Source: an uncultured Pelagibacteraceae bacterium (lineage in GTDB: Bacteria > Pseudomonadota > Alphaproteobacteria > Pelagibacterales > AG-422-B15). Taken from it: DNA of 40,661 nucleotides. The translations under genes were made by a program, and so were the position numbers. Positions 1 through 40,661 of the stretch are shown here, piece after piece. The notes beneath the pieces were generated by a model. It saw nothing but the letters and a program-made list of their open reading frames with translations. It ran no database searches and was not told the DNA's origin. Position 1 is the stretch's first letter. The number at the start of each line of letters is the position of its first letter. The DNA lies in contig CACFGR010000003.1 of the NCBI GenBank assembly GCA_902565955.1, positions 1 through 40,661 on the forward strand, written 5' to 3'.

Positions 1-1
1 T

Positions 2-3000
2 TTCCATACCCATTTGCATTGCTGCCATTGGGTCATTCATCATCATGTTTGGATCCATACCCATGGATGCACCCATATCATACATCGCCATAGGATCCAT
101 TGGTCCTGGCATCATACCGCCCATCATTGGATCCATCATTCCCATTGGCGCGCCTCCTGCCATTGGGTCCATCATTGGCATTCCTGGCATTCCCATAGGT
201 CCCATATCCATTGGTCCCATGCCCATCATTGGTCCCATATCCATTGGCATTCCTGGCATTCCCATTGGGCCCATGCCCTCCATACCAGGAAGCATAGACA
301 TATCCATATCCATCATTCCACCAAAGTCTGCAGGGCCAATCATTTCTGCTGTCATCATCGGCCCCATAAACATTTCACCTGCTTGCATTTGAGCTTGCAT
401 CATTCCTTGCATATCAGCCATCGAAGCCTGCATATCCACTTGTAATTGAGCAATCATATCTGCTCCCATTACATCTCCCATATCAGCCATGAAAGCGGCA
501 CCTTGATTACCCATCATTTGTGTCATACCGGCAGCCATCATGCCTGCCATCTCAGGATTTGCAGCAGCCATTTGACCCATAAACTCTCCAGCAAGGTCAG
601 CCATTCCACCTTGTGTAGCTAACTGTGCCATACCACTTGCTATGTTTGCTGCAAGCTCTGGGTTATTTGCAACTAGGTCGCCCGCAAATTCTGCGGCAGC
701 GCCTGGATCAAACTGAGCCATTCCAGCGGCAACTTGACCAGCTATCGCAGGATTGGCTTCGGCCATCGATCCTGCAATTGCACCTACGGCATCAGGCGCT
801 AGTTCAGCAACACCTGCGGCAACTAAAGTTGCGGCAGCAGGATTTGCACTTGCCATTGCACCTGCAACATCTCCAGCAAGAGCTGGGTCGATAGCAGCAA
901 GGTTACCTGCGATTTCTCCTGCAGCTGCAGGGTTAGCCTGCGCCATTCCACCCGCAAAAGCTCCAGCTGCATCGGGATTAGCAGCAGCTACATCTTGCAT
1001 AATTCCAACAGCAGCCTCTCCATCAGGAATAGCTGCTAAAACTCCACCTGCAACAGCACCAGCGGCGGCAGGATTTGATGTCATTGCTGCGTCAATTACT
1101 CCAGCAGCAACATCAGGATTATCAGCAACCATTGCGCCGACAACTGTGCCAGCAGCAACAGGTGCCATTTCAGCCACACCACCAGCAATATCGTTAACTA
1201 AATTTGGATCTGCTCCAACCATCTCCATTGCAACACCTGCTGCAACTTGTGGATTACCAGCAGCGGCTCCGCCAGCGATATCTCCTGCCATATCAGGATT
1301 CGCTTCCATCATGCCTACTGCAATTTCACCTGCTTGTTGTGGAGCACCCGCGGCCATACCGCCAGCAATCTCACCTACAAAATTTTCGGCCATATCAGGA
1401 TTGGCCATAGCAGCATCCATCATGATACCCGCCATGTCACCAGCAATATCAGGATCACCGACTGCCATACCTTGAGCAATTGCTCCAACTGCATTTCCTG
1501 CAAAATTTTCAACTAACGCATCAAGTTGTTCTGGGTTAAGATCTGGATTCGCCGTAGCAGCGTTTTCTGCAAACTCTGCGGCAAAATCAGGTGCCATTGC
1601 AACTTCCATCATTGCACCTGCAACGTCTCCTGCAACTTCAGGGGCTGCGTTTGCCATACCTGCAGCAGCCGCAGAGGCAGCAGCAGGATTAGCTTCCATC
1701 ATCGCACCAGCGGCTTCAGCAGCAAGAGCTGGATCAGCTTCTGCTATAGCGCCAGCTACAGCACCGGCAGCGCCTGGAACATTTTCAGCAACAGCGGCAG
1801 CCATATCAGCAGCACCATCTGGATTTGCTTCAACCATCGCACCGGCTACGTCACCAGCGGCACCAGGAGCCATTTGTGCAACACCTCCTGCAATATCTCC
1901 CATTAATTCTGGATTGGCATTAACCATATCTGTAGCAACTTGAGCAGCAATATTAGCATCACCTCTTGCAACTCCGCCAGCGATTGCACCAGCTGCATCA
2001 GGCGCAGCTTCCATCATTGCAGTCGCAGCATCAGCAGCCAATTCAGGAGCAGCATCTGCTAAACTTTGCGCTGCTAAACCTGCAGTATCAGGGTTTGCAG
2101 CAACCATTGCGCTTGCGGCGTCTGCAGCAATCTCAGGAGCGGCTTCTGCCATTGCTCCCATTGCAGCTCCTGCAGCAATTGGATTTGCTTCAGCCATTGC
2201 AGCAGCCATATCTGTTGCAGCTTCTGGATTTGCTTCAACCATTGCACCAGCAACATCACCAGCTGCACTAGGTGCAAACTCAGCAACACCGCCAGCAATA
2301 TCAGCTGCGGCATCTGGATTTGCAGCAGCCATAGCAGTTGCTATATCAGCAGCTTGTCCAGGGTCTCCAGCGGCCATGCCGCCAGCAATATCTCCTGCTA
2401 ATTCTGGATTAGCTGCAACCATCGCACCAGCAACATCAGCAGCTTGATCAGGTGCAGCGGCAGCAATTCCTTGAGCAATCCCTTGAGCGGCCTCAGGAGC
2501 AGCATCCATCATAGCGCCAGCAATTTCTCCAGCAATTTCTGGATTTGCTCCAGCCATTCCTTCAGCAATATCTCCAGCAACATCTGGATTAGCGGCAGCC
2601 ATAGCACCAGCAGCATCTGCAGCAAGATCAGGCAATGTATCTGCTATCGCGCCAGCAGTACCTTCAGCAGCCATTGGATTTGCTTCAGCCATAGCACCAG
2701 CAACGGCTAATGCAGCATCAGGGTTCAATTCAGCAACAGAACTCATCATATTATCAGCAGCACCGGGTGCAGTTTCTGCAAGAACGGCAGCCATTGTAGC
2801 TGTGGCTTCAGGGTTTGCTTCAATTAACGTGTTCGCAACATTTTCCATAGCGACAGGTGCGGCCATTGCAACTCCAGTAGCAATGTCACCCGCAATATCA
2901 GGATTAGCTGCAACCATCGCACCTGCAATATCAGCAGCAGCTTCAGGGTTAGCCATTGCCATTCCACCTGCGATATCAGCGGCAGCTTCAGGCGCAGCAG

Positions 3001-6000
3001 CGGCCATAGCATTTGCTGCATCAGCAGCAAGCTCTGGTGCGGCTTCCATCATTCCTTCTGCAGCCATTTGCGCAGCAGCAGGGTTGGCCTCAGCCATAGC
3101 AGCAGCAGCCTCAACGGCTAGTTCAGGATTACTCTCAGCAATAGCAGCAGCCATATCTCCAGCCATTTCAGGAGCAGCTTGAGCTACAGCGCCAGCCATA
3201 GCGGCAGCGGCTTCAGGTGCAGCTTCCATCATAGCTCCTGCGACATCAGCAACAGCGTCAGGATTTGCATTTGCCATTCCGCCTACAATTGCAGCAGCGG
3301 CATCTGGGTTTGCTTCAACTAGTGCGGTAGCAGCATCTGCAGCAGCTTCAGGTGCTTGAGCAGCAACGCCAGCAGCGATTGCTCCAGCGGCATCTGGATT
3401 AGCTTGGATCAATGCGGCAGCAGCTTCAGCAGCAGCTTCGGGTGCTTGAGCTGAAACAACATTTGCGATTGCTCCAGCTGCATTAGGATTAATCGCAGCC
3501 ATGTCTCCAGCAATATCAGCTGCCAAGTCTGGATCTGCGGCAGCAACAGTCGCGGCAATATTTGCTACAGCTCCTGCCATAGCTTCTGGGTTGACAGCGG
3601 CCATGTCAGCTGCAATATCTCCAGCAAGTTCTGGTGCGGCCTGAGCAACAGAAGTTGCGATTAGGGCAGCAGCGGCAGGATTGGCTTCAGCAAGTGAACC
3701 AGCCACATTCGCAGCAGCTTCAGGCGCAGCTTCCGCAACACCCGCAGCAATCATCCCAGCAGCTTGAGGTACAGCTTCTGCTAGCGCAGCAGCGGTATCT
3801 GCAGCAGCGCCAGGATCAACTTCTATTATTGCGGCAGTAATATCTTGAGCGGCTGCAGGATTAGCAGCAGTCATTGCAGTTGCAGCAGCAACTGCAGCTT
3901 CAGGGTTTGCATCTACAACGGCAGCCATTGCATCGCCAGCAGCAGCTGGTGCAATTTGTGCAACCCCTGTAGCAATATCATTTAGAGCTTCTGGATTGGC
4001 ATCGGCCATTGCTCCTATAACATCGCCAACAGCGTCAGGTGCGCTTCTTGCCATTCCACCTGCGATTGCTGAGGCAGCATCAGGTGCAGCTTCTGCCATT
4101 GCAACAGCAACATCAGCAGCCATTTCAGGATTACCACTTGCAATACCCGCAGCAACTGCGGATGCAGCTTCTGGTGCAGCTTCTGCCATTGCTGCAGCAG
4201 CCTGAGTTGCAATGTCAGTACTTCCGCCATCAAAGAAACCTGCATCGGCCACAACAGCAGCCATGCCTTGTGCTGCAGAAGCAGCAGCAGCAGGACTAGC
4301 TTCAGCCATTGCTGTAGCAGCAGCTACAGCTTGTTCAGGTGCAGACTCCATCAATGCACCAGCAATGTCTCCAGCAGCAGCTGGATTTGCTTCTGCCATT
4401 GCAGCTGCAAGTTCACCTGCAGCTTCAGGGTCATTCGAAATAAGTTCAGATGCAACAGATGCTGCAGCTTCTGGCGCAAATTGGGCGACTGCGGCAGCCA
4501 TGTCAGCAGCAGCGTCAGGGTTAGCATTAGCCATTGCAGCTGTTACTTCAGCAGCAAATTCTGGAATAGCAGCAGCTGTGCTTGCAGCGATTTGTGCAGC
4601 AGCTTCTGGGTTTGCCTCTGCTAATGCGAGAGCAGCGTCAGCGGCAACCTCTGGATTACCCGATGCAACTCCAGCAGCTATTACCCCCGATAATTCTGGT
4701 GCAGCTTCGGCAACAGCTCCGGCCACATCCGCAATAAGTTCAGGTGCAGCTTCGGCAAGTCCCGCCATCGCCTCACCAGCTGCAGCAGGGTTTGCTTCTG
4801 CCATTGCAGTTGCTATTTCAGCGGCAGCGCCTGGATCAGCGGCAGCCATTGCTCCCAACACTTCTCCAGCAGTTTCAGGTGCAACTTGTGCAACTTGTGC
4901 CGCCATGTCTGCATTAAAGTCTGCCATATCTTCCGGTGATACCCCAGGTATCTCAGCCATTTGTTCCATCATCTGACCTGCAATTTCACCTGCAGCTTCA
5001 GGATCAGCAGCCGCAACAGCGGTTGCAATGTTTGCTGTCATTTCAGCCATTTGTTCTGCAGGATCAAAATCTGCAGGGGCGCCAGGAATCTCTGCCATTT
5101 GCTCCATCATCGCTCCGGCAAGTTCTGCAGCCTGCTCCGGCGCAGCGGCTGTTGCTTGCGTAGCAATTGCAGTTGTCATATCAGCCATTTGTCCGGCCAT
5201 ATCAAATTCTTCAGGTACATTAGGAATGTCAGCCATAACTTCCATCATGGCTCCTGCTAAGTCTGCAGCTCCTTCTGGATCTGCCTGAACAGCAGCTGAC
5301 GCCATATTAGCAGTCATTCCAGCGCCAGTTTCAGCAAGCGCTTCAGGTTCAATTCCAGGTATCTCTGCCATTTGCTCCATCATCGTTCCAGCTAATTCAG
5401 CTGCGCCTTCAGGATCAGCGATAGTTGCTGCAGATGCAACGTTAGCTGTCATTACGGCAGCAGCTTCGGCAAGTGCGCCTTCGCTTGCATTACCGTCAAC
5501 GGCCGTCATAGCTTCTACCATTGCTCCAGCAACTTCTGCAGCAGCCTCAGGTACTGCACTTGCAACTTGGGTTGCAATTGCTGTTTGCATAGCTAATGCT
5601 TCATCTTGAGAAAAGTTTTCATTACCAGCAGCAACAGCTGCCATTTCACCTGCAATTTCCGTAGCGGCTTCCGGATTAACCTGAGCAACAGTTGCAGCAA
5701 TATTTGCAGCAGCACTTGGTGCAGCTTCAGCCATAGCAACGGCAGTTTCAGTAGCAAGTTCAGGTAATGCTTCACTTACAGCGCCAACAGCAGCGCCTGC
5801 AGTTGCAGGATTTGCGTCAGCCATTGTTGCGGCTGCTTCAACTGCTTGTTCTGGTGCAACTTCTGCAATTGCTCCCATAACTCCCTCAGCAGTTCCAGGA
5901 GCTGACTCAGCGATTTGTTCAGCAATATCTGCAATTGCTTCAGGATTTGCTTCCATCATTGCGCCAGCAATATCACCAGCTAATACTTGTGCAACTTCAG

Positions 6001-7510
6001 CTGCAGCGCCTTGCGCTTCAGCAATTGTTTCTTGAGCAGCAGCTTGTACTTCAGTTATTGCGGCTTGAGCTTGAGCTACTAAGTTTGGATCGTCAGATGT
6101 TAAATCTGCTTGTAAATCTGCCCTTGCCTCAGCTACTTGAGCTTGTGCTTCAGCCTGAGCAGCAGCAACTTCTTGCGCGGCATTTGCTTGTGCAGCAACA
6201 GCAACACCTGTTGCAATATCAGCGGCAGCTTCCGGATCAGCAGCGGCCATTTCTGTTGCTACTTCTGCAGCAACTTCAGGATTACCTTGTGCAACTCCGC
6301 CAGCAATTGCAGCGGCAGCCTCTGGAGCAGCTTCTTGCATGGCCATAGCAGCATCACCCGCTTGGTCAGGTGCAAGTTCAGCCATCACTTCAGCAGCTGC
6401 TCCCGCAGCAGCTGGTGCAACTTCAGCCATAGCGGCAGTTGCTTCAATTGCTTGCTCTGGAGCAGCTTCAATAATTGCTTCTGTAGCAAGTGCAGCAGCG
6501 GCTGGATTCGCCTCAGCTATATCCGCGCATAATTCCACAGCTCCATCAGGATTTGATGCCATCATTTCTTGAACCATTTCCGCAGCTGCTTCTGGATTAG
6601 ATGCAGCGGTACCAGCAATAATTTCAGCGGCAGCGTCAGGGTTCATTTCAATCATCTCTGCAATTATTTCTTGTGTTGCGGCTTGCGATGCTTCAAGCGC
6701 GGCCTCTTGACCTGCTTGGTTATTGTCTAAAAGTGTATCTTGTAAATCAGTTTGAATGTCAACAATGCCTTCTTGACCGACTTCAGAAAATTGTGTTTGT
6801 GCTTCTGCTTGCGCTTCTGCATTAGCTTGAGCAGTTTCTTGATTAACTTCAGCTATAGCGGCTTGCGCAACTCCGGACGCAACACCTGCGGCAACAGCGG
6901 CAGCCGCTTCTGGCGCAGCTTGAGCCATTGCAGTTGCGACTTGTGAAGCAGATTCAGGGTCAACAGCAGCTACTGCACTGGCTGCTCCGCTTGCAGCTGC
7001 TGGGTTTGCAGCAGCCATTGATGCAGCAGCATCAACAGCATGTTCAGGTGCTGCTTGCGCAACGGCACTCGCAACTGCTCCTGCAGCAGCTGGAGCAACC
7101 TCAGCTATGGCGGCAGCCATGTCTGCGGCACCTTCAGGATTTATTTGTGTAAGAGATGCGGCAACAGCACCAGCGGCAGCTGGAACATTTTGCACTACAT
7201 CCGAGGCAACTTCCTCGGCAATGTCTGGCGCTGCACTTGCCATAGCGGCTGCAGTTGCATTTGCAGTAGCAGGAGCGGCAGCGGCAATAGCACCTGCGAT
7301 TTCAGCAGCTTGTTCAGGTATAGCTTGTGCTGTAACTGTAGCTATTTGTTGTGCAGCTGCAGGATTTGCTTGCACTACGGCAGCAAGCATCTCATCTGAA
7401 TTATCATTATTTGCTGCGTAATTTTGTATTAGTGCCTGTTGTTCCTCTTGTGACCCTGCTGCGGCGACCTGTTGAAAAAATTCTTGAGCTTCTGCTGGAC
7501 TTACTGGCAT
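2..7510 (-). CDS. Giant acidic Ala-rich repeat protein (>=2503 aa, 3' end outside window); candidate type I-secreted surface protein
   Basis: ATG at 7510 (MPVSPAEAQEFFQQVAAAGSQEEQQALIQ...) preceded by purine-rich AAGGGAAAGGGA. The same frame still reads ...PMAAMQMGME at base 2. The ORF track lists nothing in this frame, as expected if no stop occurs before the edge. Repeats look like MAEANPAAAGDIAGA. Confidence 0.93.
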   Translation of the reverse strand, partial: MPVSPAEAQEFFQQVAAAGSQEEQQALIQNYAANNDNSDEMLAAVVQANPAAAQQIATVTAQAIPEQAAEIAGAIAAAAPATANATAAAMASAAPDIAEEVASDVVQNVPAAAGAVAASLTQINPEGAADMAAAIAEVAPAAAGAVASAVAQAAPEHAVDAAASMAAANPAAASGAASAVAAVDPESASQVATAMAQAAPEAAAAVAAGVASGVAQAAIAEVNQETAQANAEAQAEAQTQFSEVGQEGIVDIQTDLQDTLLDNNQAGQEAALEASQAATQEIIAEMIEMNPDAAAEIIAGTAASNPEAAAEMVQEMMASNPDGAVELCADIAEANPAAAALATEAIIEAAPEQAIEATAAMAEVAPAAAGAAAEVMAELAPDQAGDAAMAMQEAAPEAAAAIAGGVAQGNPEVAAEVATEMAAADPEAAADIATGVAVAAQANAAQEVAAAQAEAQAQVAEARADLQADLTSDDPNLVAQAQAAITEVQAAAQETIAEAQGAAAEVAQVLAGDIAGAMMEANPEAIADIAEQIAESAPGTAEGVMGAIAEVAPEQAVEAAATMADANPATAGAAVGAVSEALPELATETAVAMAEAAPSAAANIAATVAQVNPEAATEIAGEMAAVAAGNENFSQDEALAMQTAIATQVASAVPEAAAEVAGAMVEAMTAVDGNASEGALAEAAAVMTANVASAATIADPEGAAELAGTMMEQMAEIPGIEPEALAETGAGMTANMASAAVQADPEGAADLAGAMMEVMADIPNVPEEFDMAGQMADMTTAIATQATAAAPEQAAELAGAMMEQMAEIPGAPADFDPAEQMAEMTANIATAVAAADPEAAGEIAGQMMEQMAEIPGVSPEDMADFNADMAAQVAQVAPETAGEVLGAMAAADPGAAAEIATAMAEANPAAAGEAMAGLAEAAPELIADVAGAVAEAAPELSGVIAAGVASGNPEVAADAALALAEANPEAAAQIAASTAAAIPEFAAEVTAAMANANPDAAADMAAAVAQFAPEAAASVASELISNDPEAAGELAAAMAEANPAAAGDIAGALMESAPEQAVAAATAMAEASPAAAASAAQGMAAVVADAGFFDGGSTDIATQAAAAMAEAAPEAASAVAAGIASGNPEMAADVAVAMAEAAPDAASAIAGGMARSAPDAVGDVIGAMADANPEALNDIATGVAQIAPAAAGDAMAAVVDANPEAAVAAATAMTAANPAAAQDITAAIIEVDPGAAADTAAALAEAVPQAAGMIAAGVAEAAPEAAANVAGSLAEANPAAAALIATSVAQAAPELAGDIAADMAAVNPEAMAGAVANIAATVAAADPDLAADIAGDMAAINPNAAGAIANVVSAQAPEAAAEAAAALIQANPDAAGAIAAGVAAQAPEAAADAATALVEANPDAAAAIVGGMANANPDAVADVAGAMMEAAPEAAAAMAGAVAQAAPEMAGDMAAAIAESNPELAVEAAAAMAEANPAAAQMAAEGMMEAAPELAADAANAMAAAAPEAAADIAGGMAMANPEAAADIAGAMVAANPDIAGDIATGVAMAAPVAMENVANTLIEANPEATATMAAVLAETAPGAADNMMSSVAELNPDAALAVAGAMAEANPMAAEGTAGAIADTLPDLAADAAGAMAAANPDVAGDIAEGMAGANPEIAGEIAGAMMDAAPEAAQGIAQGIAAAAPDQAADVAGAMVAANPELAGDIAGGMAAGDPGQAADIATAMAAANPDAAADIAGGVAEFAPSAAGDVAGAMVEANPEAATDMAAAMAEANPIAAGAAMGAMAEAAPEIAADAASAMVAANPDTAGLAAQSLADAAPELAADAATAMMEAAPDAAGAIAGGVARGDANIAAQVATDMVNANPELMGDIAGGVAQMAPGAAGDVAGAMVEANPDGAADMAAAVAENVPGAAGAVAGAIAEADPALAAEAAGAMMEANPAAASAAAAGMANAAPEVAGDVAGAMMEVAMAPDFAAEFAENAATANPDLNPEQLDALVENFAGNAVGAIAQGMAVGDPDIAGDMAGIMMDAAMANPDMAENFVGEIAGGMAAGAPQQAGEIAVGMMEANPDMAGDIAGGAAAGNPQVAAGVAMEMVGADPNLVNDIAGGVAEMAPVAAGTVVGAMVADNPDVAAGVIDAAMTSNPAAAGAVAGGVLAAIPDGEAAVGIMQDVAAANPDAAGAFAGGMAQANPAAAGEIAGNLAAIDPALAGDVAGAMASANPAAATLVAAGVAELAPDAVGAIAGSMAEANPAIAGQVAAGMAQFDPGAAAEFAGDLVANNPELAANIASGMAQLATQGGMADLAGEFMGQMAAANPEMAGMMAAGMTQMMGNQGAAFMADMGDVMGADMIAQLQVDMQASMADMQGMMQAQMQAGEMFMGPMMTAEMIGPADFGGMMDMDMSMLPGMEGMGPMGMPGMPMDMGPMMGMGPMDMGPMGMPGMPMMDPMAGGAPMGMMDPMMGGMMPGPMDPMAMYDMGASMGMDPNMMMNDPMAAMQMGME
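173..265. repeat. Exact short duplications within the Met/Gly/Pro-rich domain
   Basis: cattggcattcctggcattcccat at 173-196 and 242-265 (MGMPGMPM); ggtcccatatccattgg at 198-214 and 231-247. Confidence 0.9.
600..7395 (-). repeat. Degenerate ~45-bp / 15-aa tandem coding repeat array, consensus approx. (M/V)AxA(N/A/D)PEAA(A/G)(D/E)(I/V)A(G/A)(A/G)
   Basis: Pro recurs every 15 residues, e.g. MAEANPAAAGDIAGA-LMESAPEQAVAAATA-MAEASPAAAASAAQG; roughly 130 units by rough estimate, with several insertions. Confidence 0.9.
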
Positions 7511-7541
7511 TAAATATTCCCTTTCCCTTATTTATAATAAA

Positions 7542-8891
7542 TCAAGATGACGTATTGAATGTTCCTTCCCTAGAATTATCTTCAACCATTTCAGGCTGGA
7601 GTAGATCTATTACATCTAAAACTTCATAAACTGATGTTAATAAAGACATGCTATCGTCAGAAAGATCCTTGAGAGAGCTTTCAAGAGCATCTTCTGCTGC
7701 TAGGACTGCAGCAGCATCTGTTTGATCGGCGGCTCTTTCTTTCTGTGCTATCGTAAGTAACTCTTTTGCTATTGTTGCTTCATTCTCACTGTAGGAGAGC
7801 ATTGTCCTTGCATTGGCATATTCAATCCAAGCGTCTTTTGCAGCCTTGATCGTATCACGCTCTTTGAGTGCTAAGTCATTTATTGCTCTTTCTAGTGCTG
7901 AACGATCATTTAAATATCCTGGCATCTCCATGTATAAACCAGATATTGGAAATTCAACTGTTACTTTCATTTGTTCTTCGTAATGATTACCAGTTGTATG
8001 TGATGCATCGTCTTTATATGAAAGCTTTGCTTCTGCGTCTACAGTGGGTCCAAAATTAGCTAAAGCAGAACTGAGATCGTTCTTTGCAATGTCAACATCC
8101 ATTTTAGCAATTCGTAAGTCTCTATTATTTGCAAGCGCCATAACAACTGTAGCTTCCATAGATTTAGGCATCATACTGATGACTGATGGCGCTAGCCTTG
8201 GTTTGCGTAATTGATTAACATTAACATCGTCTACTTTAAATAGTTTCTCATAGGTAAACTTTGCTGATTTAAAACTTTTTTCGTCACTTATTAGTGTTTT
8301 TTGTGCGTTAGCAAGTTGCCTTTTGGCTTTAAGAACGTCTGAAGCTAATCCAGAGCCAACCTGAACTCTTATTTCTTCTTGTCCAGAAGTTTGACGAGTG
8401 TTTGCTTCTGCTGATATGGAAGCTTCCAACTTCTCATTAGCTTTAATTAATCCAAGGTAAGCATCTGCAGCCTCTATCAACAAATCATTCCTAGCAGTAG
8501 TTAATTCAAGTTCTGATTTTTTTAACTCTAGTCTTTTATTTGATATTTCAGACATTGTTGCGCCAGAGTCCATTATTTTTTGTTTCCAAGTCAAGTCATG
8601 AGTGTCGAAATTTAATTGTGAGTTAGAACTTGCTGTTGCAGCGTCATACTTATCATTTCTTCCTGATTCATACTTCCATGAAAGATCAGGAGCATAAGCA
8701 AGAATTGAATCTGTTATATCCCTTCCAGCTTCTTCAACTTCTTTTTTTGCATTGATTACATCTTCATGGCTACTTAAAACAACATCAACCATTTCAGATA
8801 AAGTTTCTGATTTAGAAGGAAGAATTAATAACATGAATGCAATAAATGAATACATCATGTAACAAATAAATTGCTTGAATTTTATCATCAT
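7542..8891 (-). CDS. TolC-family outer membrane channel
   Basis: ~450 aa with a signal-peptide-like N-terminus and two OEP-like halves (EAADAYLGL...DVLKAKRQL; AKDAWIEY...AVLAAEDAL). Start moved from 8933 to ATG 8891 because GAGG lies upstream of it and the predicted -10 box overlaps the longer start. Confidence 0.85.
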   Translation of the reverse strand: MMIKFKQFICYMMYSFIAFMLLILPSKSETLSEMVDVVLSSHEDVINAKKEVEEAGRDITDSILAYAPDLSWKYESGRNDKYDAATASSNSQLNFDTHDLTWKQKIMDSGATMSEISNKRLELKKSELELTTARNDLLIEAADAYLGLIKANEKLEASISAEANTRQTSGQEEIRVQVGSGLASDVLKAKRQLANAQKTLISDEKSFKSAKFTYEKLFKVDDVNVNQLRKPRLAPSVISMMPKSMEATVVMALANNRDLRIAKMDVDIAKNDLSSALANFGPTVDAEAKLSYKDDASHTTGNHYEEQMKVTVEFPISGLYMEMPGYLNDRSALERAINDLALKERDTIKAAKDAWIEYANARTMLSYSENEATIAKELLTIAQKERAADQTDAAAVLAAEDALESSLKDLSDDSMSLLTSVYEVLDVIDLLQPEMVEDNSREGTFNTSS

Positions 8892-8925
8892 AATAACCTC
8901 ATCAAATAAATTGGACTCAACGAAG

Positions 8926-8954
8926 ATTATCAATCAATTATGGGAGATTTACAA
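8926..8954 (-). promoter_or_regulatory. Putative sigma70 promoter for tolC-giant protein operon
   Basis: TTGTAA-N17-GATAAT on the minus strand, ~35 bp upstream of the tolC ATG. Confidence 0.55.
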
Positions 8955-9027
8955 TGCTTTTATCTCTAAAAATAAGTAGAAATTGGTGATAAAATATATG
9001 GATATTACTGGTTTTTTTATTAAACGA

Positions 9028-10743
9028 CTAAATATCAGCGTATACGTGAGTTTCTTTTTTGGCTCCTGGATGAGTTACCGCGCCCGAAGCCGCAGAGCCA
9101 ACAGTTTGGCTATATTTCCATAATGTACCCGAATTGAAGTCTGTTTTGCGATCTTTCCATCGCTCTTTTCTTTTAGCCAAATCGCTTTCATTAACATTTA
9201 GGGTTATCTCTCCCTTATCTGCATCGAGAAGAATTTCATCACCATCCTCAATCAATGCGATTGGACCACAGACTGCCGCTTCTGGCGATACATGGCCCAC
9301 GCAAAAACCCCTAGTAGCGCCACTAAACCTACCATCCGTAATTAAAGCAACTTTATCTCCCATCCCTTGTCCATAAATTGCAGCTGTCGTAGATAACATT
9401 TCCCTCATCCCTGGACCTCCTTTGGGACCTTCATATCGTATAACAAAAACATCGCCTTCTTTATAATTATTGTTTTTTACACATTCAAATGCGTCTTCTT
9501 CACAATCAAAGCAGATTGCATTACCTTTAAATTTTAGTTTTTCCATCCCAGCAACTTTTACAATTGCCCCCTCTGGAGCAAGATTCCCCTTTAATCCAAC
9601 AACTCCTCCTGTGGGACTCAAAGGTTTGTTGTATGGTCGTATTACCTTTTGATTAATATTAAATTTTACACTCTCTAAATTTTCAGCAATAGTTTTTCCC
9701 GTCACAGTTAAACAATCGCCATGAATATAACCACCTTCATATAAAGTTTTAATAATTATTGGCACACCTCCAGCCTCATAAACATCTTTAGCTACATATT
9801 GACCGCCCGGTTTCAGATCAGCTAGATACGGAGTACGTTTAAAAATGTCAACAACGTCATCCAGATGAAATTTTATTCCACACTCGTGAGCTATCGCTGG
9901 TAAATGTAGTGCTGCATTTGTAGAGCCACCGGTAGCAGCAACAATAGTTGCGGCATTTTCAAGAGATTTTTTGGTAACTATATCTCTGGGTCTTATATTA
10001 TTTTTAATTAAATACATGACTTGGTTTCCAGACTCGTATGCGTATTTATCTCTTTCTTCATAAGGAGCGGGCGCACCAGAAGAGTATGGAAGCGCTAAAC
10101 CAATTGCTTCTGAAACACACGCCATGGTATTAGCTGTAAATTGACCACCACAAGCACCAGCGCTCGGACAGGCAACGCATTCAAGTTCATGCAGTTCTTC
10201 TTCAGTAGCGTTTCCAGATGAAAATTTGCCAACTGCCTCGAAAACATCAACTACTGTTACATCTTTGCCTTTATACTTTCCAGGTAATATGCTGCCCCCG
10301 TACATAAAAACACTTGGTACATTTAATCTACACATCGCCATCATTAAGCCTGGAAGCGATTTATCACAGCCAGCTAATCCAACAATTGCATCATAACAAT
10401 GACCTCTTACAGTCAGCTCAGTTGAGTCTGCTATTACTTCACGTGACACCAATGATGACTTCATGCCTTGATGACCCATGGCAATGCCATCTGTTACAGT
10501 AATTGTGCAAAATTCGCGCGGCGTTCCCTCTGCCTCAGTAACTCCTTTTTTTACAGATTGTGCTTGGCGCATCAGAGCTATGTTGCATGGTGCAGCCTCA
10601 TTCCATGTAGAAACTACCCCTACAAATGGCTTATTTATGTCATTTTCATCCATTCCCATAGCATAATAATATGATCGATGAGGAGCTCTTTCTGGTCCAA
10701 CTGACACGTGACGACTTGGCAATTTGTTTTTATTAAACTTCAT
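9028..10743 (-). CDS. ilvD: Dihydroxy-acid dehydratase
   Basis: [35 protein letters not shown] and TDGRFSG motifs. Confidence 0.97.
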
Positions 10744-10746
10744 TGT

Positions 10747-13386
10747 TTACTCAAAATTTTGAATAGTTTTTGTTATTTTATCTTTAGACAATTGGTACTC
10801 TTTTTCTCTTTCTTTTTGTTCTAAGATTATTTCTTCAGGCGCATTATTTAAAAAATTTTTGTCGTTCAACTTGCTGTGTATTTTAGTCAATTCTAGTTCA
10901 GTTTTTTTCAGATTTTTTTGTAGTCTTCTTTTTTCTTCTTCAAAATCAATAATACCCTTAAGTGATAAATATATCAAACCATCATTAAATATGACCTGAA
11001 CCATGCCCTCATCTTTAGAAAATTCTTCTTTTTCAAATGAGTCAGATCTTGTAAGTGAAATAATTATTTCTTTGTTTTTTTCAATTATTTCCTCTAAATC
11101 AGAACTAACATTTGAATAGCTTATTTTAATTTTGGACTTAGCGGGCACATTTAGCTCAGCCCTTGTAGACCTAATTGATGATATCAAATTTATAAATAAA
11201 GTTACTTTCTCACTATTATTAGGTTCAAAATCTAATTTCTGCGGCCACTGAGATCGGCTAATTCTCTGAGACCCTTTCTCTAAGATATTTGTTGCTTTAT
11301 CCCAAACATGTTCTGTAAAAAAGGGCATAATTGGGTGAAGCATGACTAAAATTTTTGAAAGCACGAATGAGGTAATTTGTTTGGTCTCATTAATTATTAT
11401 TTTATCATTTGAAGAATATATAATTTTTGTAATTTCGAGGTACCAATCACAAAATATACTCCACGTGAACTTATAAAGAGCATTTGCCGCTTCATTAAAC
11501 TTATAGTCTTTAATTGATTGTTCTGTTTTTTTTCTGCAAATTTCAAGTTCATTTAAAATCCACAAATTAAATATATTTTGGGTGTTTTTGATTTCAAAAT
11601 CTTCGTAAAGACATTCATTCATTTCACATAACTTTACTGCATTCCAAACCTTAGTAATAAAATTTCTATAGCCTTCAACTCTCTGCTTTGAAAGTTTTAT
11701 GTCTCTACCTTGAGCAGCCATTGAACAAAGAGTCATTCTTAAAGAGTCTGCGCCAAACTCATCCATCAATATTAAAGGGTCTATTACATTTCCTTTTGAC
11801 TTAGACATTTTCTGTCCTTTTTCATCTCTCACTAAAGCATGAACATACACTTCACTGAATGGGACTTTATTTGTAAAATATAAACCCATCATCATCATGC
11901 GAGCGACCCAAAAAAATATAATATCGAAACCGGTTACTAGAGTTGATGTGGGATAAAATTTTTCAAACTCTGGCGTTTCATCAGGCCATCCTAGAGTAGA
12001 AAAAGGCCATAAAGCTGAAGAAAACCATGTATCAAGAACATCTTCATCTTGAACAAGTTTTACATCTTTTTTGTACTTTTCCCTGGCTATCTTGTGAGCA
12101 TCATCTGAATTTTCAGCGACAAAAATTTCTCCATCTGGCCCATACCAAGCCGGTATTTGATGACCCCATATCAATTGTCTTGAAATGCACCAAGGTTGAA
12201 TATTTTCCATCCAATCAAAATATGTTTTCTCCCAATTTTGAGGAACAAATATTGTTTCTTTTGTTTTTACCTTATCGATTGCATTTAAAGACAATTTTTT
12301 TGCATTTACAAACCATTGATCTGTAAGCCATGGCTCCACCACTTCACCCGATCTATCTCCATATGGTACAGTATGAATATTTTCTTCAACTTTATTTAGG
12401 GCTCCAATAGTTTCTAATTCATTAACAATTTTCTCCCTTGCTTTAAAGCGATCAAGATTTTGATATTCGGTTGGGCAGTTTTCATTAAGCTCAGCATTCT
12501 CATTAAAAATATTTATTACTTCAAGATTATGTCTTTTTCCTATGTCATAATCATTAAAATCATGAGCTGGAGTTATTTTAACAGCACCAGAGCCTTGATC
12601 CACTTTTACATACTCATCAGCAATAATAATAATTTTTTTATTAATGATGGGAATATATGCATACTTACCTACAAAATCTTTGAACCTTTCGTCTTCAGGA
12701 TGAACAGCAATTGCCGTATCTCCAAGCATTGTTTCGGGTCGAGTTGTTGCAATTGTAATTATCTTATCTTCATTTTCTAATTTGTAGTCTATATACCAGA
12801 GCGAACCTTTTACTTCTTTTTGGATCACTTCTAAATCTGAAATAGTGGTTTTTAATTTTGGGTCCCAGTTACTTAATCTTTTATCTTTATAAATAAGTTT
12901 ATCATTATATAATTTGACGAATACAAATCTTACTGCTTTTGACAAACCTTCGTCCAGAGTAAACCTTTCTCTAGACCAATCACATGAACAACCTAATCTT
13001 TTTAATTGATTAATAATTTCATTACCAGATTGATTTTTCCATTCCCATACATGTTCTATAAACTGTTCACGAGATAAATCTTTTTTATTTATGTCTCTTT
13101 TTTTTAGTTCTCTTTCAACAACCATTTCTGTCGCGATACCAGCATGGTCTGTACCAGGCTGCCACAAAACACTTTTGCCCTGCATTCTATAAAACCTAAC
13201 CAAGATATCCTGGAGAGTATTATTTAGAGCATGGCCCATATGAAGTGTTCCTGTAACATTTGGAGGAGGGATCACTATGCAGTAAGCGTCACTTGAAGAC
13301 TCTAAAGGTTTAAAATCTCGACCATTTTCCCATGTTTTATAAATTTTATCTTCAACAAGACTTGGTTGATAATATTTTTCCAACAT
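10747..13386 (-). CDS. valS: Valine--tRNA ligase
   Basis: PPPNVTGTLHMGH, GTDHAGIAT, WCISRQL, KMSKS and a C-terminal coiled coil. Confidence 0.98.
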   Translation of the reverse strand: MLEKYYQPSLVEDKIYKTWENGRDFKPLESSSDAYCIVIPPPNVTGTLHMGHALNNTLQDILVRFYRMQGKSVLWQPGTDHAGIATEMVVERELKKRDINKKDLSREQFIEHVWEWKNQSGNEIINQLKRLGCSCDWSRERFTLDEGLSKAVRFVFVKLYNDKLIYKDKRLSNWDPKLKTTISDLEVIQKEVKGSLWYIDYKLENEDKIITIATTRPETMLGDTAIAVHPEDERFKDFVGKYAYIPIINKKIIIIADEYVKVDQGSGAVKITPAHDFNDYDIGKRHNLEVINIFNENAELNENCPTEYQNLDRFKAREKIVNELETIGALNKVEENIHTVPYGDRSGEVVEPWLTDQWFVNAKKLSLNAIDKVKTKETIFVPQNWEKTYFDWMENIQPWCISRQLIWGHQIPAWYGPDGEIFVAENSDDAHKIAREKYKKDVKLVQDEDVLDTWFSSALWPFSTLGWPDETPEFEKFYPTSTLVTGFDIIFFWVARMMMMGLYFTNKVPFSEVYVHALVRDEKGQKMSKSKGNVIDPLILMDEFGADSLRMTLCSMAAQGRDIKLSKQRVEGYRNFITKVWNAVKLCEMNECLYEDFEIKNTQNIFNLWILNELEICRKKTEQSIKDYKFNEAANALYKFTWSIFCDWYLEITKIIYSSNDKIIINETKQITSFVLSKILVMLHPIMPFFTEHVWDKATNILEKGSQRISRSQWPQKLDFEPNNSEKVTLFINLISSIRSTRAELNVPAKSKIKISYSNVSSDLEEIIEKNKEIIISLTRSDSFEKEEFSKDEGMVQVIFNDGLIYLSLKGIIDFEEEKRRLQKNLKKTELELTKIHSKLNDKNFLNNAPEEIILEQKEREKEYQLSKDKITKTIQNFE

Positions 13387-13793
13387 TAGTTTTTTTTGTT
13401 TTCTGTGCTAATGATGATTTTTGATGAATTTAATCTCTCTTGTATAATTTTTGTTAGCTCTTCATTAATGATTTGATCTAACTTTGACTGCGGCAATGAA
13501 GCTACTGCATCACGTACCGCCTTTTTTATTTGCTCCTCATTTACTGTATCTGCAATACTAATATCTAATTTAGATCTTTCCTCTTCAAAATTTTTTATTT
13601 TCTTATCATTAATTGGATCAGATAATTCAAGTATATCTATCTTCTCATCTTCTTTTTTTACCTCTTCATCAATTGGATTTGTGAGCTCAATTACATCTTT
13701 AGGCAGTCCTTCATCCTGACGTACAGATTTTTCGGACATCATATTTTTGATAGCGTCTAGTATCTCTTCTGTATTTGAACTATTTTTATTCAT
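13386..13793 (-). CDS. popZ: PopZ-like polar organizing protein (DUF2497-like)
   Basis: N-terminal TEEILDAIKNMMSE resembles PopZ MEEILASIRRIISE; DVIELT/DILELS motifs, acidic linker and helical C-terminus; sits between pcm and valS as in other alphaproteobacteria. Confidence 0.65.
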   Translation of the reverse strand: MNKNSSNTEEILDAIKNMMSEKSVRQDEGLPKDVIELTNPIDEEVKKEDEKIDILELSDPINDKKIKNFEEERSKLDISIADTVNEEQIKKAVRDAVASLPQSKLDQIINEELTKIIQERLNSSKIIISTENKKN

Positions 13794-13819
13794 TTTAATA
13801 CTTTTATAGCGATAAGTAG

Positions 13820-14470
13820 TTAGAAACTAAAGCTATTTTTTTTAATGAACATGCTTAAAACCGGTATTGAGCAGTTAAATAACTTTTGTTCACTAATTGA
13901 ACGCCCATTCTTTTTGAATAATTTGGCTGAACAGATTTCTCCTTCTTGAACAATAGCAAAAAGCCTTCCTTCTTCATCTAATTGATCAATTATATTTAGT
14001 GGAACTTCTTGTATAGCACCTTCAATTATAATTGCATTAAAAGGTGATTGTTCGTTATATCCTTTCACAATTTCATTCTTAATGAAGACAACATTATTTA
14101 TATTGTTTTTTTTTATTGCATTTTCAGAATTATTAAGAAGCTGCTCATTTTCTTCAACAACGATCACTGTTTCCGCTTGATTAGATAAAATTGCACTTAG
14201 ATAACCGGTAGTTGCTCCTAATATCAAAACGTTCTCGTTAGCTTTCAAGTTTATGCTTAGAGCTATTTGGGCGATAAGGCTTGGCTTCAAAATTGTCCTT
14301 TTATCCTTTAATATGATATTTTTTTCAACATATGACATTTCTTTCATAGCCTCGGGCATAAAGTCATTTCTATCAAGGGAATAAAAAACGGAAAGCAGTT
14401 CCTCACTCATGCCATTTATTGGCTTTATTTGTCCTTCAATCATATTTTTATTGAGTATTTCTTCTGCCAT
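13820..14470 (-). CDS. pcm: Protein-L-isoaspartate O-methyltransferase family protein
   Basis: NMIEGQIKP, VLILGATTGYLSAIL, PFNAIIIEGA, QLDEEGRL; conserved position upstream of popZ/valS. Confidence 0.88.
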   Translation of the reverse strand: MAEEILNKNMIEGQIKPINGMSEELLSVFYSLDRNDFMPEAMKEMSYVEKNIILKDKRTILKPSLIAQIALSINLKANENVLILGATTGYLSAILSNQAETVIVVEENEQLLNNSENAIKKNNINNVVFIKNEIVKGYNEQSPFNAIIIEGAIQEVPLNIIDQLDEEGRLFAIVQEGEICSAKLFKKNGRSISEQKLFNCSIPVLSMFIKKNSFSF

Positions 14471-14564
14471 AATCTTATTGATACGTTTATATAGTATATG
14501 ATTACTTACTTTTCAAAAGTATTCACTTTTTGTGATTATTAATGATATATAAAACTTGCATTTA

Positions 14565-14638
14565 GGCCACGTGGCGGAATGGTTACGCAGAGGACTGCAA
14601 ATCCTTGTATACCGGTTCGATTCCGGTCGTGGCCTCCA
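14565..14638 (+). tRNA. tRNA-Cys(GCA)
   Basis: GGCCACG...CGTGGCC-T-CCA acceptor stem, anticodon loop CT-GCA-AA, GGTTCGATTCC T-loop. Confidence 0.97.
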
Positions 14639-14645
14639 TTCATTA

Positions 14646-15671
14646 TTAAATTAGATGCTTTTTAAGCGATTGAATAATTCTATCTGCTTGATCATCACGT
14701 ATCCATGAATGAAAACTTTTTATCATTGTAGGTGAAAAATTTGGTAACAATTGATTGAGTTTACTTTTCATTGACCTTATCGATGCACCTTTTTCATGCG
14801 AAGCAAGATAAGCGATGTAAGATTGTGGATATTCTGGTTGCAATCTTATTAATTTTTCTGAATATTTTTGTGCATCCTTCATTTTTTCGTCGATAAAGTT
14901 GAATCTCCAAAGCTCAAAATATGTTCTCCATTGCCCATAAATATCCTCGTATAATTCAAGTGCTCTGTCCATCTCTTGATATGCTCTCTTTTTCTCATCG
15001 ATCTGAAATAAAGATGAGCCAAATAATCGACGTCCATGTGCAAACTTCTTATTTAACTTGATTGAGTTATAAGAGTGGTTCAAGGCAAGGTCAAAATTAC
15101 CACCATAATAATATGATAACCCAAAAGCAAATTGACAAAGAAAATTATTTTCATTTAATGAAACTGAACTTCTTGCAAGATTTAAAAGTGTTTTTCTAAC
15201 TTTGTTTGGATCTCTTACATTAAACATCCAGAGTTTATCGGCGTAGGACATGGCAATTTTTGAAATAGTAATTGCCAAGTCTTCTTTTGGTATCGAGCTA
15301 CTAAGTTTGTCGTATGAATTTTTTGATAATAAAAATCTAATTGTTCTTTTATCTTTTTGGTTTTTTGATTTTCTTATTACTCCATTTTCCTCAAGATATT
15401 TTAACCTTCTCCAAAGAGTTCTCTCTGGAGACTGAGTAAAATATTGAATGTCATAGAATGAAAGACCTTTATAAAAATTCACATAAAGTCTAAATACAAT
15501 CTCTAAATCCAATAAACTTGTAAGCGCTAGTGATTTAAGTACTTTAAATAACCCCCCGTATAAAAAGCTAAATACAGCCTCATCAAGTAAATTTACATTT
15601 TTAGATACTTGATCACTTCTTCCAAATCCAAATTCATAAATATTGTCTTTTTGTACTGTCATTGAGAACAT
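14646..15671 (-). CDS. MarR-like winged-helix plus TPR-repeat protein
   Basis: TLWRRLKYLEENGVIRKSKNQKDKRTIRFLLS is a MarR-type helix and wing; C-terminal half has TPR-like units (FGLSYYYGGNFDLALNHSYNSIKLN; AYQEMDRALEL). Confidence 0.65.
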   Translation of the reverse strand: MFSMTVQKDNIYEFGFGRSDQVSKNVNLLDEAVFSFLYGGLFKVLKSLALTSLLDLEIVFRLYVNFYKGLSFYDIQYFTQSPERTLWRRLKYLEENGVIRKSKNQKDKRTIRFLLSKNSYDKLSSSIPKEDLAITISKIAMSYADKLWMFNVRDPNKVRKTLLNLARSSVSLNENNFLCQFAFGLSYYYGGNFDLALNHSYNSIKLNKKFAHGRRLFGSSLFQIDEKKRAYQEMDRALELYEDIYGQWRTYFELWRFNFIDEKMKDAQKYSEKLIRLQPEYPQSYIAYLASHEKGASIRSMKSKLNQLLPNFSPTMIKSFHSWIRDDQADRIIQSLKKHLI

Positions 15672-15737
15672 TTATATCTTTCTTATCAAAGTAAAACTAG
15701 ATATAAACTTTATCTTTTGTTATAAGAAATTACATAA

Positions 15738-15813
15738 TCCCCGGTAGCTCAGTTGGTAGAGCAAGCGGCTGTTAACCGCTTTGTCACTGGTTCGAGTCCA
15801 GTCCGGGGAGCCA
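15738..15813 (+). tRNA. tRNA-Asn(GTT)
   Basis: TCCCCGG...CCGGGGA-G-CCA, anticodon loop CT-GTT-AA, GGTTCGAGTCC. Confidence 0.97.
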
Positions 15814-15815
15814 AA

Positions 15816-16553
15816 TTATAAAATTTGGCTTAAGAATGTTTTAGTTCGCTCACTTTCAGGGTTATCAAAAAAGTCTTTTGGATTTTTTGCTTCTACGATT
15901 TGTCCCTCATCCATGAAAATAATGCTATCAGCAACCTCTTTGGCGAATCCCATTTCGTGTGTAACAACAATCATTGTCATGCCGCCTTGAGCGAGGCCAA
16001 CCATCACATCTAATACTTCTTTAATCATCTCAGGATCAAGAGCTGAAGTGGGTTCATCAAAAAGCATAATTCTAGGCTCCATACAAAGTGCTCTCGCTAT
16101 TGCTGCTCTCTGCTGTTGGCCTCCAGACAACTGAGCTGGATACTTGTGTGCCTGATCATCTATTTGAACTCGTTTTAAATATTCCATAGCCTTTTCTTTA
16201 GCTTCAGCTTTTGGTAGCTTTCGAACCCATATAGGTGCAAGCGAACAATTATCTAATATGGATAAATGTGGAAATAGATTAAATTGTTGGAATACCATTC
16301 CAACTTCTCCACGAATTCTCTCAATACTTCTGCTGTCATTAGTCAGCTCTGTGCCTTCAACTATAATATTGCCTCGTTGATGTTCCTCTAATCTATTGAT
16401 GCATCTGATAAGTGTTGATTTTCCAGATCCGGATGGACCACAAATAACAATCTTTTCCCCTTTGTTAATTTCAAGATTAATATCATTCAGCACGTGTAGT
16501 TCACCAAACCATTTGTGAACATTTTTCATTTCTATCATTAATTCAGAACTCAT
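15816..16553 (-). CDS. aapP: General L-amino acid ABC transporter ATP-binding protein
   Basis: [30 protein letters not shown]; last gene of the aap operon. Confidence 0.93.
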
Positions 16554-16555
16554 AC

Positions 16556-17638
16556 TTATCTTCCTGTATCTAATTTCTTTTCCAGTCGTTGACTATACCA
16601 ACTCATAGCATAACAAAAAACCCAAAATACTGCAGCAGCAAAAACATATCCCTCATGAGAAAAGCCTAACCAATCAGGATTTGTTCCAACAAATTGAATA
16701 ATACCAAGAAAATCAAACAAACCTATAACTAAAACCAGGGTTGTATCCTTAAATATTGCTATAAAGCTTCCTATGATTGCTGGTATAACCATTTTAAGTG
16801 ACTGAGGTAAAATTACTAATGCCATCATTCTCCAGTAGGTTAACCCAACTGCTTGTGATGCTTCGTACTGACCCTTTGGCATTGCCTGCAAACCGCCTCT
16901 CACAACTTCAGCTAAATATGCAGCTGAAAAAAACATAACTCCAATCAATGCTCGAATTAATTTATCAAAGTTGACCCCCTCGGGCATGAAAAGTGGAAAC
17001 ATATTTGAGGCCATAAATAAAACTGTTATAAGCGGAACACCTCTCCAAATTTCAATAAAGATTGTACATAAAATTGAAACTACCGGCAGCTTAGACCTTC
17101 TGCCAAGAGCTAGCATTACTCCAATTGGTAGAGATAATACAATTCCGACTCCAGCAATAACTAGTGTTAAAAATAAACCACCCCACAAACGTGTTTCAAC
17201 TGCTTCAAGGCCAAGACCACCTGACAACATAATCACACAAATGATTGGGAAAATTATAAGCAGAAAAGCACCTACCCAGCCTTTGTGCTTAAGATTAGGA
17301 ATGAGTAGATATACTCCTGATATTAATAGAATAAGATAGACAAAATTTATTCTCCATAATTCTTCAGTTGGGTATAGTCCATAAAATATAAGCTTGATAT
17401 TTTGTTGAATAAATATCCAGCATGCTCCTTCGTTTGTACAGTCATCTCGGGTCGAGCCAACAAAATTTGCATCTAAAAATATCCAGTTCACTAGTGGAGG
17501 GATTAGATTGTAAAGCAGGTATAAGCCAAAAATTGTAAGTAAAGAATTATACCAATTAGAAAAAAGGTTTTTTCTAAGCCATCCCATTGCTCCTAACTCG
17601 ATAACTGGAGGTCCCATCTCTTTGTTGGCAGCACTCAT
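16556..17638 (-). CDS. aapM: General L-amino acid ABC transporter permease
   Basis: [33 protein letters not shown] motifs. Confidence 0.92.
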
Positions 17639-18817
17639 TTATCTTTCACCATCAACTTTCATAAATCTGTTAAATAAATTCATAATTAAAGATGTGAAAA
17701 GGCTTAAAAATAGATATACACCCATCACCATTCCAATAATTTCAATTGCTTGACCAGTTTGCATTAATGCCGTTCCAGCAAATACCAAAACGAGATCAGG
17801 ATATGCAATAGCAGCTGCCAAGGAAGAGTTTTTAGTTAAGTTTAAATATTGATTAGTTAATGGCGGTACAATAACTCGCAAAGCCTGAGGAATTATAATT
17901 AGACGAAGTATTAGATTTTGTTTTAGACCAACAGATTTTGCAGCTTCTGTTTGACCTTTCGACACCGCCATGATGCCGCCTCGGACCACCTCTGCAATAA
18001 ATGAAGCTGTGTACATGGCTAACGCAAAAGTTAGAGCAACTAATTCAGGTATTAACTTTACGCCACCTTTAAAATTAAAACCTTTTAACTCCGGGTATTC
18101 AAAAGAAACTGGAAAACCAGTTGCAGCTAAACTAATAAAGAATGTGCCTAAGATTAATGCAGTTGATACATAGAAGGCAGGGAATCTCTCTCCAGTTCTA
18201 TTTTGTCTACGTTTTGCCCAAATGAATATTCCAATTGAAATTATTATTGTTAGCCAAAGTAAGTAAAATATTATTGAAGATCCCTCACCGAATACAGTGT
18301 CAGGTATAAACAAACCTCTGTTATTTAGAAAAAATGAATCGTAAAGCTCTAAACTTTGCTTAGGTTTTGGAAGTGCCCTTAAAACAGCAAAGTACCAAAA
18401 AAATATTTGAAGAAGTAATGGGATATTTCTAAGAATCTCAACATAAGCCTCTGCGATCTTTGCAATCAGCCAATTAGATGATAACCGCATGATACCTACT
18501 GTAAATCCGATTATTGTTGCAAAAAGAATTCCTATTCCTGCAACCAGCAGGGTATTCAATAAACCAACAATAAATGAGTCAAAATAAGTAGATGTTGGAG
18601 AGTACTCTATAAGAGTCATGCCTATATCAAATTGAGACTCAACCCCAAGAAAATGAAAACCGCTTGCTAAGCCCCGTTCCAACATATTGCGAGCTGTGTT
18701 AGTAACAATGTAGTAAATACCAAGAGCTACTAACCCTAATGTGATAAGCTGATAGAAGACTCCTTGAACACTTCTATTAAATAGAAAGCTTCCTAATTTT
18801 GATCTATCCGTCTCCAT
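17639..18817 (-). CDS. aapQ: General L-amino acid ABC transporter permease
   Basis: GLLNTLLVA, RNIPLLLQIFFWY, QYLNLTKNSSLA motifs. Confidence 0.92.
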   Translation of the reverse strand: METDRSKLGSFLFNRSVQGVFYQLITLGLVALGIYYIVTNTARNMLERGLASGFHFLGVESQFDIGMTLIEYSPTSTYFDSFIVGLLNTLLVAGIGILFATIIGFTVGIMRLSSNWLIAKIAEAYVEILRNIPLLLQIFFWYFAVLRALPKPKQSLELYDSFFLNNRGLFIPDTVFGEGSSIIFYLLWLTIIISIGIFIWAKRRQNRTGERFPAFYVSTALILGTFFISLAATGFPVSFEYPELKGFNFKGGVKLIPELVALTFALAMYTASFIAEVVRGGIMAVSKGQTEAAKSVGLKQNLILRLIIIPQALRVIVPPLTNQYLNLTKNSSLAAAIAYPDLVLVFAGTALMQTGQAIEIIGMVMGVYLFLSLFTSLIMNLFNRFMKVDGER

Positions 18818-18858
18818 AACCGCTAAAAACTATATATTGATTTGAATTATTTACACAT

Positions 18859-18886
18859 AAAAAAGGGGGCCTAGTGGCCCCCCTTT
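18859..18886 (-). terminator. Intrinsic terminator or stabilising hairpin after aapJ
   Basis: GGGGGCC-ACTA-GGCCCCC followed by TTTTTT on the minus strand. Confidence 0.85.
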
Positions 18887-18918
18887 AAAGTGATCTTTGC
18901 TAGAAATTACTTCAACTT

Positions 18919-19944
18919 TTATCTAGCTGGAGGAGCGTAAAGAACTCCACCGTTTTTGTAAGAAGCATTTGGTGATCCTGCTCTTGCAAGGCCTACAGGA
19001 GTATTTTCACCGACGTGTTTTTCATAAACATCACCGTAGTTTCCTACCATTGTTACAATGTCATAAGACCAGCTATCACCAAGGTTTAAACCTGCGCCAG
19101 TTCCACCCTCTTTACCACATAGTCTTGCAACTACTGGGTTTGAAGTTAATGCACAAGTAGTCTTAGCATTTGACTGAGTAAGACCAAATTCTTCAGCTTC
19201 AATCATCGCATTAAGTGACCATCTTACTACGTCTGCCCAGTCACCATCGCCTTCTCTAACAACAGGACCAAGAGGTTCTTTTGAAATAGTTTCAGGAAGA
19301 ACTACGTGAGCATCAGGATCTGCAAGCTTTGTTCGTTGAGCAGCTAGTCCTGATTTGTCAGTTGTATATGTATCACAACGACCTTCATCGTATGCGTTTA
19401 CAACTTCGTCAGCCTTTTCAAACACAACTGGTTCATATGCCATTCCATTGGCTCTGAAAAAGTCGGCCATGTTTAATTCAGTTGTCGTACCTAAATTAGT
19501 ACAAACACTTGCACCATCTAGTTCCATTGCACTAGAAATGCCAGAGTCTTTTCTAACCATAAAACCTTGTCCATCATAAAAATTGACACCAGCAAACTCT
19601 AAACCGATTTGAGCGTCACGTGATAATGTCCAAGTTGTGTTTCTTGATAAAACATCAATTTCACCAGCCTGAAGTGCGGTAAATCTTTCTTTAGCAGTAA
19701 GAGGTACGTACTTCACTTTATCTGGATCTCCAAATATGGCAGCAGAGACAGCACGACATACGTCTACATCAATACCGCTCCAGTTTCCATTTTCATCTGG
19801 GTTTGAAAAACCAGGAACTCCCTGACTTACTCCACAGTTGAAAAATCCTTGTGATTTAACAGTGTCAAGCGTTCCAGCAAATGCTGTTGGAACCATCAAT
19901 ACTGAACAAACTAAACCAAGGAATGAGATTCTTATATTATACAT
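18919..19944 (-). CDS. aapJ: General L-amino acid ABC transporter substrate-binding protein
   Basis: Signal peptide; G.DVDVCRAV, RFTALQAGEIDVLSRNTTWT, ISKEPLGP motifs. Confidence 0.95.
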   Translation of the reverse strand: MYNIRISFLGLVCSVLMVPTAFAGTLDTVKSQGFFNCGVSQGVPGFSNPDENGNWSGIDVDVCRAVSAAIFGDPDKVKYVPLTAKERFTALQAGEIDVLSRNTTWTLSRDAQIGLEFAGVNFYDGQGFMVRKDSGISSAMELDGASVCTNLGTTTELNMADFFRANGMAYEPVVFEKADEVVNAYDEGRCDTYTTDKSGLAAQRTKLADPDAHVVLPETISKEPLGPVVREGDGDWADVVRWSLNAMIEAEEFGLTQSNAKTTCALTSNPVVARLCGKEGGTGAGLNLGDSWSYDIVTMVGNYGDVYEKHVGENTPVGLARAGSPNASYKNGGVLYAPPAR

Positions 19945-20073
19945 AAGTGATTAATCCTTTTTTTTATTTAATTAATTAATTTTGAAGGAGAAATTTAATC
20001 ATAGTTTTGTATGGATGAGAAATAAAAAAATACTCAAAAAAACAATTGTAGATCTACATTTAGTATCTAAAAT

Positions 20074-20730
20074 TTATTTTAGTACAATATTTTGAGCAAT
20101 AGTTATTCTTATATCAATCTCTTCTAAGTTTGGATCTATTAAAGACTGAATACGCTCTACGTCTTCTGTTGAAAGTTGGTCTATTAAATCATCAATACCC
20201 TCACGTCCAGCACCACATAGAGACGATTGATTGCATTGCAAATACCACCTCACCGCTTCAAAAATATTCTTTTTTGTGCCGTCGCCAAATTCATACATAT
20301 TGGCAACATTATATTGTGCTTCAGGAACACCATTTTCTGCAGCAAATAAATAATATTTAAATGCCTTTTTTAAATTTGGGAAAACATTCGAGGTATAAAT
20401 GTAAAATTGCTCGTCATACATTTCCCCAAGTGCATAGGCTGCTCTTGGATCATTATAATTTTCAAATAAATCAATGTAGATCTCATATGCTTTCCTTTTG
20501 TTATTAATACAAAAATTCTTTATATCGCATAATTTTAAGAATTGTGCATCGTAATAAAGCATACCTAGTAAATATTTTGCATCAAGGTTTTCATTTTCAC
20601 TAAGTTGTATCAACATATTAATAGCTAATGTTTTATCGCCACTCCTAAATAAATCATAAAAAGTATGTTCCTTTGATGAAACATTTTGAGTGAGAAATAT
20701 AAGAAATATTAGGTGTATTAAAATTTTCAT
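20074..20730 (-). CDS. Sel1-like repeat exported protein
   Basis: Signal peptide; AKYLLGMLYY, AAYALGEMY, EAQYNVANMYEFGDGTKKNIFEAVRWY. Confidence 0.88.
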   Translation of the reverse strand: MKILIHLIFLIFLTQNVSSKEHTFYDLFRSGDKTLAINMLIQLSENENLDAKYLLGMLYYDAQFLKLCDIKNFCINNKRKAYEIYIDLFENYNDPRAAYALGEMYDEQFYIYTSNVFPNLKKAFKYYLFAAENGVPEAQYNVANMYEFGDGTKKNIFEAVRWYLQCNQSSLCGAGREGIDDLIDQLSTEDVERIQSLIDPNLEEIDIRITIAQNIVLK

Positions 20731-20744
20731 TGCTTTAAATCTAA

Positions 20745-20821
20745 TGGCGCGCCCGAGAGGATTCGAACCTCTGACCCACAGCTTAGAAGGCTGTTGCTCT
20801 ATCCAGCTGAGCTACGGGCGC
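20745..20821 (-). tRNA. tRNA-Arg(TCT)
   Basis: GCGCCCG...CGGGCGC-G-CCA, anticodon loop CT-TCT-AA. Confidence 0.97.
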
Positions 20822-21100
20822 TTATTTGAAATTATCTGCATATGACTTAGTTATAACTTTCCTCTCAGAGGTTTCAAGAATTTCATAATCTAAATTATTT
20901 TTTTTTGCATAATTGATTGCGTCTTCTTTAGATGAAAACTTTAACTCAATCTGAGTAATAGTATTACTGCCTCCATTCCATCCCATCATGGTATCTTTAA
21001 GTTGATTTTTTTTATCTAAAAATTTTAAAACCCACTTATTATATTTTGCTCTTCCAGACTGCATTGCAGTTTTTGTTGGTTTAAATATTTTTACCTTCAT
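20822..21100 (-). CDS. ETC complex I subunit (NDUFS4-like)
   Basis: KIFKPTKTAMQSGR, MMGW, LKFSSKEDAINYA, KSYADNF. Confidence 0.93.
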   Translation of the reverse strand: MKVKIFKPTKTAMQSGRAKYNKWVLKFLDKKNQLKDTMMGWNGGSNTITQIELKFSSKEDAINYAKKNNLDYEILETSERKVITKSYADNFK

Positions 21101-21105
21101 ATTCT

Positions 21106-21975
21106 TTATTCTGTACCATCAAGATTCATTAGTCCTTTATACAGGTCAGGTCTTCTGTCTCTAAAAACTCCCCACACATTTCTAAGTGTTTCTGCATCGG
21201 CTAAATTAATCTTGCCAATGAGTACTTCTTCTTTATCTCTACTACCTTCTGCGATCTTGTCGCCAACATGATTGGTTACAAAGGAACGTCCATAGAAATA
21301 GTTTTCAATATCAATCCCTTTTTCAGTTCCAATCCTATTTGAAGCTATAACAGGTATTTGATTTGACGCTGAATGACCAATCATTGCTCTTTGCCACATA
21401 TCAGAACTGTCAAATCCATCATCCTCTGGCTCTCCGCCAATTGCTGTAGGATAGAGTAAAAGTTCAGCACCGCTTAGAACCATTGACCTTGCAGCCTCTG
21501 GAAACCATTGGTCCCAACATATACCAACACCAATCTTAGCGTATTTTGTATTCCATACTTTGAAGCCTGTGTCTCCAGGATTAAAATAAAACTTTTCTTG
21601 ATATCCTGGTCCATCAGGAATGTGTGACTTTCTGTATTTTCCTAATATGCTTCCATCTGCATCTACAATTGCAACTGAATTATAATGAGCCCTATTTGCT
21701 TTTTCAAAAAAACTCACTGGCAAAACAACTTTTAGCTCTTTAGCTAATCTAGAAAATTTCTTTATTGTTGGATGGTTATCAAAAGGCTTTGATAATTCAA
21801 ACATTTCTTCTTTTTGATCCATACAAAAATATTGAGACTCAAATAATTCTTGAATTAAAATTATTTGAGCACCTTTGGAAGCAGCCTGTCTGACAAGCTT
21901 CTCAGCATTACTCACATTCTTATCAGTATCATTTGAGCAAGCCATTTGCGTTGCTGCCACGGTTACTTCTTTCAC
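21106..21975 (-). CDS. aguB: N-carbamoylputrescine amidase
   Basis: Nitrilase E-K-C triad (QELF, YRKSHIPDGPGYQEK, GICWDQWFPEAAR); follows aguA. Confidence 0.93.
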   Translation of the reverse strand: MKEVTVAATQMACSNDTDKNVSNAEKLVRQAASKGAQIILIQELFESQYFCMDQKEEMFELSKPFDNHPTIKKFSRLAKELKVVLPVSFFEKANRAHYNSVAIVDADGSILGKYRKSHIPDGPGYQEKFYFNPGDTGFKVWNTKYAKIGVGICWDQWFPEAARSMVLSGAELLLYPTAIGGEPEDDGFDSSDMWQRAMIGHSASNQIPVIASNRIGTEKGIDIENYFYGRSFVTNHVGDKIAEGSRDKEEVLIGKINLADAETLRNVWGVFRDRRPDLYKGLMNLDGTE

Positions 21976-23009
21976 GATTTACTCCTTGGTTGTTGTTGCG
22001 TGATGCAGTGTACACCACCTCCTCCCAAAAGTATATGAGACCCATCAAGAGTAACTACTTTTCGATCAGGAAATGAACTTTTAACTATTTCTAAAGCATT
22101 TTGATCTGCCTTTTCATCACCGAAAATTGGAAGAATTACAGCTGAATTTGCAATATAGAAGTTAATATATGAGCATGGCTCATCATCATTTGGAATTATT
22201 CTTTTATAAGACATCTCTAATTCAATTACATCTAGGTCATTTCCATTTGCATCTTTTGAAGTTTTTAAAATTTCCAAATTTTCATTTAGTAGGTCATAAT
22301 ATGGATCTTGTTTGTCTTGACATGTCATAGCCATAACCCTTCCGGGAGAGATAAAACATGCAACATTATCCACATGACCATTTGTGCCTTCGTCAGTTCC
22401 ATGTTTTAGCCAAATAATATTTTTAACACCGAAAAAATTCTTAAGGTTTTCTTCAATATCTAGTTTTGAAAGATTAGGATTTCTATTTTTATGCAGTAGG
22501 CATTGTTCTGTTGTCAATAATGTTCCATTACCATCAACATCAATGGAACCACCTTCTAGCACCATATTATTTTTAAAATATTGAGCTCCAGATTTTTCAA
22601 TCATCATTTTGGCTACTTTATCGTCAAGCTCATAATTTTCTTTGTAACCCCAACAATTAAAATCTGAATCCACTCCTGCTAATCCATGATTATGATCTAA
22701 AAGAAATATAGCGCCTGAATCCCTTGACCATGCGTCATTGATAGGAAACTCGATAATATCTATTTTTTCACTTAGTAGACTTTTTGCACTTGCAGAGTCC
22801 TTTGGATTAACAATCATTTTAGTTTTTTCAAATTGTGAAATAGCATTTGCAACTTTTGCCCATGCATCTCTTCCCTTTTGATAATCAAAATGTGACCAAG
22901 ATGATGTTACATCAGTTGGAAATGTTTCTGTTGGCCATTGCATCCAGCAGCACTCGTGCGGAAACCATTCAGCTGGCATTCTGTAAGAATTTTCGATTGG
23001 CACGCTCAT
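21972..23009 (-). CDS. aguA: Agmatine deiminase
   Basis: RMPAEW, DAWSRDSG, LEGGSI, GHVDN, GGGGVHCITQQQP. Start set at ATG 23009 (GAGG upstream) because the longer ORF overlaps tRNA-Pro. Confidence 0.93.
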   Translation of the reverse strand: MSVPIENSYRMPAEWFPHECCWMQWPTETFPTDVTSSWSHFDYQKGRDAWAKVANAISQFEKTKMIVNPKDSASAKSLLSEKIDIIEFPINDAWSRDSGAIFLLDHNHGLAGVDSDFNCWGYKENYELDDKVAKMMIEKSGAQYFKNNMVLEGGSIDVDGNGTLLTTEQCLLHKNRNPNLSKLDIEENLKNFFGVKNIIWLKHGTDEGTNGHVDNVACFISPGRVMAMTCQDKQDPYYDLLNENLEILKTSKDANGNDLDVIELEMSYKRIIPNDDEPCSYINFYIANSAVILPIFGDEKADQNALEIVKSSFPDRKVVTLDGSHILLGGGGVHCITQQQPRSKS

Positions 23010-23021
23010 TAAAAACCTCAT

Positions 23022-23098
<77 letters not shown>

Positions 23099-23139
23099 AA
23101 ACGAGTGAGAATGTATCTAAAAACAGATAAATCTTCAAT

Positions 23140-24084
23140 CTATTTAAGAAAATCTAATAGTATATTATTTACTTCGTCAGGCTTCTCCTGTTGTACCCAA
23201 TGACCTGCATTTTTAATTATATGATTTGAGATAAGGTTTTCATGCAGGGCTGGATTTATCAAACTCCATTTAGCCACAGGATCGTGCTCGCCCACAATAA
23301 AACATGAAGGAGGTGATATTTTTTTCTCATGTGTATCTTTTGTAATCTCCCAATTTTTGTCAATGTTTCGATACCAGTTAATTGGTCCGCGCATTCCTCC
23401 ATTTGTAAATTCTTTAAGATAAAAATCAAAATCCTCTTCAGACATAAACTCAGGAATTTTACTATGTTCACCAAGTGAGTCTAAGAACGTCATCTCATCT
23501 TTGTACGGTTTAGGTTCAAAAGTTTGTGACTCTTCTCCATCACTTGTTAGAGAACTATATACTGCAATTAAAGATTTTCTCATGTCTTGCTCTAATTCTT
23601 TCTCGACACGTCCTTCTTCTTGAAAATAAATCATATAAAAAAATACATCTTTGAACATGAATTTCATTGTTTCAATTGGTGGCATTTTTGAAACTAAATG
23701 TGGTACGCTCATTCCACAAACTTTATTAACTCGGTCAGGATGATACAATGATGTATTCCAGGCAACTGGGGCTCCCCAGTCGTGTCCAATTAATGAAAAA
23801 TTATCTTCTTTCATCTCATCTGCTATAGCAATAATATCTGAAGTGAGCTTCATAATATTGTAAGCATCGATTTCAGTTGGCTTTGAAGTTTTTCCATAAC
23901 CTCTCATATCTGGTACTGCTACTTTGAAACCGTTTTTAACTAAAGAAGTAATCTGATGTCTCCAAGAATACCATGACTCTGGCCACCCATGCGCCATTAT
24001 TACTAATGGACCCTCTCCATCAATAAATGTATTGATTTCGATATCCTTATTTTTAATAATTTTAAAATTTTTCTTATTAAACAT
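23140..24084 (-). CDS. Alpha/beta hydrolase, epoxide hydrolase family
   Basis: HGWPESWYSWRHQ, PDMRGYG, GHDWGA nucleophile, GHWVQQEKP. Confidence 0.9.
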   Translation of the reverse strand: MFNKKNFKIIKNKDIEINTFIDGEGPLVIMAHGWPESWYSWRHQITSLVKNGFKVAVPDMRGYGKTSKPTEIDAYNIMKLTSDIIAIADEMKEDNFSLIGHDWGAPVAWNTSLYHPDRVNKVCGMSVPHLVSKMPPIETMKFMFKDVFFYMIYFQEEGRVEKELEQDMRKSLIAVYSSLTSDGEESQTFEPKPYKDEMTFLDSLGEHSKIPEFMSEEDFDFYLKEFTNGGMRGPINWYRNIDKNWEITKDTHEKKISPPSCFIVGEHDPVAKWSLINPALHENLISNHIIKNAGHWVQQEKPDEVNNILLDFLK

Positions 24085-24086
24085 TG

Positions 24087-24521
24087 CTAAGATGGATCCT
24101 TTTTTCCGTGATTTCTTAAAATTTTAAAAATCCCGTCTGATGTAAAAATAATCTTATCATCTATGAATAAGTTGCACTTCATAAATAAAATTGATTTTGT
24201 TTCTCTCGTAATTTCTGCAAAACCATATACCCAGGATCCTTTTGGAGCAGGGCCTACATAATTAGCATTTAATTTAGCAGTTAAGCATGGAAATGAGTCC
24301 TTTTTCCAAGCAGTATAACCCATGATTCCATCTGCAAATGCAATTAGTGTGCCCCCGTGTGCTATACCGGCTTTATTGCAATTAATTTCCTCAACCGTAA
24401 ATCCTTTATAAAAAATTCCATCGAGTTCTAAATTATAGAGAAAACCATTATTTTTTGAGAACGGCCCAGGATCAGTATCCTTAATATAGTTTTTTATATT
24501 TTTTAATATGTCAGTTTGCAT
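24087..24521 (-). CDS. PaaI-family hotdog thioesterase
   Basis: N..GIAHGG.L..FAD motif, 144 aa. Confidence 0.85.
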   Translation of the reverse strand: MQTDILKNIKNYIKDTDPGPFSKNNGFLYNLELDGIFYKGFTVEEINCNKAGIAHGGTLIAFADGIMGYTAWKKDSFPCLTAKLNANYVGPAPKGSWVYGFAEITRETKSILFMKCNLFIDDKIIFTSDGIFKILRNHGKKDPS

Positions 24522-24573
24522 TGCAAAAATATATTTGATTAATGATGAATGATAAATATATAATTGACCGAAG

Positions 24574-24653
24574 ATTATGGGGAGCTATTGCTGAGAGGTT
24601 CCAAATAATGGAACGACCCAAAACCTGATCTAGATAATGCTAGCGGAGGAAAT
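24574..24653 (+). ncRNA. TPP riboswitch
   Basis: GGGGAGC..GCTGAGA-[GTTCCA/TGGAAC stem]-GACCC-AAAACCTGATCTAGATAATGCTAGCGGAGG directly upstream of thiB. Confidence 0.92.
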
Positions 24654-25550
24654 ATGCAAAAAATATCAATTATTTTATTTTTTTTTATTTTTTTAAACAG
24701 CTCTTTTGCCCAGGACAAATTGGTTGTTGGAACCTACGACTCTTTCTCAGCTGATTGGGGGCCAGGGCCTATTATAGAAGAAAAGTTTGAAGAAATTTGC
24801 AATTGCGATCTTCAATTCATCTCAACCAGTCAAGCAGGCACTTTAAATAGTGAAATTTTTCTGAGAGGAAAGGATGTGATTCTTGGAGTAGAAATGCACG
24901 AATTTAATTTTTCAATTGAAGATTGGCATGAGTATGATCATGGTTTTTTTTCGTTTATTTATGACAGTAGTAAGATAACTAACCCACCCAAAACTTTTGA
25001 GGAGTTGGTAAATCGTGAAGATCTTAAAATCGTTGTGCAAGATCCTCGTACAAGTCCAGTTGGCATTGGTTTGTTAAGGTGGATGAAATCAATATTTAAA
25101 GATGACTTCTCTATTAAGTTAAAACAATTAGATCAGAATATAATAACATACACACCAGGATGGTCTGAGGCTTATGGAATTTTTCTTGAGGGAAATGCAG
25201 ACCTTGTTTTGAGTTATAGCACTTCACCATTTTATCACCAAGAATATGAAAATGAATACAAATACAAGTCACTTAATTTCACTGAGGGTCACTTAGCGAC
25301 GAGGGAGATTGTTTATGTTCGAGAGAAGTCAATGAATCAAAAACTTGCAAAAAAATTTATAGATTTCATTATTGAGGATGAAATTCAAAAAATAATATCT
25401 TCAATGAACATTATGTATCCATCAGTTGATAAAACTGAACTAATTCCAGAAAAAATGAAAAATTTAATAAAACCAAAAGAAATTGATTATAAAGTATTTC
25501 TAGAGTCTGAACCATTAATTGAAACTTGGCTTGAAACTATTGCAGGTTAA
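24654..25550 (+). CDS. thiB: Thiamine ABC transporter substrate-binding protein
   Basis: TYDSF..DWGPGP, QDPRTS..G, GWSEAYG.F..G.ADLVLSYSTSP; downstream of TPP riboswitch. Confidence 0.92.
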   Translation: MQKISIILFFFIFLNSSFAQDKLVVGTYDSFSADWGPGPIIEEKFEEICNCDLQFISTSQAGTLNSEIFLRGKDVILGVEMHEFNFSIEDWHEYDHGFFSFIYDSSKITNPPKTFEELVNREDLKIVVQDPRTSPVGIGLLRWMKSIFKDDFSIKLKQLDQNIITYTPGWSEAYGIFLEGNADLVLSYSTSPFYHQEYENEYKYKSLNFTEGHLATREIVYVREKSMNQKLAKKFIDFIIEDEIQKIISSMNIMYPSVDKTELIPEKMKNLIKPKEIDYKVFLESEPLIETWLETIAG

Positions 25551-27063
25551 TATAAAAGACCTAATTCCAATAGGAGTTTTTTTTCTCGTTTTAGCGACGG
25601 TTGTGTTACCTATATTCGGTTTAGTTTATTATTACAATTTTAGTTTCACACTTAATTTCTCAAATTACTATTTTACAATTATTTTTTTTACAATCTTTCA
25701 ATCATTTGCCTCTGCCTTTTTTTCTATAGTAATAGGTTCCGTATTTGCACTTTTATTAATAAGGCACAGACATCATAAAAGCATAAAACTTATCGTAAAT
25801 TTTTTGTCAATTTTATTTGTATTACCAACAATACTATCAGTATTTGGAATCCTAACATTTTACGGACAGTATTTTTCTATTTATGGAATAATTGGCATAT
25901 TACTTGGTCATACAATTTTAAATACTCCATTAATAACAAGAATTATATTTCAAAGTCTAAATGATATCAGTTCAAATGAATATATGCTTGCAAAACAAAT
26001 GTCTTTGGACAAGTTAGGAATTTTCTTTGCTATTGAATGGCCTATTATAAAAAAAAATATACCCAGTCTCTTTGTTATTGTTTTTTTTATATGCTTTGTA
26101 AGCTTTACCCCAGTTTTAATTCTGGGTGGAAGCCCAAAATATTCAACTTTAGAAGTGGCGATTTATTATTCTGTAATTTTTAATAATGATTTTAATGCAG
26201 CCCTAAATTTATTGCTTATACAATTATCAATATGTCTTTTCATATACGCCGCTTTCTTTAAAAATTTTAAAAGTTCAAATTTTATAATTGATGAACAACG
26301 AAATTTTTATGAAGATAAAAAAAGGGGATTTTTTATCCATATAGAAATTATATTCATAATACTGATTTCTATTTTCATTTTTTCTCCGATATGCTTCATA
26401 ATCTTAAATGGGTTCAATAAAGAACTTATAAATATATTTGCATCATCATATTTGTGGCATGCAATAAATAACACATTTGTGATTTGTTTTTTTTCAGGGG
26501 CTATTTCAGTTTTTGTAGCTCTCAACTACCTTAATTTGATCTATCGCAAAAAATATTTTACAGAAATATTGATTTATTCACTTATTATATTTTCGCCAGT
26601 TGTCATGGCTGTTGGATATTATATATTATTGTTTAAAATCAGCTTATTTGATATACCGAATATTCTTATAGTTATCGTTCTAAACGCAATCTTTTCGCTA
26701 CCGTTTACATATAACTTTCTAGCTCCATCTTACTTTAAAATTACACATGAGAATGAAGACATCTCAAAAAGTATCAATATATACGGATTAAAGAGATTTC
26801 TAATTATTGATTTTCCTAGACTAAAAGTACCAATAATTACCGCTTTCTCAGTATCTTCAATACTATCTGCTAGTGATCTCGTTATCATTTCCTTTTTTGG
26901 TACGAATAGCTTGTCAACTCTAACTCAAACAATATATAGACTTATGGGAAGTTACAGGATGGATGAAGCATATTCGGTTTCTCTAATATTGCTAGTGTTT
27001 TGCATCTGTTACTTTGGAGCTTCATACGTATTTATGAAAGGTAAGTTATGGAACACTCATTAG
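25519..27063 (+). CDS. thiP: Thiamine ABC transporter permease (start uncertain, possibly TTG 25540)
   Basis: Two-domain permease with LILGGSPKYSTLEVAIY and IYRLMGSYR; follows thiB. Confidence 0.85.
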   Translation: MKLGLKLLQVNIKDLIPIGVFFLVLATVVLPIFGLVYYYNFSFTLNFSNYYFTIIFFTIFQSFASAFFSIVIGSVFALLLIRHRHHKSIKLIVNFLSILFVLPTILSVFGILTFYGQYFSIYGIIGILLGHTILNTPLITRIIFQSLNDISSNEYMLAKQMSLDKLGIFFAIEWPIIKKNIPSLFVIVFFICFVSFTPVLILGGSPKYSTLEVAIYYSVIFNNDFNAALNLLLIQLSICLFIYAAFFKNFKSSNFIIDEQRNFYEDKKRGFFIHIEIIFIILISIFIFSPICFIILNGFNKELINIFASSYLWHAINNTFVICFFSGAISVFVALNYLNLIYRKKYFTEILIYSLIIFSPVVMAVGYYILLFKISLFDIPNILIVIVLNAIFSLPFTYNFLAPSYFKITHENEDISKSINIYGLKRFLIIDFPRLKVPIITAFSVSSILSASDLVIISFFGTNSLSTLTQTIYRLMGSYRMDEAYSVSLILLVFCICYFGASYVFMKGKLWNTH

Positions 27064-28340
27064 ATTTAACCTATCACTGGGCTGGTTTCTCAGCTTTAGT
27101 TATCTTTGTCATCGCTTATGCATTCGTGATGGCAGAAGAATTCACTCATTTGAGAAAATCAAAACCGGTTGTACTTGCGGCTGGCTTAATATGGGGAATG
27201 ATTGCAATTGCATATTCCAACACTCCTCATTACGAAATGGTTGAACATGAAATTAGACACAGTTTTCTTGAATATACAGAACTTGCTTTTTTTCTCTTAG
27301 TTGCAATGACTTACATTAACGCTCTTGAAGAACGCAATGTGTTTAATTCTCTCAAGTCATGGTTGATTAAAAATCAATTTAGTTACAGACAATTATTCTG
27401 GATTACAGGTGTATTAGCATTTTTTTTGTCTCCATTAGCTGATAATCTAACAACTGCTTTAGTGTTATGTGCGGTTGTAGTAGCTGTAGGGTCATCAAGT
27501 CCTAAATTTGTCGGATTAGCCTGTGTCAATATTGTTGTCGCTGCAAATGCAGGTGGAGCATTTAGTCCCTTTGGCGATATTACAACTTTGATGGTATGGC
27601 AAGCTGGTCAGTTAGACTTTTTACAATTTTTTGCTTTGGTTATTCCATCAGTTGTAAATTATATTATTCCTGCAAGCATAATGCACTTTTTTGTTTCAGA
27701 CCATAAGCCCGATGTTGCAGAGACAAGCGTTACAATCAAATATGGGGGAAAGACAATTATTCTACTTGGCCTTTTAACTATTGTGACTGCCGTAAGTTTT
27801 CATAATTTTTTACATCTTCCTCCAGTGTTTGGAATGATGACTGGTCTAGCATACTTACAGCTCTACAGTTTTTATATTAAAATTAGTGTCAAAGAAATAG
27901 AGGAGCAGAAATATGATTTCTTCGAGAATGTTGCTCGTGTTGAGTGGGATACATTATTATTTTTCTTTGGTGTGATTCTATCTGTTGGAGGCCTGGGCTT
28001 CATAGGCTATCTAGAATACGTATCAGAATTTATGTATACAGACTTAGGTGCAACTACTGCCAACGTTTTAGTAGGCATACTCTCAGCTATTGTAGATAAT
28101 ATTCCAGTGATGTTTGCAGTGTTAACAATGGAACCTGCAATGCCAGACTCACAATGGCTGCTTGTTACTTTAACTGCTGGTGTGGGCGGCAGTATGTTGT
28201 CTATTGGATCTGCAGCAGGCGTAGCTTTAATGGGTCAGTCAAGAGGCATGTATACTTTCTTTGGTCATTTAAAATGGACACCGATTATAGCAATTGGATA
28301 CTTTGCAAGTGTCTATGTGCATATATTGATAAATTTTTAA
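27048..28340 (+). CDS. nhaD: NhaD-type Na+/H+ antiporter
   Basis: LRKSKP, SPLADNLTTAL, AANAGGAFSPFGDITT, LSAIVDNIPV. Confidence 0.92.
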   Translation: MEHSLDLTYHWAGFSALVIFVIAYAFVMAEEFTHLRKSKPVVLAAGLIWGMIAIAYSNTPHYEMVEHEIRHSFLEYTELAFFLLVAMTYINALEERNVFNSLKSWLIKNQFSYRQLFWITGVLAFFLSPLADNLTTALVLCAVVVAVGSSSPKFVGLACVNIVVAANAGGAFSPFGDITTLMVWQAGQLDFLQFFALVIPSVVNYIIPASIMHFFVSDHKPDVAETSVTIKYGGKTIILLGLLTIVTAVSFHNFLHLPPVFGMMTGLAYLQLYSFYIKISVKEIEEQKYDFFENVARVEWDTLLFFFGVILSVGGLGFIGYLEYVSEFMYTDLGATTANVLVGILSAIVDNIPVMFAVLTMEPAMPDSQWLLVTLTAGVGGSMLSIGSAAGVALMGQSRGMYTFFGHLKWTPIIAIGYFASVYVHILINF

Positions 28341-28346
28341 TTCAGA

Positions 28347-28892
28347 ATGAGAGTATTTTTAACTTTTTGCCTTATATTTCTCTTAAACACAGGAGCCTCA
28401 ATGTCAGAAAATGCATATAGTTATTCTTTTAAAGATATTAATGAAGAAGATATAATTAATCTTTCTGACTACAAAGGTAAAACGCTTGTTGTTGTAAATA
28501 CTGCAAGTTTATGCGGTTTTACTTATCAATACGATGGGCTACAAAAACTTTATGATGACTATAAAGATCAAGGGCTGGTTGTATTAGGTGTCCCATCTAA
28601 TGATTTTGGAAATCAAGAGTCTGGTACAAATAGTGAAGTAAAAGAATTTTGTGAAAGCACATTTAGTATAACGTTTCCACTTACAGAAAAAAATGTTGTC
28701 AAAGGCAAAGATGCTCATCCATTTTTCAAATGGTCTAAAAAAAAATTAGGTTTTATCGGTGGAGTTCCTCGATGGAATTTTCATAAAATTATAATTGGCA
28801 AAGATGGCAATGCAATTGCAGGCTATACTGCATTAACTCGTCCATCATCTAAAAAATTTATAAGTGAAATAGAAAAAGCTCTTCAGCTTTAA
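28347..28892 (+). CDS. Glutathione peroxidase family protein (Cys-type)
   Basis: VVNTASLCGFT.QY, PSNDFGNQE, WNFHK; hydrophobic N-terminal extension. Confidence 0.92.
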   Translation: MRVFLTFCLIFLLNTGASMSENAYSYSFKDINEEDIINLSDYKGKTLVVVNTASLCGFTYQYDGLQKLYDDYKDQGLVVLGVPSNDFGNQESGTNSEVKEFCESTFSITFPLTEKNVVKGKDAHPFFKWSKKKLGFIGGVPRWNFHKIIIGKDGNAIAGYTALTRPSSKKFISEIEKALQL

Positions 28893-28907
28893 TTCTTTTA
28901 ATAGCTT

Positions 28908-30386
28908 ATGGGTGATCTTTTTATTATTCTAGGAAATCAGCTTTTTGATCCAAAGCATCTAAGTAAATATAAAAATAGTAAGATATTCATGTGTGAGGAT
29001 CTTGGTCTGTGTTCATATGAAAAACATCATAAGCTAAAAATTTTACAGTTTCTTTCCTCCATGAGAAGTTACAGAGATTTATTAATAAAAAAAGGTTTTT
29101 CAGTTGACTATTATGACTGTCAAAACAATTTTGAAAAAAAGTATGAAGATAAATTAGAAAAATCTATAAAAAAAAATAAAATAAATAAAGTAAGTCACTT
29201 TGAAATCGAAGATACGCCATTCGAAAAACGTATTAAAAAATTTATTATAAAACAAAATCTTGAGTATCATGTCATACAAACACCTATGTTTCTTAATACA
29301 CGTGATGATTTTCAAAAATATCTGTCAAAACAAAAAAAGCCTTTCATGGCAACTTATTATAAAGAAAGTAGATTAAAATTTGACTTACTAATTAAAAACG
29401 AAAAACCTGTCGGCGGCAAATGGAGCTTTGATAAAGATAATAGAAAAAAACTTCCACAAGACCTAAAACTTCCAAAACAACCAAAAACAAGTGAAACCCA
29501 ACATACAAAACAATTAAAAAACTTTATAGAAGAAAAATTTAAAAAACACCCTGGCAGTACAAAAAACTTTTGGCTACCAACAACACATAAAGATGCTTCA
29601 GAATGGCTGGACGATTTCATTAAAAATAAACTGAATTTATTTGGAGACTACGAAGACGCAGTGAGTCAAAGAGATAACATCCTGTTTCATAGCGCATTGA
29701 GCCCGCTTATTAATACAGGATTGATTACACCCCAAGAAATAATTAATAGATTAAAAAAATATAAAGGAAAGATAAGTATAAATTCACTTGAGGGATACAT
29801 TAGACAAGTTGTTGGATGGCGAGAATTTATGAGAGGTATTTATCATAACTACTCGCCTAAAATGGAATCATCTAATTTTTTTAATCATAAAAGAAAATTC
29901 AAAAATGATTGGTATACTGGTGAAACAGGCATACCCCCTTTAGATCATTCAATTAAAAATGCTCTTAATTTTGGTTGGACGCATCATATTGAACGGCTAA
30001 TGATACTGTCTAGTTTAATGAACTTGTGCGAAATACACCCAAAATATGTATATAAATGGTTTATGGAAATGTTTACTGACTCTTCTGAATGGGTGATGGT
30101 GCCAAATGTCTACGGTATGGGATTATTTAGTGATGGAGGCATCTTTGCAACCAAACCATATATTTGTGGTTCAAGCTATTATTTGAAAATGATGGATTTC
30201 AAAAAAGGTGAGTGGTGTGAGACAGTCGATGGCTTATATTGGAGATTTATAAATAAAAATAGAAAGTTCTTTAGTAGCAACCCAAGGCTAAATATGATGG
30301 TAAATGTATTTGATAAAATGAAAGAGGATCGAAAGAAAAGAATTCTTAAGAAGGCAGAAATTTTTATCAGAGAACATACAAACTAA
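28908..30386 (+). CDS. Cryptochrome/photolyase family protein, bacterial (6-4) photolyase (PhrB/CryB-like) clade
   Basis: ILGNQLF, PVGGKWSFDKDNRK, FGDYEDA, LFHSALSP, HHIERLM, WVMVPNVYGM, TKPY. Confidence 0.9.
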   Translation: MGDLFIILGNQLFDPKHLSKYKNSKIFMCEDLGLCSYEKHHKLKILQFLSSMRSYRDLLIKKGFSVDYYDCQNNFEKKYEDKLEKSIKKNKINKVSHFEIEDTPFEKRIKKFIIKQNLEYHVIQTPMFLNTRDDFQKYLSKQKKPFMATYYKESRLKFDLLIKNEKPVGGKWSFDKDNRKKLPQDLKLPKQPKTSETQHTKQLKNFIEEKFKKHPGSTKNFWLPTTHKDASEWLDDFIKNKLNLFGDYEDAVSQRDNILFHSALSPLINTGLITPQEIINRLKKYKGKISINSLEGYIRQVVGWREFMRGIYHNYSPKMESSNFFNHKRKFKNDWYTGETGIPPLDHSIKNALNFGWTHHIERLMILSSLMNLCEIHPKYVYKWFMEMFTDSSEWVMVPNVYGMGLFSDGGIFATKPYICGSSYYLKMMDFKKGEWCETVDGLYWRFINKNRKFFSSNPRLNMMVNVFDKMKEDRKKRILKKAEIFIREHTN

Positions 30387-30396
30387 GAAAATTTAT

Positions 30397-30579
30397 TTAC
30401 TCAATTGCATTATCCATATTCATAAGTATAGGTCTTCCATCATGAGCTGTGCTTAGGGGAATAACTTTTCCATCATACTGCGCACACAAGGTTGGAGCAC
30501 TTCTTTTCTGATTACCAAGATTGACCTCAAGATCAACTATAATTAGCTTTACATCTTCCAATGTTTTTAAAATTTTCAT
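30397..30579 (-). CDS. Small hypothetical protein (60 aa)
   Basis: Strong AGGAGG Shine-Dalgarno upstream; fills the gap in the aox operon exactly. Confidence 0.7.
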   Translation of the reverse strand: MKILKTLEDVKLIIVDLEVNLGNQKRSAPTLCAQYDGKVIPLSTAHDGRPILMNMDNAIE

Positions 30580-30588
30580 ATTTACCTC

Positions 30589-31002
30589 CTAATAAAAATA
30601 TACAAATACAATAAAGATAGATCCAAGAAGCTGTGAGATAAATAAAACTACAGAGAAAAAATGAAGCATTTTGAATTTTTTTTCAGCATCAACGATACCA
30701 CCTTTAAATTTATCTCTATAAATATTGATTCTAGGAGTTAGATAAATGAGATTGATTAAAAAGAAAGCAGAGGAAACCAAAGATATAATTAGAAAATCAA
30801 TCATATTAATTACAAAAAAAACAGCACACGAAAGAATAGTAATGATTAATCCATAAATGAACATTCTGGGAAAAATAACTCGTAATAACTTACCTGCCTC
30901 ATCTTCATTTAAAATTGAAAATATAGATGGTGTTACAACAGACATGAAAAAGATCATAAATCCAATAATTAATGAATGTAGAAAAATTCCAAATTCTAAC
31001 AT
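30589..31002 (-). CDS. DUF4149/TMEM205-like membrane protein
   Basis: Four hydrophobic segments, VVTPSIF..L, IFPRMF, PRIN, KKFKMLH..SV; start at ATG 31002 avoids overlap with aox. Confidence 0.75.
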   Translation of the reverse strand: MLEFGIFLHSLIIGFMIFFMSVVTPSIFSILNEDEAGKLLRVIFPRMFIYGLIITILSCAVFFVINMIDFLIISLVSSAFFLINLIYLTPRINIYRDKFKGGIVDAEKKFKMLHFFSVVLFISQLLGSIFIVFVYFY

Positions 31003-31009
31003 TGTAAAT

Positions 31010-31678
31010 TTATTTAGTATTATCTTTTGAGAGAATTTCCTTTGAGTCTGTATAAGTCTCTTTGTAGTCTTTTTGATCAATAAGAGTTACAAATTCATGG
31101 TTAACATCACGGTGACCCATCTCATCGTTTCTAACAGCAATGATAACATCTCTTAATTTTGCAAACTGTGATAAACCCCAATAGTCGATTGCTATCTGAG
31201 GCGCTTTTGCGTTTTCAATGTTTCCATTTTCAATTTCATCTAAATATTCGGTATAACTTATAATTGCTTGCTCCTCAAAATAACCCACAATTCTATGGCA
31301 GGTGCGAGGTGATACTAAATACATTACAAAATAAAGATTAAAAAATATTCCCTGTACTATTATTACAAGAAATCTCTCAAAAACTGATGGCTTTGCAATG
31401 TTAATAAAAGTCATTAAATGCATTCTTTCGTTCTCAGCTTCATCTAGAAGTGTTTTGATCCAGCCTCTATCTTGCTCCATATTTCTTAGGCTTTTTAAAT
31501 GATTAAGCATGCCGGCAACCATTCCAGGAACAGCTGCTACCGTCTCTAATATAACTGCTCTGTGCCCGTAACGTTTTTTAAAAAAAAGATCAGCGAAAAA
31601 ACGAAGGGCTTTTGTGAATAAGAGAGCTATACGGTCACTGTTATTCACCGGTTTATAGTGCTTAAACATTTTAGACAT
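31010..31678 (-). CDS. aox: Alternative oxidase (ubiquinol oxidase, di-iron)
   Basis: [39 protein letters not shown]. Confidence 0.96.
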
Positions 31679-31765
31679 ATTATTTAGATAATATTTATTA
31701 TCAGAAATTAAATACTTTTTAACGGATGATTTACTGACATTTTGTCACATATAGCGCTGTAAAGA

Positions 31766-31841
31766 TGGCGGTCCCTACGGGATTCGAACCCGTGATCTTC
31801 TGGATGAAAACCAGATATCCTAACCGCTAGACGAAGGGACC
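31766..31841 (-). tRNA. tRNA-Glu(TTC)
   Basis: GGTCCCT...AGGGACC-G-CCA, anticodon loop TT-TTC-AT. Confidence 0.96.
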
Positions 31842-31888
31842 TAATATATTATTTATATATCTAATAATCGGTCTAAATCAATAATTGA

Positions 31889-33670
31889 TTAACTATTTTG
31901 TGATGCGGAAATATCAATAATATGTAATTGAGGTATTTTTTTACCCCCCCACTCATTGATCTTTATTTTGCCAAATAAACAAACTGATAAACCTTTATTT
32001 TTTATTAATTCTTCTCCAAGCTGCGTTTTTGTGCTTCTGAAAGCCATCGCTTCAATAAATTTTCCTCCATCAGATTTAATAAGACATTTAAAATGCTCCT
32101 CACCTATTTGATCGACGGTCGCAAGTATTACATTTTTAAAAATAAAAGATGGTTCGGGATTTTCCGATCCAAAAGGACCAATTTTTTCTATTTCCTTATG
32201 AACATCTAAATTAATTGCTGATGTACTTAAAATGTCATCGGCAAATAAAATTTTGTTATTTTCAGTATTAATAACTTTATTAGTCAATTGCCTCTCGAAA
32301 AATTTTTCCAAGTCCTCTATCTTTTCAGTTTCTATTGTTAATCCGGCTGCCATAGAGTGTCCTCCACCTTTCTTAAGTAAATTACTTTGAACAGCAGAAA
32401 TAACTAACTGTCCAAGATCAATGCCTTTTATTGAGCGTCCGGAGCCTTTAGCTTCACCATTATTTATCGAGAAAACAATGCTAGGCTTATTAAACTTATC
32501 TTTAAGTCGACTCGCAATAATACCAATTACCCCCTCATGCCATCCTTCACCAGATACAATCAGTAGTTTATTTTTTAGTTTTTTATCATTAACTTGGGCG
32601 ATGGCTTGATCTAAAACATAACTTTCTAGTGTGCGTCTCTCAGAATTAAATTTATCTAAATCGTTTGAGATGCTATCGATTTTACTTTTTTCACTTTCAG
32701 TTAATAAATTAGTGCCAAAGTTTGAAAAACCTAATCTTCCACCTGCGTTAATTCTTGGACCTATCTTGAAACCAAGATCATGAACAGATACTTTTGATTT
32801 TATATTTGATTTTTCAATCAATGAATTTAAACCTGGATTTAATCTTTTTTGTATTACGTCGATTCCCTTTGAAACTAGAATTCGATTTAATCCTTTTAGT
32901 GGAACAGCATCGCAAACAGTTCCTAAAGCGACAAGATCTAATAAAGCAATAAGGTTTGGCTCTTTTACGTTATTTTTTTTAAACCAATCTTCACGTCTTA
33001 ATTTCCGGTTAAGCCCAATAATAAACATGTAAGTTACACCTACTGCTGAAAGATAGTTTAAACCTGAATTATCATCCATTCTGTTTGGATTTATAATTGC
33101 AGTTGCTTGTGGTAGTTTTATTTCTGGAATGTGATGATCTAGGACAATAATATCCATGCCTTGCTCTCTCGCATATTCAATCTCAGAAAAGGCCATTGTT
33201 CCACAATCCACGGTAAAAATAATTTTCACATCTCTTTTTTTAAAATTTGAAAAGGTTTGTATGCTAGGACCATATCCCTCACTAAATCTATCAGGTATAT
33301 GAAATAATAGATTCATTGAAATTTGTTTGAAATAATTAATTAGAGTTGAAGTTGATGTGGAACCATCAACATCATAGTCACCAAATACTGCAATTCGTTC
33401 TTTACTAATTATTGCCTGATAAAGTCTCTCGCAGGCTTTTTCCATATCTGTTAAAACGTATGGATCAGGCAAACTGTCTTTTAATGAGGGCCTTATATAC
33501 GAAATAACATCGTCTAAATTTACTTTTCTGATACTAAGTAATTTCGCAACTAGCGGACTTACTTCGTAACTTTGTGAAATATATTCCGTATCTTTTTCGC
33601 TATATTCTTTTAACGACCATTTTTTATTTGTTAGAGAAAAAAAATCTTCGTCGAAAGAGTCTTTTCTCAT
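31889..33670 (-). CDS. recJ: Single-stranded DNA exonuclease RecJ
   Basis: FGDYDVDG, TVDCG, LDHH, GPRINAGGR, KGSGRS, GGGHSMAAG. Confidence 0.97.
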   Translation of the reverse strand: MRKDSFDEDFFSLTNKKWSLKEYSEKDTEYISQSYEVSPLVAKLLSIRKVNLDDVISYIRPSLKDSLPDPYVLTDMEKACERLYQAIISKERIAVFGDYDVDGSTSTSTLINYFKQISMNLLFHIPDRFSEGYGPSIQTFSNFKKRDVKIIFTVDCGTMAFSEIEYAREQGMDIIVLDHHIPEIKLPQATAIINPNRMDDNSGLNYLSAVGVTYMFIIGLNRKLRREDWFKKNNVKEPNLIALLDLVALGTVCDAVPLKGLNRILVSKGIDVIQKRLNPGLNSLIEKSNIKSKVSVHDLGFKIGPRINAGGRLGFSNFGTNLLTESEKSKIDSISNDLDKFNSERRTLESYVLDQAIAQVNDKKLKNKLLIVSGEGWHEGVIGIIASRLKDKFNKPSIVFSINNGEAKGSGRSIKGIDLGQLVISAVQSNLLKKGGGHSMAAGLTIETEKIEDLEKFFERQLTNKVINTENNKILFADDILSTSAINLDVHKEIEKIGPFGSENPEPSFIFKNVILATVDQIGEEHFKCLIKSDGGKFIEAMAFRSTKTQLGEELIKNKGLSVCLFGKIKINEWGGKKIPQLHIIDISASQNS

Positions 33671-33673
33671 AGT

Positions 33674-34624
33674 TCAATCTTTTTTGTGATAAGTCTCGAT
33701 ATACTGAGATGATGCTTCGCCAGTTCTAAGAACTAATGAATGGGTTATGTAGTGACTGCTGTCAGATCTTACTCCTCTAACCATAGTACCTTCAGTTACA
33801 CCTGTAGCAGAAAAAATAATATCGCCGTGTGCGAGTTCATTAAGATTATATTTTTTTTCTAGATCTTTAATACCAATCTTTTCAGCTCTGTTTTTTTCAT
33901 CGTCATTATTAATTACAAGTCTAGTTTGCATTTGACCACCAATGCATTGCAGTGCTGCAGCAGCTAAAACTCCCTCAGGAGCTCCACCGATGCCAAGGTA
34001 AATATCAACTGGATTATGTTCTTGCGTTGTCATAATTACTCCCGCAACATCGCCGTCAGGAATAAGAACAATTTTTGAGCCGATTGTTCTTAAAGCCTCT
34101 ATTATATCATCGTGTCTGGGTCTTTCTAATACACAGGCGGTAACCTCACTAATTTTAAGCTTTTTAGCTTCCGCGATACTTTTTATGTTGTCTTCGACAG
34201 CTGCATCAAGATCTATTACATCTTTTGGAAGGCTTCCACCAACTGCAATCTTATTCATGTAAGTGTCTGGCGCATAGAGCAACCCTCCTTTTTGAGCTGC
34301 AGCTACTACAGATAATGAATTTGGCATGCCCTTGGCTGTTATAGTAGTTCCTTCTAACGGATCTAACGCAATATCAACTTCGTGATTTTTGCCGGTTCCC
34401 ACTTCCTCGCCAATATACAGCATTGGCGCTTCATCTCTCTCACCTTCACCAATAACAATTCTGCCATCAAAATCAATTGCGTTTAATGCTGTTCTCATTG
34501 CGTCTACAGCAACTTGATCTGCTGCTTTTTCATCACCTAGTCCTATTAATTTGGACGATGCAATTGCAGCCTTTTCCGTTGCAGCTACAATTCCTGATGC
34601 ATATTGAGTTGATATTACGGTCAT
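33674..34624 (-). CDS. glpX: Fructose-1,6-bisphosphatase class II
   Basis: IGEGERDEAPMLYIGE, DPLEGT, GIGGAPEGVLAAAAL. Confidence 0.96.
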   Translation of the reverse strand: MTVISTQYASGIVAATEKAAIASSKLIGLGDEKAADQVAVDAMRTALNAIDFDGRIVIGEGERDEAPMLYIGEEVGTGKNHEVDIALDPLEGTTITAKGMPNSLSVVAAAQKGGLLYAPDTYMNKIAVGGSLPKDVIDLDAAVEDNIKSIAEAKKLKISEVTACVLERPRHDDIIEALRTIGSKIVLIPDGDVAGVIMTTQEHNPVDIYLGIGGAPEGVLAAAALQCIGGQMQTRLVINNDDEKNRAEKIGIKDLEKKYNLNELAHGDIIFSATGVTEGTMVRGVRSDSSHYITHSLVLRTGEASSQYIETYHKKD

Positions 34625-35910
34625 AACGAATCTTCAATTCTGATAAATTTAACAGATGAGCTTACTTCTGGTAATCTTTTTATCTGTTTAATAGATGATA
34701 AAAGCGATGATTCTCTAACTGTGTGCGTTATCAAAATAATTTCAGCAAAACTTGACCTTTTCGATGGCTTTTGAATTATGCTTTCAATCGAAATTTTTCT
34801 TTTTGATAGAGCTCTTGAAATTTTTGCCATTACCCCAGCTTTATCTTTGGCTGTAATTCTCAAATAATATGGGAATGACAAATCATCAATTTTATGAATT
34901 TTTAACTTCTTTTTCTTTTTTATTGATACGCCCAATGGATAATTATATGTACCTCTAATAATGTCCATAAGGTCTGACATAACAGAGGCCCCCGTTGGTC
35001 CAGCACCAGCACCAGGGCCTTCAAAAATATTTTTTCCAATTACTGAATCATTTACGACAACAGCATTAATCTCGTTACTCACTTTTGCAATATCTGATTT
35101 AAGTTTGACAAAACACGGATGAACTCTTTGTTCGATCTTTCTTAACTTTTTAGAAGCAACTGACAATAACTTTATTGAGTATCCTAATTCTTTTGCAAAA
35201 ACAAAATCATATTTATCAATCTTTGTAATACCCTCTATAAAAGTATCTTTAAAGTTTACAGGAATATCAAAAGCAATACTTGATAACAATGTAATCTTAT
35301 GAGCCGCATCAATGCCTTGAATATCAAATGTTGGATCTAACTCAGCAAAACCTTTTTTTTGAGCATCATTTAATACATCTTTAAAATCTCCTGTATTATT
35401 TTCCATTTTTGTTAAAATGTAATTACAAGTACCATTCAAAATACCATAAATTTTGTTTATTTTATTAAGACGCAAATTTTCTCTAACAGCTTTTACAATT
35501 GGTATACCACCAGCAATAGCTGCTTCATAATTGAGACAAACATTATTTTGCTCAGCAATTTTAGATAACTCATTTCCATGTACTGCAAGCAAAGCTTTAT
35601 TAGCAGTAATTACATGCTTATTATTTTGGAGTGCTTTTTTAATAACTTTATATGCTATTCCCTTTGAGCCACCAATAAGCTCAATTAAAATATCTACATT
35701 GTCATTTGTTGCTAATGACATTGTATCAGTTGTTAACGGAAGAGACTTAACTGATAAGCTTCTTTTTTTTCTTAAGTTCTTAACCGCAATTTTAATTACA
35801 TTGATATTTGCAGTTTTTTGAGAGGGTGTTTTAAAATTTTTTAATTGTTTGAGAAATCCTGATCCAACTGTTCCTAGTCCTGCGATTCCGACACCATAAG
35901 TCTTATTCAT
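34621..35910 (-). CDS. hom: Homoserine dehydrogenase (ACT domain); start 35910 or 35919
   Basis: GLGTVG, VITANKAL, GILNGTCNYIL, GPGAG, C-terminal ACT domain. Confidence 0.96.
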   Translation of the reverse strand: MNKTYGVGIAGLGTVGSGFLKQLKNFKTPSQKTANINVIKIAVKNLRKKRSLSVKSLPLTTDTMSLATNDNVDILIELIGGSKGIAYKVIKKALQNNKHVITANKALLAVHGNELSKIAEQNNVCLNYEAAIAGGIPIVKAVRENLRLNKINKIYGILNGTCNYILTKMENNTGDFKDVLNDAQKKGFAELDPTFDIQGIDAAHKITLLSSIAFDIPVNFKDTFIEGITKIDKYDFVFAKELGYSIKLLSVASKKLRKIEQRVHPCFVKLKSDIAKVSNEINAVVVNDSVIGKNIFEGPGAGAGPTGASVMSDLMDIIRGTYNYPLGVSIKKKKKLKIHKIDDLSFPYYLRITAKDKAGVMAKISRALSKRKISIESIIQKPSKRSSFAEIILITHTVRESSLLSSIKQIKRLPEVSSSVKFIRIEDSL

Positions 35911-36100
35911 TGATTTCAACCTTTTCTGGTACGCTCTCTAGATCTGGTTTCTGAGCATTGTCATGATCATCTTGTATTAATTCGTCAGCATTTGGATTGA
36001 TAAAAAATTCATAAAAAGAAAAATTTTGTACCGATGAGCAAGCATTGAAAGCAAATAAAAATAAAATTAAATTAAAAATAACTATTATTTTTTTTCTCAT
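35903..36100 (-). CDS. Small putative lipoprotein
   Basis: MRKK + hydrophobic stretch + FNAC imperfect lipobox; overlaps the argC stop and hom start. Confidence 0.6.
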   Translation of the reverse strand: MRKKIIVIFNLILFLFAFNACSSVQNFSFYEFFINPNADELIQDDHDNAQKPDLESVPEKVEINE

Positions 36101-37107
36101 ACTATTCCTAACCCCTCATCATAATCATTCATAAGATTAAAGTTTTGAAATGCCTGTCCAGCTGCACCTTTTAACAAATTGTCTAAAACACTAACGATAC
36201 ATAATTTATTCTCTTTATATCCCTTTTTTAATCCTATAACTAAGTTATTTGTGCCGACTACATCTCTAGAGGAAGGAATTTCATTCATTGGTAGCAACTG
36301 TATAAAATTCTCTTCATTAAATCTTTTTTGTAATATATCATATATATCATTTTGTGATGCCCCATTTGTATCAATATAAATGCTACTCAAAATACCTCTT
36401 TCAACAGGCAATATATTAGCCGCAAAGAAAACTTCAGTATGAATATTTTTGATTTTAGTTAGTTCTTGGTTTATTTCAGCTATGTGTTTGTGATCACCGA
36501 TACCGTAGGTTCTTATATTTTCTCTAACTTCTTCAATTAACTCCTCTTTACCTTTTGTTTTACCTGCACCTGAGTATCCAGATTTTGAGTCAATTACGAT
36601 GTCGTCAGTTTTAATTGCATTTTGTTCTATAAGCTCAATTAGCGGAATTAAGATGCTCGTTGCATAACAACCAGGGTTTGCAACATGCTTACAATTTTTT
36701 ATCTTATCTCTATTAAACTCTGTTAGTCCGTATTGGAATTCGTTGTTTATTTCAAAGTTGCCGTGTTGAAAGCCATACCAGTTCTCATATTCTTTTTTAT
36801 CATCAAGTCTAAAATCAACTGACAGGTCAATTATACTGATATTAGATTTCAATAGATCACTTCTTTTGTGAAGACTTTCATTTGGCAAGCAATTAAATAT
36901 ATAATCAATTCTGCTTAAATTTATATCTTCATACTTTTTATACTCAAGCGAGTGTTTTATGCCAATTGAGTCTTGGATTTGAACTTTCTCACCTGCTGAC
37001 TTATTTGCAGATAAAGCCTCAATCCTAACATGGGGATGGTTGAGGCAAATTTTTATTATTTCATGTCCTACAAATCCACTGGCACCTAATATAGCTACAT
37101 TTTTCAT
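36097..37107 (-). CDS. argC: N-acetyl-gamma-glutamyl-phosphate reductase
   Basis: GASGFVG, DLS.DFRL, VANPGCYAT, SGYSGAG, DNLLKGAAGQA. Confidence 0.96.
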   Translation of the reverse strand: MKNVAILGASGFVGHEIIKICLNHPHVRIEALSANKSAGEKVQIQDSIGIKHSLEYKKYEDINLSRIDYIFNCLPNESLHKRSDLLKSNISIIDLSVDFRLDDKKEYENWYGFQHGNFEINNEFQYGLTEFNRDKIKNCKHVANPGCYATSILIPLIELIEQNAIKTDDIVIDSKSGYSGAGKTKGKEELIEEVRENIRTYGIGDHKHIAEINQELTKIKNIHTEVFFAANILPVERGILSSIYIDTNGASQNDIYDILQKRFNEENFIQLLPMNEIPSSRDVVGTNNLVIGLKKGYKENKLCIVSVLDNLLKGAAGQAFQNFNLMNDYDEGLGIV

Positions 37108-37147
37108 AATAATATATTAATTTTATAAAAAGAAAGTTTGAAAAATA

Positions 37148-37591
37148 TTATCTTTTTGAGAATTGGAAACGTCTTCGCGCTTTACGTCTACCATATTTTT
37201 TTCTTTCAACAATTCGAGAGTCTCTCGTAAGTAAACCTTCAGTTTTAAGAATTGGCCTTAAGTTTGGATCTAGCAAAGTAAGTGCTTTTGAAATTCCATG
37301 CCTTACAGCACCAGCTTGACCGGACATTCCCCCGCCACTAACTGTTACTGTTGTATCAACATTCATTTTTTTGTTTGTCAGTTCAAGTGGTTGGTTAACT
37401 AGCATATTTAAAACAGGTCTTAAAAAGTATTTATCAACATCCTTGCCGTTGATAACCATTTTACCAGATCCATCTTTTATCCAGACTCTTGCAACAGCAT
37501 TCTTTCTTTTACCTGTCGCATATGACCTTCCCAGATTATCCAATATAGGTTTAGCTAAATTCTCTTCTGTATTATTCATAGTATCATTCAT
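37148..37591 (-). CDS. rpsI: 30S ribosomal protein S9
   Basis: [26 protein letters not shown]. Confidence 0.98.
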
Positions 37592-38056
37592 TTAGACTAC
37601 TTCCTGTATATTATATATTTTGGGATTTTGAGCTTCATGAGGATGTTTGTTACCTACATATACCTTCATATTAGATAGCTGCTTTCTTCCAAGAGGTCCC
37701 TTTGGTATCATTCTTTTAACGGCCATTCTAACAAGTCTATCAGGAAATTTTCCTTCTAAAATTTTTCTGGCATTGATACTTTTAATGCCACCAGGATATC
37801 CAGTGTGCCTATAATAAGTTTTGTCATCTAGCTTCTTACCTGTAAGCCTCACTTTTTCAGCATTAATAATAACTACATTATCACCGCAATCAACATGTGG
37901 GGTGTATGTTGGCTTATGCTTACCTCTTAAGATATTTGATACATTTGTCGCTAGTCTGCCCAATACAATATCTTTTGCATCGATCAGCAGCCAGTCTTTC
38001 TTTATGTCTTCTTTTCTTAGAGACTTAGTTTGCTTTAGTATCTTTGATGATGTCAT
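37592..38056 (-). CDS. rplM: 50S ribosomal protein L13
   Basis: [34 protein letters not shown]; likely start ATG 38056. Confidence 0.97.
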
Positions 38057-38195
38057 GCTATAGTTTATTAGAGAATACAATAAAATATGTCAACAATATA
38101 TATTTATATAGTAATTTCATATATTTAAATAGAGGTATTATTATACTATAATAATTATTACCCTTTACATAAGTCTTAGAGTGTTATTCAATATA

Positions 38196-38240
38196 TTGTC
38201 GAGTTTAATGCAGCTTGCGGACTTAAACAGCTAAGCCACC
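38196..38240 (+). ncRNA. SAM-II (SAM-alpha)-like riboswitch aptamer
   Basis: GTC-GAGTTTAA..GCTTGC-GGAC-TTAAA-CA-GCTAA resembles the SAM-II pattern GAUUU(A/G)A..UUGC..AAA..GCUAA; lies upstream of a methionine synthesis gene. Confidence 0.7.
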
Positions 38241-38242
38241 GG

Positions 38243-38273
38243 CCGCACATAAATATTATGATGCGGTTTTTTT
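38243..38273 (+). terminator. Intrinsic terminator (riboswitch expression platform) in metY leader
   Basis: CCGCA-CATAA-ATA-TTATG-A-TGCGG followed by T7, 42 bp upstream of the metY ATG. Confidence 0.8.
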
Positions 38274-38315
38274 GTTCGCTGTGAAACTCATATAAAAATA
38301 ATTAGAGGTAAAAAA

Positions 38316-39629
38316 ATGGCAAAAAACAAATTCAATCCAGCAGACTCTGTAAATCCTGAAACAATTGCATTGCATGGAGGTGATTACAGAAGCGATCCAT
38401 CTACTACATCGGTTGCGGTACCGATTTATCAGACTACATCATATCAATTTCATAATACTGAACACGCGGCTAATTTATTTGGAGCTAAAGATTTTGGAAA
38501 TATTTATACAAGAATAATGAATCCAACTGTAGATGTTCTGGAAAAAAGAGTTGCGGCAATGGAAGGTGGTGTGGGAGCCTTATGCGTTAGCTCTGGTCAG
38601 TCAGCCTCTATGTTGAGTATACAAAATTTAGTAAAGGCAGGAGATAATATCGTAAGTTCTACAGATTTATATGGTGGAACATGGAATTTATTTGCAAACA
38701 CAATGAAAGATTTAGGAATAGAAGTCAGATTTGCAGACCCAACAGACCCTGAAAGTTTTAGAAAAATGACAGATGATAATACTCGTGCTTATTATGCTGA
38801 AACTTTACCTAATCCTAAACTAAAAGTCTTTCCAATAAGGGAAGTGGCAGATATTGGAGATGAATATAATATTCCTCTTATTGTGGATAATACTGCAGCG
38901 CCTGTAATTTGTAAGCCAATTGAACATGGCGCAACTATTGTTGTGCATTCACTTACAAAATTCATAGGTGGCCATGGTACAACGATTGGAGGAATCATTG
39001 TTGATAGCGGTAAATTTGATTGGGCAAAAGATCCTAAAAGACAACCTATGTTAAATAATCCTGATCCAAGTTATCATGGTATGATATGGACTGAATTCGC
39101 TAAGGCTGTTGGTCCTATAGCTTATATTGTAAGAGCTAGATTTGTTGGTCTAAGAGACTTAGGTCCCGCTCTTCCACCTCAAAGTGCATTTCAAATAATT
39201 CAAGGTTTAGAAACTGTGTCATTAAGAATGGAAAAACATTGTTCTAATGCTGCAAAAGTTGCAGAATATCTTTCAAGTCACAACAAGGTTTCGCGAGTTA
39301 TATATGCCGGTCTTGATGAGGGAGAAGCAGGTGAAAGAGCTAACAAATATCTCAAAGGAGGTCACGGTGCACTATGCGGCATTGAACTCAAAGGAGGTAA
39401 GGCAAGTGGTGAAAAGTTTATTAATAACTTAAATATGTTTTATCATGTTGCCAACATTGGTGATGCAAGAAGTTTGGCTATACACCCTGCTTCCACTACT
39501 CACTCTCAATTATCTGATGAGGATATGGAGTCAGCCGGAGTTAATCCAAGTTATGTGAGATTGTCAATAGGCATAGAACATATTGATGACATTATCGAAG
39601 ATCTCAAAAATGCTCTTGATGCAGCATAG
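38316..39629 (+). CDS. metY: O-acetylhomoserine aminocarboxypropyltransferase / sulfhydrylase
   Basis: PIYQTTSY, GNIYTRIMNPT, VHSLTKFIGGHG (PLP Lys), ANIGDARSLAIHPASTTH. Confidence 0.95.
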   Translation: MAKNKFNPADSVNPETIALHGGDYRSDPSTTSVAVPIYQTTSYQFHNTEHAANLFGAKDFGNIYTRIMNPTVDVLEKRVAAMEGGVGALCVSSGQSASMLSIQNLVKAGDNIVSSTDLYGGTWNLFANTMKDLGIEVRFADPTDPESFRKMTDDNTRAYYAETLPNPKLKVFPIREVADIGDEYNIPLIVDNTAAPVICKPIEHGATIVVHSLTKFIGGHGTTIGGIIVDSGKFDWAKDPKRQPMLNNPDPSYHGMIWTEFAKAVGPIAYIVRARFVGLRDLGPALPPQSAFQIIQGLETVSLRMEKHCSNAAKVAEYLSSHNKVSRVIYAGLDEGEAGERANKYLKGGHGALCGIELKGGKASGEKFINNLNMFYHVANIGDARSLAIHPASTTHSQLSDEDMESAGVNPSYVRLSIGIEHIDDIIEDLKNALDAA

Positions 39630-39636
39630 ATTTTAG

Positions 39637-40661
39637 TTAAAAGTCTCTTCGGAGATAATTGCTTCGGTGAGACTTTTTGCTTAACATCCACATCGATATT
39701 GATACAAGAAATAAAACAATGGCATTCCCTTGGTGGGCAAGAGCTAAATACCACGGGATGTTCTGAAAAGTCATTAGCACCCCAAGCAAAATTTGTAATA
39801 TAAATGTAAAATTAAATGTCAATAATAAATAATTTTTTTTAATGTCATTATTTTTTTTAAAAAAATCATAATTGACGTAAATAATTAAAAGTAAGATAAA
39901 TATAGCAAAAGTACGGTGAATAAATATTATATATTCTCCTCTCTCGAAAAAATTAATAATGCCTCTCAAACTATTATTTTCAATTAGAGGAAAAATATTG
40001 CCATTATACATAGGCCAAGTATTAAACAATAATCCTGAATGAGTACCAGAAACAAAGGCACCATAAGCAATTTGAAGAAAAATAAATAATAATAATATTA
40101 AGAATAAGTACTCATTGTAAGTTTTATAAAAATTTGTCTTCTTATAAATATATTTCATATTAACCTCTAAAAATGTTTGGAACGTAATACCTAAAATAAT
40201 AAAAGCCATTGTTAAATGCATCGCCAAACGATATTGACTTACATCAACTCTTCCAATAAGACCACTTTGAACCATATACCAGCCAATCACAGCCTGAAAA
40301 CCAAGTAAAAAACCAATTAAAAATATTCTTAGAAAATAATAACTTTGGATTTTTTTCTTTATTAATAAATATATTAATGGAGCTAAATATAATAACCCAA
40401 TTAATCGTGCAAAGAATCTATGAAACCACTCCCAAAAATATATAGTTTTAAATTCATTCAGCGTCATAGCACTATTGATAAGCATAAACTCATCAATTTT
40501 TTTATATTTATTGAACTCTACTTGCCATTGAGCTTCACTAAAAGGGTAAATTACTCCTGAAATTGGAAGCCATTCTGTTATTGATAGACCTGAGTCAGAT
40601 ATTCTAGTATATCCTCCAATAAGTATTATTGCACAAATAGATAATGTTAGAGATAATAGCC
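39637..40661 (-). CDS. ctaA: Heme A synthase (Cox15/CtaA type 2), 5' end outside window
   Basis: Frame stays open past the ORF-track start to the edge (IGGYTRISDSGLSITEW); EWFHR, VSQYRLAMHL, HR and HQ His ligands. Confidence 0.93.
   Translation of the reverse strand, partial: LLSLTLSICAIILIGGYTRISDSGLSITEWLPISGVIYPFSEAQWQVEFNKYKKIDEFMLINSAMTLNEFKTIYFWEWFHRFFARLIGLLYLAPLIYLLIKKKIQSYYFLRIFLIGFLLGFQAVIGWYMVQSGLIGRVDVSQYRLAMHLTMAFIILGITFQTFLEVNMKYIYKKTNFYKTYNEYLFLILLLFIFLQIAYGAFVSGTHSGLLFNTWPMYNGNIFPLIENNSLRGIINFFERGEYIIFIHRTFAIFILLLIIYVNYDFFKKNNDIKKNYLLLTFNFTFILQILLGVLMTFQNIPWYLALAHQGNAIVLFLVSISMWMLSKKSHRSNYLRRDF

What the first reader, a model, noticed from the sequence alone, without database searches (positions are those of the whole stretch)
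2..8954. Giant 15-residue-repeat protein with a dedicated TolC: candidate undescribed type I-secreted surface structure
Seen: a sigma70-like promoter, then tolC, a 31-bp gap, and a >=7.5-kb ORF with no N-terminal signal peptide that the ORF track misses because it runs off the edge. Established: type I secretion substrates lack Sec signals, carry C-terminal signals, are often giant and acidic, and lie beside TolC/ABC/MFP genes; the well-known ones (LapA, SiiE, RTX adhesins) are built of beta-rich Ig-like or GGxGxD repeats. Inference: this protein instead looks all-alpha, with no RTX, cadherin or Ig motifs in 2500 aa, so it may be a new class of surface filament, coat or adhesin. A streamlined genome would need a strong reason to keep it.
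Basis: partly seen in the sequence, partly recalled or inferred. Interest (0 to 1): 0.9.

Follow-up and report, generated by a model that had tools for sequence, protein, structure and literature searches.

The report
Giant secreted helical-repeat protein, SAR11
One lineage of SAR11, among the ocean's most abundant bacteria, spends over one percent of its tiny genome on a dedicated export machine and its roughly 300-kDa cargo, an extremely acidic alanine- and methionine-rich repeat protein that matches no described family and whose job outside the cell is unknown.

Summary
Window 2..7510 (-) is the first 2,503 codons of a gene cut by a contig end, 31 bp after a TolC-family gene. Three relatives carry the whole locus: tolC, giant gene (2,958-3,176 aa), ABC exporter without C39 domain, HlyD-type adaptor (above curated cut-off), stand-alone inverse-autotransporter barrel, unknown signal-peptide protein. 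Our genome holds the same downstream genes on contigs C58 and C49.

The cargo has three parts:
- about 2,280 residues of 15-residue amphipathic-helix units (30-residue super-period), with fixed copy number and under strong purifying selection;
- a 517-632-residue module of 31-38% methionine;
- a variable tail, with RTX nonapeptides in 6 of 9 tails judged.

Net charge is about -400, and G015 and G049 have no lysine before the tail.

No Pfam, NCBIfam or PDB family covers the body. A scan of 1.84 billion proteins found only fragments of the same gene plus weak motif sharers. The N-terminus was found only in one SAR11 genus, and the cluster's adaptor in 33 of 47 genomes there.

It is a type I secretion substrate with a new passenger class.

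The parts
8926..8954 (-). Sigma-70-like hexamer pair upstream of tolC (TTGTAA-17-GATAAT)
   Evidence: 9 of 12 matches. The region has 6 such sites against 6.6 +/- 2.1 in shuffles, so this is not above chance. The position is compatible with a start at ATG 8891.
7542..8891 (-). Cluster-specific TolC-family outer-membrane channel (449 aa from ATG 8891; the open frame extends to TTG 8933)
   Evidence: Pfam OEP 1.8e-34 with two stretches. TIGR01844 at 113.5 bits, below cut-off. Signal-peptide-like N-terminus. Orthologues at 74-86% identity in 10 of 24 genus genomes. Directly upstream of the giant gene in 14 of 14 loci. A second, unrelated 428-aa OMF lies on C8.
7511..7541 (-). 31-bp spacer with an RBS-like purine run before the giant gene's ATG
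   Evidence: sequence read directly.
7370..7510 (-). N-terminal leader of the giant protein (residues 1-47): acidic, no Sec-type signal
   Evidence: residues 1-47 are mostly invariant across 9 orthologues. No NCBIfam or Pfam match.
659..7369 (-). Repeat body (residues 48-2284): about 140 units of the 15-residue consensus A-[N/A]-P-[E/D]-A-A-[A/G]-[D/E]-[I/V]-A-[G/A]-A-[M/V]-A-E. It is interrupted by two Q/A/E-rich linkers (about 6644-6880 and 5951-6175) and a zone of 45/46-residue triple units (about 4796-5590).
   Evidence: Proline spacing and autocorrelation. Consensus from 100 units. 3.75-residue hydrophobic harmonic, z 59. No indels within the 15-residue arrays across 9 orthologues: every gap block lies in a non-repeat linker stretch or the 45/46-residue zone, all before residue 760. 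Orthologous units are 92-97% identical, paralogous units 41%. Four-fold sites differ 27-48% while protein identity is 89-97%. DNA repeats have diverged, with periods of 45 and 90 nt at 67-80% matches.
2..658 (-). Start of the Met/Gly/Pro/Asp-rich low-complexity module (residues 2285-2503, 31% Met), cut by the contig end
   Evidence: In complete orthologues the module is 517-632 aa at 31-38% Met. Contig ends fall in or just before it in G016, G024, G012, G041, G023 and G046.

Best explanation
The window holds the first 2,503 residues of a protein of about 3,000 residues (284-309 kDa in the three complete orthologues). It is the substrate, and probably the only one, of a dedicated type I secretion system in one SAR11 (Pelagibacteraceae) genus.

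**Shown**
- Conserved gene order: tolC, substrate, ABC exporter without a C39 or C39-like domain, HlyD-type adaptor, stand-alone inverse-autotransporter beta-barrel, unknown signal-peptide protein.
- A substrate of three modules: (1) a fixed-length array of about 140 fifteen-residue amphipathic units with a 30-residue super-period, each unit individually conserved; (2) a species-variable low-complexity module of 517-632 residues that is 31-38% methionine; (3) a variable tail of 145-290 residues, with RTX nonapeptides in most alleles and a conserved acidic C-terminal end.
- Net charge of about -390 to -430, 4-14 Lys+Arg in all, one Cys, 2-3 His, 1-4 Trp.
- Strong purifying selection on the body.
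- Presence in marine RNA libraries.

**Inferred**
- The chain is exported unfolded, C-terminus first, through ABC-MFP-TolC.
- Outside the cell the RTX block (where present) binds Ca2+, and seawater cations screen the huge negative charge. The units then fold into short helices paired as hairpins, stacking into a long alpha-solenoid-like rod.
- The methionine-rich flexible segment and the variable tail lie at the end that leaves the cell first.
- The product is an extracellular structural element, either a cell-associated polyanionic fibre or coat or a shed one. It is not an Ig-type adhesin or a cytolysin.
For: **Locus**
- Complete loci in G015, G017 and G049, and a partial one in G021.
- The own-genome counterpart lies on C58 and C49. 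Its 102-aa fragment aligns to four orthologous tails.
- MFP: TIGR01843 at 319 bits against a cut-off of 208.65.
- ABC: best matches are T1SS families LssB and PrtD. Our copy has only ABC_membrane and ABC_tran.
- tolC is upstream in 14 of 14 loci.
- RTX (PF00353) is above cut-off in 6 of 9 judged tails.
- No other RTX protein occurs in 5 genomes that carry the gene.

**Helical units**
- N-P-E/D start; hydrophobic positions 9 and 13; acidic positions 4, 8 and 15.
- 3.75-residue harmonic power 390 against a shuffle mean of 6.3, and 74 at 2.14 residues. The hydrophobic moment is maximal at 90-100 degrees.

**A real gene under selection**
- GC3 is 0.245, against 0.235-0.266 in neighbours, with the same codon choice.
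- 27-48% of four-fold sites differ while the protein is 89-97% identical.
- Copy number is fixed.

**RNA libraries.** Contigs of 4 runs from 4 studies cover 26-29 of 30 bins at 90% identity or more.

**Composition.**
Against: - No experiment shows secretion.
- The gene is not contiguous in our genome. The join C3-C58-C49 is inferred from synteny.
- ABC and TolC score below the curated cut-offs of the T1SS subfamilies.
- No NCBIfam model at E <= 0.01 recognises the tail as a secretion domain.
Helix, hairpin and rod are inferred from sequence periodicity alone.
- A helical repeat protein might fold in the cytoplasm, and type I export needs an unfolded chain. The cation-screening idea that answers this is untested.
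- No retention module or LapG was found, so attachment to the cell is open.
- RNA-library contigs cannot exclude DNA carry-over and give no expression level.
- Synonymous divergence is lower than in tolC, so some gene flow within the genus may add to the conservation.
Confidence: 0.7

Rival explanations
1. The protein's main job lies in the methionine-rich module. It would be an extracellular or surface sink for Cu(I)/Ag(I) or for oxidants, with Met as a sacrificial scavenger. The helical body would be a cheap, nitrogen-poor, photo-oxidation-resistant stalk that holds the module away from the cell. This overlaps with the best explanation and adds a function to it.
For: - 301-376 Met per protein; 517-632-residue modules at 31-38% Met, rich in MxM, MM and MxxM.
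- The body almost lacks the other photo-oxidisable residues (Trp, Tyr, His, Cys).
- Passages of PMC3847284 say the methionine-rich regions of CueO, PcoA and CopA, and the Met-rich loop of CopC and PcoC, form or serve copper sites.
Against: - The module lacks His (0 in the two modules counted), which often accompanies Met in copper sites.
- Its sequence and even its composition drift between species: the samples range from 6-7% Met in the first 120 residues of the G011 and G020 contigs (G011 Pro/Gly/Tyr-rich, G020 Gly/Asn/Glu-rich; both contigs start inside or after the module) to 36% in G021. That fits a disordered spacer better than a tuned site.
- No copper genes were looked for or seen next to the cluster.
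- Met is costly for an organism reported to need reduced sulphur (recalled, not from a call).
Confidence: 0.15
2. It is a LapA-type RTX adhesin: a fibre plugged into its TolC by an N-terminal retention module, used to attach to particles or other cells, and released by a LapG-type protease.
For: - Giant size, T1SS linkage and a C-terminal RTX block in most alleles.
- The variable C-terminal region is where such adhesins carry ligand-binding domains (passages of 10.1101/2025.09.30.679566).
Against: - There is no room for a retention module. The 15-residue units start at residue 48, and no NCBIfam or Pfam match exists.
- No Ig-like extenders.
- Peptidase_C93 (LapG) is absent in 5 of 5 carrier genomes, including one 100% and one 90% complete, with a ringing control.
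- The ABC lacks the N-terminal C39-like domain.
- Copy number is fixed and the body is more conserved than the ends. The preprint reports the reverse for RTX adhesins.
Confidence: 0.08
3. It is the subunit of a surface layer or coat secreted by type I secretion, as RsaA is in Caulobacter (an alphaproteobacterial precedent, recalled).
For: - An ABC without a C39-like domain, plus a dedicated OMP.
- High conservation and fixed length.
- Signs of wide presence in RNA libraries.
Against: - No sequence similarity to any S-layer family.
- A chain with about -400 net charge and a disordered module of 500+ residues is an odd lattice former.
- The search for Pelagibacter, S-layer and cryo-electron tomography listed four papers that, by title and abstract start, are on other subjects; their text was not read.
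- Self-association was not tested.
Confidence: 0.08
4. It is an RTX cytolysin or other toxin aimed at grazers or competitors.
For: RTX nonapeptides and T1SS linkage. P0004 gives a partial match to NF033943 'RTX family hemolysin' at 44 bits against a cut-off of 1000, over the nonapeptide stretch only.
Against: - No hydrophobic pore-forming region and no enzymatic domain in about 3,000 residues.
- Almost no lysine available for acylation.
- The HlyC search found nothing in 5 genomes, but its control was silent too, so it is uninformative.
Confidence: 0.02
5. It is not secreted or not functional: a cytoplasmic low-complexity protein or an assembly artefact that merely sits beside transport genes.
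For: Low-complexity appearance. The gene is cut at a contig end in 14 of the 17 genomes with an N-terminal match (contig ends confirmed for six relatives). Three word-index searches were empty.
Against: - A 2,503-codon open frame in a 33% GC genome.
- Host-like GC3 and codon use.
- Unit-by-unit conservation with diverged synonymous sites.
- Identical gene order in independent assemblies.
- RTX blocks in orthologous tails.
Confidence: 0.03

Closest known systems
RTX adhesins of the LapA / MpIBP / FrhA type (definition read in passages of bioRxiv 10.1101/2025.09.30.679566; MpIBP from the listing and abstract start of PMC5550230)
   Same: A giant, acidic, repeat-built protein. It lies beside its own type I secretion genes. 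It has C-terminal RTX nonapeptides (in most alleles) and a C-terminal secretion end, and a variable region near the C-terminus.
   Different: - The body is built of 15-residue alpha-type units, not Ig-like beta-sandwich extenders.
- No retention module, no LapG, and an ABC without a C39-like domain.
- Repeat number is fixed, and the body is more conserved than the ends.
- It carries a methionine-rich module of 500+ residues.
Protease/lipase/S-layer type I systems (PrtDEF, AprDEF, RsaDEF with RsaA); recalled knowledge apart from the NCBIfam matches
   Same: An ABC exporter of about 550 aa without an N-terminal peptidase-like domain; its second-best NCBIfam match is PrtD. An HlyD adaptor and a dedicated outer-membrane protein. 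The substrate has an RTX block and an acidic-then-hydrophobic extreme C-terminus. RsaA is an alphaproteobacterial precedent for a structural surface protein exported this way.
   Different: The substrates of those systems are roughly 50-100 kDa and beta-rich. This cargo is about 300 kDa and helical-repeat plus disordered. No sequence similarity outside the nonapeptides.
Giant cell-surface proteins of marine picoplankton such as Synechococcus SwmA/SwmB (recalled; PMC4949707 seen only as a search listing)
   Same: An abundant oligotrophic marine cell investing in a very large exported repeat protein. Giant-protein clusters are counted among flexible genomic islands (passage of PMC4033161).
   Different: No sequence relation was tested or seen. 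A different phylum and a different repeat type. A motility role is implausible for SAR11.
Methionine-rich copper-handling segments (CueO, PcoA, CopA, PcoC, CopC; passages of PMC3847284; CopM from the listing of PMC4335983)
   Same: Clusters of MxM, MM and MxxM in a compartment outside the cytoplasm.
   Different: Those segments are tens of residues inside folded proteins, often with His. Here the module is 517-632 residues of low complexity without His (0 in the two modules counted) and varies between species.
Short arrays of the same 15-residue Pro-spaced unit in other proteins (P0037 RTX protein, P0022 CARDB surface protein, P0019, P0029 and P0035 MFS transporter tails, P0058)
   Same: Pro every 15 residues with an [N/D/A]-P-[E/D] start and a hydrophobic i, i+4 pattern. 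P0037 couples such units to RTX repeats.
   Different: Between 4 and 17 unit gaps, not about 140. Normal Lys/Arg content. E-values of only 1e-16 to 1e-4 at 26-34% identity. No Pfam model covers the unit in the four of them that were scanned (P0037, P0022, P0019, P0035), so the motif itself is unnamed.

Membership tests
Type I secretion substrate (generic) | Encoded beside an ABC exporter, an HlyD-family adaptor and a TolC-family channel | tested here: met
   Three complete loci and one partial. Our own C58 and C49. MFP above the TIGR01843 cut-off. tolC upstream in 14 of 14 loci.
Type I secretion substrate (generic) | No N-terminal Sec/Tat signal; uncleaved C-terminal secretion signal | tested here: inconclusive
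   The N-terminus is acidic without a hydrophobic core (read; no predictor run). Five tails share F-V-F, D-K-I, N-P and an acidic-then-hydrophobic end. No NCBIfam secretion-domain model matched at E <= 0.01. Our own C-terminus is known only from the unjoined C58 fragment.
RTX protein family | Tandem GGxGxD calcium-binding nonapeptides (PF00353) near the C-terminus | tested here: met
   Above cut-off in G017 and in G047, G001, G020, G058 and G011 (5 of 5). Absent from the G015, G049 and G021 tails. Not testable for the window's own protein: the window part has none and the C58 fragment is only 102 aa.
RTX adhesin (LapA-like), as defined in 10.1101/2025.09.30.679566 | N-terminal retention module of 127-196 aa | tested here: not met
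   The 15-residue units begin at residue 48. No NCBIfam or Pfam match at the N-terminus. Caveat from the preprint: sequence tools sometimes miss these modules, and no structure model could be made.
RTX adhesin (LapA-like) | Tandem Ig-like (beta-sandwich) extender domains, variable in number between homologues | tested here: not met
   No BIg or cadherin Pfam match. Alpha-type 3.75-residue periodicity dominates. No copy-number variation among 9 orthologues.
RTX adhesin (LapA-like) | LapG-type periplasmic protease (Peptidase_C93) for release | tested here: not met
   Found in 0 of 5 carrier genomes (completeness 100, 90, 83, 80 and 62%). The control rang in Caulobacter.
RTX cytolysin | HlyC-type acyltransferase and a hydrophobic pore-forming region | tested here: inconclusive
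   PF02794 in 0 of 5 genomes, but no control genome rang. No hydrophobic domain was recognised by Pfam or NCBIfam.
T1SS ABC exporters with an N-terminal C39 peptidase or C39-like domain (HlyB/LapB type) | An extra N-terminal domain of about 130 aa | tested here: not met
   Our ABC (543 aa translated) has only ABC_membrane and ABC_tran. The G015 orthologue aligns to LssB model positions 144-669 of 696, so it lacks the first ~143.
Inverse autotransporter (gene 5 of the cluster) | IAT beta-domain followed by a secreted passenger | tested here: not met
   The beta-domain is met (PF11924, 104 and 103 bits). The protein is only 313-358 aa with no passenger. One to three matches per genome (most open frames 296-361 aa) occur in 36 of 46 genus genomes, also in genomes where the cluster's adaptor was not found (G008, G018, G050).
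HEAT/ARM-type alpha-solenoid repeats | Stacked helical hairpins forming a superhelix | not testable with these tools
   No Pfam repeat family matched. PDB sequence searches were empty. Only the 30-residue super-period and the helical periodicity point this way.

The most novel reading that the evidence does not exclude
A SAR11 genus makes an extracellular structure not yet described: a fixed-length rod of about 70 helical hairpins carrying about -400 net charge. It would stay unfolded in the cell and fold only when seawater cations screen its charge, giving a salt-driven export ratchet that can even do without RTX repeats, as in the G015, G049 and G021 alleles. At its far end it carries several hundred methionines that trap Cu(I) or oxidants or catch hydrophobic molecules. 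With 0-3 Lys in the roughly 2,890 residues ahead of the tail, and only 4-14 Lys+Arg in all, it would give almost no tryptic peptides, so standard metaproteomics would miss it. That could explain why it has gone unnoticed.
Probability: 0.2. Interest if true: 0.9.

Novelty: new variant of a known kind. Interest (0 to 1): 0.75.

Why it matters
**Why it is surprising.** SAR11 is a textbook case of genome streamlining and, as far as I recall, is not known for large secreted structures. Here one of its genera keeps a six-gene, 15.2-kb cluster (G015 locus), which is more than 1% of a 1.1-1.3 Mb genome. Its 9-kb cargo gene is conserved residue by residue across species, and its sequence turns up in RNA libraries from several ocean studies.

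**What is new.** The cargo extends the known range of type I secretion passengers from beta-rich Ig/RTX designs to a helical 15-residue repeat. The cargo has no basic residues to speak of, and its 500+-residue, one-third-methionine module is unlike anything in the literature I searched.

**Consequences if it coats or surrounds the cell.**
- It bears on how phages, grazers, trace metals and dissolved organic matter meet some of the most abundant cells in the sea.
- It bears on sulphur, nitrogen and carbon budgets. The protein is very poor in side-chain nitrogen (0.09 per residue against a proteome median of 0.34) and rich in sulphur.

**Practical points.**
- The near-absence of tryptic sites predicts that it is missing from existing metaproteomes.
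- Assemblies break inside the gene, which makes presence or absence calls from draft genomes misleading.

Tried and rejected
**Foreign origin of the GC-rich gene: rejected.** GC is 0.48-0.535 in the four 2-kb bins covering bases 1-8000, against 0.30-0.37 in the sixteen bins from 8001 to 40000. GC3 (0.245) and codon choice equal the neighbours', and the excess lies in GC1 and GC2, from Ala, Gly and Pro codons.

**'Accessory gene present in half the genomes': rejected as first read.**
- The N-terminus was found in 16 of 46 genus genomes, and in 5 of 10 near-complete ones.
- In the 5 near-complete 'negatives', the essential neighbour valS is missing (3) or cut at a contig end (2).
- The valS 3' end is found in only 27 of 46 genomes.
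- The cluster's MFP is found in 32 of 46.
- Contig starts in G047, G001, G020 and G011 lie inside the low-complexity module.
- True absence at the syntenic site was seen only in G008 and G009.

**Pfam hits judged artefacts of the repeat and composition.** XPC-binding scored 57 bits summed, but 0 stretches passed on their own. ApoLp-III scored 17.7 bits against a cut-off of 36.3.

**Searches that returned nothing or could not be run**
- Word-index protein searches were empty three times. They did not even return the orthologues, and two were capped at 8000 candidates, so they say nothing.
- PDB sequence searches: nothing, or E = 5.
So there was no model and no fold search.
- Complex prediction was not used. 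I make no binding claim, and I did not want to use it as a stand-in for the closed fold tool.
- HlyC search: uninformative, because the control was silent.
- Rfam on 7400-9200: no match.

**RNA data not used as evidence**
- The shares of 8-16% of words in 24 runs are small.
- Depths along the locus were not used to rank tolC against the giant gene, because the tool forbids it and the giant gene is more conserved between species.
- Bins without cover are not interpreted.

**Literature.** Ten searches found no description of this protein.
- Term look-ups in PMC7318151 and PMC3448164 found 0 occurrences of the terms tried: secretion, TolC, giant and hemolysin in both, plus RTX and adhesin in the first, and 'largest gene' and repeat in the second.

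**IAT barrel as a cluster-specific anchor: not supported.** Paralogues are widespread in the genus.

Full report
**What is in the window.** The minus strand of 2..7510 is one open frame of 2,503 codons. It starts at ATG 7510 and has no stop before base 2. The window is bases 1-40661 of contig C3 in a 67-contig, 867-kb, 61.7%-complete genome, so the gene is cut by a contig end.

Thirty-one bases upstream, after an RBS-like AAGGGAAAGGGA, ends a TolC-family gene (7542..8933). Its likely start is ATG 8891, behind GAGG, which gives a signal-peptide-like N-terminus. It matches Pfam OEP at 1.8e-34 and has TIGR01844 as best NCBIfam match, below cut-off.

The region has 6 such sites against 6.6 +/- 2.1 in shuffles. 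Further upstream lie an ilvD-family dehydratase and valS.

**The repeat.**
- In the first 2,150 residues, 98 of 126 gaps between successive prolines are exactly 15.
- Identity autocorrelation peaks at lag 30 (0.358), then 15, 45 and 60. Shuffles never exceed 0.20.
- One hundred units give the consensus A-[N/A]-P-[E/D]-A-A-[A/G]-[D/E]-[I/V]-A-[G/A]-A-[M/V]-A-E. Large hydrophobic residues sit at positions 9 and 13, and acids at 4, 8 and 15.
- The hydrophobicity spectrum of residues 900-2150 is dominated by the fourth harmonic of 15 (3.75 residues): power 390 against a shuffle mean of 6.3 (z about 59), compared with 74 at 2.14 residues. The mean unit's hydrophobic moment peaks at 90-100 degrees per residue.

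Asn/Asp-Pro-Glu/Asp is a textbook helix N-cap start (established knowledge, recalled). I therefore read each unit as a helix of about 12 residues and each 30-residue pair as a hairpin.

The array is interrupted by two Q/A/E-rich linkers and by a zone of 45/46-residue triple units (IPG/IPN at residues 717, 762, 808 and 854). At the DNA level the repeats have diverged, with periods of 45 and 90 nt at 67-80% matches.

**Composition.** The window protein is 35.6% Ala, has 343 Asp+Glu against 3 Lys+Arg, and has no Trp and almost no Cys, His or Tyr. Among 723 crude ORFs of the genome it has the lowest Lys+Arg fraction, almost the lowest side-chain nitrogen (0.089 against a median of 0.335), and almost the highest sulphur, Ala and Met.

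GC is 0.48-0.535 in the 2-kb bins covering the gene and 0.30-0.37 in the bins from 8001 onward. GC3 (0.245) and synonymous codon choice match the neighbours (0.235-0.266), so composition explains the GC, not foreign origin.

The last ~220 residues in the window turn into a Met/Gly/Pro/Asp-rich low-complexity stretch of 31% Met.

**The rest of the gene and the secretion genes.** A search with the TolC found 74-86% identical orthologues in 10 of 24 genomes of the same genus, several of them about 7.4 kb from a contig end like ours. Three relatives have the locus whole: G015, G017 and G049. The gene order is:
1. tolC;
2. the giant gene (2,958, 3,176 and 3,058 aa);
3. an ABC exporter of about 552-555 aa;
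4. an adaptor of 405-407 aa;
5. a protein of about 320-360 aa;
6. a protein of 316-331 aa.

G021 shows giant C-terminus, ABC, adaptor.

The adaptor passes the curated cut-off of TIGR01843, the type I HlyD family (319 bits against 208.65). The ABC's best matches are the type I families LssB and PrtD, below their cut-offs and without the first ~143 model positions. Our own copy has only ABC_membrane and ABC_tran.

Gene 5 is an inverse-autotransporter beta-domain without a passenger (PF11924, 104 bits). Gene 6 has a signal peptide, invariant cysteines and no family.

In our own genome the same genes lie on two small contigs. C58 holds a 102-aa C-terminal fragment open at the contig end, then the ABC, then the adaptor's first 160 residues. 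C49 holds the adaptor's last 179 residues, then the barrel, then gene 6. The fragment aligns with four orthologous tails at 28-39% identity, sharing F-V-F, D-K-I, N-P and an acidic end of the D-S-D-F-T-x-V type. The join C3-C58-C49 is therefore very likely, but it is not shown.

**Modules beyond the window.** In the complete proteins the Met-rich module is 517-632 residues at 31-38% Met, giving 301-376 Met per protein. It is built of motifs such as MGPMMGPDPMMMG and has no Lys, His, Cys or Trp. Contig ends fall in or just before it in G016, G024, G012, G041, G023 and G046, and contigs that begin upstream of the ABC gene start in it. Only 3 of the 17 genomes with the N-terminus have the gene whole.

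The module's sequence and composition vary between species, from 36% Met in G021 to a Pro/Gly/Tyr-rich version in G011.

The tail of 145-290 residues that follows is the least conserved part. RTX nonapeptides (PF00353) are above cut-off in G017 and in all 5 further tails examined: G047, G001, G020, G058 and G011. They are absent from the tails of G015, G049 and G021. That is 6 of 9 judged, and our own fragment is too short to judge.

No other RTX protein was found in 5 genomes that carry the gene. The system therefore has no other RTX-type candidate substrate there.

The complete proteins weigh 284-309 kDa, with a net charge of about -386 to -434. In G015 and G049 there is no lysine before the tail.

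**Conservation.** Across six species pairs-wise, 27-48% of four-fold degenerate sites in the giant gene differ while the protein stays 89-97% identical. tolC shows 55-69% and 70-85%. Among 9 orthologues there are no indels within the 15-residue arrays: every gap block lies in a non-repeat linker stretch or the 45/46-residue zone, all before residue 760, and one apparent later gap is a contig end. Orthologous units are 92-97% identical, while units within one protein are 41% identical on average.

So the array is old, has a fixed length, and each unit has its own conserved identity. This is the reverse of the pattern described for RTX adhesins, where extender number varies widely and the ends are conserved (passages of 10.1101/2025.09.30.679566). 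The lower synonymous divergence relative to tolC leaves room for some gene flow within the genus.

**Distribution.**
- The N-terminal 260 residues were found in 16 of 46 other genomes of the genus, 0 of 13 in the family's other genera, and 0 of 341 in the sister family.
- A pattern scan of 185,579 species genomes gave 14 loci. All their record titles say uncultured Pelagibacteraceae, i.e. SAR11. All 14 have tolC directly upstream.
- HMMER against 1.84 billion representative proteins gave 72 hits. The 4 hits at E <= 1e-30 are fragments of 82-175 aa at 78-100% identity, evidently of this same gene.

Apparent absences are mostly assembly gaps. In the five near-complete 'negatives', valS is missing or cut at a contig end. 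The adaptor orthologue is present in 33 of 47 genomes and in 8 of 10 near-complete ones. Four 'negative' genomes have the giant's low-complexity module and tail at a contig start.

True absence at the syntenic site was seen in G008 and G009. There valS-ilvD is followed by unrelated genes on the other strand, and the adaptor is not found either.

**Expression.** Twenty-four marine metatranscriptome runs from 12 studies hold 8-16% of the sampled words. Contigs of four runs from four studies, laid at 90% identity or more, cover 26-29 of the 30 bins of window 1-9000. The tool warns that DNA can be present in RNA libraries and that depths must not be ranked. I take this only as consistent with transcription.

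**What it is not.**
- No retention module fits the N-terminus, because the units start at residue 48. No Ig-like domain was found. LapG was found in 0 of 5 carrier genomes with a ringing control. It is therefore not a member of the LapA-type adhesins as defined in the preprint read.
- No pore-forming or enzymatic domain was found. The HlyC search was uninformative.
- No S-layer family matched.
- PDB sequence searches were empty.
- The same Pro-spaced 15-residue unit occurs in short arrays (4-17 unit gaps) in an RTX protein, a CARDB surface protein, MFS transporter tails and others. No Pfam model covers it in the four of them that were scanned. The unit is thus an unnamed, wider motif, and this protein is by far its largest known array.

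**Mechanism and function.**
- *Shown:* the operon, the modules, the conservation and the RTX blocks.
- *Inferred:* export C-terminus first by the ABC-adaptor-TolC machine, and folding outside the cell.

Because three alleles lack RTX repeats and the chain carries about 400 excess negative charges, I propose that cation screening in seawater contributes to folding and to the export ratchet, as Ca2+ does for RTX blocks. This is untested.

The most likely product is an elongated polyanionic fibre, with a flexible methionine-rich segment and a variable tip at the end that emerges first. Whether it stays on the cell is open. Functional readings, in falling order of my belief, are:
1. a structural coat or brush;
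2. a copper or oxidant sink through the Met module (Met-rich segments serve copper sites in CueO, PcoA, CopA, PcoC and CopC; passages of PMC3847284);
3. a particle or cell adhesin;
4. an S-layer.

As recalled from the literature, not from a call, SAR11 cultures need reduced sulphur, glycine and a pyruvate or alanine source. The three commonest special residues here (Ala, Gly, Met) map onto those needs, which I cannot explain.

**Novelty.** Ten literature searches, and term look-ups in two SAR11 comparative-genomics papers, found no description.

I rate it a new variant of a known kind. The secretion system and the RTX end are classical. The passenger, a fixed helical 15-mer array plus a module of 500+ residues that is one-third Met, almost free of basic residues, is not.

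A practical corollary is that the body has virtually no tryptic sites, so standard proteomics would miss it.

Noticed in passing
G000:C49:2347-3330 (L060) and genus-wide: Inverse-autotransporter beta-barrels without an evident passenger (most open frames 296-361 aa) give 1-3 matches per genome in 36 of 46 genomes of the genus (37 of 47 with the window's own). They also occur in genomes where the cluster's adaptor was not found (G008, G018, G050). One paralogue always follows the adaptor gene. What a passenger-less intimin-type barrel does in a streamlined planktonic cell is unexplained.
   Followed up: partly
G000:C49:546-1425 (L060); L055 and L056 about 13400-15300: Directly after the cluster, our genome has small ORFs with weak APS-kinase (3.7e-8) and ATP-sulfurylase/cytidylyltransferase-like matches. 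In G008 and G009, which lack the cluster, the same site next to ilvD carries a 613-631-aa ORF whose start reads like a GTPase-type sulfate adenylyltransferase (read by eye and not scanned). Sulphur-activation genes beside a protein with 300+ methionines may or may not be coincidence.
   Followed up: no
L053 (G047:C5 end) and L054 (G045:C1 end): Two independent assemblies end inside valS at nearly the same point (query residues ~551-578 of 879). That is about 4 kb before the giant gene. The reason for the shared break point is unknown.
   Followed up: no
P0019, P0029, P0035, P0042: MFS-type transporters carry C-terminal tails of several hundred residues built of the same Pro-spaced 15-residue acidic unit, in pairs such as ...SPD-A-DVAVAVVEA-VPDSAAEVA.... 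The motif is not in Pfam and seems to be a wider unnamed repeat.
   Followed up: partly
P0037: A 1,479-aa low-Ala, Lys-containing protein combines an N-terminal run of 15-residue Pro-spaced units with RTX nonapeptides: PF00353 at 1.1e-24 and 11 GGxGxD motifs. It may be a second, smaller family of type I substrates using this unit. Its organism and gene context are unknown.
   Followed up: partly
window 13000-40661: Five tRNA genes: Cys 14565, Asn 15738, Arg 20745, Pro 23022, Glu 31766. Gene orientation switches near 24.1-24.6 kb and again near 30.4-30.6 kb. The 2-kb GC skew values are positive or near zero between about 24 and 30 kb and negative on both sides. The rest looks like ordinary densely packed genes. 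They were not annotated further.
   Followed up: no
G000:C8:29818-32339: A second, unrelated TolC-family gene (428 aa, 20% identical to the cluster's TolC) lies next to a weak HlyD-like match. It is presumably a general efflux system, and it was matched in many other genomes of the genus.
   Followed up: no
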